A DNA stretch of 64,000 nt from Basidiobolus meristosporus CBS 931.73 (GCA_002104905.1 MCFE01000045.1:124001-188000); one strand, 5' to 3'; positions 1 through 64,000 are shown, counted from the stretch's first letter. Numbers and translations are program-made. Notes: a model not told the origin generated them from the sequence alone.

Positions 1-2330
1 CCTCCATGTGCCAGCTCATCACATCCATGATGGACTTGAAGGTAATATTCATGATGAGATTGGGATATGGTAGTTCCTGCAACTTGACTTGTCTTCCAAT
101 CTCTCCGCACAGCCACTCCACAAGAAACTCCCAAAAGGTAAAGCAAGGCCCAATATTCTCCACACACCATGCAAGATGGAGTAGAGAATGGATACAGTAG
201 TGGCAGAGATCTACGCATTCAGCTTTATGTTTGTAGTATAGCTGCTCAAATCCTATCATAAACTTCTTGCACAACAGCTGTAGACTTGTCAAGTTGGCAT
301 TGGTGTTCTTCTTCTGGATAAATATTCCTACAATGTCCACATATGACTCCCAATGCTTCCAATGTACTCTTGGTAGGAATGGGTTTAGAACACCACTTGA
401 ATAAACACATATCCAGCTCATCCAGTCTTTGCATTTGTATTGTTGCATATGCATATGAATATTGATTGGAGCCCAAGAGAAGTACTTAGGGTAGTGGATA
501 ATCAGCAATATCTTGCCAATTCTTTCAAATTTCTCTGGTATCTCAAAGGGCTCTTTTAGCTTGAAATGCCCCATGTGCAACTTGGTCATCAGTATAAGGA
601 TATTGCTGAAAAGCAAATGCATTGCTCCCAGTGAAAAGCTTTGGCTCCAACAGATACCCTGTATCTTAAGTATCTATGGTTTCCAATTGATTCCATATTC
701 TGTCCAATGGCTTATAGCTTGCTATCTTTGCTGCAATTGCACGCTTATTTCTGCACATTCTCTCTGTGGAAAGACAATGTCCTTAGTGCTGGTGTTTGGG
801 TGATAATTTTTGTAAGAGTCTTGGAGGTATTGGAAGTGATTGGGAAAACAAGTAGATTATGTGGTTGTTGCTCAATGATTTACTAAATATGAAAGTAGTA
901 TTTACACTTTTACATGGTCTTGGTATAGCAAACACGTAACATATGTTAAGGAAGATCCCATGAACATATGTGCAAAGTTTGGGGCTGTTTGGACAACTTT
1001 GAGAATTTTCATGTTCTAAGTACCTGGTATTGTGGTGAAAATATTCTAAGTAAATCCTGATAAGGAATTTGGTCAGCATTCCCTAGGACTTGAAGGTAAT
1101 GATCTAAGTGACTAAGTTAGGTGAATTTTTAGGTGGAATTACCAATTTTACAACAATAACAATGTGTGTGAGTTATGGAGTAAATCCCTGGGATCTCACA
1201 CATTTGACAGCAACACCATCCATTGTGCCTGGAAAATCCTGCTACCTTGCTGATGGCTGGGGTATCTCCAATGCTGATAATAATATGTGCTTTTACATGA
1301 TGGCCATTTACTGTTATCCCACTGGAAAGCAAACAAAGCCCATCCAGCAATGGATAAAGGTAGCTATCCAGGTTGGACAGTGATTTAGTCCCAGATACCA
1401 GTGAGACTACTATCAGATTATTGCTCTGATATTGCAAGATAGGCAGCAGACTCAGATTTATGAGAATCAGTGGCCAGCAGGATTTGCTGGTAGAGTACTT
1501 GCTTGATGGGAATCCATCAAGTGCTTTGGCAAAGTCATGGTCATACATACCTTTAAAGCAGCCCTAGCTTCTTAGCTGTTTACAATGTTTGCCATCAAAA
1601 ATATTGGATATTTTTGCACTTGATTGATACTGAGTGCGGTACTGTATGGCTTTGCAATATTTGTCAGACTACATCAGCTTCCTCAGATGGGGTATTACCA
1701 GAATACATCCAGAGTGTGAACAATGTTTTCCCTCAATGGTGGTGGATTCCTGACAATTTGGACACATTGCAATGGTAGCATTTTTGGATGTGAATGTCAT
1801 GCAACTGTTGACACATGCTGGAATCAGGACAGTCTCTGGATCATATGTTGCCAGCTGCATGACAGTAGGCCACTTGTACCATGTACATGGTAAGTTGCAT
1901 CCTGGAATGATTTTGGCAAGAAATAGTGATAAACTCTCAAAGCCCCTATTACTGATGTTAGCAGAAACACACAACTTCTCTAGCCAAAACATTACATCAT
2001 TCACCAGTAGATGGATTACTGGACTCACTTGGTCCAATAAAGTATCCTTAGCACTTCGTTCAATGGGTGTTGTCTCATTATATATAGGGATTTAACTGGG
2101 CTCATATGTGGTACTGTTGTTAAGGGAGATAGGCTCACAATCCATCAGTGAGCCTTCTTTGTCAGAGCTATCACTCTGCATGCCATATTCAGAAGGCCAA
2201 GGTGAGCCTAAAGGTGTCACAAACTTACCTGACTCAGTTTGCGCAAGGTGACAAAGATGGTCAGGTGCCAATATTGAAGTATAAGCTGGCCAGCAAGATA
2301 ATGTTGGCACAGTAGTGACCAATTGATTGT
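1..2330 (-). mobile_element. Degenerate CACTA/En-Spm (Tnp2/Transposase_21-type) transposase remnant, probably running off the left edge
   Basis: Broken minus-strand ORFs carry family motifs: ACVNSCMTFTSKNATIAMCPNCQE (1669-2037) and ALDGF..SCWPLILINLSL..SYLYPLLDGLCLLSSG..IGDTPAISKVAGFSRHNGWCCCQMCEIPG (1129-1548). There are many stops and frameshifts and almost no CpG. Confidence 0.8.
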
Positions 2331-2701
2331 TAAATATTACTTGGGTAGCAAAACACTGGCCATGATCCTTGTGATACTTCCTATGCTGTCTGCATGCTTC
2401 ATGGCTGAGAGGCTTGCCACATTAGCCACATGGTCTTTTTTCACTTCTCTTATGGCATTGAGTCAAAGTAGTCTTGTCTATGGGGCAAGCAGTTGACCTT
2501 CAACAACGTAATGCCATTATATCACTTTTTGGTCAATACTCATGTGAACTTAAGACAGTCTTGTATTTGAGACATTGCACCTATATGAATGTAAGATTCA
2601 ATGATGACCCACCATAGTAGCACTATAAATAGAGTTGTGGCACCACATACACACTTATATGTAACACTATTCCCCCTTTTGTTTGACTCACTTTCATATA
2701 T

Positions 2702-3661
2702 ATGCCGCCAAAAAATAAAACAAAGTTGACCAGTTCCCAACCATACCCCACTGCTGACAGCAGCAGAAGAATAGTTGGACAACAGCTTGCTTTGACATTC
2801 AGTGCTGTGTTGGCTGATAGCATAGATATGATGGCCCAGAGAACTCAGGAAAAAGTCCAGAAACAGGATGAGCAGATAATATGTGTGAGCAATCAATATC
2901 CCAGGTAGAGAAAGCAGTATCTTTGCTGCAAAGATGGAACTAAGTAGCTTAATGTCACAGCTAAGAATTCAGCCATTTCCCAATGTAACAGCAGAGGAAC
3001 ACTGTACAGTCTTTGAAGCACAACAACAGTGCCCAAAGATAAAGCCCACAAAAAACCCATCACAGCATGGGAGGGAGACAATGTGGTGTTTAAGCTAAGG
3101 CCTAAAAAAGAAAAGACACTGAAGATCTGTGAAGCTGTTGAGTGCAATAATGAAGAGTGGGCTAATATTCAAGAGGCCATCTGAAGTCTTGCATGCCATC
3201 ACCTTAAGGCTGGCATACCATGGGACCATCTGGAACTCAAGGCCAAGCAGAATGCACTTGACTTGTTCCATGAGCATTATCCTGGATTCCAACAGGAGCC
3301 TGTCACAACTATGGTTGAGAGCCTGAAACAAGTGGAAAAGAAATGTCAGGTTGCCAGAAGAGTGCCAGCAAGGGACAAGCAGGCCAAAACAAATGCGTCA
3401 GAGCAGAATTTATCAAGGAGAAAACATAGTTCATTACAGGAAGCACTCAGACAAAGTAGCACTGAAAGACCTGGCAACAATAAAGGAAAAGGGAAAGGGA
3501 AAAATGTCTACCCAAGCCTGAGACAGGGAGGCATGCAAAAAAACTGCAGTTATTGCCAATTAATGCCGCAAGCCCAGAACAGACTGAATCCCATCATAGC
3601 TAAGAAGAATTACCAACAAGAAAACAGTTGTTTTGCAAGAGTTGGAAGCATGGTTGGTTGA
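2702..3661 (+). pseudogene. Decayed accessory ORF (ORF2/TnpA-like) divergent from the transposase
   Basis: One reading frame runs from MPPKNKTK (2702) through EEWANIQEAI*SLACHHLKAGIPWDHLELKAKQNALDLFHEHYPGFQQEPV (about 3160-3310), interrupted by isolated stops. It has the same CpG-poor composition as the transposase. Family not recognised. Confidence 0.5.
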
Positions 3662-3707
3662 GCTACACTCCAGCAAGGTCAATGAGTTTGCAGAAAAAGG
3701 CAATTTG

Positions 3708-4016
3708 TCTACCACAGCCTCCACATCCTCCTTTGTTGACAGAGTGGAGATCCCACTGACAGTCAAGGCTATAATGTCAAGAGCTCAAAAGACTATCACA
3801 ATGCCTTCAGTGGAATTTTGGAACGTTAATAGGCACATTGAGAGATTGCAGCACTTCTTCAAGAGCAGTGCTCAAGAAAATGCACTTGAATATTGCAAGG
3901 ATTTATTGCCAAGACTAGCAGATGAGGTGCTAGACCTTGCAGTGCCAGCTGAAGACCAGGATGTGTGGGAACCAGTGAATGAACAATGGCATAAAGCTGT
4001 TGGGTTCCCACCAAAG
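3708..4016 (+). repeat. About 309-bp dispersed direct repeat, copy 1 (coding-like, possibly gag-like)
   Basis: Aligns by eye along its full length with 4514-4821. Both encode FW.+NRH..RLQHFFKSSAQE.ALEYCKDLL.RLADE.L.LAV....QDVWEPVNEQWHKA+GF.PK. Confidence 0.9.
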
Positions 4017-4513
4017 TTGTGAAACCAGAGCATTACAACAATAATACTTATTGAGTGGTGGATTTTAATGGAGTTGCTTGTTGAGTGCGGGGTTGGGGTT
4101 AATGTTAGTGCAGGTTATAGGGACTTGTATAGGTCAATATAATTGACAATTGAGCTACAACTGAAGTTTCAATAGAAATAACTCAATTTGTATGCATGAA
4201 AAGTCAGAGAAATGGTTGAGTCAGGAAGTAAGGAGTGTGAAAAAGAGGCAATAGCCAATCAATGCACACAAATGTTGGAGGTAATAGAGTGTCCAGGATC
4301 AGAAAGTGAGCAAATTGGCAGGGAGCCAATCAAAAGCCACTTTTGTATTGTTGTGATAAGAAATTTTGACTAAGTTTTTTGTGAAATCTGGGATGCAATT
4401 ATTTTTCAATGGTCTCTGGATGGTTTCCTGACAGGATCAGTACCTCTTAGTCACGGGACTTTAACTTTGTGACAGCCTTTTGACAGGATCATTACAATAA
4501 TTTTTCATTGAGA

Positions 4514-4821
4514 TCTACTACAGCCTCTACATCCTCCATTGTTGACAGGGTGGAGATCCCATTGACAGACAAAGTAACAATGTCAAGAACTCAAAGGTTA
4601 TCACAGTGCCTTCAGTGAAATTTTGGAGCATTAATAGGCACACCAAGAGGTTGCAGCACTTCTTCAAGAGCAGTGCTCAAGAAGATGCACTTGAATATTG
4701 CAAGGATTTATTGCAAAGACTGGCAGATGAGGAGCTAGCCCTTGCAGTGTTGGCTGGAGACCAGGATGTGTGGGAACCAGTGAATGAACAGTGGCATAAA
4801 GCCATTGGGTTCCTGCCAAAG
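4514..4821 (+). repeat. About 308-bp dispersed direct repeat, copy 2
   Basis: Diverged copy of 3708-4016; for example cagcacttcttcaagagcagtgctcaagaa and accaggatgtgtgggaaccagtgaatgaaca are identical in both. Confidence 0.9.
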
Positions 4822-4829
4822 TCACTTCC

Positions 4830-5470
4830 AATACTCCTCAGAATATTGCAACATTTGGGACCTTCCAAAACCTATTCTACTTGTTTGATGTGCCAAGACC
4901 ATGGAAGAGTATAGATACTGCTTTTACCTTCAATAAGTCCTTGAGTGAAAACCATATAATCTACTTGTTCTCCCAATCAATTCCAATATTGCCAAGAATC
5001 TTACAGCAGCTTGGACAACTCACCAAAGTATCATGTTCTGAGTACCTGATATCTTAGTGAAAAAATTCTGAACAGTGGATGTAGCTAGAATACCTCAAGA
5101 ATTGTAGGTAATGCTCTAATTGACTAAGCCAGGGGATTATATAGCTGTAGTCACAAAATTTGCAACAAAACCTGATGTAAGAGTTTTTGGCAAACTTGAA
5201 TTGATTGGAAGAACAAGCAGATTATGAGGTTTTTGATGTGAATATTGTAGTTACGCCTAAAGAGTCATGTTAATTTAGTTGCGTAGATCCTAGTCCGCAG
5301 ATCTTGAGTATTTTTCCAAAATCCTTTGTCAGGATTCAATTTAGATACCTTAACATTTGTAGACTAAGATCTAAGTGAGTAACCTGATTGAATATGTAGG
5401 GGTATCTACAAGATTCACAATAGAAAATACAGGCATTGGTATGACAGTGCCAACAAATATTTGGCTATAG
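4830..5470. mobile_element. Scrambled fragments of a second, diverged copy of the 780-1170 segment of the transposon
   Basis: About 4850-5005 matches the reverse complement of about 811-965. 5010-5070 matches 988-1050 (same strand), 5176-5230 matches 811-865 (same strand), and about 5368-5430 matches about 1100-1165 (same strand). Confidence 0.7.
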
Positions 5471-6606
5471 AAGGAGTTTCAAAGTACACCAATCCATATA
5501 GATCAGTGTTGGTGGCACTGTTGGAGTTCATGAGGAGGAGTGTGATGAGTGGAGGATTACCAAATAACATACAATGAAGTTGAGATACATTGATAGCTCA
5601 GGGTTGGTGAACAACAATCAAGACACCAATCTATGGATGTTTGGGGGATTGAATTGCAAAATTCTGGTCAAGTTCTTTTGATTCAAGGAGTGATTAACTG
5701 CAGTCAGTGTTGGAATGGTTTCATATCAATCAAATTTACAAATCAGCACACTCTACCATAAATGTGAAGAAGTGGATGCTTTTTATAAGGTCACCGGAAG
5801 CGGAGCAAAATCTTGGGCTATTTGGGGAGGCTTGAAAGATTTGGTCACTTCCAGGACTTTGGTGATTCTTCAGATTGGCAAGTATGTTGAAAAGTAAGAT
5901 ATTGGCCGGATATTTCCCAAAACCATTTCGAAGTCAGAAATAGAATTTCTAATGAAATCACTGATTGTTTACAACTGCCGCCAACTCAGGGATTTGCTGT
6001 TTCGATATTAGATTCTAGGAACCGCGGGTCCAACTAGCACTAGCGTGTATGTAGCACAAGGAACCCGCTAGCACTTTAAGATCGATTAATCACCAGATCT
6101 GGGTCACCCGAGCTCATGAATAGGTACCCAATCTACTGGCCATTCATCTCGAGTTCAACAATATTGTTCAAGTAAATTATGGAATCGTTAGCGGGCGATG
6201 ATTGGAGGAGGGGGAGGGATGGTTTGGTAAACGAATCCATGTGGAAGGATGATTTTGTGGATGATTTCGTGAATCGCAGTGATTGTGAACTTGGCAAAGC
6301 CTAACTGACTTTGGCAGGTATCTATCTTATTTCACCTGGATACGCCTTCCTTGACAAGCCTGTTCCCTTGAACCCGTTGATTTTACGCACCTTGTTTAGA
6401 TTCTGGTGAAAGTTTGTACCTGGTGTTTCTATTCCCACTGTACAGTACCGGTGTATATTTTCCTCTCTTCCCTACCAATTCAAACCACGACAAAGCGAGC
6501 GTTAGGAGGTAGTAGACAAGGTAGATGGGGTTGAGACAGCTCCTTCCATGTAGACATCCAAGCTAAGACCAACCTTGTTTCCTTACCACAGTGACGGACT
6601 CTCATC

Positions 6607-9600
6607 ATGAGCATTGCACAATCCCTTGAGGTTTACACAAAGGTGGGTGCTTATCAGCAACCAGGTCATCCGGGGTTCACACTAACCAAAGGTCGCACGT
6701 AGAATACGAACGTATGGCTAGAAGACGATAAAGAAGGATGGATTAGTGGACAGGTGCTCTCCAGCAAAACCGACGACACCAAAGCGTACCTGGAGATCAG
6801 GGACGCTACAGGAAAGGTGGTTTATTTGGATGGGGTATCGAGCGCGGCGAAAAGCTTTGGTTAACCTTTGGCGGTTCTAGGTGGTGAATCTGGAGTTCTC
6901 TTTGGACAAATTGCTGAAGAAGAAGGTGGAACTGCCACCGCTGTGCAATCCCCCCATCCTAGAAGGCATTGACGACTTGACCAACCTTAGTTATTTACAC
7001 GAACCCGCAGGTAAGTCGAGCCTCCCCTGGACACGGCCTTCGCTGGACTAAACAATCCCTCGCCTCTAGTACTTCACAATATACGCACCCGCTACTCCCA
7101 ACACAACATCTACACCTATTCCGGGATAGTGCTGATCGCGTGTAACCCTTTCCAAAAGGTCTCCCTCTACTCGCAAGACGTGATCCAAGCCTATTCGGGA
7201 CGAACCCGAGGCGAGCTGGAGCCCCACCTGTTCGCCATCTCGGAAGATGCCTATCGCTGCATGATCCGTGAGAAACAGAACCAGACGATCGTGGTGTCGG
7301 GAGAAAGGTGACCACCGGCGACACACGACTTCATATCGATTCGTTTACTGACCGAGGTTGATTGGGTTTCTAGTGGAGCGGGAAAGACGGTGAGCGCCAA
7401 GTTCATCATGCGCTATTTCGCCTCGGTGAAAGAAGGCGACGGAAACGGTAAGCCGGCACGGTGTTGACTTCATGAGTGCAGGGCCTCACCCATCTTTTGG
7501 CATGCAGTAGGTTCGGACTTGAGCGAAGTGGAAGAGCAAATCCTAGGTTCGTACCGGGCGGATCCGAATCGCACCCGCTGTCCCCACCTGGACTAACCTT
7601 TGCCTCGTGTTTAGCGACGAACCCGGTCTTGGAGGCGTTCGGCAATGCGAAGACCACTCGTAACGACAACAGCTCTCGTTTCGGCAAGTACATCGAGGTA
7701 TGCACTCATGATGCAAACGTATGCCCGCGGCGGTGCATTACGGCGATTAACCGCACTGACATCTAGATCCTGTTCGACCAATCCACCAACATTGTTGGAG
7801 CCAGAGTTCGAACCTACCTGCTTGAACGCTCTCGTCTGATTTACCAGCCGGAGATCGAGAGAAACTACCACATCTTTTACCAGGTAATTGCTGCACGAGA
7901 ACCATTGGCTCTGGGCCCATGGCTGACTGGGTTTTAGCTTTGCGCAGGTGCCACAGCCCAGGAAAGAGAGGAGCTTTCGATCGAACAGTTCTCGAGCTAC
8001 CACTACCTCAATCAGGGGGGCGATGGGGTGATCCCCGACGTCGATGATTGCCAGGAGCTCGAGTTGACCAGGAAATCGCTGTCGCTTATCGGGATCTCGG
8101 CGGAGACTCAAAGAAACGTGTTCCGAGTCCTGGCCGCGCTGCTCCACCTCGGTAACGTGAAGATCGGCGGGTCGGACAAGTTCGGCGCCATGGTAGACGA
8201 AGACGAGCCATCCTTCCAGATTGTCACCCGCCTTCTTCAACTCAACCCGGCCGATTTCCGCAAGTGGATGGTGAAGAAGCAGATCGTGGCCCGGACCGAG
8301 ACCATCCTTTCGATCCTCAAACCCAGCGAGGCGGTGGCCGCACGCGACGCCATCGCCAAATTCATCTACGCCAATCTGTTCGAGTGGCTGATCAAGGTGA
8401 TCAACACCAGTCTGTGCACCGCGGAGATCGCCAGCACGGCCGATTCGTTCATCGGGGTCCTGGACATCTACGGGTTCGAGCATTTCGAGAAGAACTCCTT
8501 CGAGCAGTTCTGCATCAACTACGCCAACGAGAAGCTCCAGCAGGAGTTCAACAAGCACGTGTTCAAACTGGAGCAGGAGGAGTATGTGAAGGAAGAGATC
8601 GCCTGGGACTTCATCGAGTTCAGTGATAACCAGCCCTGTATCGATCTGATCGAAGGCCGGCTGGGTGTGCTGGCACTTTTGGATGAGGAGAGCAGACTCC
8701 CATCCGGCACCGACGACTCCCTCATCATGAAGCTGTACAAGCAGTACGAAGGCCCGGAGCATAGCAAGTTCTTCAAGAAGCCCAAGTTCTCGAACAGCGC
8801 GTTCACCATCTGCCATTACGCCCACGACGTGTCGTACGAGAGCGAAGGATTCCTGGACAAAAACAAGGACACCATTTCCGAGGAGTTGTCCAAGGTCCTG
8901 CTAGCCTCCGAGTTCGGGTTCTTGCGGGAGATTCTCCCGGCGATGGCGGATGAACCTCCCGTCAACACCAAGGCCCCCAGACGCAGCATGAGCGCGGTGG
9001 CCAAGAAGAAAACCCTAGGGTCGACGTTCAAGGGATCGTTGATCAGCCTGATGGAGACGATCAACTCGACCAACGTCCATTACATCCGCTGCGTGAAGCC
9101 CAACGAAGCAAAAAAGCCCTGGCAATTCGACCCCCAGATGGTTCTCTCTCAGCTGCGAGCGTGTGGTGTCCTCGAGACGATTCGGATCAGTTGTGAGGGA
9201 TATCCCTCCAGGAGGACCATCGAGGAGTTCGTGGACAGATACTACCTGCTGCTGCCCTCCTCCCAGTGGAGCCCGCAGGATTTGTCGAAGTTCACCATGT
9301 CGATCTTAGAGCTGACCATCAACAACCCGGACAAGTATCAGCTTGGATTGACGAAGGTATTCTTCAGGGCGGGCCAGCTAGCGTACCTTGAAAAGCTTCG
9401 CTCCGACAAGCTGAACACCTCCGCGTGCAGGATCCAGACCTCGGTGCGCGGATTCCTGGCCCGCAAGTACTTCCGCCAGCTGAAGCTCTCCACGGTCATT
9501 CTGCAGACCTACGTTCGCAGGATGTTCGCCATGAAGCTCCTTCGGGGTCTGCGTGAGAAGAGAGCGGCCATCGTCATCCAACAGAACTGGCGAATGTATC

Positions 9601-11816
9601 GCGAGAGAAAGCGGTTCCGTCACACCATGGCGTCGATTCTTCAGATCCAATGCCTAGCCCGGAGGCATTTGGCCATGAACAAGGCCCGCGGATTGCGCGA
9701 GGTTAAAGCGGCGCTGGTGATTCAAAAGCATGCTCGTAGATGGTTTGCCCAACGGGATTATCTGCGTACAGTGTATTTGGTGGTTCGCCTTCAATCCTGT
9801 GTGAGACGTCATCAAGCCAAGGCCGAGCTGAAGAAGCTCAGGGTGGAGGCCCGCTCGGTGGACCACTTCAAGGAGCAATCCTTCAAACTCGAGAACACCG
9901 TCATCGCCATGACCAACCAGCTGACCATCAAAACGGACCAGAACAAAGCCATGGTCGAGGAGATTTCCCGGCTTCGGGACCAGGTCGAGTTCTGGAAAGG
10001 GAAATGCCAGGCGGCCGAGGAGAAGAATGCTGAACTCGGCGAAAAGGTGGTGTCGTTTGCCGGTGACCACGACAAGGAACTCTCGACCCTGAAGAACGAA
10101 TACCAGCTGCTCACGTCCAGATTCAGCTTGCTAAGCGACGAGCTCAAGGCGAAGGAGGATGAGCTACACGCCATCAAGGCCGATTTCACCAACGCCAAGC
10201 GAGAACTCCTCAAAGTGAAGAGAATCTCCAGAATCACCGGGGATTCCAGCTACGAGAGTTTGGCCGGGAACAATGGCTACGATGAGCAAGCCAACGGGGA
10301 GATGCAGAAGAGCACCCATACATCCTGGGAAAGCCTATCGCCCAAGTCCCTTCATTCCCTCACCAACGGCCTGGATCACGGTGACTCTGAGAGTCGCCGG
10401 TACAGCCTTACCTCGAACCCCGACGAGAGTCCCAGCTTACGCTCTAGCCGCAGAAGAATCCAATCGTTAATGCCAAGTCCTGCCCACTCCAGGCTACTTG
10501 ATGAGGAATCGGAGACACTCCGTAGACCAGTCTCCGGGTCGGCGAGATACTCGGCATCATTCAAACGCTCGTCGCTCTCCGGGAAGCTGACCAACCCCAC
10601 CAACCAGGATACCCGGGTGATTTTGGAGAGTGAGGAGCTTGTCAACGAGATGGAGACCATGCTACGAGACTCCGAGGTCGCCATTCAGGACGGGCCCAGG
10701 CCGGCTTTGACACGTTCGGAGATCCTGTTCCCTGCACATTTGATGGGCCTCTGCGTGGATCAGCTTTGGACATACGACCTGGGCTTGGAGATGCGTAGAC
10801 TGATGACGAAAGCCACCCAGATCATTGAAGAGCTGGTGGTGAAAGCAGACGCCACTAAGCTGGAGAACATCCACCATTACTGGCTGTCGAACGCCATCTA
10901 CCTGCTCCAATGCGTAGTGGACACTGAACAGCGCATCCAGGCTGAAAGCTCTCCGGGATCCATACGCTACAGCTCGGACTACATCGACCCATCCAAGGTG
11001 ATTTCCAAATGCAAGGAAACCTTGGAGGAGCTGATCGTCAAGATCTACAACCTCCTGATGCAGGATTTGAAGAAGAGGGTGAACAAGCTGATTATCCCTG
11101 GGGTGGTGGAAAGCCAGCCTCTCATAGAGTACTACATCCAGGAGTCAGGCTTCTTCAAAAAGATCATGACCAACGCTCGAAACAGCATGATCCCACCCTC
11201 GGTCAAGATCATCACGGATTTCCTTGAGCACGAGTGGAGCCTGCTGACGGGGTATTTCATTGACATCGAGGTGAGCAGCCACATCGTCGAGGAGCTGCTG
11301 AACTTCGTCGGCGCCACCGCCTTCAACAACGTCATCATGAGACGCAACTTCTGCTCGTGGAAGAGAGGGACGCAGATCCAGGCCAACATCACTTCGATCC
11401 AGGAGTGGTGCGCCAAGACTTCGCACGACATCCCCGAGATCGTGCATCTAGAGCAGCTTCGGCAGGCGATGAAACTGCTGACGCTTCTGAACACCGTCCA
11501 AGATATAGACGTCCTGTTCCAGGCATGCGATTCGCTGAACCCTGGCCAGATCAAGAAGCTCAGCTCCATCTATGCCGTCTCCGATTACGAGGAGCCGCTC
11601 TCCCCCAAGATCCTGACCGAGATTGCTCAGAGAAGCGAGGCTACCGAGAAGGTGGACAACCTCTTCCTCCCGGCAGAGAGCATGATAGACACATATAGGG
11701 TAGGGAAGCTTGTTCAAGTTATGATCTACTCGCCCACAGACGAATACATCCCCGACTGGATGCGACTGCACCTGTTGAGACATGTCCTTCAAACCCGTGC
11801 CCCACACGCCAACTAA
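6607..11816 (+). CDS. MYO2: Class V myosin heavy chain (motor, 6 IQ motifs, coiled coil, DIL cargo domain); multi-exon 5' end
   Basis: Spliced N-terminus [25 protein letters not shown]; [13 protein letters not shown]; P-loop SGESGAGKT; [20 protein letters not shown]; VLDIYGFE; six IQ repeats; DIL-like [29 protein letters not shown]; stop at 11814-11816. Confidence 0.96.
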
Positions 11817-11889
11817 TGCTTTTTTGATTATTCTTTGCCCGTTCCTTGGAGGTTTATTCGTTCAATGTTCATTCTGTCAATTCTAATGC

Positions 11890-13859
11890 TTAATAAATGA
11901 ATCCTCGCTGCGAGGTCAGATAGACCCAAGAGAACCCTAGCCAGCTATAGAGCACGCCGACTGCGCAGTAGATCGAGGTCAACATCAGCGGCAGGAACTC
12001 GTATCTCGATGCTCCGAAAAGGGCCGGGTGCGCGATCGAGCTGTAGAACTGGATGAGGAACGCTCCACAGAGATAGCCGACCTCTGACCACCTGCAATAG
12101 CTGGCCTTGGCCGCCTTCTTGTAGAGCCCGCCTCTCCAGGTGATCCCAAGCACGATGGCATTCCATAGCCCGAAGATGACCAACTTGACTGGGGTCTCTG
12201 GGATTTCGATCAGCAGCGGGAACAGGGAGAAGTAGCCAGCGATGGAAAGGATCACGAGGAAATGATCGCTCGCTCGAGTCTTGCCGAAGAGTAGGTTATA
12301 GGGAATGATCACCAGCAAGATTGCCTTTTCGTGAACATGCCAGCCAAACAGAAACGATGAGAATCCGCAGAGGACGACCGCCCCGACAAATCTGTCCGGG
12401 CTGGGCCTGCGAAAGAGCGACACCATGAATGGCTTTGTAGGGGGCTTTAGTCACGGTTCGTCGGCGAGAGGCGTGGAGATGACTTACCAGCTGCGTGAGG
12501 AATGTCAGTTGGAATGTATGACCAGCCGTCGGAGTCGGTAAGATCCCGTAGGCAATGTCACCCACGATTCCCCTGGTTGCAGATTCCAAGGCTTCGGAGT
12601 TGAGGCTAACCCCCAGGACTTTGTACCCTGCAGAATAGCGTAGTGAGGAAACGGATTGGATTTGGCATCTCATCAAGCTCAACGTTACACTGTATCAACA
12701 TTCGGTCCAAGAACGAGTAGAGAGCCCAGAAGTTAGGAGCCCAATAGGCGTGGCATAGGCCACGTTTGAAAGGGAAAAGACGAACGGCCAGCTGGCCGAG
12801 TTGACCATAGTATACAAACGGGCCTAGGGAAATCCCAAAAATCCCCACGACCACAAGCCCCATCTTGATCAAGTTCGAGAAGGAGAAGGAGTAGGAAGCC
12901 CCTGGTAGGATCGAAATACGCGTCAGGGGGCGATGTGGGCCGTTGGCTGTTCATGACCACCTACCTTTCTTTCTGGGCCTGGCGGTGAAGCAGTAGGTTT
13001 TGAGAATGTAGGCAAAGTAGGCAGGGGCCAAATACAGATAGATATGCTTGAAGTTGAGCAAAGCGCTGAACAATGCACCCGATAAAAGTACGTTCCCCTA
13101 AAGTAACAACGAGGTGGACCGTTAGTTCCCAGGCCATGTCTGTTCGAGGAATATCTGCCCACCCTCATCATCTCGACGAGCGAAAACACCAGGATGCCAA
13201 AGAGAAACCCGTTGTATTGGAAATGGATATGGTCGATGAAATAGAACCCGGGGCTGAGGTAAATCAGGGCGGCGATGGCTTTGTTGCGATAGCTGTATCC
13301 GAAGCTGGAAAGGAACCTGGATTTCGCAAGCAATGTGAGAAGAACCCAGCATGGTTAGTCACTCATGTGTGGATAGGGTCTAACCTGCACACAGCGGCAA
13401 ATAATAAGAGCTCGCTGACCAAGACGGTAATACGTTGGAAGAGAATCGTATTGGGACTGGCGTGGTTCAGGTTGTCGACCCTCAACATCTCAGGGTCGAA
13501 GAGACCGGCGAACCAGGACATCGACCACTCGAACCAAGCAAAGAACGGCGGATAATCAAGAGTCCATTCACTTGTTTTCTGTTGGGATGCTCGGTGAGTA
13601 CTGATGCTCGGGCCCGAAAAACGGCACGAAGCTACGTACCTCGTAGTACCACTTCGAAATCGGAAGATTGTGTGTAAGGGCCAACCAATTTCTATGCACC
13701 TCGAAATCGGTAGAAAAGCTGGAGCAGATTAGAAAACCGGTGGAGAGTGGGGCAGATGGAAAGTGGGACCTACTATGTCGAGTACAATAGAGCCTTGGTA
13801 AAGAGGCCGAAAAACAGGATGTCCCTAGTAAACGTTTCCTTCCCAGAATCCCTTCCCAT
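11890..13859 (-). CDS. ALG8: Dolichyl-P-Glc:Glc1Man9GlcNAc2-PP-Dol alpha-1,3-glucosyltransferase (ALG6/ALG8 family)
   Basis: [25 protein letters not shown]; [14 protein letters not shown]; [22 protein letters not shown]; [13 protein letters not shown]. Several GT-AG introns; ATG at 13859. Confidence 0.93.
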
Positions 13860-14197
13860 GTGCAGAAATTAGAGACCTTGGTTTGTTCCACTTGCACTGG
13901 AACCTTCAGTTGGCTTTTACCGTGGGTTGAACGCCTCTAAATTGATTGGCAAATCACGTTCATTGAATTGGATGATCATTTCATGATATACAATCTTCAG
14001 AATAACATTCCCATAGCTGCTTGTGGAGGACGATTTATTGAAACACGAAAAACACAAACTGGTCATCGGAATGCAATCATATGAGTAGAGTATATATCGG
14101 AAGAAGTAGGGAGGGATACATTAAGTTTGCTTATCATAAGGCGACTATTTACAGGAAGAAATACGCAGAAGGTAGAATGGATGGGACACCGGGCTTG

Positions 14198-15463
14198 TTA
14201 ACACTCCATAACTGTGGCTAGTGTATTCGATTTCTTCGAGACTATGGGTGGGAAAGTGATTTCTGTCGGGGAGCAGTTGATGTTTGCCAGCAAACCGTCA
14301 TTAAAGAGTGGCGATTGTGAGATTTGGACATCGATTCTTGGCCGCGATTGTCTTCGTGATTGTTGATACATATTAGAGATATGGGTCTCGCTCTTGTTGC
14401 CGCCGTTCTGAATAAGACTGGAGGATTGAGTATGGCTCATCGATTTACAAGGTCTTGGAACTCGGGGTTTGGTAGTTTGGACATTATTGGCGCTGGCTCG
14501 ACGGGCCATTTCCCTGTACAGATTTCCCAGGGGAACCTCTGGTAGAGTCCGGACGGCATATTTAGAGCGTATGGTGATGGCCCGAAGAGAGTTCAACCAT
14601 GTCTTGAAATCCTCCAAGGATTCTGCTTGGATATACCATGGGTGCGCCAAACCATTTTGAAGCTCCAGCACCCATCGTTTCTCTGGATATTTGTCGCAAA
14701 TAGTAGCGGTGGTGGACGCAGTAATTTCCATGGAGTTGGTCGACATGGATTGCCCGGAGGATGACTTGAACTGGTAAAGATGAGTTGAGGTAAGAACTAG
14801 TAGGCGGCGTTTCCACGCTTTGCGGTGAAAGAAGGTGTTGCTGATACGAAGCTTGTTTAGCCATCCAGCAAGAACCGCATCCATGTAAGCCTCGTTCAAA
14901 GTGACTTCCTTGATTTGGTGAGGAGTAGCAGCACCTTGATCTTTGAAGAATTTGGGGGAATGAGAGAACTCGGAGCTCCAAGCGAAGTATGCACTGGACT
15001 CGCTCTTCTCGCTGTTGTTGGAGCTGACAGAGGCATTGGAATATTTGCGTGAGCTAACTAAATCATGCGACTCATGGCCAAGCTCGGCCGGGGTGGAGGG
15101 GCCACTGGACTCAGATTCGGAGACCACCTTATCTAGGCACGCATCCAACGATTCTAGCAATTCGTTAACCTTGGTTTGATAGCTCGGCTCAGCAGAATGG
15201 GAAGAGCTGTCCTCTCTGGATACCCTCCGCTGTTGGACAATTGCTTGGAGTGTATCACGAAGCCCATCCAAGCTCTTGGCCAAATTGCTTGGGCCCGCTT
15301 GTTTTCTGCTCTCCACGTACTGCGGAAAAGCTGGACGTCTTTTACGGGGCAACATTGGAGAGGACAAAGATGCGGCATCGCTAGAATACATGGACCTACT
15401 CTTGGACCCATCCAGCAGAGCCAAGGTTTGCATGTGTGCCAAGCTTTTGTTGGTGACGGTCAT
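14198..15463 (-). CDS. PH-domain protein with Ser-rich low-complexity flanks, single exon
   Basis: 421-aa ORF. VLAGWLNKLRISNTFFHRKAWKRRLLVLTSTHLYQFKS...WYIQAESLEDFKTWLNSLR is a typical PH beta1-beta2 and C-terminal helix pattern. Confidence 0.8.
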   Translation of the reverse strand: MTVTNKSLAHMQTLALLDGSKSRSMYSSDAASLSSPMLPRKRRPAFPQYVESRKQAGPSNLAKSLDGLRDTLQAIVQQRRVSREDSSSHSAEPSYQTKVNELLESLDACLDKVVSESESSGPSTPAELGHESHDLVSSRKYSNASVSSNNSEKSESSAYFAWSSEFSHSPKFFKDQGAATPHQIKEVTLNEAYMDAVLAGWLNKLRISNTFFHRKAWKRRLLVLTSTHLYQFKSSSGQSMSTNSMEITASTTATICDKYPEKRWVLELQNGLAHPWYIQAESLEDFKTWLNSLRAITIRSKYAVRTLPEVPLGNLYREMARRASANNVQTTKPRVPRPCKSMSHTQSSSLIQNGGNKSETHISNMYQQSRRQSRPRIDVQISQSPLFNDGLLANINCSPTEITFPPIVSKKSNTLATVMEC

Positions 15464-16432
15464 GATATGATCTGGTTCAGAATATTAGTCAATCAATTTC
15501 AAAGCATTGTATGGTTGATGGGAGCATTACCTGATACGCAGTGGTAGACAGAGGAGCCGAGCTGAGCGGGGGCTGGGGGAAACAAGGCTTTATTATAAAC
15601 AGTATGTTGATGAAGGGTGCCAAACAAGCAGAGACTCGTGAAGTAGTGAGGGACCACGTATTCGCAAGATTTTCTCTCAATACACTGCGGGAAGACTCTA
15701 AATGCTTGATGAGAAACTTCACACCAAGCACTTGCGTTGCATTTTATAGGGCAGAAGCAGTCTCGAATCAGCGCTCATTATCGGCATTATCGGTGCCATC
15801 AACTGACAACATCCAATCAGGAAATAATTAATGACAGATTCAATGCAAATACACCAGAATATATAAATCTACAGAAATCCGACGACCACAGTTTCGCCAG
15901 AGTGACACCAACACCTGAGCCGTAGAAAGAATCACCACCCACCACTGGACCATCTACGAGCGCAAGTGTGTGAATCCCTCACCTTTCAACGAGCAGGCCA
16001 GCATAGATGGCGTGGAAGTTGAGTGGAGGTGAGCTTTGGAACCTTGATTGTTTCATGGTTAATGGCCAACAAGAAGACAAAGCACATCACCGATAGGTTG
16101 TCACTACAAACCATCGCGGTCTGCAATTGGGGCACCAGTGAGACAGGTACCACGGAGGACGTGGGGCAGTAAATTATACTAGTTGGTATGACATTGACAA
16201 TGAAAGAAAGCTCCGAGGCGTATCGATGATTATGTGTGCATGCGCGTATGCGTGTATGTGTATATTAACCGTCTCTTATTTTGTGTAATTCTGCGGTGGT
16301 GTAGGTTGGCCATGATTGGGTGATTCTGTCAGGGTTCACAAGGTGGATGTTACTTTGTTTCACTATCGGGGAAAATGAACACAAGACACCGGTGGGAACG
16401 GCAGGAGGTTTATTATATCAATTGGATTGTTT

Positions 16433-17519
16433 CTATTTGTTTCTATTCCATAAATGAGGTAGCACCTTGGGAAGGTCGGTGACTTTGTGGATCTGGTGGT
16501 GACCGGTTTGAGAGAGCTCCGGATGATCAGTTACATGAATGGCTGTCCATCCAAGTTCCTTGTTGAATTCGTTTCAGCAGACCGCGGTTGAGAGCATGAC
16601 TAAGGCTTGCTTACCTGTGCTGTGTTTACGTTGGCAGCAGAGTCATCAACCAAATAGCACAATTTGGGATCGGTAGCCCCAGCTTGCATCATGGCGCGGT
16701 GATACATGGGTGCGTCTACAGGCCAAATCATTAATTTGGACGCTTGGGGAAAGCCGAAAAGTAGGATGCATACCTGGTTTGGATGGGAAATCTGGTTCGC
16801 AGTAGTCGCAATAAGTGATTCCGTCAAATTGATCTTCAATTCCCAGTATTCTCAAAACGCGTTGGGCGTGCTACAAGTTGTCAATTTAGCCGCTATACTT
16901 GATGTCGGCGGTGGGTTACTTACGGGAAGCCCGGCATTGGTGAAGACCCACTTCTTCATATCCAAGCTTTGAAGCATCTGACGAAGCTCTAGATTGGGCT
17001 CTAAAATGTCTTCTAAAGGCAAGCCTCCATCGACTTTTTTGTCTATTGCAAGGCAAGATTTAGTGCTTGTCGCGAATACTGCTGAGCGGAGATGCTAACC
17101 ATATTCAACCGGGTCGATTTCTGTTTACAAGTAAAGCAACCATTGAGTTCGCAAATAAAGAACATTACTCCAAGATAATAGAGCAGTACCATGATGCTTG
17201 ATCAAGCCACGAACGGCGAGACCGTAATCGAGGTAGTACCGCTCACACAAATGCTCCACTAAAGAAAGTTAACGTCGAGGGATATTGGGCGAGGGGCAAG
17301 CGGATCTGTACCTTCATCTTGAGAGATTCCAACCGCCATGCCGTATTCGTAGATTCTATATGTACGTTTAGTTTCTGCGTCTAGGAGCGTAAGTAAGCTA
17401 AAGTACCTTTCTTTCATCATGTTGGCAATGCCAGAGCTCTGTGGATAAAGGCAATTATCTACATCGAAAAAGAACACCGGCTGTGCCTCTGTAAGTTTGG
17501 AAGTAGCTGTATTCACCAT
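16433..17519 (-). CDS. SDT1: HAD-family pyrimidine 5'-nucleotidase (SDT1/PHM8-like), multi-exon
   Basis: FFFDVDNCLYP (motif I); RYYLDYGLAVRGLIKHH; GITYCDY...SKP; CYLVDDSAANV; ELGWTAIHV; stop at 16433-16435. Confidence 0.88.
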
Positions 17520-17911
17520 TGCTTTCGTGAAAATGAAGGATACCAGGAATTACCAAGTTTAATATTGAAAATCCTTACTACGGAATTGATGTCCAACCAA
17601 GCGGCTCGACGAATAAGGCAAATCAAGCCATTACTCATTATTACTATATACCCAAGATATAGTCAACTTACTATGCCAGATAAAATAGGATTTCAAGCTT
17701 ATATTAATAAATAAGCCACATTACTACCTGGCAGCTAGTATTATTCTAGTCAATCGCCTTCCCCTTTCTTTGCTCATCTGAAAGGGTCGGTTTAATATGA
17801 GTTACGAATATCCTCAGGTAAAGTAAAACAATATGTTCATTGGACGTAAGGCTCATCTTTCGCCGTCTGATACAGCCAACCATTCCACACCCCCAAGTCG
17901 GAAACACCAAA

Positions 17912-19074
17912 ATGCTGTCCGACTTCTTGGGCGACTTGTTTACCATGGGTTGCTTAAAAGTAAGGTTTTCTAATGTTAAGGAGAGTTAACTAGCTGTACC
18001 AACCTTGGTTTATTTAACACCTAGGGCTTCCGTTTCTTCGAGCTCTATCTTCGTGGACGTGAAGAGTTGCTATTGCAGGTATATAGGCAGGGTGATCGTG
18101 GTGCTAAGAAACCCGCGCCTTCCAAGGCCTTTCAAATAGCAAAAGCGCAGTACGTAGTTAGGCTCATCACGGGCAATATCCACGTTGGATTTAACTGTTG
18201 TCTCCCCACGTAGGAAAAGCTCGGGCATATCACACAGAACACAAAAGCAGTAAATAAGGCTACCACGAAGGATTATTTAATCCACGCCTCTTAATTCTAT
18301 ACGGTTTTAGGATGAAGTTAATGCCTTCCGGACCTATGCTTCCAGCAACAACCCCGTTGGATCATGACCTACAGCGGGTAAATGGCTGATCATGGGGGAG
18401 ACGTTTATCATTGTTTCTGATGCCTATTCGAGCACTTAGGACCAAACTCGCACGGCATTTCTCATTGCTGGCTACGCACGATACAAAAGACCTTACGTCT
18501 GGGTAGGCTACTGCACTCTGCTCATAAACAACCTAGATCTAACCCTCGACGTAGCTGCGGTCAAACCACAAAGAGCTTCTGAAGCTTGAGATAGACTCCA
18601 CAAGCAACAAGGATGCGGACAATCCCCTTAAGCTCGATTCTATCGCACAATGGAAAGCCAACGGTTCTAGGGTTTGTTTGCCTCTTGTATGATCAAGCAC
18701 ATACTCACTCCTACCACAGAGGTCAAAGTCTGGGATGTTATCGCGGAAATCGTTACTCTAACTCAAGACCCCGCACCAATCAACCCATTTGCGATAAATC
18801 ACGATTTCTTCGATAGCTTGCCTGTAGAGGAGTGTGTGTTTGCCACCGGCGCACTGATATCTGTACTTCAGAAGATCTATCTATCGAATGTCCCTTATGC
18901 TGATCAAGGTGTGTACAGACAGGACTCGTGTTGTCAGATGATTTGCTAAATCCATAACTTCCAGTGATGAGCGATATTCAACAGCTCCACCAAAGGCACT
19001 TCACCGACTTTGGTGAGTTGGTGGAGCTCCAGCTGATGCAAAAGCAAGCACCGAAGCCCAACCGATTCAACTAA
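17912..19074 (+). CDS. Uncharacterised multi-exon protein; possible single-base frameshift near 18040
   Basis: Exons joined by canonical splice sites give MLSDFLGDLFTMGCLK/GFRFF..ELYLRGREELLLQVY/..DQTRTAFLIAGYARYKRPYVW/LRSNHKELL..DNPLKLDSIAQWK/VKVWDVIAEIV..NPFAINHDFFDSLPVEECVFATGAL/..LHQRHF, stop at 19072-19074. No family assigned with confidence. Confidence 0.65.
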
Positions 19075-19252
19075 TAAAGCCATAATATGTAGATAACATG
19101 TCTGATTGAATCCCGATCTCGACAAATTGATTCTGACCATTGACAGTGCTCCAAATAGTCAGCTAGCTCTGCGCAATTGGATAATTGGCCGTCTTGTCAA
19201 CTATAATAGTCATTGGTGTGAACGAGGTTGGACTTTCTTTTTGTCCCCGAGA

Positions 19253-19883
19253 ATGTCACGACGTATCAAAACTAGCAAGGGCAAAGAGGATAATATTCTT
19301 ACGCTCCCTTCGGAATTAAGAATCAAGATACTTGGCTACTTGAGCCCTCATCAGTTGGCACAACTAGGCATCCTCTCGAGGGCCTGGCAACACTATGTTA
19401 ATGTGAAGCTAAATGTGCTGTGGTGGAATTGGTGCATGGAATATTTCTGGGAAAGTTCAAGTAGACCCAAGGCTATGGGGAAAGCAGATCAGCGCAAAGA
19501 TTGGCGCCTACTTTATCTAGAGGCTCACCTAGGAAAAGAGCTGGGCTCTGTAGCGTACGTTTGTTGAATTAACGGCATATTTACCAACTACTCAGGACTA
19601 AACCCACTCACATACTCCTCTTAGTCGCCCGATACGCAAGAGTAATGAGAATCGACCCGGCTTGGCAAAGCCTTGGCAACACATAAAGGAACCCTCTATT
19701 GAGGTTCCGGCCGAGGCCGTTCCTTTGTCGCATCACAGCAACCACAATAAGGTAAAACCTTGGAGCTTGAACGGCCGTAACAAGATAGAAATGAGAGAAT
19801 ATTACAAGTCGATTCGAAGCAAGCCCAAGTGGAAGAAGCCCAATCATGATAGCAGCAGGTTGGATTTTCTATGGGATGATTGA
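19253..19883 (+). CDS. Small F-box protein, two exons
   Basis: ILTLPSELRIKILGYLSPHQLAQLGILSRAWQHYV...LWWNWC is an F-box. The intron at about 19555-19624 joins in frame to ..EMREYYKSIRSKPKWKK..DFLWDD*. Confidence 0.8.
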
Positions 19884-20097
19884 GGCCAACTCTACCTCAG
19901 ACGCACACTTGCAGGGGCCCATTGAGCCATTCGACCAATTACATTGATTAGTATATTAAAGATGTCAGGACGAAGATACTGTGACTACCAGATACGGCCA
20001 TTGGGAATAAATTTAGATTTATATATAAGTAGATGCTAGAGCCTTGCCTGAATAAACACGCACTTTTGGTGTAGTACCTTCGCGAACACTCATTTGC

Positions 20098-21168
20098 ATG
20101 ATTTTACGCCTGAACAAACAACGCGCTTGGTTGGCAGTAGCTGTGGTATTGATTACCGGAGTTCTCTTCTTCGCATTTACAAGGGATTCCAAAGTGGTAC
20201 TGCTTTCTTCTGAGAGATCTACACCAAAGGCGGAGTCCAACAAGACCTCTCTCAATGAACAAGATCTCCACTTGCTCAAGAAACTATCGGTCCCAGATAG
20301 GCTGAAAGTCGACGGCTCTTTATTAAAACCTCTGCTGATACCACGAGTATCCGGAACACCAGGAAACAAGAAAGTCCAAGGTTTCATCAAAAGGCACTTT
20401 AAAAAACTGGGTTGGAACATAGAGGAAGACCAGTTCAAAGACTCTACACCGCTTGGGGTAAAGTCCTTCAACAATATTGTCGTATCGAAATTTCCCAACA
20501 AACCTAGAAAACTGATACTTGCTGCCCATTTTGACTCCAAATACTACCCAAATGGGGAGTTCATTGGCGCAACAGACTCTGCAGTACCTTGTGCCATCTT
20601 GATGGATGTTGCCTCTACTTTGGATGAATACTTGTCGGATAGCGGAAATCCGGATGTGGGCTTGGAATTGGTGTTCCTCGATGGCGAGGAAGCATTCGTA
20701 AATTGGAACAGAGAGGATTCCGTTTATGGTGCTCGTCATCTAGCAAACAAATGGTCCAACACGCCTGCGCCTGATAATAAGACCCGTATTGAGACCATTG
20801 AACTCTTTGTACTTTTGGATTTGATTGGTGCCAAAGGCTCTACCATTCTAAACCTTGGGCATTCAGACACCCCCGCTATGAATCAGCTAGTTCTTCTGGA
20901 AAAGCGTCTTTCTCAGCTCTCTCTGCTTTCCAATAGTATGATAGAGGACAATTACTTTAGCGCACGTACATTTTATGCAGGTATCGATGATGACCACAGG
21001 CCTTTCCAAGAGAAAGGGGTCTCCATTGCACATCTTATACCATACCCATTCCCGGATGTTTGGCACAAGTTCAGCGATAACGCTGAAGCCATCGACCATG
21101 CAACAGTAGTCGACTTCAGTTTACTTATGCGTGCTTATGTTGCCGAGTATCTTCGACTTTTCCCATGA
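20098..21168 (+). CDS. QPCT: Glutaminyl-peptide cyclotransferase (M28 fold) with N-terminal signal anchor
   Basis: LIPRVSGTPGN; LILAAHFDSKYYP; FIGATDSAVPCA; LVFLDGEEAF; LYGARHLA-like VYGARHLA; VLLDLIGA; IDDDHRPF; IPYPFPDVWH. Confidence 0.93.
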   Translation: MILRLNKQRAWLAVAVVLITGVLFFAFTRDSKVVLLSSERSTPKAESNKTSLNEQDLHLLKKLSVPDRLKVDGSLLKPLLIPRVSGTPGNKKVQGFIKRHFKKLGWNIEEDQFKDSTPLGVKSFNNIVVSKFPNKPRKLILAAHFDSKYYPNGEFIGATDSAVPCAILMDVASTLDEYLSDSGNPDVGLELVFLDGEEAFVNWNREDSVYGARHLANKWSNTPAPDNKTRIETIELFVLLDLIGAKGSTILNLGHSDTPAMNQLVLLEKRLSQLSLLSNSMIEDNYFSARTFYAGIDDDHRPFQEKGVSIAHLIPYPFPDVWHKFSDNAEAIDHATVVDFSLLMRAYVAEYLRLFP

Positions 21169-21384
21169 ATTCTACGATTGTATAATAAATTAACGCATAA
21201 ATTAACCAATTCAATCGGAGCGAATATCTGACAGTCACTTCAAAAATTTCTCTGCTATTCAATTGAAAAAATTTTGATACCTTATTTGATTAACAGAGTC
21301 ATATCTGTGGTAAGCTCTGGGAAAGTTACTCATGCTGTCACGAACAACTCTCAGAGCATTTAGGTGAGGCTCTCCGTCTCGGCT

Positions 21385-22261
21385 ATGCTGTATTCTCGGT
21401 ATTTACTTACAGATTCCCTTTCCATCAGGTTAAGCTCAGCCAACTCCTATCTTAAACGATATGGCGCCATAGGAACGAATACAAGAGTGCTTTACAGTAC
21501 CAGCAGCTCTGGAGACGGAGAGGGGCAATACCAGAAGCAAAGCAAAGAGGAACAAAAAGTAAACGCCACCTCAGATTTGTTCGCTGACTTGGTTGAGGAA
21601 GAAACAAGTAGTGGTCTTGACACCAGTTCACCTCTCGAGCAAAGTCTCTTGGACTTGATTGAACGACAGGAGGAGATTTACAAGAACAAAGGTACCCCAG
21701 GTCCGAAGTTCCTTGACAAATCCCCTCGCAAAATCCCACAAACCGCGCTATGGGACGTTTTGAGCAACAGGTCGGGCTTTCGGTCTAGGCCACGTTCGAT
21801 TCTTCCAAAAACTATAGACGAAGATCAGTTGGAATCGCAGATTGCTCAGTTGCAAAGCGCGAAGAATAACCTGGAGTTACGGAATAAGATGGAAGAGTTG
21901 TTTTCGACCGAGGACACCCCTAGAGACGCCATTCTTGGCAACAACCATCTCCTTGGCTCGGAGCTTCGGCGACCCATACATGGGCTATGCCATTTATCAG
22001 CAGATGAAACGCAAGGGAGTGGTCAGTTATGTTACTGGATGCTCGGCGCGCGTGTACAACGAGTTGTTGATAAATAGCTGGGATATCTTGAGGGATCGTA
22101 CCAAGGTTGAGTCTTTCCTAACGGAAATGATTAAAGCTGGAGTAGAGGCGAACCCAGAGACCAAGAGAATCGTTTCCAGAATCATTTCAGAGGAAGCCGA
22201 GTACGGAAAGGAAGTGGATTCCTTGAAAGTCTTAGTACAAAGCTTAGAGTTGCCAGCTTAG
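21385..22261 (+). CDS. Mitochondrial Mtf2-like protein, split by an apparent one-base frameshift near 21910-21925
   Basis: The N-terminus is Arg/Ser/Leu-rich and presequence-like. The second frame gives FGDPYMGYAIYQQMKRKGVVSYVTGCSARVYNELLINSWDILRDRTKVESFLTEMIKAGVEANPET, which resembles the Mtf2 C-terminal region. No usable intron lies between the frames. Confidence 0.6.
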
Positions 22262-22446
22262 TCCAATCCTCGTTAGCATATGCATCCACCTTCACTCTAG
22301 AGTTGTAATTGTTTGATTTATTAAGTAAATGTGATGAAATATCCTATCTCAGCCATCTAAACTGCCAAAACCTTTGAGTGAGGTTCTCCCTGGCTGGTGA
22401 TCCGTATTAAGTGGTAGGTCGTTATAAGATATATATGAAAAGCGGA

Positions 22447-22490
22447 TGAACCTCAATAAATGCTCACTGAACCTCAATAAATGCCCACTG
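22447..22490. repeat. 21-bp tandem duplication covering the stop codon of the minus-strand gene
   Basis: tgaacctcaataaatgctcac followed by tgaacctcaataaatgcccac. Confidence 0.9.
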
Positions 22491-23378
22491 GGCCCACTAC
22501 TTGGCGCGTCCAAATGGTCGAAAGTACAGCAAAGAGTAGGTATATGCCGGCTGTCCATACAGTCACAAGCATCAGTGCCCTAAGAGCATTCGCTCGATGT
22601 CAATATGATGCAAGGATGATAATCAAATGCCTTCACTTACTTGGTACATGGATTCACTGAGTGGCCTGTCGCCATTTTGGTAAGGTCCCCGCCAGGTGTA
22701 CTCGGCGGACTTCCGGGTTTCTACTCAGATACGCTAACGTTAGATGGGTCTTAAGAGAAACCTCTATACCATACATACTATGCCCTCAGCTTCGAAGGCG
22801 AGAATTTTCTGACTAAGCTCATCCAGCTTTTTCTCCTTTTCAAACAGAACTGATTCTCTTCTGTGGAACTCCTGCTGGATTATGTGTATATCTTCTTCTA
22901 AAAGTGCTTTCTGAACAAATCCAATGAGCGAAAAAGCTCCACTGCGATATAGAAGAGAGCTAAGAGTGACCTTATCTTGTAGTTTACTAAACGAATCTTT
23001 CATGACAGTCTGGCTTTCCATCTCATTTTGGCGGGCTTCCTCAAACCGACTTACCAGCTCGCCGGCTTGCTTTCTTTCCAGGAAAAACCGAACAGTTTAT
23101 AAAAGGAATAGTAATGGCAAGATTTGCAGCCAGGGTACCTGTAGGTTTCGAGCTTCCTCAAATTCAGATTCAGATCGTGTATTGTGTGAACTAGCTATGC
23201 GAAAGGTCAAAGGAGTTGGTATGAGTGGTTTCCCTACGTTCGTTACCTGTTCTTTGGAAGTAGGTTTCCTTTGCGGCTTGGTTCGGACGGCCATATTGGA
23301 ATTAAACTTGGGGTATTCTGTCAATCTACATTTTCCGTCCAGATCATTTCTATATCCGTTTTCACCACTGGTGATCAT
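22474..23378 (-). CDS. Uncharacterised coiled-coil protein with a C-terminal transmembrane helix (tail-anchored), about 5 exons
   Basis: A phase-consistent splicing path gives ..EFEEARNLQ/QAGELVSRFEEARQNEMESQ..LQDK/KALLEEDIHIIQQEFHRRESVLFEKEKKLDELSQKILAFE/KPGSPPSTPGG..CTK/ALMLVTVWTAGIYLLFAVLSTIWTRQVVGPVGIY*. Confidence 0.65.
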
Positions 23379-23490
23379 TTATGAGTATTTTGACTGGGTC
23401 TTTTATTCATTAATATAGAAGATGAGTATTTATTCCGAAATATACAGTGTCAGTTGAGGCTATTAATACTAAAGATACATGTTGACCTGT

Positions 23491-24370
23491 CTAGGATGCT
23501 GACGAGCTGGATGAAGATGCTTCCACATCTTCTTCGTCTGAGGACATATCGGAAAATTCGTCCCTAAGTGATCCGATAGTTTAGCTAATGGAGAGGAATA
23601 TTGAAAAAGTAGTTGGGCTTACCACATCGACAACTTGGCTGATTGCTTAGGTACTACTTGCTCCTTCTCTTTGCCTTTGTCTTTTGTATCACCTTTCTTC
23701 TTGGATTTCATGACTTGAGGAGATCGTGTGAGTCTCATGCGATTCAAATCTTCATAATTCGCTCAATAATACCTTCTGAAACGGCGCTCTTTACTTCTTC
23801 GATTAGATCTTGGCTCTCTTGTAGGAATTCTGGATCGTCAAACCGAATCTTCTTTACTGGTCGCTCTTTTAAAGCTTCTTCAATTTTTCGGTTGATACGT
23901 TCGTTTTTTTCACGCTCTCTTTGCTCCTCAAGTTCGGCATAGTCGGCGATCCTGTGTGAAAAAGGGGGTTGAGTTGCCTGGTCGCTCTAGGCACTGCAGA
24001 TATCAAATTACCTTTTGGCTGCTTTAATGGTCTTCAGTCTAGTACCAGAGAGATCGCGACAACTGTCATAGTTGGTGGTCTTTTTGGATGACATTCTGCC
24101 TCCTTGAGCTCTGAGCATGCTTCCAAAACCACCCTTACCACCAGCCAAGGCAACTTGAACCTTCAATGTGGTTGGGTGGGTGTTGTTACTCTCAATTACA
24201 TAGTCCTCGTCCAAAGGTAAACCTCCAAAAGTCAAAATTCTTTGCTCTTCAAGGGGGATATCGGCAAGATCATGTACGCGAGATTTCACGAAAGCTACGC
24301 TAGGCTGGGAATCGAATTCGAGGCAAACTAAACGGGAACTTCCCGGAAGATTGATATAGAGTGGCACCAT
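23491..24370 (-). CDS. SDE2: SDE2 splicing/replication-stress factor (N-terminal ubiquitin-like domain)
   Basis: UBL region followed by LAGGKGGFGSMLRAQGGRMSSKKTTNYDSCRDLSGTRLKTIK, the SDE2 cleavage-site signature; acidic C-terminus; two or more introns. Confidence 0.92.
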
Positions 24371-24699
24371 ATTTTCGTGAATGGATTGTAAGGAAAGGTG
24401 GAAACTAGAATTACAAATGCTTGCCTTGTGGGTTGAAAAAAATCCAGTTTCAGGATGTTTCACCCTTCAAGTACACGTGATGCAAAATCGCGAGCTAATT
24501 GTCCATTAACATTAGATATCGATATTCTCATGATCTAACTGTATGTACATCAACGAAAATAAGGGAGATTTTCCGCACTATGGGAGCGTTGGATTATTTG
24601 CAGGGTAACCTGACTTGATATTGCAACGATTTTAAATTTTGAAACTTGAAATTCGTTATTATCAATCTTGTCTTGTCGTCTGTCCAGTGCAGTAATAAA

Positions 24700-26731
24700 A
24701 TGTCATTAGCCGACGAACTACTTGCCGATCTTGAAGATCTGAGCGGAAATGAGAGTGGGGAGGAGAATGTAGAAGAAAAAGAGGACGAGCAAATGATGGA
24801 TGAGGCGGAAGATGAAGATGCAATGGAGGACGATGAGAGCAATGTTGACGAAGATAAACTAGCCACTCTGCTCAAGAACAGCGAGACCGTTGACGACGTA
24901 GCAAAGCTTCACAGCAGTAAAGAGCTGAATGAAGTCCTGACTGTTAGTATATGATGACTAGTAACCTCACCAAACACAACCATGACATTTATTCGAACAT
25001 ACTTTTCTAGAAAATCGAGCATTTCAAAGGAGTTCCACGTGAGGCTACTCAGTTGGTTGGTGTGATGGAGGAAGATCCCGAATACAAGTTGATCGTTAAA
25101 GCCAACGATTTGACAGCTGCCATCGATACAGAAATCATCTCCATTCACAAAGTACGCATTTTCAAAGACTTTCAGCCACCCCAGAAAAACTAACCACTAT
25201 CCTCGCTATAGTTCATTCGTGATCACTACGCACCCAAATTCCCAGAGTTGGAATCCTTGGTTCCTAGTGCGTTAGATTACGCGCGTGCTGTGAAGACTAT
25301 AGGAAACGAATCAGTTAGTACTTTCTTGCATCCCTCGAAAAATATTGGGTATTCATATTGAAGCGGTACGAATTTCAACTTAGGATATTACGAAAGTCGA
25401 CCTTCGGTCTATCCTGCCCTCAGCAACCATTATGGTTGTTACAGTCACTGGTTCTACCACTGCTGGACGACCACTGGACGAGCGAGAATATAAGATTGTC
25501 ATGGATGCATGTGACATGGCGCTACAACTCGACGAAGCCAAGAAAACCGTAAGTGCTCTAGATGAACAAGGACGCTTCTCGCACACAGACATTAACCGAA
25601 TCCCCTTTAGATTTTGGAATATGTTGAATCGAGAATGTCATTTATCGCACCGAATCTTTCGGCAATCATCGGTAGTGCCACTGCAGCCAAGCTGATGGGA
25701 GCAGCAGGTGGTTTGACTTCGTTGAGTAAAATGCCCGCTTGTAATATCCAGGTAAGTGTATTCCGAATCTCTCACCCAAACCAGATGTTTGACAGCTACT
25801 TGGGAATAGGTCCTTGGAGCCACCAAAAAAACCCAAACCGGATTCTCCAGTGTCACCATTAATCGACATGCGGGTTTCATCTATCACTCTGAGTATGTGC
25901 AAAGAATCCCGTCCGATCTGAGACAAAAGGCCACTCGTATCCTTGCTGCCAAGTGAGTTCCAGGCATCATGACTTTTCAAGCTTACAAGCTACTTACGCC
26001 ATCTCTCTTGTTAGATGTACATTGGCAGCTCGAGTCGATCGTGGGCACGAATCGATTGATGGTAAGAATGGAGGATCCAGATATATTGCTGGTTGCGTTT
26101 ACTGATCCTTCGACATGCGTTTACTGATCCTTCGACATGCGTTTACTGATCCTTCGATAGGCTCGATTGGCAGGAAATTCCGGGAAGAGATTGATCAGAA
26201 GATTGAGAAACTGGTTGAGCCACCGCCAGGAAAGAATATCAAGGCACTCCCTGCGCCGGATGACGCCCCCAAGAAAAGACGAGGTGGCAGAAGAGTGCGT
26301 AAGCAGAAGGAGGCCTACGCTGTAACCGATCTCCGCAAGGCCCAGAACAGGATGTCCTTCGGAGTTGCGGAGGATGAGGTTGGATCGATGGATTCAACAA
26401 GGGGGTTAGGCATGATTGGCGCCAATTCTGGCAAGGTCAGAGCAGCAGTGGCTGATTCTAGGGCCAAAGGTAGAATGATTTCAATGTGCTCTTGATCTTG
26501 ATGATTTCTAAACCCGATTCCTTTCCCTTATCAGTACCGTATAAAAAACCCAAGATCCTCAGCGGATCATCTGGTGCCACTTCAGGCCTATCATCCTCGT
26601 TGGCGTTTACCCCAGCTCAAGGCCTTGAACTGGAAAACCCCGAGGCACGCGAGCAGAGAATCCGAGACATCAACAGCAAATACTTCGACGATGCAGCTGG
26701 CTTTTTGAAAGTGGGGCAAAGCAAGAATTGA
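24700..26731 (+). CDS. PRP31: U4/U6.U5 tri-snRNP protein Prp31, multi-exon
   Basis: [12 protein letters not shown]; [17 protein letters not shown]; [18 protein letters not shown]; [18 protein letters not shown]; [21 protein letters not shown]; [10 protein letters not shown]. Confidence 0.96.
26094..26160 (+). repeat. 22-bp tandem repeat x3 in a PRP31 intron, spanning the branch point and 3' splice site
   Basis: tgcgtttactgatccttcgaca x2, then tgcgtttactgatccttcgatag; only the last copy ends in AG. Confidence 0.9.
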
Positions 26732-26884
26732 GGTGAGATTTCGTTCAGAGCACAGCAGACAATGTACAAAATAAAAGCAGAATAGATGATTCAAGACAAA
26801 ACCAGAATAGGTCATTCAAGAGTCAGAAGTTTGTTTATTTTGGGGGATTTTTTGCTGAGAACCAGTCTCAATATGTTTGGATCC

Positions 26885-27271
26885 CTAACAACTAGTGAAT
26901 GTCCACGAAATGGTGACTCTTCCAGCTGCCTCGTCAGCGATTCGATTAAATGCGGCAGGACTCAGGTCCAGGTCCCCATGCTTACAGCCAGGACATTTGT
27001 CGACGATCTGGACCTTGACGTTGCCTTTCGGTCCAGTGACAGTGGCACATTTGAAACAAGAGGATGAGCCTCTGGGTGCATTTCCGTACTGAGGGGCGTT
27101 CAATGCCGCGATCATGTCGCTGGGTCCATGGGTGGCTTCGCAAGCGCCAAGTCCTGGATCGTAGTACGTGGCATCCCCTTGAAAGTTTCCAGCTTTGATT
27201 GGGGCGGCGACCAAGAAACCAGCTTGGAAGGTAGCGATGGCAGTGACGAGAAGGGCGAGTTTAGAGAACAT
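26885..27271 (-). CDS. Secreted RlpA/DPBB expansin-like (loosenin-like) protein
   Basis: Signal peptide MFSKLALLVTAIATFQAGFLVAA; GDATYYDPGLGAC; VKVQIVDKCPGCKHGDLDLSPAAFNRIADEAAGRVTISW. Confidence 0.9.
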   Translation of the reverse strand: MFSKLALLVTAIATFQAGFLVAAPIKAGNFQGDATYYDPGLGACEATHGPSDMIAALNAPQYGNAPRGSSSCFKCATVTGPKGNVKVQIVDKCPGCKHGDLDLSPAAFNRIADEAAGRVTISWTFTSC

Positions 27272-27841
27272 CTTACTTGTCTTGGACTCTCAGAGTTGAC
27301 CAGAGGATGATAGAAGTAGGGAACAGCGCCGGGTTATTTATACCGAAGTCTGCAGGATACCGTAAAGGTTATATCTGCCAACTTGCGCCAGACTGGGGCC
27401 GACTTTCAGCTTCCCATTTCCGAGCAGAGACCAATGGAATGGTGTTCTGAGGTTGTACGGGTGTAACCACCCACTTGAGATGTCCTTGAAACGGATAACC
27501 TGCCAACTTTCTTTCGTCATCGACGTTATCGACATTCCATCGAGATAGCTGGATGGCTTGTTGCGAAGGAGAAAGAATTCTTCGGTGCTGTCTGAGTGGA
27601 CCACAGGATGTGGGGTGTATGCTATGGGAACCCGAGTCGAGTCCCGACCAATTCCTGGGAATGCCGACTACGGTGTCGAGGCCGTATCCACCCAACAATC
27701 CGGCCAGTTTAAGGTTGGTAGTGAACAGAGGACCATTTATTGGTGGGCCTAGCAAAAAGATGGAGCACAAATAAAAAACGAACTCTGGCAAAATACACAG
27801 GGATTTTCAAAAAAAAATTACATCAAATGAGTGGGGATTGG

Positions 27842-30376
27842 TCACGCTTTGGGTTCGCATTGAAGCGAGTACAGATGGAGCTCGTCCTCAGAATAGGCGG
27901 GCATCCCATTCTTGATAAACTCGTGGATCCGAGGGGTTTCAGTAAACTCGTAGGGGAGCTGCTGATACTGCACAATCTCCCCCAGCATCTTACTGATCAA
28001 CCGGAACTTGGCGAAGTTGATCAAGTGTGCTGACCTGCTGAGTGATTGCGCCTTGCCACCCTCTTCCGTGGGCTGTGGCTTGGGTTGGCTAGGGAAGGTG
28101 CGGTTTTGATGCTGATGCAGGATTGGAGAAGGGAGATACTCGTTGGGTGTCACCGAGATGTAGGTGGGGTTTCCATCTTCAGCAAAGACCAGATCAGTCA
28201 AATGAAAGCCTAGATATGGCAGTACTGGCACATTCACTCCTGCAGCCTGAAGACACGTTCGATAAGTACGATGGTTGTCGCTTCTGGATATGACCTTCGT
28301 GAGGTGAGAGTAGATTTGGATGTATTTGTTGGGAAGAGCCTTCCACAGTCCCTTGAGTCTTTGCACCGAGGACTGCTCCAACCCCGCCACGATCTCGAAG
28401 CAACCATTGTAGTTGTGGATCTTGAGGCATATCTGCGCCGCCTGTATCAATCGTTTGACGATGGTCACTCGGGAGGAGGAGGAGCTGGTGGTCACTATGA
28501 TCCCCGAAATCCCGTAGGCGATCTTGTTGAACCAACGGATAAACCCCGACAGGTGCGGGGTCATTTTCTCTTTGATGGCTCGATCGCACCAGGAGTGGTT
28601 GAAGAACTCGTTCAGGTGGATGGCGAAGAAGAGGCGCTGCTCTATCAGGGTCAGCTGGTGGGCAAAATCCTTCGGATCGATGTCGGTGATGGCCAACCTC
28701 TCGATGGGCCCTCTTGTCTTGGCCGGGTCGACCTTGAAGGACGCGGGCAGTGGTGATGAGGCGATTGGCGGCGTCAGCGTCACTGTACTCATCCCCCAAG
28801 AGATCTTGCTAATCGAGTCTGTGCCATCCTCCATCTGGACGAAGCGATGATACAAACTCTGGGTGCCATCGTCGGTGCCCTTGCTGGGGAGCAGCAGCCA
28901 TCCTATGGGGATGATGTCGCGCTCCCCCATCTTTTCGTAGACGGAGTCGGCAAACTTGGTGCGCTTCTCATCACACGTCACCACCTCCTCGAGGAACAAC
29001 AGCACCAGCTCGGTCATCTCTCGGTTTAACGAGAAATCCTCGCAAAACAAGTCGATCCACTTCTTGAAGGTGTTGAGAACGCGGAGTTGGATGATGTTGT
29101 CCCACTCGTCTTGCTTGGCGAACGAAGACTCGCACTCCATCTTCTCCTGAGCCCTCCTCATGATGGATATGGTGCTATTCAAGTATCGGACGATCAGCAG
29201 CCGGGCGACGTCGAGAGGGTCGGCAAAGTAGCGATACGTGCGCAAGAAGTCGATGATATAGTTGGGATCGTTCTGGCCTTCACAGGCCAGCATTTTCACC
29301 AGATAGCGAAGTGAGGAGGCCCGCACCATAGCCTTCCCGGTCTGGGACTCCAGGATCACCTCGTGGGATGTATCGTCCAGGTCCGAAGGCCAGGAGATAT
29401 TCGTTGAAGTCGGCGACTCGGCAAGTGACTCCCGTGAGGCTTGATTTTTTTCGGCAGATTCGGGGTCTTCAGTGAGGTCCTCGGTGGAGATAGAGCCTTC
29501 GCTGCGATCGGTTCCATCAATATGAATCCTTAACTTGTTGACGAGCGTGGTCGAAATCAGCATCGGTAGTATACTTCCGATCGATTTGTCGAACACCCTG
29601 ATTTCTCCAAGAGTTTTGACCGATTCCTTGCCCCTGAAAAACGGCAAGTCGGATGAGGTGGTGGCTGGGGACACAGGTGGGGTAAAGTCTGGCCGCCAAA
29701 CTCGAACCAGCCGTGGTGGTGTGCTTCCGAGGATGTGTGGATCTGATGCCAGGGAGCTGGAATTACTTTGGGTGCTATCACACCGTTTCCGGGGGTAGTA
29801 TGGCTCGCTGAGGGCACTTTCAAAGCTCCCAGACGACACCGAGGACGAGTCGTCCCCCAAATCCAAGTGCTCTGCTTCCTGAAGGGACTTCGAGAAGCCG
29901 ATTCCATTTGAATGGAATTTGGAGCTTAGTGGGGACTGCAGAGGGCTGGAGGATTTTGCTTTCGATGGGAACTTAGGAAGCCTAGGCGACCCGAGAGATT
30001 TGCTGGTTGAGATCCCATCGCTGGTGGAGCTCTTTTTTAGCGTCGGCAGGGTGACTCCTCTTTGCGGAATGTCCCCTAAATGGTTGGCCCCATGCTGCCT
30101 CCCGTAAGCCAGGGCCTCAGAGGACTTCGAATGTAAAAGGCTATATCCTGAGGCGGTGGTGCCCCTGGCAAAGTTAGATGGGGGAGTGGTGGATACGTTT
30201 GTACTCTCTCTCTTTTCCTTGAACAACTGGAATGTATTTAGGGAAGAGCTTCTCTGCGGAAACTCCTGGGGAGCTACGGGTTTACTACTGGACGACATGG
30301 AAGGGGGGATTTTTTGTATTCTATCTTCGGTTACACTTACAGGATCTACTTCGTTGCTTCTAGCAACCAAAAACAT
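27842..30376 (-). CDS. Ras guanine-nucleotide exchange factor (REM + CDC25 domains), Ser-rich N-terminus
   Basis: 844-aa ORF. REM: YIIDFLRTYRYFADPLDVARLLIVRY..IQLRVLNTFKKWI. CDC25: FAHQLTLIEQRLF, IHNYNGCFEIVAGLEQSSVQRLKGLW, VPVLPYLGFHLTDLVFAEDGNP, INFAKFR. Confidence 0.92.
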   Translation of the reverse strand: MFLVARSNEVDPVSVTEDRIQKIPPSMSSSSKPVAPQEFPQRSSSLNTFQLFKEKRESTNVSTTPPSNFARGTTASGYSLLHSKSSEALAYGRQHGANHLGDIPQRGVTLPTLKKSSTSDGISTSKSLGSPRLPKFPSKAKSSSPLQSPLSSKFHSNGIGFSKSLQEAEHLDLGDDSSSVSSGSFESALSEPYYPRKRCDSTQSNSSSLASDPHILGSTPPRLVRVWRPDFTPPVSPATTSSDLPFFRGKESVKTLGEIRVFDKSIGSILPMLISTTLVNKLRIHIDGTDRSEGSISTEDLTEDPESAEKNQASRESLAESPTSTNISWPSDLDDTSHEVILESQTGKAMVRASSLRYLVKMLACEGQNDPNYIIDFLRTYRYFADPLDVARLLIVRYLNSTISIMRRAQEKMECESSFAKQDEWDNIIQLRVLNTFKKWIDLFCEDFSLNREMTELVLLFLEEVVTCDEKRTKFADSVYEKMGERDIIPIGWLLLPSKGTDDGTQSLYHRFVQMEDGTDSISKISWGMSTVTLTPPIASSPLPASFKVDPAKTRGPIERLAITDIDPKDFAHQLTLIEQRLFFAIHLNEFFNHSWCDRAIKEKMTPHLSGFIRWFNKIAYGISGIIVTTSSSSSRVTIVKRLIQAAQICLKIHNYNGCFEIVAGLEQSSVQRLKGLWKALPNKYIQIYSHLTKVISRSDNHRTYRTCLQAAGVNVPVLPYLGFHLTDLVFAEDGNPTYISVTPNEYLPSPILHQHQNRTFPSQPKPQPTEEGGKAQSLSRSAHLINFAKFRLISKMLGEIVQYQQLPYEFTETPRIHEFIKNGMPAYSEDELHLYSLQCEPKA

Positions 30377-31258
30377 AACATACAGGGAACGGGGATCTGG
30401 TATAAAGCTTCACCTCAACTGGATCTAAAACAAGAACTGGGGTGGGTATGGAAGTGAATAGTCGCCCTGCGAACAAGCGTAGTGTTACAGACAAGGTAAG
30501 AGGGAGAAGGTTAAATAGGGAGAGTTGAAGAGATGTGTGTCGAGCAACCGTCCAACATAAAAAGGAAAGGTAGAGTTTGAGAAAATGGCTCGCCTACATT
30601 CATGATCGGAACTTTATCAAACGCAAAGTCGGGAAAGCAGGGGGGCTGTTATCATTGTAAGTACAAGCAACCAAGGATTCTGTAAGATTTAGGGGTCGGA
30701 GTCAGGGAGGTGTCAATGGCCATCCCAAGGCGCTATGCACAAATAATACCGTGATGGACATTTAAGGAACTGTGGTATGCACTTAGGAGAAATGCTGGTT
30801 AGGCTACGTCTGAGCAAAAAGACCATGATCACGACCACTTAAACCGGTTTTACCACTGCAGCAACCACGCGTGCCTCTGTGTGTGGCTATTACGAGAGAC
30901 TGTTATGCCTAATACGAGACTGCTGTCAATCCCTGTGAAGATAAACCAGTCACACCGGATAGGGCCGAAACGGCGGAATAAACAGTCCAAAGAGACAGTC
31001 CGGATATGAATGCAAAGACTGTTTCACACGATTTATTTAAGAGCAGAAAGATACTAATGCAAGTCCGCATCAAAAAGAGTTGAATGGAAGTATTCCTCAA
31101 GGAATTAAGAAATGCCGAGAGTAGTTGGTTGGGACGGAAGGTCAGAGGATGAGTTGGGTAGGAAGCGAGGTGACGACTAATATAGACAAGTGTAAAGATG
31201 CGGGCAGGGAAAGAATCAGGTAATACAGAGGAAATATAGAAATAAACACTGATGTTAT

Positions 31259-32417
31259 CTAAAAACCAGTTAAAGCGGCGATTCTCGCTTGGGCAAAATT
31301 ATGAGCTGGGACGATTCCGATGATCCATCCTAGCTTGGTCTTGAAATCCTCTACGGCGTCGGCAAATGTGCCGTTGGATTCGGTATTGTGAAGGTCAAGG
31401 CTAACATAGGCAATTTCGGTTAGATATATGCTTCTGACACGTTACGCTGCTTGCTACTTACTTCCTAGCCCACTCGCCGACCACAAGTTGGCCATAGATT
31501 CGGCCCTCTCCAAGCTTGCTAGCTGCGTCCTCGATCGCTTTCCTCCAGTAAATGGCAATACGGGCATACAGAGAGTTCTTCAGCTTCTGATGCTTTGGAT
31601 CGTCCCAATTTGGAAGACGATGGATCACGCTGGTGGCCGTATGCAGATAAGAGAACGTCGTTGTTGGGAACTCTTCCTCTGATGTAAAGTGACAAGCATA
31701 TTCCAGAATTGCGTCCTACAGAGACAAATTAGTACCATGCCCTTGGAGACTCGCGTGTCAGGAAACCTACCTGAATCTCAACCAAAACGTGGTGGACGCG
31801 ATTGAAAGTATAAGGGTCGCGGCCTGGCCCAAATTTGCTGTATGGGAAACTTTCTTGTAGCTTCTTCTCCAGATTCGACAAAAGATTGGTGACCGACTGA
31901 ATAGTTGGTTTGGGCACATACGAGGAAATCTCGTTCTTCAAATGAGGATGATTGTCAACCAGCTGGCTTAGGACAGATATCAGCTGGCTTTTATCGAGTG
32001 GCTCTGTGAAATTCAAAGTTCGTTAACAACATATTCCTAACAAGCTCACGTGCAGGAAACCCTGACATACCAAGCAATTTATTAAGAGGAAGATGACGGG
32101 TCAGACTTGAGCGAAGCTTCTTTACTGGATTGTACTGGTCCATCTCGTCGATGTTGGCTGCGGTATCTGAATCCTCCTCGTAATCATCATCGCGCATGTT
32201 CTCATCAAAGCTAGTTTTTCGTTTTCGGCCTGTTTCAAGCAGACGAATTAGTGGTTATTTTAGAGGATGGTTAAGTGGACTCGCGCTGACCTCTTGAGAA
32301 CTCAATGTTTCTGATGATTGGGCTTCTCTGTGGCGCGAAGCTAAGGGGCCGTTGGTGGAAAGGAGAGTTTTGTGGGGAGTGGACGGGAAAGCACGGTGAG
32401 TGTGAGGCTTCAGACAT
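31259..32417 (-). CDS. STS1: Nuclear proteasome tethering factor Sts1/Cut8, multi-exon
   Basis: NLS-like GRKRK; RHLPLNKLLEPLDKSQLISVLSQLVDNHPHL..PKPTIQSV..LQESFPYSK..YTFNRV; HRLPNWDDPKH. Confidence 0.85.
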
Positions 32418-33202
32418 AATTAATAGAGGTGAGGTGTGTGAAAGAAAATTACAAGTGAAATATAAGAGTAGAAATGAAAAGAGGGAGCTATGAGGATCGT
32501 ATCTGGACTAAAATATTTGTAGGCGAGGCTATTAGGATTTCTTTTATGATTGAGCTGACGTACGGCCAATGTTTCGCAAGGGTTTGCCAGGGTAAGAATC
32601 AGTTTTTTTTCACTTTTTGTGCTTTTACTCGCAATTCACCAATTCTGATCCAGAACCAGCCAGAGATGATTAGAAATCCCTCCTCCAGCTGCGGCATGCC
32701 CTCGATATTTGCGGTGCTATTGAGCCAAACTGGGTTAGATCAATCCATCACACTGTGTTCCGGGACGATGAGGGACAATGTTATGTATACAAATGGCAGA
32801 ATTCTCAACACAAAAAAGGAATCTGTGTCAGGTAACTTGTCACACTCACTCATTCGTCAACCGTTGCCTGTACATGTTTGGGTCAGAATACTCGCCCCAT
32901 TGATGATGCATATGATTGCTGTAACACACCGCGATGATTCGACAGTTTCAATTACGGAAAGCTCCATGCTTGTCAAGTGATATCTAGAGTATATATGTAT
33001 ATAAAATGTATCTATTTGCCATCAATCATCGATCCGTAATATAGATGACTATTCCCAAAGTGGGAACTCTCGATCAAATTCTGGTTATTTATAGTTATCT
33101 ACCACAATGAGCTAACTAAGATTATATCGGATTTCTGGTTAATCAATGCGTTGGATATCAAGATATGCACCAACAACCATGCGTGGTTGTGGAGTGTAGA
33201 GA

Positions 33203-33320
33203 TCAAGATGATTGTTCTTGTGCTGGAGGGTGGAAATCAAGACGATTGTTCTGGCGGCGCTGGAGGGTAGAAGCCAACAAGATTGTTTTTGTGCTGAGGG
33301 TGGGGATTGTTCTTGCGAAA
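33203..33320 (+). repeat. Degenerate tandem repeat of about 33 bp, about 3.5 copies
   Basis: caagatgattgttcttgtgctggagggtggaaat / caagacgattgttctggcggcgctggagggtagaagc / caacaagattgtttttgtgctgagggtgggg / attgttcttgcg. Confidence 0.75.
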
Positions 33321-33607
33321 TATTGCCTCTACAACCACACCTCGTGATGTTCAATGCATCAGATGGAAATGCGACAAAAGAGCTACAATGGTTGCGGCCC
33401 TAAGCACATGCAATGCTCAGATATGATCCCGACATAATGATTGACTTCGGATTTCCGAATTGTTGTATGTCTTGGTTGCAGTGGTTACCGAGGTCAAATC
33501 TCCTTTGCTGGGGATATATATCCAGCACGGTGTTTCCGATTCATTTGTATCTCGACTTCTCGCCTCAATTTCCTGTTTCAACCAAAAAACTTGATCAAAA
33601 AAGCAAC

Positions 33608-34495
33608 ATGGTCTACTCTTCTGTATTTGATGTGAACACAAAAGCCACAAACAGCTCGAAATCAAATGACGATGTGCAGACGGCTTTCATCCCAAGTCTT
33701 GATGATGTGTTTGCTGACTTGAGCTTATGGAGAAATGAGCATCCCAATGGATTTGCAAAGGGGCCATCACAGCAACTGAGCACATTCAGTCGTAAGCTTG
33801 ATGTTAAAGGGTTCCCTCAACACAGCTCTCCTCTACCAAGCCTGCCGAAACAGAACATCAAAGATGTTACGCTTTACAAAACTGAGATGTGTAGATCATT
33901 CGAAGAAACGGGAAGTTGCCGGTAAGCCCATCTCCAATGCCCCACTGACTGTTCCGTGCCCATTAATAGCGTTCACGCATGTAGTTATGGCGAGAAATGT
34001 CAATTCGCACACGGGGCTGCTGAGCTTCGTGTAGTTAAAAGGCATCCAAAATACAAGACTCAATACTGCCGCACTTTCTGGGAGCAGGGGTGCTGTCCTT
34101 ATGGTAAACGTTGCTGCTTTATTCATAGCGAAGAGGAGCAATCTACTTTAGAGCTGAAGGCTCAACAAGCGCCCCCAGTCCCTAGGGTGGTTCCAGTGGA
34201 GAGAACTACCACTGCCAGCCACCAAAAAAACCTCAAGGCAGAGTGGGTCAAGGCCTCGAAAGCAATTGGCCATTCTTGGGAGGAGCCATCTCTCACCCCG
34301 TACCCAACCAGTTTCCAATTGTTTAATGGTTTCGAGGCCAGCAGAGGCCAAGCGGTATCGCGCCCGACTGCTAGTCCTTTCCTCCGTAGCGAGTGGTCGC
34401 CTTTCGGTGGATTGGAGAAATCAAGAAAGCTGTCTGTATCAGCTATCAACCAAGAGCTACCAGAACGTCTGTCCGCTTTTACTCAATTCTTCTAG
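33608..34495 (+). CDS. Tandem CCCH zinc-finger mRNA-decay protein (TIS11/ZFP36/Cth1-Cth2 family), one intron
   Basis: LYKTEMCRSFEETGSCR/YGEKCQFAHG and HPKYKTQYCRTFWEQGCCPYGKRCCFIH, with (R/K)YKTE-like lead-ins and the standard 18-aa spacing. Confidence 0.93.
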
Positions 34496-34777
34496 ATCTC
34501 GTGTATTTAAACAGTCCTGGGTGGCTGTTGCATTCAATCGTTGTCGATATCCCATGAACCTACTCCCTAGATAGATAGCATTCAGAATAGGCTTACCATT
34601 GGTGTCATGTTCCTACTCATTTAGATGTTACTTTATTTCACAATAAACTATGCTTGCAATTTGATAAATTGGTTAGGAGATCTTCGCATCGTTTAAATTT
34701 TCTATCGCTTGCCAGAATACAATGCATATAATTTAATCAGGATTTCATTTGCTTCCCCTCCACTCCGTCCACACTAT

Positions 34778-37700
34778 ATGTTTGCAGAAGAGACTGACAC
34801 ATATTTTGAGGTGTTTTCCACAAAGCCAGAAAGGGATTTCCCTTTGCCCACTCTGGCTAAAAAAAGAGGTATCTCTTCTCTGGCTGAGTCAGGGCACAAT
34901 AAAGTAAAACAGAGAAGAGATCTACCGTTCGATTCGGAAATTAGTCAGAGAGTCATTTTGCAAGATGAATTTTTCAAGGATCAAGAGTGTCAGGTTAACT
35001 TTGCCCCTCCATTAAACTTTCAGGTGGAGGTAGATCCCAGAGAAAAGTTAACCTTGAGCCACAAGGTAAATTTGCCACGGTTTACCACGCGTTTATACTC
35101 TGCGTGCCACTATACAACTAGCATCAAATTGCTCAATCACTTAATAGGCATATCACAAGGTAGCCACTATCGTGGATCAGCCTTATCAGCCTTTAGAGAA
35201 ATACGAGTTTACCCATGCTCCGAAATTCGGCTTTAAACTTGATCCATTCCAAGATTTGGCGTGCCGTTGTGTTGAAAGGAACGAATCCGTATTAGTCAGT
35301 GCACATACCAGCGCGGGAAAAACCGTAATAGCTGAGTATGCTATTGAGCATGGTATCAGGCAGCAACAGCGGGTAATATATACCAGCCCGATCAAGGTCA
35401 TAAATTCCATTGCTGAGTATTCTATAAGAGCTTTAGTAAACAGACGTTGATTTTATACTAGGCCCTGAGTAACCAGAAATACAACGACTTTAGAGAAAAA
35501 AATACGGATGTCGGCCTTCTAACGGGTGACGTGGTACACAATGAAAGCGCGCATTGTTTAGTAATGACGACAGAGGTGGTAATTGACTTATCTCCAGCCC
35601 GCGTTCATAGTGCTTACTAACCCGCACCAATAACTCTTAGATTCTCCGGAGTATGATTTATCAAAGTCCGGCTTCGCTAAGCGAGGTTGGCTGGGTTATT
35701 TTTGATGAGGTGCACTACATGCAACACAGAGGTGAGGTCGCCATGTTTCACAACCCTCGCAGCCAACAGTAACCGGGGTCTTTGTAGAGCGTGGTCTGGT
35801 TTGGGAGGAGTCAATCATTCTACTTCCCAGCCACATTCGTTGCGTGTTTCTGTCTGCTACTATACCAAACGCTGCAGAATTTATTCAATGGGTATGCAAG
35901 ATTCGTCAGCAGGTAAGCCTGAGTAGTATCTAGTGGTTGCAATCAAGGGCGCCCCCTTCTAACTGTCCAATTGGTGAATGCAGCCTTGTCATTTAATCCA
36001 TATCGACTATCGCCCCACACCATTACAGTACTATGTATATCCCTCTGGTGGGGACGGAATCCATATGGTGATGGATGAGAATAGACAGTTCAAGGAAGAC
36101 AGCTTTGAAAGGGCACTTGCCTGTGTTGATAACGTGTTGGAGCCTGCTGTGCCCCCGAAAGCGAAGCCTGGGAAAAAAGGAAAAAGTAAGGTTATATCAG
36201 CTTTGTTCGTGAAATACCGGTGCTGATTCGCCTGTTTACAGCCCCTGCTGATATTCAGAAACTCCTGGGCATGATCATAAGCAAAAAGCAGTATCCAGCT
36301 ATTACTTTCGCATTCAATCGTCGAGAAGTAGAGGCGTGCGCGTACGCTTTAAACGATTATAATCTACTTACCGAGGATGAGGTGGAGAAAGTGGAGAAAA
36401 TCTTCTATAGCGGTATAGATAGTGGGCTCAGAGCATGCGATCAAACACTATCCCAGGTTGAGCGTATGCTACCACTGCTCAGACAAGGCATTGGTTTCCA
36501 CCACTCGGGGCTGCTACCAATTTTGCGAGAGCTCATTGAGATTCTGTTCCAAGAAGGACTGATTAAGGTAGGGCGGCTTTCTTGCGAAGGTCCATTGCTC
36601 GGTAGCTACTAACCGCGGTTATTTAGCTTTTGTTCGCCACAGAAACATTCTCGATTGGGTTGAATATGCCGGCAAAAACTGTGATTTTTTCCTCGATTCG
36701 AAAGTATGATGGGGTTTCCAATCGTTGGGTTAGTTATATAGTTCAACCCGCAAACCAGCCCCGGGGCTCACAAACCCTCTCATTTGTAGCTCACTCCTGG
36801 TGAATTCATCCAGATGAGTGGCCGTGCGGGAAGACGAGGGGTTGACGATCGTGGGGTAGTAATTATGCTTTTAGATACCAAGATTCCGCCCGAAGCGGCA
36901 AGGGAAATGCTTGAAGTAGGTGCAAGCCCGTTATTCATGCAACCAGCAAGATACTGATCGACATCTAGGGAGAGGCACCCCCACTGAATTCAGCTTTTCA
37001 TCTAACGTATACAACCATTCTCAACCTCATGCGATCCAACACTATCCAACCGGAGTCTATATTGGAGCAATCCTTTTATTGGTTCCAAAACAGCATTCGC
37101 CAACCAGAGCTGACCAAAGGTTAGTGTGACTTTTCGGATCGATTGTGGTGACATTCGCTGATTAGGGTATCGTTGCAGAGCTTCAGAAACTGTCACAAGA
37201 ATACGAGTCCACCCAGTTGACTGAGCCCCACAACATCGCCCAGTACTTTGAGGTTCGCCAGAAGCTCGACCAGTATGCAGGCGATCTAAGGAAAATCATG
37301 TACCACCCTGTCTACGTCAAGAAGTTTATTCAAAAAGGTCGCTTGGTGAGAGTGGAGTACAAAGGGCGCGCTCTAGGCTGGGGGTGCTTGACGCGTGCAC
37401 TTGGCTATCCTCAGGCCAAAGGAAAGGTATGCTTATGATGGTTCCATTGAAGAAACTCGTGATCTCACGAGTTCCCTATTGTAGAGCTCAAAGGAGCAGA
37501 TCGTTGACCCATATGACTTCAAGAGAAGCTCATTGTATATTGTTGAAGTATTGATATATTGTGCTGCTGGGACCGTTATTACATTGGATCCCAATTTTTG
37601 TGCCACTCACGTAGAGCCATGTCCTCCAGGGGAAAATGGCGTAATGATCCCAGTATCCCTACCCTTATCTGCTCTGATAGAAGTCAGTTCTCTTCGCATT

Positions 37701-39035
37701 TTTTTGCCAAAGGAGTTGGATTCGAAGCCAGCGCAAGGCCGTAATACTGTATACACCTATCTAAAAGTATGTCGATTCGCTGATCGTTTCATCCTCGAGG
37801 CATCAATAACATGTACCTTCACTTGCCTAGAACCTGGAATCCCGGTTTCCTGACGGCTTTCCATTGCTCGATCCTGTTGGAGATTTGAATGTCCCAGAGC
37901 AAGATATTGTACACCTCGTCAAGGTACTTTTACCATCAAGAGATGCTCTACAGCTGTGTTATTCACGATCTTGTTGTTAGAAAATCGAGGAGCTTGAGAA
38001 TGTACTGTATTCGAATGCTCTTGTGAACGACCCTCGACTCCCCGAGTTATACAATAGCTACGCCCACAGCAAACTATTGCAGAGGAAAATCCGGGAAGTC
38101 AAGAACGAGCTCAAGCGTGCACAATCTGTTATAGAGTTGAAATTAATGAAATCCCGTAAACAAGTATTACAAAGGTAAACATGCTCCTCACTGTAAAGTT
38201 TGAGCACATGTACCTAACAATACCTCAGGCTAGATTATATCAAAGACGATTGTGTTTCCCCCAAGGGGCAAGCAGCCTGTGCCATCCAATCGGGCCACGA
38301 GCTCGTGTTAACTGAAATGATATATAGCGCGACCTTCCAACAACTCGAACCTGAGCAAATTGCTGCGCTGTGTAGTTGCTTTATATTCACATCTCAAGTG
38401 CGTTTTTATCACTGTCGTTGTACCAGCGATGGCAGTTTAGCTAACCATACAACAGCCCATAGAGCCACCGAAACTCCGTAAGGAACTAGCCGATGCCCTG
38501 GGTAAACTGAAGGTAGAGACTTGTGCGATCCTCCCAAGTTACAATGTTGATCTTCTCACTGTTGTTCGATGTAGCTTTGTGCAAGGGTGGTGATTGAGGC
38601 CTCGGAGAAAGCCCATCTCACTGTCGAAGAGAGCGAATATCGATACGCAGAATACGATGGATACATGGATATCGTGTATGAATGGTGCAAGGTAAATAGC
38701 TTAAATCTGTATCGACCGGGACAGCGTTCTCAACGTCCTGATAATCAGGGGGCTACTCTGGCTGAGATCATGGCGAAGCCAGATCGCGGCTTCGAAGGAG
38801 ATATCATCAGAGGGCTCCGAAGGCTGTTAGAACTGATGCAGGAGCTCTCCACAGTAGCCAAGGTGATAGGAAATCATCCATTAGAAGAGAAGTTCGAAAA
38901 AGGTTGTTTATTATAGTTCATTTGAGCTTGGTGAGATGCTCGTCAAGTGCGGTTTGTTCATAACCTCTCTTTTGTTTAGCTTCAGCGTTAATTCAGCGAG
39001 ATATTGTATCCGCCGCAAGTTTGTACATAGAATGA
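34778..39035 (+). CDS. MTR4: Mtr4-like DExH-box RNA helicase (exosome cofactor), many introns
   Basis: FKLDPFQ; [19 protein letters not shown]; YTSPIKALSNQK; IFDEVHYM; FLSATIPNA; [27 protein letters not shown]; [12 protein letters not shown]; KOW/arch region; C-terminal [10 protein letters not shown]. Confidence 0.9.
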
Positions 39036-39109
39036 TCCAGGTTTGTGTTGTTCGAGCCTTGATATTTCCCAATTATAAAAAATAAATTGGTTGGAGTTTA
39101 TTGAATGGT

Positions 39110-41277
39110 TTATGGTTTCCAAAGGTGAACCTTGCCATCATCCGTGTAAACGGCCAGAATATTAGAAAACGGATGATGCACAACGCCTATCACCTCGGCT
39201 TCGGTTAGCTTGAACATAAACGAGTTGATTAGTAACTAAGGATGGAGGGTTAGGGTGCAATCATCCTACCTTAATGGTGGATAGTAGTTTGCCACTTTCT
39301 AAATTGAAGCTATAGAGCTGTGAGTCTTCACCAACGCAATACAAAATCTCCGCTTTGGGCGAAAGAGTGATGCTGGCGAACTCGGTGCGTATGGATTCGT
39401 CGGTTAACTTTCTCAGAATCTGTGCGTCCGGTATTAGATACATCTTTCATTTGGATTAGCTATGCCTAGCACCTACCCGTCCTTTGGTCGACATTAGGTA
39501 AGCAGCAGACGACTTGTTGCACATGATAAGTTGCTCAGTGGAATCTGGCACCAAGATAACGGAATTGACAGTGGGTGACCCACCAATGGTACTATTTGCT
39601 GGTGCTTCTGTAGGTGTTACAGTGAGTAGGCACTCAGTGGTTCTGTAGTCCCAAATCTGTTGATGCAGTTGGTCAATAGTCATACTTGAAAGTGGATAGA
39701 GTTCCTAGACTCACCTTCACTGTTCCATCACTACTCCCGCTAATAATCTTACTCATGTCTGATGAAAATGCGACAGTGTTGACAAATGAGCTGTGTCCTC
39801 TATACTCTCTCAAAGTTTTTCCGGATTTCAGACCATGGAGTCTATCATAAGCTTACTCAGTATCGAGAAGGCTGGCAGATCGTGATGCTGATATCAAGTA
39901 CCTGATGGTTTGGTCAAAACTTCCAGTAATTATTTGACTACCGTCTTTCGAGAAGCAGACCGAAGTAACGCCTTGGGCGTGAGCAGGTGTAAACTTTCGA
40001 ATGCATTGACCACTGTGTACTTTCCAAATCTACAATAAGTACGCTTTCAGTATTCTGGATGATGCTGTTATTTATGGTGCTTGGGTACCTTGACTTTTCC
40101 ATCTTGCGAGCCGGAAGCAAGCAAATCACTGGTTCTACTAAAAGCTAGGCAAAGTACAGCGTCCTCCATCAACATCAGCTTGTCTTCAGCCTGATATTTC
40201 AGGTCTTTTCTTAACTTTGCTGTAAGATAGTTCCACACTTCGATAAATCCATCCACACTACCAGTTACCATGTATTGACCATCCGGTGAGAACGCAACAC
40301 ATTCCGCATGTTGCTTTTTAGGAAATTTGATGGTATTATAGCATTTGGATGGTACAGCATCTTCCTCGGATTGTACCGTAGGAACTTTTCCCTGGAATAA
40401 GTCGTAGCTCACGTCGGGGGGAAGCAACCCTTGATGCTGTTGCCATTTGACTGCCTGCCCAAGTAGTGTAAGCAATCGTGAAGGCGGAACGACAGTAACT
40501 TCCGATGAAAGTGCTTCTCAAGAACTGATGAATTAGCATTAAATTAAGAAACTAAATCAGATATGACTGCTACCTTTCGCGATAGCCTGGCGTCTCTTCT
40601 CTTTGCTCGAATCCCCTGGATATGCCTTATTTGATGGGGTCAACTTACCAAGCCATCCTTTGGAATGAAGAAAGAAGCATACCTCTTTAGGGTCGAAGAA
40701 AGTACGCGACAGAAGCTGCTCTAATGCAAGATATCTGTCCGGAAATTTGTCACGTAAAACAAACATAGGGTCGGTCTGCCTCAACAGTGTTCTTGCTGCG
40801 CCTAATTCACGCATTTCAATCAACTCTATGATAATCTAAGATATCATTTTGACGTAAAGTTTGTTGTTCGTAAGCGGGGTTCCAAATCGGTATCTCAGGA
40901 ATATAGATCAGCCTACCTGCTCATATAGATCTACAAGTTTTCCCTGAGGTATACGTATTTGACCTACGGTCTTCAAAACCGAATCCCACCGCCCTTCTTC
41001 GATCTCTTTGGAAAACGCGTCAATGTTCTCGACTGTATTTAACACGACTGAGCTTTCATCCTTCAAGTAAATGGTTTAGTCAGATTCTTCTTGGCCTTTA
41101 GAGCTTGCTACAAAATTGATTACTTGCAAAGCCTTTAGCGCATTTGGTAAATTGTTTTCTTTCAAAAATTGCTGTATTAGACGTATGACACTACAGAGGA
41201 AGGCAGCTTAATGTTGAGTACGAAATATACCCTCTCATAGAAAGTACTTACTCAGTGGACTCTATTTCTAACGACAT
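39110..41277 (-). CDS. SMU1: WD40 spliceosomal protein SMU1 (LisH/CTLH + WD40), multi-exon
   Basis: [23 protein letters not shown]; [25 protein letters not shown]; [14 protein letters not shown]; [20 protein letters not shown]; [15 protein letters not shown]. Confidence 0.95.
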
Positions 41278-42009
41278 GACTGATTTCCCTGTAAAAATGG
41301 CCGAGATACACTAAGCCTACTTTCGGTCGTACTAGCAATTGTCTTATCATTTAGACAGGATTTTTTTAGCATTGATCGCTTCAATAAACAGTAACTATTC
41401 GCTTGTAAATATTAACCAAATTGAGATAATAATCACCATATCTTGAAAGCTCGGTTGTGAATAAGATATTCGGCTAGGTGTACATTAAATCATGCAAGCC
41501 ACTGCATCATTAGGAACTGTAGAATGTTACAACCGAGGTCCCCTCTCTAAAGTAGCCTTCGAAATTTCCATAGATCCATTGTATTCTGGGTTGATGAATA
41601 CCACAGCGAAGCTAGAGTAATGTGTGTATTGTATGCCTTAGTGATGGTCAGAGTTTGCCTCTGGAGATATACGTTATTGAGTATCGGACGATAATCAACC
41701 CCTTGGAGAATCGCATTGGACAATCTTTATTGTATTTTGGCCATTGATTGTATGCTCTATGCAGCCTTGGTTCTTATATAAGCTGGAATTCTATAACCAA
41801 CCACAGCGAAGATTCATTTTCTTTACGAACTCAAGGCTCCATCTTTGCCATAAACTACTCTTCCCTGGCGTAAAATAGATCTAAGTGGTACTGGATACCT
41901 CAAGTGGGAAGCCTCAAACCATTTGACAAACTGATTTAACGGATCATATCGAACTGTGCATTACAGCAATCCACTAGATACCCTCTTTACCCATCAATTT
42001 TGAGCAAAC

Positions 42010-44213
42010 ATGCTTGCTTCAAACGAATTCCCTACAATGCAAAGTGTGAGAAAGGTTCACATGGATCAGACTTTGAAAAAACTGGTAGGTATTGGCGCAC
42101 CCCACCTCAAGAAAGCTCTATCGAAACAGGGGGCGCCAGTGATAAGTAGATCGCGATCTAGCGGGAGAACACGACTCCCTTCATCTACAAAAATGGCAGA
42201 TAGAAAAATCGATAGCCGGGCTAAGCCAACTCGATACTCTCATTTTCCAGGCCAGGCAGATAACAACCAGAAGCAACCAAGTGCCCGAAGGAAACAGCGT
42301 TCGAGTGTTCTGTATTCATTTGAGGGGGGCATATGTACTGGGTATCCTCCACGCCTTCCACCTTCGAATCCAGGCGCCGATTCAAGACGCAAAGGTGATC
42401 GGGTGCACTCAGAAAAGCGGAAAAGTGAGATATCGCGACGTCATGTATCTGTGCCGATCACTTCCAACCATGACCGAGAAGCTAGTCAACAATATAAGGG
42501 GACATCTCAAACGGCAAAATCAATCCCATCAGGCCCGAATATGATCGGGTCAAATGGTGAATATCGTAGGGTCAATCTACATGGTAGATGTCACTCTAAC
42601 TCTGCCTCATCAGTATTACTGTCGGAAATTAGCGCTACCAAGGAAAAAGTTCCGATTCCAAGGCCACAGTCTGACTATGTCACTTCCAAACACTCGGCTA
42701 GATTTTCAAACGTAGGAGATACGAGACATACAACATCGTATGCGGGATTAACAAGTGCCGGTCCATTTAATAATACTACAACGATTCCACTTTCCTTGTC
42801 TCCACCTGGTACACCTTCTATCTCTTCCATTCGTTCAAGTAGCCATTTATCTACGCTTTCTTCTAGCTCAACCACTTCCGGTGCATCCAATAACTCCTTA
42901 ACTTCGACTCGTTCGTCCAGAAACATGACGGTAACCACACATAGAACATCATTAACACTGATAAATCAAGAGTCGGCTTTGTCGATGTATCGCGAAAATG
43001 CTAAAAAGACCAATAACCCCACGGTTCAGTTGGAATTTGCCAAGTATCTGGTTGCTTGTGCAGCAGTGTTAGGTGAACCTTGCTCTACCTCGAACGATTA
43101 TGGTCACTCGGCGAGGCAAAGCCCAAATAGCACAGACTCTGGTAAACCTGCAAACAAAAACTCTAAAGACCTGCTGGAAGAGGCGAACTTTTGGATTCGT
43201 AGACTACAAAAAAGTGGAGACCCAGAGGCTACTTATATTTTGGGCACTTGGGTTGAAAACGGTCTTTATGGGTTTTCCCCAAACCCGTATAAGGCCTTTG
43301 CACTTTACAACAAATCTTCGAAACTTGGATTTGTCAAGGCAATTCACAAGGTTGCCATCTACCATGAGGCAAGAAAGGAGTATTCAAAGGCGCAGCAGTT
43401 TTTTCTGAAGGCCGCTAGTCAGGGGAGTACTAGTGCAAATTATGTACGTTGTCCAGAAACGCTCAAACCATACCAACCTCATTCTTACCCTTTTTGTGTT
43501 TATGATAGAGACTTGCCAAGGCGTATATGCATGGCGAGTTGAAACTGAAGCCCAACATTAATCAAGGGATTCTGTACCTAACTAGAGCTGTCAACAGTAA
43601 TGACTCGCTGGAGTGCCCCGAAGCCTCATACATCTATGGACTAATCTTGACTGGTGCATATACGCAGGTGGATGTGTCAAGTATTCCAAAGGATGTTGGC
43701 ATGGCCCATGATCTAATCGAAAAGGCCGCCGAATTGGGTTACACGCCTGCACTCTACAAACTTGGATACTCGTACGAATTCGGCGAGCTTGGTTACAAGA
43801 TAGATCCAGCTAAATCGATATTTTATTACAAACAGGGTGCAGAACGTGGCGATCCAGAATGCCAAATGGGCTTATCCGGGTGGTACCTAAGTGGGGTTCC
43901 AGGCGTCTTGGAGCCAAATGATGATCTAGCTTATAGTTGGTGCAATCAGGCAGCATCGAAGGGTCTACCGAAAGCAGAATTCGCCATGGGCTACTATTAT
44001 GAGCTAGGGGTTGGGGTTCCCAAAGATATGTCCATGGCTAACTTTTGGTATGTCCGTGCAGCATCGCATGGCAGTAAGGAAGCCCAGAGCCGCTTAGAAA
44101 GAGGGGATGAGAGCCCTCCCCATCCCATTATCGCCGGTGCCAGAGCACAGGGATTGCACAAAGAAATGAAGGATCAGAAAAAGCAGACCAAGGAAGACTG
44201 TATCGTCTCCTAA
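42010..44213 (+). CDS. SEL1-repeat chitin synthase activator (Chs4/Skt5-like) with C-terminal CaaX, one intron
   Basis: YRENAKKTNNPTVQLEFAKYL; several Sel1 repeats (AAELGYTPALYKLGYSYEFG, AERGDPECQMGLSGWY, AASKGLPKAEFAMGYYYELGVG); ends in CIVS*. Confidence 0.88.
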
Positions 44214-44555
44214 GTTGGTAGTAATCGGAGCTGCACGACTTGCACTAGAATCCAACCAAGTAGAGGTTTTGCCATCTAATCTAAACCCAACTTCGTGTTA
44301 GATTGGCACCATTCCTGATCCAATACCAACTGGCAAGCTACGACGTTCTATTGAAGAGAGATTATGAAAGAATTCAGATCAATTCAATATATAGCTGACA
44401 CTATACGAAATGTCAAAGCCCCTTTATTTTGACGTTGTCAGTACTTTTCCTTACGCGCAGTGTTTTCGATGTGCGGCGTACCATCGAAGAGATCTCAAAT
44501 AAATACGTCACAAGCTTGTGTTTGTAGCAAAAAGATTATGTATCTAGATTGGATT

Positions 44556-46812
44556 TTACAATGAACCTACAAGGATGGCATTTACAAAGGAGCCTTCTTC
44601 CAAGACAGTCTTTCCATCATCAGATGAGGGAAGCATCAGCAGGGCGTTCGCACTACGCATGCTTAGCATGCGGCTGCTTTGTTGAACTCCGGTGCTTGAG
44701 GCAACCAAGGTCATCTCATTACCCACAAGAGTAGGGACGATAATGGCTCTGTGGTACTCAGGGCGGGTGTCCAAACGCAACGAATGTGAGATCTATTACG
44801 GAGGGCGAGGTCAGTAACCGATTCAAGAATGTAAAATCAGCAAAATACCGACCTTGACTTTGAGGGTTGGCAGTTGTGGCCGTGAGTAGCCCAACAACTT
44901 GCGCAACGATGGCAGCACAAATAGGTAGAAGGTTACAGTGGCAGAAACAGGGTTTCCGGGCAAAGCGAAGATCAGCTTCTTTTGCTCGGAATTTTCCGGG
45001 GTATAGGTGGCAAAAGTAGTGGGTTTTCTGCATTGGATTAATCGTCAGCACGATCCTACATGAATCAAAGTGGTTGAACTTACCCAGGCTTCATGTTCAC
45101 CCGACCGAAATGTAACTGAGCCTTGAGGTCATCTTCAATGATCGACTTCATCAGGTCCAACTCACCCATGGAAACGCCGCCTGTAGAGATGATTACATCG
45201 ACCTTGTCAAGTCCATCCACCAGAGCATTCTTCAGCGTCTCTCGGCTATCCTTCACGATCCCCAAATCCAAGACCTCACAGCCAGCGGAACGGATGGCTG
45301 CAGCTAGGGTGGGTCTGTTGGAGTCTCGAATTTGGCCGTACTTTAGCTCGTTGGTTGAAGTTAGGTCAATCACCTCATTACCAGTGGAAAGGATGCCAAC
45401 AACTGGTCTCTTGTACACCAACACTTCTCTAACACCAACCGATGCCAAAATCCCAATCTCTCCTCCTACCAAGGTGATGCTGTCACCCTTCTTGAGTACC
45501 AAATCACCGGCCCGAGTATCGACTCCGATCTCGCGAATATTGGCTCCTTCGGGCACACCCTCCGAGATTTCAACAACCTGTTCCACTGAGCCGTCTTCGG
45601 ATGCTTGAATTAAGGAGGTATACTCGACCATTACTACTCCTGTGGCACCTTCCGGAACAGGCGCTCCGGTGGTTACTCGAGCAATATGGCCAGAAGTCAG
45701 TTGGATCGGAGCCTCGAGCCCGCCAGCCGTTGAGGCATCTTGAATTACTGGGAATTTTCCTGCGCCATCAGTGGCCACAACTGCATATCCATCCACAATG
45801 GAGGCCCGATATCCGGGGACAGATTCTTTGGCGAAGATATCTTCGGCTAATGTGTAACCAATTAAGCTGGTATCGACCGGTACTTTCACAGTGGGCAATG
45901 TTTGAACATTGTCCAAAATGGTCTGGATGGCTTGATCTACAGGCTTCATTGGATATGGGGACGAACGGTCTCTAAATGCCACTGTTCGGAATAAACAGCA
46001 TTAGCGAAGCCCGATCGGAGCGATAACCTGTACACATAAGGTAGATACCTGGCTTAGGTCCCTTACCACCGTGCTTATGCCCGTGTGAATGGCCGTGAGT
46101 ATGATCCCGGCCACAGCTATGGTGATGGGAGCTCTGGTGGCTATGTGTGTGACTAAACGAATCACCTTGCATCTTCTGGTGGACGCTCTTTCCACTACCT
46201 CCTGAAGCTAAATCTAACGCATGTGGTAAGCCGCGAACAATCGCTTCTAGATTCTCAATAGCTGCCTTTGGACTGCCAGGTAGAGTGACGATAACGCTTT
46301 CTTTTCTGACCCCCGCTGTAGCACGAGACAGCATGGCCATATGAGTGATTTTTAGGGAAGAAACCATCATGGCAGTACTGATTCCAGGAGCGCTGCGATC
46401 AAACAAAGGGGAAACCGCCTTAAAACAACTCTATTAGTCTTTCGGAAGGGGGGAAGTAGCCACCTCACCACCTCACATACCTCAGGAGTTATGTCACGCT
46501 TGGCAAACCCAGTTCCACCGGTAGTCAGAATCAGGTTCAACTGAAGCTCATCGACCCATTGCCTCACAACGCTCTGGATTTTCTCGACCTCATCGGGCAC
46601 ACACCCTACTTGAACAACATTCCAAGCACCAGCCTCCTCCAGGAATGCTTTGAGTTTTGGGCCACTCCGGTCTTCGTTAAGACCTTGGAAACAGGTATCA
46701 CTAACTGGGGAAGAAAGGTAAGGTCACCAAAAGCCTCATGCTGCCGTGCTTTAGGGTCTATTTGGAAAATACCGGTAAGAATTCCAACAGTGTACTTCAT
46801 TTTTTCACTCAT
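44556..46812 (-). CDS. Gephyrin/Cnx1-type molybdopterin biosynthesis fusion (MogA G domain + MoeA E domain)
   Basis: G domain: [37 protein letters not shown] domain: [48 protein letters not shown]. His-rich linker between them. Confidence 0.95.
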
Positions 46813-47539
46813 TTGATAAGTTAAAGGCTCGAATCCTTCACCCTCCAATGGTCGCGGGCTGGTATACTTCCCGAATTTAAATCCAATACACATATCCCCT
46901 GCACACTCATGATATATATCTTACGTGGACACAAAGTAGGATCTTTTATGTTCAATCGTAAATAATGGTGCCACTTTGGTCGATTGCAATAACTTTTTCC
47001 GAATGATAACGAGTATTTGGACTTGCAGGAGAATCCCTGGGCCAATCATCCAATCCCGGTGGATTCCCTATGTTTTCAAACCACTCGATATAACAAATAC
47101 AACTAGCGGGACTTGTGCCCAGGTAGCACTGATGTTTCCACAAACCTTAGTCTGATCCATGTGGTGGTTATGGTGGCTATATGCTAATCTTTTCTCACCG
47201 CGCTATGGTAAAATCCCATATAGAAAGTCATAACCCTAATCCATATATATGTCAGCCGTTATGTAATATGTGGCCACCTCTTCCCTCTAGCCATCTATGG
47301 ATAGGCAGGCCAAGGCCCAGTGCCGTATGACAGTAGGATAGTGTCTGAGTGCACGGGAAGGATGGTCCGCATCACTGGGCAGTCAGTGGAAGCTTGCACC
47401 ATCTCATGTGTCTAGACAATGTGATCAACTGAGGAATTTCTAGAATGGCATGGAGTGAAAATCACGAGTAGTCTCAGCAGATTTAATAGTCAAGGATCCA
47501 CAAGCAATCAGTCAATTTTTAATCAAAACCGTCTTGGAA

Positions 47540-48960
47540 AGCAATTTACAAAGCACCTATCGTCCAGCCAATCCGACACCTTCGCTTTAAGCTCATCAAG
47601 CTTATCCTGGTAGTCATATATATATGAGTTTGGTAAATGGGGGATTGTTTACGAGTGGGAAATGTATTCTTCCCATTTGGTTGAGCTCGAATACAAAGAC
47701 ATCCAACAGATAACCATATTGGTGAATCAAGGCTTTGAACAATCGCCAATTCCCGCCTTTTATTCGGGGCGAATTCCCTGTTCCCACCATTCCCATCACA
47801 AATACGTGCTAATCTCTAAGTGGATTGAAACAATGGTCTTTGTATAACTTTCAATCAATATCGACGGCCCAATCACCGCGGCGGACTGTTCCACAGCGAC
47901 TATTCTACTTCGCTCCGTTGTTGAATGATCTTCGCCATGAATAGGGAATGCTCTACTGTAGTAGGAAGGTTTACCAGACGCCAAGATGCTTATCTTGACT
48001 CGTTCCAATGGATAATCACTTGGTGATTCATGGTCAATGAATCTGAAACATCGCAATGAAGGTTCGATATCTCGACCAATCGTGGGAAGCTCCGTGCATG
48101 ATTGGCCGCAAAAATAGAATGGCACCTGGATATTCTAAGAGCTTCCAATTTCCGATTATTAAGGCGGTGTTAGGGCTAGGGCTTGGGTTCGGCCTAGGGT
48201 GCTGACTACCCGCCCCCACATTTCCAATCCAGCCGCGAAAATCCACTGAGCTCTGCAGCTCACTCCACTTGTCTGCGTCGAACGATGCTGATCTGGCGAC
48301 TCACCTGCCAGCAAGGTGCCTTCATCCCTCACCGCTGCTCGAGGTATGCTGATCGGATGATGCGGCTAAAATAGGAAAGTCTAAATTCTGCCTCAGGAAC
48401 CACACAACGTTTTCTGAGGATCTAGAAGTGAGGGTATGATTTGTGTTCCAAACCCAAACACCTTGATCCAAGGGTCTCACATGCAAGATAATATCTAACC
48501 AAACCCATCCACCCACCCGACGAGCGGAGTTCATTCTCCGGGTACACATGGCAGACTCGAGCCCCCGCCCCAACCTCGACAAAGCAGCGACGGTGAAGCT
48601 TCTTGAACAAAGGAGGGATGAAAAAGGAGGATTCGAGACTTTCATCTAACTAAATCTCCCGTGCTTCACCAGCAAGCCGATATCAAATCCCTATTGCAAG
48701 TAGACTAGCGAAATCAATTAATTTGGTTAGCAAGCTCATTGAAGCGGATTTTGGAAGTTTCGGTTCCATTAATAATATCCAATTGATGCAAGGAATCTCT
48801 GCCTCTCTTGCCCAAAATTGGCTGTCACTAGGGATAGTACTGCATATGCTGCATTCATTGTACTTAAACCGTTTTCCTACCGTGAATAAATTAACTCACC
48901 CGGGGGGCTCGAAGCTCCGAGTTAGGTCGGGAATAAGGGCTAGTGCGGATTTCTTGGCCT
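47540..48960 (-). other. Unresolved coding-like or decayed gene region with intron-like signals
   Basis: Minus-strand donor/branch/acceptor sets are present (for example gtagtc..ccctaac..ctcttag at about 48210-48140; gtgagt near 48900) with short protein-like frames, but I could not build a continuous stop-free model. Confidence 0.25.
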
Positions 48961-49375
48961 TGTAGCGACCGACTAAATCAATTATATAAACTTTGCCGGT
49001 TGCTGAGCCAAGCTCACTCGCTCCTACTTTATCTATCTGTTTTTTCTTTTTCTGTTACCGCATCTTTTTTTGATATTTTTGAACTCAGGGCCATTGGTAC
49101 TTTTCCATTGTTCTATACTTATCTTCCACTTACAACTCAGCACAACTTATACCTATCTTGATATCTCTACCTTGGCGTTACTCTATTCTATTTTGAAAGC
49201 TATACAGTCTAGTATACACCACACTTCCCGATATTTCCTGCAAGTTTCCTGATGAACTGTATTGCGGATTGAGTGAACGAACGACCTATTTTCTACGAAT
49301 CCTCTTCTCCCTGATTACCCCTATTCTCTATTCTACTCATAGACAAATATTCCCTTGGTCTTCTAACCAACAAAC

Positions 49376-52169
49376 ATGTCTGAGCAACCCATGCAGATCA
49401 CGGAGGATCCTTCTCCCTCTATACCTTCAAATAATATCCCTCCCACCGAGCTTCACTTGAATTTCTCCTCACAGGAAACGCAAACTATCGCTAGTGCGGA
49501 AAACTTGTTTACAAATATGTCCCAAGACGCCATAAACCAGGCTTTTCTCAATCAACAGCTGGCCTCTCAACAGGAGCTCAACAACCTCCTTGCTGGCTCG
49601 TCCATGCTATCTGAAGGCATGATGCTGATTGATACACCCACCCTACCCTCACAAGAGATGCTGAGTCCTTCTAAAGTAAACCTTCACAATGCTAACCTAG
49701 AGAGCCTTGTTGTTTCGGGAGAGTCGACGCCCAGCGGTGGGCTGACCCCACAGGAGCAAGTGATGTCCTCCATGATGCAAATCCCCTCACACGGGGGTTT
49801 CCACACGGAGGTCCCCAATCTTGTGATGGCGAATAGCATGATATCTCCTACCGTACAGGAGCAGCAGTTCTTCGAAAACATGCTTACCGAGGCTAGCACG
49901 GGAACAATCGTATCGAACCCTCAAAATATGTTAGTAGGCGAGGGTATGCCTCTTGAACCACCCAGAAGCGTCCCCTCCATGGGCCCGATACACCCGACCT
50001 CGGGCACACAAATGTCAACCATGTTCCCGGATAATGGTAACATGATGAGCTTCGATATGGGTCTTTCACAAGCGCCACCCAAGCAACACGCCTTACGTGC
50101 AAACCGGCCGGCCCACCTTCGTCATGGCTATAGCAAATCGGTTTCCATGTTCACCCCTCCAAACCAACCGAGACCCTCGACCAGCACTCAGTATGTTGCG
50201 AGTAATCTTCAACCGATGCCCAACTCGCAGATTGCACCCACCATGCCCTCCGAGCGGATTCCACCTTTGTTCCAGAAACAAATGGTTGAAAACAGCCAGA
50301 TGCTTCATGCGATGCGTAAAAAAATGGGTCACCGGAGGCAGTATTCTGCACCGGAGCTGAAGTATTCGGGATTTCCTAGAAGCCCCGAGAAACAGCTGCT
50401 CCGGCAAACCACGGAGGGGCAAATGCTGAGACAGCGTGGGCTTATGCAAATGACGCCCATGAAACAAATGGCGCCCCATGAGTTACACGGGCTCAGCCCG
50501 GAGCAGATTGAGGCTTTGTCTTTACACTCTCATGGCGAGCCAGACCCGAAACCACTTAAAATACTAGAATACACGGCGGATGGCTACGGCATACTCCGAC
50601 CTAATAGCACAAACATGGCGAATCCCATGCAGGATGTGAAATGTGAGGAGCCTGAACCTCTTCATAAGCAGAGTTCTGTGGATGACATTTCTGCTAGCGA
50701 CAAGGTGAGTTCACTGGACAACTTAACCCGGGAGGAGCTGATCAAGAGGCTCCGGAATGTGGAGAGCGAGCTGGCCAAAACCAAGAATTCGCCCACGAAA
50801 TCCCCGAATTTGAAGGTGGAGACATCGGTCAGTCCTTTCGGAGAGACTGGATCTGAGCAGGGTGACGAAAGTAAGTCTAGGATCACAGATTGGTTCGCTT
50901 TGTGGTCCATTACTAACGAGGCCCATGTAGCTGGAACCGGGGATTCCGTCAGTCCAGTTGGCGCCCACTCCCAAACGCACCTACAAGCGACACCAGAGGA
51001 TAAACTGGTCGATGATGACGATGATGATGACGACGAGCCAGAAGACGATGAGGACTCGAAAGACGAGGAGAAGTCCGAAAAATCCCAGTCGTTCGATTGT
51101 CTCTGGGGTGACTGCTCAAGATCATTCCCGGCACTTGATGTTTTGATCTCGCATATTGGCCAGGAGCATATCGGAAGCGGGAAGGTAAGCAGGAGTCGCA
51201 ACTGACAGGCATCTATGGGTTGCAGTCTAAATTTGTCGCATCATTTCCTTAGGCTTCTTACAAATGTGAATGGCAAGGTTGCCCGCGGAATCAAAAGCCG
51301 TTCACCAAACGCCACAAGATGTACAATCACTTGCGAACCCACACTGGGGAGAGACCGTTCCAATGCCCTGTTGCAGGTACTTTCATATTCGGACCATTGT
51401 TTCTCTTTGAGTGGCTATTGATGAATCCTCCGTAGATTGTGGCAAACGATTCTCCAGACCCGACTCTCTGGCAACTCATGTTAAAACCCACTCCAACGTC
51501 AGACCATACATATGCCCCGTCCCAGGCTGTGGAAAAGCATACTACCATTCGCGCTCTCTACGCAAGCATATCAAAAGCCACGAGATGACACGCCCTCTCC
51601 AGATATTCTCCCAGAACATCCCTGGGGTGAGCCCACAAAATATGATCGACCTAAACAACCATCAGCTACTTGGGGCCAGCCAGCTAGGGATGACTCAAGG
51701 GATCAAGTATCACCATTACCAGCCGGACTCCTCGACATTCTCCACTCCAAAGCCTGGGGAAGAGATCCCCGCAATCAACAACGCACAGCCATCTGCTGCA
51801 CCTAGTGGAGGACATGGGCCAGCCATGGCCAGCTCCAACCTGAACACAAATGTGCCCAACGACTTCCCCATATCACCAGTGGATGTTTCCAACCTTCAGG
51901 GGACAGCGGCGATGATCGAGCCGCCTGTCCTTCAGTCTCATCAATTTGCCGATGACGACGCAAGAAGACTAGAGCCGGCCATCATGGCTACTCCTGGCTC
52001 CCTTACGTCGGAAATGTTAGACCAGCTGATTCAACAAGTAACTCCCCCGATACCTTCATCACACCCCACTACCCCGTCTGGTGAAGGGCTTGGAGCATCT
52101 CCTTTCATTCCTTCGACAGGATTCTCCGCCCAAGCCATTCCTACCATACCGACCACACAAACTCAGTAA
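49376..52169 (+). CDS. C2H2 zinc-finger transcription factor with four GLI/ZIC-like fingers (tandem CWCH2 pair), two introns
   Basis: FDCLWGDCSRSFPALDVLISHIGQEH / YKCEWQGCPRNQKPFTKRHKMYNHLRTHTGERP / DCGKRFSRPDSLATHVKTH / CPVPGCGKAYYHSRSLRKHIKSH; Met/Gln/Pro-rich N-terminus and an acidic tract. Confidence 0.92.
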
Positions 52170-52930
52170 GCTTCGTTGGCAGCAAGATCGGTTGAATTCA
52201 GCCATCATCGACCCCATGTATATAACTCCAAACAAAAGCAAAAACCCTTTTTGTCCGCTCAAAATGTGTTTTAGACAATCGGAGCCATGGTGCGAATTCC
52301 AAGCCAGCCAGAACCTATCTTTGCTTCCACCCCAAAATATAGAGGATCGCCGTTCGCTTTCACCCCGGACGACCAGCGCGAAGTAGAACTCCCAGCCGCT
52401 TCCCGCTTCCGTCGATTTTCCCATGTACAAAATTGAAATCATCGTTGCTTCCAGCTAACCTTGATACGCTTGACATCTCTTAAAACTATACAATGCACTC
52501 TATCCCACCAATCGGTACCGCCTGGTTAATGTATTCACTACGTATTTATTTCCAAGTGCTACATACCCCCTCCCCTCAATCTTTTGCAAACCCACTAACC
52601 TTATAATAAAAAACCCGCCAGAACAACGCGGTGCAGTTGTTTCTATTCCTAGAAATCCCTTTACCGTATCACATGATCTCTCAAATGTTGCTCACCCGAC
52701 CCTCTATCCCCCTATCCCCCTATCCCGTGCGAATGGAATAGGGAGCCAACCTCTGGTCGCCGGATAAACGATGAGGAAGGGGCAGGGGAAGCAACAATAT
52801 TATAGCCAATCGCTCGGGTGAATCTTTTGGCCAGAAGTAGTCATGGTAGTGCTTTGAGAAGAGTGACTATTATTGATTCATTTTGAGCCGCAACCAATGG
52901 AGAAAGGGGGGTTGACAAATAAGGACGGTA

Positions 52931-53961
52931 TCAAAGTGGTATAAGTACAAGTTGTTCTCCTTCGGCGCGGAAATGCCTGCTGATGGGATGTTCCATCTGT
53001 TTGGTGCTGATAGGTACGGTCTGTTGACGATCTTTGTTATATCGGGCGACCTTGAAATTGGTCGGAACATTGTCGATTTCCTAGATGATCGAGGGTGAGT
53101 GGGTGTTGCGTGGATCGGAGCATCGATGGCTGTAAGGGATATTACCTCACGAATCATCTCCACCGCTTTCGAAACACTCGCGCTGGGTGGAATGAAGATG
53201 GCGCCAAGTACCGTATGGGAATTTTGGGATTCGAGGCTAATCAATAATTCCTTGACCTCAGAGTTGGCTAAACGAATTGAATTAGAGGTGGGGTCGAGTG
53301 GGAAAAGCGCTATCGTGGGGTGGGCGTTACTTGGTTCGGTCGATACGGGCTGGCTGGGAGGGACGGGGACGCTTCATTGCTCGGCTGAGGTTTGTCTTCT
53401 TTTGTAGAGAAGGCCTGCTCTAACTTCTCAAATGGGAGCTTTACTCTGGGCTCCACCACATCATCTGGAATCGACCATAGTTTTCCAAGATCCGGAGAAG
53501 TGATATAGTTGGGAACAAAGCTCGGCTCATTGGAAGTGGTCTCGGTTTCTGGCTGCTCTTTTACCTCCACTTGAAAAGTAAACACCCATTTAGTATCGAA
53601 CTCAAGCCGGGTCAACATAATCCATTTCCACTAACATCCAAATGCCTCGCGGACCGTATTGGTTGTGGCCAAATCAGCAGCAGTTTGGCCCTTGTTGTTT
53701 TTCAAGGTGGGATCGGCTTCGTTGGTGAGAAGCAACTTGACAATCGTTGCATGGCCACGGTGCGCAGCCCAGTGGAGGGGTGACCTATATGGCGCGGGCT
53801 TTGAGTATTTGCTCTCGTGGTCCAATTCGCGAATGGACTTACCAGCCGTTGATCTTATTGACCGAGTTGACGTTCACCCCATTACGAATGTAGAGATAGA
53901 CGGCCTTGAAGTTACCAATAGCCGCCATCTCTCTAAGAGATTCCTCACGCTCGTCTAACAT
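52931..53961 (-). CDS. Ankyrin-repeat protein (ANKRD40-like), multi-exon
   Basis: MLDEREESLREMAAIGNFKAV..GVNVNSVNKINGW/SPLHWAAHRGHATIVKLLL..ADPTLKNNKGQTAADL; FVPNYITSP; C-terminal ELLVR-type block. Confidence 0.82.
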
Positions 53962-54423
53962 GGCCCGAAAGAAGAAATAAAAATTTCGAAAGAAACGGGT
54001 GCCGGTTCGGTGGTTATAATATTCGTATCCATGTCTCGACAAATCATTTTCCTGGTTTAATAAGAGGAGATTTATGCAGGAAAAGAAGCAATGTGGTAAT
54101 TGGTAAAGACCGGGCACCAAAGCAATTTTCATCTCGGCCATCCTTATGCATAAATGTGCTCGCCTATGATTAATTTCAATCCCATTGATTGTTGGCTTTG
54201 ACCAAATAACCTAGATTTGTTTATGGTTTGGAAAATCGGAAAATCGGAAAAATGGAAACGGGAGCCGTGATGTTTGTTGTGAAAGTCACTAGGTTACGGT
54301 GCTGTGGTACAAAATGAAGTTGATAAATACGGGCTTGGTCAAAGAGCATACACCCAGTCTCCTCTTGTATCATATTTAATTCACCAAGGATACTTCTCTT
54401 GTAATAGTAGTGTATACTCTCAG

Positions 54424-55695
54424 ATGGTAAACTTAAATAGGAAAAGTGTCGTCAAAGTCGCCGCTCGGTTACGCCCTAACGAACTACCAGCGGGGTCGCA
54501 ACTTCCATATGAAGTTGTAGAGCCCAACACAATCATACTGAAAGAGCAGAAGATCGCGAGAGGCGACTCCATTGAAAAAAAGCACTCGTTCACTTTCAAC
54601 CAAGTGCTTCAAGAATCCGCAACACAAGAGCAAGTGTACGCCACAACCGTGAAGCCTATGGTAGACGCATGGATAAACCAGGGAAAACACGCAGCAGTGT
54701 TCGCTTACGGATTTACGGGTACTGGAAAGAGTCATAGTTTATTTGGAACAGAGGAGCAGCCAGGTCTCGTTGTTTTGGCGGCTCAAGAGTTGTTGGATAG
54801 AGTAGATACCACTTCGGGGGTATCATTGCGGGTTTCGATGTATGAAATTGCCGGGGATAGTTGTTTCGACCTTCTAGCCGAAAAGAACAGACTGAAGGTC
54901 CGTACTGACGTCCACGGAAACATTCATCTTCGCCAAGAAGGAGGCGGTTCTTTGTCCAGGCATGTTGTGACTTCCATGAGCCAATTTCTCTCATTGTGGA
55001 CAAGTGCTATGAAGGCCCGTCGTGTTGGATCCTCGACAGTTCACGATGCCTCGTCCCGTTCGCATGGTATTGTAGATATGCAAGTAATCTCTGATGAGCT
55101 TGTCGAAGCAGAGAACCGAATCTTGTTCAGTGAGAAGGAGCTGATTCGACTTAGCAATGAAAAAGACGATATTCTGAAGGCACGCATCAAGGAGGCATAT
55201 GAAAAAGAAGGACCAGAAGCACTGGCTCCTGGGACGGCATTGGCAGAAGAAATGACACAACTAGGTGTGCCATACGAAGAGGCATCCAGAGCTTTGGATG
55301 AGGAGCGCCAGGCCTATTTAACACTACTCAGCGAGGCGCCTGCTGTTCAACAAGGCGGTTTTTCATTTATCGATATGGCAGGTAACGATTGGGAAAAAGC
55401 AACAGCAACACAGACGACCCTAGCCAGGGCCGAGCATGCTGCCATCAATTCCTCTCTTCTTGCAGTCAAAGAGTGTTTCCGTGCACTAGCCACTGTGCCT
55501 ACACCTGCTCGCATTCCATTCCGCAATTCGCCATTAACCCAGGTTTTAAAGCGACATTTTGCCCCCGGATCATTACTTCTAATGTTGGCAACATTAACGC
55601 TTCCGGTGACTTCTGATACAGAGGCCAACCAAACATATGTAAGACAGAGTCTAAACACACTGTCGTATGCCAAATTAGTTCAGAATAAAAAGTGA
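54424..55695 (+). CDS. Divergent intronless kinesin consisting of a motor domain only (423 aa)
   Basis: VKVAARLRP; FTFNQV; P-loop AYGFTGTGKSHSL; switch I SSRSHG; switch II variant FIDMAGND; INSSLLAVKECFRAL; IPFRNSPLTQVLK; SLNTLSYAK followed by a stop. Confidence 0.88.
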   Translation: MVNLNRKSVVKVAARLRPNELPAGSQLPYEVVEPNTIILKEQKIARGDSIEKKHSFTFNQVLQESATQEQVYATTVKPMVDAWINQGKHAAVFAYGFTGTGKSHSLFGTEEQPGLVVLAAQELLDRVDTTSGVSLRVSMYEIAGDSCFDLLAEKNRLKVRTDVHGNIHLRQEGGGSLSRHVVTSMSQFLSLWTSAMKARRVGSSTVHDASSRSHGIVDMQVISDELVEAENRILFSEKELIRLSNEKDDILKARIKEAYEKEGPEALAPGTALAEEMTQLGVPYEEASRALDEERQAYLTLLSEAPAVQQGGFSFIDMAGNDWEKATATQTTLARAEHAAINSSLLAVKECFRALATVPTPARIPFRNSPLTQVLKRHFAPGSLLLMLATLTLPVTSDTEANQTYVRQSLNTLSYAKLVQNKK

Positions 55696-55801
55696 CAAGT
55701 GTGGCTCAGAGATGATGCTACAGTACAAAAACCAACATGATTGTGGTTGACAAACTGTAAGGTTTATTGACACCGAGCAAACTTGCTAACAAATAGCCTT
55801 A

Positions 55802-58434
55802 TTAACTGATAGAGGGCTTCATCAGCTCTCGCTTGCAGTGCTTGTAGAGCTCGGAGAAGCGAATATGTAATAAAATGGTACCAGCAAACAGGTACCACTT
55901 CCAGTCGATATTATATTGCTTGAAACCAACGGTATTAACTATACATTGGGTGAACATAAGATTCCTGCCAACTAAACCAAACATGAATGGGCTTACTTGG
56001 GAAAATCTACAGAAGAACAAGAACCATGGACCAAACAAGAGTTTTGGATCTGAAGGTTCTTTTGAGCCTGGTGGTAGACCATTCTGTGTTGCGCAGACTT
56101 CTATTATTGATGCCTTGCGCGTAAAACAGAAGAATCAGCGTTACCAGCACGGTGCTACGTGCACGATAAAGTCCTTTACAACCGTCGCTATACTCATTAT
56201 TGCAATTCAGTGCTTGCACACCGTCAGCCAACACTATAATGAACGAAGCAACGAAGATTGCTCCTAATTCCAACCCATAGACAAACGTATCTAATAGTGA
56301 TTCAAAAGAAAATATGCTTTTCTTTGGCGATCTCGGGGGCTCGATCATTATAGTCTCGCTGGCCTCTTGAACCCCCCGCTCTGCCGCCGGAGGAGTGTCG
56401 ACAAAAAACGTGAAAAGAATCTGTATAGGACTCGGTGGGAATACTACCATGCATGAAGGCAGAATTTCTATTGCAGAATCAGTTCCAAATTGTAAATTAG
56501 TGCGTACAGTGCACTACTAATCTTGAGTATCCTGTAATGCGTCGCTTCTCTAATGCGCTGATAGTGATCGCTAAGTTATCGTGTGTTAAATGATATCGCG
56601 ATCCATTCTTTACATGCATGCCAACATCGGTCATGGTTGAAACATGCAAGTTCTTTTCATCTTTGACGCAAGATGTGAACTTTTCCAGGATGTCGCTAGA
56701 ATTTTTGATATCTTGGCAAAGAGGTAAAATTGCCTCTGTTGCGCCTTTGGTGAACACAACCACGTTTTTGAATAATTGAGACGACATACTACCGACATCC
56801 TCTTGATTGTCGAGCCGAATAGCTGCTCAAGTAGCTGTTGGGAATTTCCCTCCAAGTCGAGTCCGAATTTAAGAGCAAACATCTTCAGTGCAACCTCAGT
56901 GGAGCTTCCGCTAGCAGCTCATTCACCAGATTGATCTTCACGAACAGTTGCCATATTGCAAAGAGCTGAGCGTTGAATAAATTTCTTAAGGTTGAACCCT
57001 AGTTGTTGATAGGAATCTGATTTGCTCACAATAACATGGCTAATTTCTGGCGACGAGCCCAAGCGATAGACCTCCCCTTCTGGCTTCGAGGTTACTGAGT
57101 AGTAGCCTCATATGAATTTGACCAAAACATTCGGGCTTCGGTTAGAGTGTCAGTCTTCTTAAGTGAGGATAGTGGTTTAATTGCAAGGGTTACACAAAGA
57201 AAATATACGTTATCTGAACAGATGTTGGTTACTCCACCTAGGGTCTCCAGTGAGTTTAGTTTTCGTACAATAGCTTTCTTCTCAATCATCTCCTTGCCAC
57301 CAAGGACAAAAATTACAGTTAACATAGTGGTTATTCTAGCCGGTACAGCACATAAACCAGCAGTCATTGCGTACATCCGGACATCGTAGCTGATTGCCAT
57401 TGAACATTAGTGCAACCCTATTGACCCGTTAGAGAAATAAGTAACTTACGTAATATTGAATTTGTTAATTCCCATCACAATAATTGCAGCAATCACCGCG
57501 CTGAGTAGCAAAAACAAGGCCATAAGGTCCAAACTACAAAATCAACTTATTTAGCAATGGTTACTATTGAGGGATCCAGTATGCCCTACCTCTTCTGTAA
57601 GCGAGTTTGACCATGGTGCTAGCCTGTGTGATTGTTTTAGCAATCTTACCAACCTCAGTATTCATCCCAGTGGCTATTACTATGCCATTGGTCCGGCCTT
57701 TGCAGATGATGGTCGAGGAATATGCTATATTGCAACTATCTCCTATTGGTAATATAGTTTCTTTACACGGAACACCTAGCCTTCGGGAGACTTGGTTAGC
57801 CCGCTCATCAAATCTCCCTCTTAATATAAGTCTTAACCAACCTTCTGCCAACGTTCTCGGATTCACCAGAAAGAAGTGCTTCATCCACCTCAAAGTTGGA
57901 CCCATCAAATAATAGAATATTAGCGGCAATTGCATCACCCTCTTGAATCAATAGAATGCCCCCTGGGACCAATTCCCGACCTATTATTATCAGTTCTTTG
58001 CCGTCTCGGATGACACTAGTTGTGGGTGAGGCCATACTATGGAGCACCTTCATTGTTTGCTCTACTTGATACATTTGATGAACTTCTAGAAACGAATTCA
58101 GAAGAGTAATCGCAAGGACTAGGGAGCCTAATATGCAATCTTTCTGTACAAAAGACAAAATCTACAAATGCAGTTAGAAGACATCACAGTCTGATTTGAT
58201 ATCAATTTTTTACACTGTTACAGCGAGAAAGATATAGTTGATGGCATGTTTGAGTTGGTGTGATAGAAGGATATGCCACTTAGTATCACTAGCTCCGTCC
58301 AACTCATTGAGGCCGTATTGTTGCCATTTCTTGTGCATCTCTGAGCTACTTAACCCTGTCTCGATATCTGTATAGAGCATTTGAATCACCGTGTTGATAT
58401 TTAGTGAATGACATATTTCTGTTTTCGATGTCAT
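55802..58434 (-). pseudogene. ENA-type (P2D) Na+/K+-exporting P-type ATPase pseudogene
   Basis: Recognisable blocks: GLSSSE..YGLNEL; VIRDG..ELVPG; FEVDEALLSGES; GIVIATGMNTEVGKI; AIVRKLNSLETLGGVTNICSD..KTDTLT; VFTKGATE; IEPPRSPKKSIF. There are several stops and frameshifts, the DKTGT motif is broken, and the TGD/GDGVND region is missing. Confidence 0.85.
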
Positions 58435-58791
58435 TTAGCTGATTAGTTTATATACAAAGGCATACTCCACGATGACCACACCAGCTTCCCAATTTCAACT
58501 AAACAAACTTCCAGTGGCTCTCAGTACTTATCATATTGTGTAACCCAATGCCTATTCAAATCCGAAAAAAGGTCGAGCCCTGCCAAACTAGGTTACCAAA
58601 CAGCAAACCTTAAACGGTCATTGGAAAATCAAGTTTATAGTGTCCATTGAAGCCATTGCAATACTGCTTTGACTTTCATAATTTGATCTTGCCCTACACC
58701 CAGATACTTCATATGCGGCATATTTTACAGGCTTTCAGATGCTAAATACATCATCCAGTTGTTACTGACATCACCTATTCTTAATAATAAT

Positions 58792-59090
58792 TTACGTCAC
58801 TATTCCGGGTATTTACTACCATGATAAGGAAGCATCGCACCACGTCAAAAAAAGGTTTTACGTTTCTTTTGGCACAATATACAATAAACACAGACTTCTT
58901 ACTATGAAATACCAATCTTCTCCTTGTTTACTGTGATAGGGACGGATTTGGAAGCAAGGAATTTAGGAGATATTGAGACGTTCAACCAAGCGAAAGGATT
59001 AATATATGATAAAGTTGATGAGAGGGTTGTGTTTGGGGGATCTTGTTACGTGCTTAAGGAGTACGCAAATAGATAACGTGTATGTTATCT
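58792..59090. promoter_or_regulatory. Possible relic promoter elements upstream of the ENA pseudogene: CRE-like site and inverted GATA pair
   Basis: TTACGTCA at 58792-58799, ACGTCA at 58842-58847, and the AGATAAC-gtgtat-GTTATCT inverted repeat at 59071-59090. These short motifs could be chance. Confidence 0.25.
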
Positions 59091-59327
59091 CGTAGATTCG
59101 ACGGGGTAGTGTGTGAATATCTATCAAAAGGTTAGGATCGTGACTTGTAGAAACACATTCAATCATTTCTACTGCTCTTCCTACTTCTAACCAAACTTCT
59201 ACTTTATTTGATTGCCTGATTGGTATTTATACCTTGTCTCTTACTTTTCCCGGGCTACTAAGTCGTCTTTGTATACGTTGATGTCATTTAACATCGAGCT
59301 ATTGCGTACTCCAGAATAATTTGTGAA

Positions 59328-59409
59328 GGTGAGATGGCCGAGTGGTCTAAGGCGCTGCGTTCAGGTCGCAGTCTCTTCGGAGGCGTGGGTTCGAACCCCA
59401 CTCTCATCA
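59328..59409 (+). tRNA. tRNA-Leu (anticodon CAG), intronless, long variable arm
   Basis: Acceptor stem GGTGAGA/TCTCATC; D arm TGGCCGAGTGGTCTAAGGC; anticodon arm CTGCG-TTCAGGT-CGCAG; variable arm TCTCTTCGGAGG; T arm GTGGGTTCGAACCCCAC; downstream T-runs at 59411-59418. Confidence 0.97.
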
Positions 59410-60705
59410 ATTTATTTTACTGCCTCATCCATAGGTTCCCTTTCTGGTTGATTAGTACCATTGCGATACCCCCAATATGATTTTTACAACCTGAAGAAAT
59501 ATGGAGACTTTCGTACCTTGTATGAGTAATTTAACATTGAGTACTATCCAAGATTAAGTATTTGAAGGTTGAAGAACTAACATTGTGCTTCTCTGAACCA
59601 AAATAATCCTAGTCAGATTATAATGAACTACTGGTCAAATTGTACAATGTGAATAATCTAGACTTTGTAGTGTTTTTCGCAACAAATTTCCATTTGAATC
59701 AATCCATGATTTAATATCAAAATAGAGGGCGCATGTCCTCAATAGGATTTCTTAACATCCTAAAGCTCAGACCACTCGGGTTTAGTTGATCACTCAGAAT
59801 TTAGAGAATACGTGTTTAATATGGACTAATCAAAATAGGGTTACTAATCACATGGAACCACTTGCAGTTGTTTAAATTAGATAATGTATTCTCAAGTCAG
59901 CAGACGATACAGACCCGGGTTGCAATCCGAGTGTACCTGGGTTCTTTTAATCATTAGTAAGTAATGAGTCCCGTTTGCATCATAAAGAAAACTATATGTT
60001 ATTTATAAAATAACAGGTAAAAGTTTCCTACTGAGAATTGATCTTCCCCTAATTAATCCTCATCATTATAAATCCAGATCAGGAATCCGGTATATTATGG
60101 GATTGCTTGGACTCACAGATATCTTTTCGTCAATTTGATAAATATCAAGTCCAATTTGGAAGTTCACATATATTTAGATTCAGGATACTACGCATCAATT
60201 CTCGTGGTTTGAACCTCATCATTGCAGTGCTTAATGGGTGTTCCAAAGAGAGAGAGATTGTTCCGAATTGTTTTAATCTTTTTCGTTTGAAAGATTCAGT
60301 ATTGATTTAAATATCGCAAGGTTGAAAATAATCATGTTGAGGTTATTCTCCTTAACTACACCAATCGTCAAAACTGACCCTGAGTCATTGACCAACCAAG
60401 CTTGGAATATCTAGGGTTTGCTTATTTCTAATCTAATGTAATGAATTTCTGCTTGCCGGATCATCTATGTTAGGTTCAAATCAGAGCTAGCTTGATAAGC
60501 GCCAGTTAATGCAACAATGGTACGAGTGCTATAGAAACGGAACGCGCCATTGTAGTAATGATCCATTTACAATGGAGTTGTGTGATTATTCTTATCATCC
60601 ATCCACTGGGCGATGAATTAATTAATAGCCGGAGTTGGAAAAAATAATACCAGTGCTGAGATGAAATTTATTGGGCAACCAGTGTAGGCATACGTGATAA
60701 ATCAG

Positions 60706-61611
60706 TTATAATCGTTTGGCAATAACGATGGAATTCACCACTTCATTATATGGATGAACGACAAGGACAGGCTCGAAACCTGTCAACATCTCTGTTTCAA
60801 TTTCCGGGTACAATAGGGTCCTGAGGCTGTGAGCACTTCGAAGAACCAAGTAAGAGCCGGGTCTCATGGCTCTCCATAGCTGTTTGGTGATTTCTTGTTT
60901 TTCGGCTTGAGCAAGTCCTACCAGTGCAGCCAGATATACAATATCATGACACTTCAGGTCTTGTATCTTACCAACATCCTGATGATGAAAGATCAGGTTG
61001 CTTTGGACATCTGGCAATTGTTCTACAAGCGCCGCACTTACGGTCAGCGCCTCCAAATCAATATCATAGTTATCAATGACGAAGGAAGTCACCTCCGAGC
61101 TTCCAATCTGGGTCAATAGTTCTCTTGCCAAACAAATCGAAGTTAACGGAAGTGGTCCCGAGCCCAAAAACGCAATCTTTTCGGGAGATTGATGTAAAAC
61201 GGAACGGATGGCATTGAGTTCCATCTTCGCCAGGGAAACATAATTTTGATAATACGGAAAACGCAGTAGCTCCAACGCGGCTTCTTCGGGCTTCTTGACA
61301 ATGTGGGCAGCCCATGTTGCCTCCAACCGGAACTCACCGATGGCACAGAGCTGTCGAAAGTGCTCAGTAATCGCTATGATCTGCCTATCACGGAGAATGG
61401 CCTCCAGATCATAGCGCGGTAGTGTTTTTATGCAAATACTAACCAGCTCACTGAAGGCGGCGTTAATTTCGGGGCAAGGATCCAAAGCGGATGCTTTGGC
61501 CAATGTTTGATATATGCTGTAAATCCGATTCCTGGTTTCCTTTGCTCTTACGAATCCGTTTTGTGCACAAAAATCTGAGGGCTCAGTAGGAACAATGGAG
61601 TGGCTTAGCAT
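60706..61611 (-). CDS. NAS: Nicotianamine synthase (plant/fungal type), intronless, 301 aa
   Basis: INAAFSELV; EFRLEATWA; FPYYQNYVSLAKMEL; IAFLGSGPLPLTS; YDIDLEA; DIVYLAALVG; LVLRSAHSLRTLLYP; VHPYNEVVNSIVIAKR. The motif order matches the NAS family. Confidence 0.94.
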   Translation of the reverse strand: MLSHSIVPTEPSDFCAQNGFVRAKETRNRIYSIYQTLAKASALDPCPEINAAFSELVSICIKTLPRYDLEAILRDRQIIAITEHFRQLCAIGEFRLEATWAAHIVKKPEEAALELLRFPYYQNYVSLAKMELNAIRSVLHQSPEKIAFLGSGPLPLTSICLARELLTQIGSSEVTSFVIDNYDIDLEALTVSAALVEQLPDVQSNLIFHHQDVGKIQDLKCHDIVYLAALVGLAQAEKQEITKQLWRAMRPGSYLVLRSAHSLRTLLYPEIETEMLTGFEPVLVVHPYNEVVNSIVIAKRL

Positions 61612-62229
61612 GTCGAGAGAAGATTGGATAGTATGTAATCTGTGGGCATATCGAGTAGAAGATAGCCTTTATATACTGCAAAAAATGTTATGGCAAAGCT
61701 CTGCTGCATCTTTGACAATCAAATGGGGTTATTCAACGTAGAAACCCCATTACTTCTCTTGCTGCACCATCTACCTCCCACCAATATGACTAATTCTTGT
61801 TATCCGAGTCTTGGCCAATAATTTTGAACATGGTTTGAGTACCCTATAGGGCATCAAACTAGACTAGTTTTGCACAACAAACACGATGATGACCGATAAG
61901 GTGCTCAGATAACAGTCGCACTCTAACCTCTAGGGTACGCATCGAATCAAATGCTCCACAAAGTACCACAATGGTGGGATCGCCCGTATATTATCTAACT
62001 ATGGCCAACGTTACCTGAGTCATAATGTCATTATCCAAGAGATTGATGGCTGATAAGCTTAATCTTTCTAACCTCCAGGGTACGCATCAACTTTAACTCA
62101 ACCAAAGCCCCAGGAAATATTGCAACACAACAACCCCAGAATGTTGATGCTTCCGCAGTCCCTCATTTTGTTCACAAGTATTTAAGCCGTATTATTGAAG
62201 GATTTCCCAGGGCTTAAACCACCGTCAAT
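61612..62229. promoter_or_regulatory. Bidirectional promoter of NAS and the MFS gene, with repeated ZRE-like and GATA motifs
   Basis: TCTAACCTC(T/C)AGGGTACGCATC at 61922-61943 and 62067-62088, a related inverted copy at about 61836-61851, and HGATAR sites at about 61894, 61907, 61991 (reverse) and 62051. Confidence 0.6.
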
Positions 62230-63934
62230 ATGTCACCCGAGAGAGATGATAGCATGAAGATAACGCCGCTCCCTACAAGACAACTGATTGTATTGTGCTT
62301 GGTAAGGCTTGCCGAACCAATCAACTATACTATTCTTTTTCCATTCATGTATAGGGTAAGTTGCATACTTGTGCCCATTCGGACTACTTTTCTAACCCTC
62401 GTAATGGATCAGATGGTTAAGTGGATGAAGGTAGGCGAAAGCGAGGAGGATGTAAGCTCATATGCGGGCCTGATAGCGGCGTCGTTTGCGATTGCCCAGT
62501 TTTTCAGTGGTACATGGGTGGTCTCTGACTCAGATATGTGCGGGCGGTGCTAACCTTGTGCTAAATATATTCAGGTATTCCTTGGGGCTGGTTGTCGGAT
62601 CGCATCGGAAGAAAGCCCGTGATTCTGATGGGCCTACTAGGAAGTACAGTTGGAATCATAATGTTTGGTTTAAGTCAGAGTTTTGCCATGGCTATAATCA
62701 GTCGCTCTTTGGCCGGGATACTCAACGGGAATATTGGTGTCATCAAATCATTGCTAGCCGAGATTACTGATAAATCTAATAGAGCGAAAGCTTTTTCATT
62801 GCTCCCACTAGTCTGGGGAGTGGGAAGTGTAGTTGGTCCCCTGCTAGGTGGTCTATTGTCAGAGCCAGCTACTCAATATCCGTCGGTATTCGGTAACAAT
62901 TCTGTGATGATCAAGTTTCCTTATCTTTTGCCTTGCTTGATTGGTTCCTGCATTAGCCTGGCAGGGTCCATCTTCGGTTTCTTTTTCCTAGAAGAAACAT
63001 TGAAAAGTAAAGTACAAGAGAAGAACCAAAAGAATGCGCAAGCAGGACCACATGCTTCCCAGGAAAAATCCTCACAGACAACTGGCGAATGTGAAAAAGG
63101 CTCAGAAATCATTGAGGTGGCAAATGCGAAATTGGATACTCACACCCCTGAATCTAAGCCATCGCTCAGATCCTCGCTTACCAAGCCTGTACATATAGTG
63201 GTGCTCTCGTATGTACTATTTTCCCTTCAAAATGTTACATGGGACGAGCTATACAACCTTTGGACTGCTGCTCCCATTGAACACTATGGGCTTGGATTAA
63301 GCCAGTCGAAGATCAGTATCACATTAGCTATAGTGGGCATTTTAACGCCAGTGGTACAGCTTATGATTTACCCACCGCTTCAGCGACGTTTTGGGGATCT
63401 ATCCTGTTACCGAGTTGTGCTATTTGTGTACATCCCATTTTATATATTGCAACCTTTTGTAGCGGATCTGGCTCGGCATGGTGAGCAGTTTAGAGACCAT
63501 AACACAAGTACTTACAGACTTGTCCAAGTGGGTGTCTGGGCAGGGGTTGGGCTCTGCCTTATTACCAAAGTAATTTGCTCACCCATCTGCTTTACTGCTA
63601 CATCGATATTGCTTACAGATGTCTGTGAGAATAACGAGGTTTTAGGAACAGTGAATGGGTAAATAGTCCTACTAATCATTTACACCTGAATTTACACCTG
63701 AATATATATATCCTGACAACTTATTGTAGATACTCGCAAGCCGTGGTTTCGCTTACGAGAGCGGCTGGGCCAGCCATGGGTGGCGCTTTACTTACCCTGT
63801 CAATCAAGTCTTCTCTACCCTTTCCATTAAATAGTCATTTAGTTTGGAATGTATTATCAGTCATTGCTATTATTACTTGGATTGAATCATTCTGGGTAAA
63901 GTCAGTTTTGAGTAAGAAGGATAATTCACATTGA
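62230..63934 (+). CDS. MFS transporter, ZIF1/ZIFL/TOM1-like (YCR023C-like) subfamily, 3 or more introns
   Basis: TPLPTRQLIVLCLVRLAEPINYTILFPFMY; YAGLIAASFAIAQF; PWGWLSDRIGRKPVILMG; LNGNIGVIKSLLAEITDKSNRAKAFS; GPLLGGLLSEPA; FPYLLPC; FFLEET; LGTVNG..VSLTRAAGPAMGG. Confidence 0.9.
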
Positions 63935-64000
63935 AATAAAACCCACGTATTAAGAGACATAATTTGCACTGAAATATGTTACACGGAGCATAAAATGAGA

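Follow-up and report, generated by a model that had tools for sequence, protein, structure and literature searches.

A nicotianamine synthase gene linked to ZIF-like and YSL-like transporter genes in Basidiobolus: a candidate fungal module for nicotianamine synthesis and transport

In the fungus Basidiobolus meristosporus CBS 931.73, the genes encoding nicotianamine synthase (NAS) and an MFS transporter of ZIF-like type lie head-to-head, and a third gene, encoding a YSL-like OPT, follows the MFS gene on the same strand. Old copies of the trio have been retained in two species. This suggests a plant-like system of metal handling in fungi that has gone undescribed, and we judge it moderately probable, from homology and gene linkage, that the three genes form a module through which nicotianamine (NA) is made, exported and, as its metal complex, taken back up. 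NA is central to the Fe, Zn and Cu nutrition of plants and to crop biofortification. The locus supplies candidate genes for fungal NA export and uptake, and bears on whether the partnership of synthesis and transport predates plants, which have been argued to have gained NAS from fungi (PMC12454661; bioRxiv 10.64898/2026.08.27.747422). The literature searched, which stops short of the review of NAS genomic contexts by Laffont and Arnoux (2020), yielded no description of a fungal NAS-transporter cluster.

A preliminary description, drawn from the window (the whole stretch of DNA analysed, 64,000 nucleotides), had recognized an intact NAS gene and an intact MFS gene, divergently transcribed with about 620 bp between their start codons, and had read them as a compact unit of synthesis and export. 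Both genes are indeed intact, NAS as a single ORF of 301 aa with a near-full PF03059 match and MFS as a spliced model that is letter-for-letter identical to the NCBI protein P0001 (503 aa), and the exact distance between the starts is 618 bp. The pair stands, but the unit is larger than had been supposed: inspection of the sequence past 64 kb, as that description had advised, revealed an OPT gene (gene call, PF03169) that begins 236 bp beyond the end of the window. Since a YSL-like OPT comes after the MFS gene, we treat the unit as one of three genes, with the following features (window coordinates unless stated otherwise).

60706-61611, minus strand: NAS gene, an intronless single ORF of 301 aa (P0121) with the core-NAS domain only
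61612-62229, no strand assigned: shared (bidirectional) promoter region, 618 bp from NAS ATG to MFS ATG
61836-61850, no strand assigned: partial inverted copy of the core of the direct repeat listed below (TGAGTACCCTATAGG), 15 nt, 87% complementary
61896-61912, plus strand: cis-element ATAAGGT-N5-GATAA (other strand TTATC-N5-ACCTTAT), 12 bases, kept in three of the four NAS-MFS spacers
61922-61943, plus strand: 22-bp direct repeat, copy 1 (TCTAACCTCTAGGGTACGCATC), with an ACC-N5-GGT core
62067-62088, plus strand: 22-bp direct repeat, copy 2, 145 bp from copy 1 and ~150 bp upstream of the MFS ATG
62230-63934, plus strand: MFS gene, ZIF-like DHA1-type antiporter, four exons, 503 aa (P0001)
62230-62355, 62413-62509, 62575-63658 and 63730-63934, plus strand: MFS exons, with GT..AG introns and CTAAC-type branch sites
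63935-64000, plus strand: start of the 301-bp MFS-OPT spacer, the OPT gene beginning at window-equivalent 64236
5278-7376 of locus L001, minus strand in that locus and plus strand here: YSL-like OPT gene, about 645 aa, outside the 64-kb window

The preliminary description had also noted that the window holds neither NAAT/DMAS nor an opine dehydrogenase, and this agrees with what we found across the parts examined: none is present among the called genes and Pfam families within 10 kb of NAS, among ORFs of at least 220 aa in positions 1-49000, or among several ORFs inspected in 49000-58500. In the 5 kb past the OPT gene the two ORFs seen are gag and reverse transcriptase, with no NAAT, DMAS or opine dehydrogenase. 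Plain NA would be the product, given that the locus has no linked modifying enzyme; with neither NAAT nor DMAS at hand, a mugineic-acid step is not expected.

The deduced NAS matches Pfam PF03059 over profile positions 10-271 of 276 (E=6e-70; 236 bits, cut-off 27.1), and the domain runs to residue 300 of 301, the C-terminal extension known from seed-plant NAS being absent. In alignment, E97 and Y124 fall on E81 and Y107 of the archaeal MtNAS (3fpe), residues to which Dreyfus et al. in 2009 reportedly assigned catalytic roles. The Glu, Tyr and GSGPLP columns are invariant across 13 bacterial, fungal and plant NAS, and the SAM-fold motif reads GSGPLPLT. By this strong homology the Basidiobolus locus is predicted to encode a eukaryotic class III core-NAS that produces NA. 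Class III enzymes consist of the core only, whereas seed-plant NAS carry a C-terminal autoinhibitory extension, and fungal class III NAS, that of Neurospora crassa included, have been found to make NA in vitro (PMC10248798). The same source reports an intron common to fungal and moss NAS; the Basidiobolus gene described here has none.

Exon 3 of the MFS gene alone matches PF07690 (MFS_1, E=1.4e-25), and the AlphaFold model of the protein (pLDDT 87.5) has an all-helical, MFS-type topology. The MFS signature GWLSDRIGRK at residue 79 and the antiporter signature SLLPLVWGVGSVVGPLLGG at residue 149 correspond to the two described for ZIFL proteins, G-x3-D-[RK]-x-G-R-[RK] and S-x8-G-x3-G-P-x2-G-G (PMC8747725), both of which are weakly diagnostic for ZIF/ZIFL since they are generic among DHA1 antiporters. 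All five members of the NAS-linked MFS clade retain an intact antiporter motif C, from which the predicted direction of transport may be export from the cytosol. When Swiss-Prot models were searched with Foldseek, the top eight matches (22-30% identity) were mfsB, Arabidopsis ZIFL2 (E=7e-23, 29%), psiT2 of two species, Arabidopsis ZIF1 (2e-21, 27%) and ZIFL1 (2e-20, 26%), yeast YCR023C (5e-20, 22%) and azaK; plant ZIFL and YCR023C are thus interleaved with mfsB, psiT2 and azaK, and a gap of about four orders of E-value separates them all from the next group, MdtG (1e-14, 16-18%). The grouping with unrelated drug pumps that the preliminary description had named as fatal to its reading was not seen in this search, in which ZIFL2, ZIF1, ZIFL1 and YCR023C are among the nearest reviewed proteins. 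To that extent its ZIF-type assignment is sustained, but the same subfamily also serves unrelated clusters and includes the A. fumigatus 'multidrug' pump mfsB. The genes psiT2 (psilocybin cluster) and azaK (azaphilone cluster), at 24-28% identity, likewise lie within a small-molecule locus, although the chemistry there is different and the pump has no importer partner. Because ZIF-like MFS are numerous in fungi and occur in such clusters, membership in the subfamily does not specify a substrate. A Rhizoctonia homologue carries an annotation taken from its best Swiss-Prot match, ZIFL2.

By PDB, NCBIfam and fold ranking, the OPT resembles YS1/YSL more closely than it does the PT-clade OPTs. A search of the PDB gave barley YS1 alone (7wsr, E=3e-13); NCBIfam TIGR00733 is matched (73 bits), whereas the full-length protein has no match to the PT-clade model TIGR00727; and the Swiss-Prot fold ranking places YGL114W first, followed by 27 YS1/YSL entries from plants (E 3e-20 to 2e-15), next by a bacterial OPT and later, at 8e-11, the first PT-clade OPT, so that ZmYS1, OsYSL15 and AtYSLs all stand above the PT clade. 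Identity to a rice YSL is 26% over 534 aa. In a tree that has no PT-clade outgroup, the OPT falls in a fungal clade nearer to bacterial OPTs than to the rice YSL, itself on a very long branch, and the protein is best called YSL-like, alongside yeast YGL114W. Since this clade is widespread in Mortierellomycota and Mucorales, and no Mortierellomycota NAS is among the 120 NAS matches listed, its ancestral substrate need not have been metal-NA. A review holds that YSLs occur in plants only (PMC4965479), a statement that a fungal YSL-like OPT genetically tied to NAS would qualify.

The nearest characterized relatives of all three genes are parts of the plant NA system, which backs the reading of the trio as a module. 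In the first of three proposed steps, NAS would join three SAM-derived aminobutyrate units to form NA, as its strong homology indicates; the MFS protein, to judge from its family, antiporter motif and conserved linkage, would then act as an H+-antiporter that discharges NA from the cytosol, in all likelihood through the plasma membrane into the surroundings; and the OPT, by family and linkage, would return metal-NA (Zn, Fe, Cu or Ni) to the cytosol. Such a module would be the fungal counterpart, in logic, of grass Strategy II (NAS, TOM1/ENA1, YS1) and of the bacterial cnt operons. The plant NA/phytosiderophore system (NAS; ZIF1, ZIFL, TOM1 and ENA1; YS1/YSL) comprises the same three protein families, the Basidiobolus NAS being 36-42% identical to plant NAS and the MFS, with both ZIFL signatures, 26-29% identical to ZIFL2, ZIF1 and ZIFL1. 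The predicted logic is also alike, in that a chelator is made and moved from the cytosol and its metal complex imported, but the plant genes are dispersed whereas those of Basidiobolus form a contiguous trio with a shared promoter.

A more specific reading, which we advance tentatively, is that NA is secreted as an extracellular metallophore and re-imported by the YSL-like OPT, the duplicated clusters with their diverged promoters possibly being tuned to metals (Zn, Fe). If this is true, plants did not invent the joining of NA synthesis to export of the ZIF type and uptake of the YSL type, and the coupling exists, by common descent or convergence, in the proposed donor kingdom of plant NAS. 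Basidiobolus is a gut and soil fungus that inhabits vertebrate guts and occasionally infects people; there the host withholds zinc and iron, so that a metallophore system would matter ecologically. The module might instead be wholly intracellular, the MFS loading NA into the vacuole as a buffer for Zn or other metals and the OPT releasing metal-NA, with no secretion, an arrangement that we consider rather unlikely. The fourth fold match of the OPT is AtYSL6, and both AtYSL4 and AtYSL6 have been proposed to release metal-NA from the vacuole. The MFS counts ZIF1 and ZIFL1 among its nearest reviewed kin, and ZIF1 resides in the tonoplast, where it increases the NA content of the vacuole (PMC8747725); moreover, in the account of Trampczynska (2006) that is given by a preprint, the N. 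crassa NAS gene is induced by Zn deprivation and fungal NA is viewed as an intracellular chelator. Against vacuolar loading, the linkage of synthesis, exporter and importer is typical of secreted metallophore systems. TOM1, ENA1 and most YSLs, too, act at the plasma membrane.

The inventory of copies within Basidiobolus bears directly on whether the three genes belong together. The divergent NAS-MFS pair occurs at four loci (L001 to L004), on B. meristosporus contigs 45 (this window) and 20 and on two contigs of B. ranarum, and an OPT gene lies downstream of MFS at three of them. The preliminary description had made its proposal depend on conservation of the pairing in a relative, and such conservation is evident in both species amid unrelated flanks. 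All flanking genes differ among the four loci and synonymous sites are saturated between copies, with both NAS and MFS under purifying selection (pN 0.13-0.20 versus pS 0.70-0.83). It follows that the arrangement has outlived a full turnover of neutral sequence and of neighbourhood, and that co-localization has been kept beyond what common ancestry of the neighbourhood explains. NAS (98/100), the NAS-linked MFS (100/100, apart from other ZIF-like paralogs of Basidiobolus) and OPT (100/100) each form a clade, as would be expected had the module been duplicated as a whole; the MFS tree comprises fungal sequences only, the best 120 matches of the MFS being all fungal or unnamed, and kinship to plant ZIFL rests on the Swiss-Prot fold ranking. 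Having one ancestral arrangement, the four loci represent one origin and its retention rather than four independent events. The branching order is not resolved among the NAS copies or among the MFS of L001, L002 and L003; L001 and L003 are probably orthologous, and are treated as such because of their identity values and the 22-bp promoter element that they have in common. L004 lacks the OPT gene, and its B. meristosporus counterpart, L010, has only the MFS gene, neither NAS nor OPT being found in the 10 kb upstream or in the ~6 kb that remain downstream before the contig end; this lineage of the module is decaying.

These data also weigh on the proposition that the linkage has no function, a chance adjacency having been copied by segmental duplication while the MFS and OPT carry drugs, amines or peptides. 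MFS genes rank with the most numerous in fungi, and more than 2500 homologues of this one were counted at E<=1e-5 among 8000 candidates; all Basidiobolus copies have a single origin, the pairing is absent from most other fungi sampled, and one lineage has lost the OPT gene and, in B. meristosporus, NAS as well. Chance linkage nevertheless seems improbable, as adjacency, orientation and order have been kept despite saturated synonymous sites and replaced flanks, both transporters belong to exactly the two plant families that handle NA and metal-NA, which would be unlikely for random neighbours, three of the shared promoters have kept one cis-element, and a chytrid shows NAS-OPT linkage in a different arrangement.

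Among the fungi sampled, NAS-MFS pairing is confined to Basidiobolus, and no transporter gene lies next to NAS in Cokeromyces, Powellomyces or the ascomycetes Bombardia and Coleophoma. Gaertneriomyces (Chytridiomycota) and Maublancomyces (Pezizales) have, in divergent orientation to NAS, a gene for a ThrE/PRM10-family protein (PF06738), and in Gaertneriomyces an OPT homologous to that of Basidiobolus comes after NAS. The likeness to the module in Basidiobolus lies in the divergent coupling of NAS with an exporter-family membrane protein and, in the chytrid, in the OPT; the difference lies in a partner that is not an MFS and in the gene order. We found no published description of this NAS-ThrE(-OPT) arrangement, and the Gaertneriomyces NAS-OPT linkage appears to offer independent support for the link between these two genes. 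Transfer of the cluster from bacteria was considered and rejected, as 80 bacterial and archaeal NAS-family loci (including Actinomycetospora, Jiangella, Acidimicrobiales and CPR), queried with the MFS, the OPT, a bacterial OPT and a rice YSL, gave no OPT homologue. Default tblastn produced no matches in these loci; with filters off, the MFS query alone produced four weak ones (E 3e-8 to 9e-6).

The Basidiobolus NAS has 40-48% identity to NAS of chytrids, ascomycetes, a moss and seed plants, and in the NAS tree it lies with the sampled fungal, moss and seed-plant sequences on a weakly supported split (79/83) that sets apart Actinomycetospora and the long-branched Polychytrium NAS. It is very improbable that the enzyme makes an NA-like product instead, for example with another starter amino acid or fewer aminobutyrate units, and that this compound is what the transporters move: thermoNA, xNA or yNA are indeed products of NAS-like enzymes in archaea and bacteria (PMC10248798), and the stem branch of the Basidiobolus NAS is fairly long (1.34 changes per column), but against this stand the tree grouping, weak as its support is, the 40-48% identity, which extends over 90% of the length, to NAS of fungi, moss and seed plants, and the lack at all four Basidiobolus loci of a linked tailoring enzyme, with no opine dehydrogenase in the 10 kb around NAS. 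The bacterial opine-metallophore operons (Staphylococcus cntKLM-cntA-F-cntE, Pseudomonas cntOLMI and Yersinia cnt) similarly unite a NAS-family enzyme, an MFS-type exporter and an importer at one locus, but neither a CntM-type opine dehydrogenase nor a CntK racemase occurs in the Basidiobolus loci; an OPT stands there in place of an ABC or TonB importer; and the Basidiobolus enzyme falls in the eukaryotic NAS group. The locus would resemble a cnt operon in its working but, lacking CntM, is not a member of that class. The NAS of N. crassa and other class III enzymes share with that of Basidiobolus the core-NAS organization of about 300 aa; for N. crassa, no transporter partner is described in the searchable literature.

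Within the shared promoter, L001, L002 and L003 each have a single occurrence of the 12-base element, in every case in the NAS-MFS spacer and with one common orientation, and none of the other 89 loci has it; L004, too, lacks it. Its pattern, derived from the same sequences on which its occurrence was counted, has one match in the 64-kb window as against none in 100 shuffles, and it lends itself to two readings, a double GATA site or an AAGGT half-site followed by GATAA. The 10-mer AGGGTACGCA is found in the window only at the two sites of the 22-bp repeat (0.02 expected). A canonical ZRE was sought and rejected: neither the exact yeast ZRE ACCTTNAAGGT, which we take to be the consensus, nor the A. 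fumigatus CAAGGT occurs in any of the four promoters. Variants of ACC-N5-GGT are present among these in L001 and L003 only, and 'ZRE' as a label for the promoter motifs would be no more than a lead. A motif common to all four promoters was likewise discarded, there being zero common 8-mers and a single common 7-mer; the L004 promoter lacks both conserved elements, and neither was found upstream of OPT, where a TATA-like 9-mer alone is common. Because the 618-bp promoter is shared and has conserved elements, co-induction of NAS and MFS would be expected in metal limitation. The sequencing runs listed for the 3.2-kb stretch and for NAS by itself comprise DNA runs of the source sample and none of RNA. 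In B. ranarum L003 the 22-bp repeat is present as one copy at a similar distance from the MFS ATG, and TATA-like blocks near NAS and near MFS are kept in an alignment that is otherwise poorly conserved.

The locus appears somewhat likely, from its predicted gene content, to be a three-gene nicotianamine (NA) module uniting synthesis, export and re-uptake of the metal complex. Its components, located on contig MCFE01000045.1 of the Basidiobolus meristosporus CBS 931.73 assembly GCA_002104905.1, are a nicotianamine synthase (NAS) gene, a divergent ZIF-like MFS gene and an OPT gene just past the window end (L001 denotes the present locus):

60706-61611, minus strand: NAS, a single ORF of 301 aa
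62230-62355, 62413-62509, 62575-63658 and 63730-63934, plus strand: exons of the MFS transporter, with GT..AG introns, 503 aa
L001:5278-7376, same strand as the MFS gene: OPT (PF03169, ~645 aa), its ATG 301 bp after the MFS stop and 236 bp beyond the window end

The preliminary description of an intact NAS and an intact MFS gene, divergent and about 620 bp apart, agrees with the ORF, with the splice model, whose 503-residue product matches MFS_1 and is identical to the deposited NCBI protein P0001, and with the 618 bp between the two start codons. Its statement that NAAT, DMAS and opine dehydrogenase are missing also holds for the stretches examined, none being linked even when the 5 kb beyond the OPT is included. 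Directly downstream of the OPT are retrotransposon gag and reverse-transcriptase ORFs (L001:1081-4565); the OPT region appears again, 99% identical and accompanied by extra retroelement copies, on a separate 19.7-kb contig, MCFE01001026.1 (L011), which is either a haplotig or an assembly duplicate.

The predicted NAS contains only the core NAS domain and covers nearly the whole Pfam profile PF03059 (E=6e-70). Residues E97 and Y124 align to E81 and Y107 in the structure of archaeal MtNAS, to which Dreyfus et al. in 2009 reportedly assigned a catalytic role, and the motif GSGPLPLT is invariant in the bacterial, fungal and plant homologues compared. Identity is 40-48% to NAS of chytrids, ascomycetes and moss, and 36-39% to those of seed plants. 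Since fungal class III NAS, including the Neurospora crassa enzyme, produce NA in vitro (PMC10248798), plain NA would be the parsimonious product.

Two signatures quoted in the ZIFL literature, that of the MFS and that of antiporters (motif C), are present in the MFS protein; both are generic for DHA1 antiporters. With 36 homologues as input, AlphaFold gave a confident model of it (pLDDT 87.5), and comparison of this model with Swiss-Prot models yielded a compact leading group comprising Aspergillus fumigatus mfsB (30%), Arabidopsis ZIFL2 (29%), ZIF1 (27%) and ZIFL1 (26%), psiT2 of two Psilocybe species (26-28%), azaK (24%) and yeast YCR023C (22%); MdtG (16-18%) comes next, its E-value weaker by about four orders. 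This ranking upholds the earlier label of a ZIF1-type MFS as a subfamily assignment; subfamily membership is insufficient to identify NA as the substrate, because ZIF-like proteins also serve as pumps in unrelated fungal clusters, such as those of psiT2 and azaK.

The OPT matches a single solved structure, that of YS1, the iron-phytosiderophore transporter of barley (E=3e-13). The full-length protein scores on the NCBIfam model TIGR00733, not on the PT-clade model TIGR00727, and aligns with a rice YSL over 534 aa at 26% identity. In a fold ranking of the modeled B. ranarum orthologue (pLDDT 77), yeast YGL114W leads, 27 plant YS1/YSL proteins come next (E 3e-20 to 2e-15), a bacterial OPT follows, and PT-clade OPTs begin only at 8e-11. 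Phylogenetically, the OPT falls within a clade from early-diverging fungi, to which bacterial OPTs are closer than is the rice YSL on its long branch; for this reason we designate it YSL-like rather than YSL proper. The deposited OPT model (P0242, compared with P0241) drops two short in-frame stretches that the uninterrupted ORF and the duplicate contig's model both retain; one of them holds the conserved segment GETDINP, aligned to barley YS1, and the deposited annotation is probably over-spliced.

MFS genes are very common, so that a lone NAS-MFS adjacency constitutes weak evidence and conservation provides the test. The divergent pair is found again on contig 20 of B. meristosporus (L002) and in two places in B. 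ranarum (L003 and L004), with the OPT after the MFS gene in three of the four (it is absent from L004); in B. ranarum, the consecutive locus tags K7432_004750, 004751 and 004752 are OPT, MFS and NAS, and K7432_001641 and 001642 are MFS and NAS. The microsynteny at issue in the preliminary description is thus kept in four loci of two species, and among the fungi examined the pairing of NAS with a ZIF-like MFS is shown to be specific to Basidiobolus. All genes outside the module differ from locus to locus, and between copies pS is saturated at 0.70-0.83, as against nonsynonymous divergence of 0.13-0.20. Neutral sequence and neighborhood have therefore turned over fully while order and orientation persisted, and the module proteins are held under purifying selection. 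In phylogenetic trees, Basidiobolus NAS are monophyletic (98/100), the NAS-linked MFS form their own clade (100/100) separate from other Basidiobolus ZIF-like paralogs, and the module OPTs form a clade (100/100), topologies that would fit duplication of the trio as a unit. The four loci trace back to a single origin followed by long retention and do not count as separate origins. The NAS-linked MFS clade has a fifth member, sister to the L004 MFS, in B. meristosporus at L010:10001-11565; neither NAS nor OPT lies in the 10 kb upstream of it or in the ~6 kb downstream to the contig end, and it looks like a decaying module copy, the L004/L010 lineage as a whole appearing to decay.

NAS genes of other fungi have different neighbors. 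In the chytrid Gaertneriomyces semiglobifer (L005:7481-14418), NAS is divergent to a gene for a ThrE/PRM10-family membrane protein (PF06738), and a YSL-like OPT homologous to that of Basidiobolus comes after NAS; in the Pezizales fungus Maublancomyces gigas (L006:6932-11154), NAS is divergent to a homologue of the same ThrE gene. The ThrE/PRM10-family protein is a possible alternative NA exporter common to two phyla, and we found no description of this pairing in the literature. The NAS loci of Cokeromyces, Powellomyces and Coleophoma have no neighboring transporter, and in Bombardia bombarda (Sordariales; L009:6089-10941) the divergent neighbor of NAS encodes a 704-aa ATP-grasp protein, a possible modifier of NA or of some related amino-acid compound. 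Linkage of NAS to a transporter is thus recurrent yet lineage-specific, the partner being an MFS in Basidiobolus and ThrE elsewhere, and lends mild support to a function in NA export from the cytosol.

In the mechanism we propose, NA would be made by NAS and taken out of the cytosol by the ZIF-like H+ antiporter, and the metal-NA complex would be brought back by the YSL-like OPT. We modestly favor secretion and re-uptake, by analogy: secreted metallophore systems usually keep genes for biosynthesis, export and import together at one locus, a layout that the predicted Basidiobolus module would share. The preference is only modest because ZIF1 is itself vacuolar and the sequence is not decisive; a scheme in which the MFS loads NA into the vacuole and the OPT releases metal-NA is accordingly possible, albeit less likely given that layout. 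Quite improbable is a meaningless linkage retained after block duplication, in view of the saturated divergence between copies, the replacement of flanks around a persisting module, the resemblance of the two transporters to the two families that handle NA in plants, and a separate NAS-OPT linkage, in another arrangement, in a chytrid. Occurrence of NAS in Zoopagomycota has been annotated and noted (PMC10248798), and one review describes YSLs as plant-only (PMC4965479); the full texts searched contained no report of a fungal NAS-transporter cluster, and a prior description is possible. The module would be a metallophore synthesis-export-uptake locus built in a fungus from the parts of the plant NA system (NAS, ZIF-like MFS, YSL-like OPT), and may be new as such.

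The spacer between NAS and MFS aligns poorly with that of B. ranarum L003 except at a few islands and at the TATA-like blocks close to the two genes. Its candidate elements are:

61896-61912, plus strand: ATAAGGT-N5-GATAA
61922-61943 and 62067-62088: 22-bp direct repeat with an ACC-N5-GGT core
61836-61850: partial inverted copy of the 22-bp repeat

The first pattern occurs once in the 64-kb window and in none of 100 shuffles. It is present in one copy each in L001, L002 and L003, within the NAS-MFS spacer and in identical orientation, and nowhere else in 92 loci. All these counts overstate its significance because it was derived from these very sequences; even so, a three-way match over 12 specified bases, identically oriented in saturated sequence, is a credible candidate footprint. 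One reading of the pattern is a paired GATA site, of the kind used by the iron-responsive SreA/Fep1 or the nitrogen AreA factors; another is a Zap1/ZafA-type AAGGT half-site combined with GATAA. The repeat 10-mer AGGGTACGCA is confined in the window to the two repeat sites (expected 0.02), and L003 has a single copy of the repeat element, about as far from its MFS ATG; the L004 promoter contains neither element. Zinc regulation would stay a lead only, because the exact yeast ZRE consensus is absent from all four module promoters. A C2H2 zinc-finger gene (49376-52169, plus strand) lies ~9 kb from NAS; with classical C2H2 fingers and a sub-threshold Zap1_zf1 match (24.8 bits, cut-off 27.2), it may encode a Zap1/ZafA-like zinc-responsive regulator. 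Its proximity may be due to chance, since no such gene was found near the other three clusters. The gene next to NAS (57092-58434, minus strand, 378 aa) covers no more of a P2-type cation ATPase than its N-terminal portion, with Cation_ATPase_N and E1-E2 actuator domains called and no phosphorylation or hydrolase domain; it is probably either a pseudogene or a truncated gene.

The module did not come from a ready-made bacterial cluster, judging by the 80 bacterial and archaeal NAS-family loci examined, which contain no related OPT and just four weak MFS matches. These loci (L013-L092) encode homologues of an Actinomycetospora NAS-family protein, at 29-100% identity, that are widespread in Actinomycetospora, Jiangella, Phytoactinopolyspora, Promicromonospora and Acidimicrobiales, and found also in CPR bacteria (Saccharibacteria, Parcubacteria) and a Woesearchaeota genome. 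Two metagenomic proteins of 438-448 aa (P0143 and P0161) fuse the NAS domain to a GNAT acetyltransferase domain (PF13508/PF00583), a hint that uncultured organisms make NA-like products in N-acetylated form.
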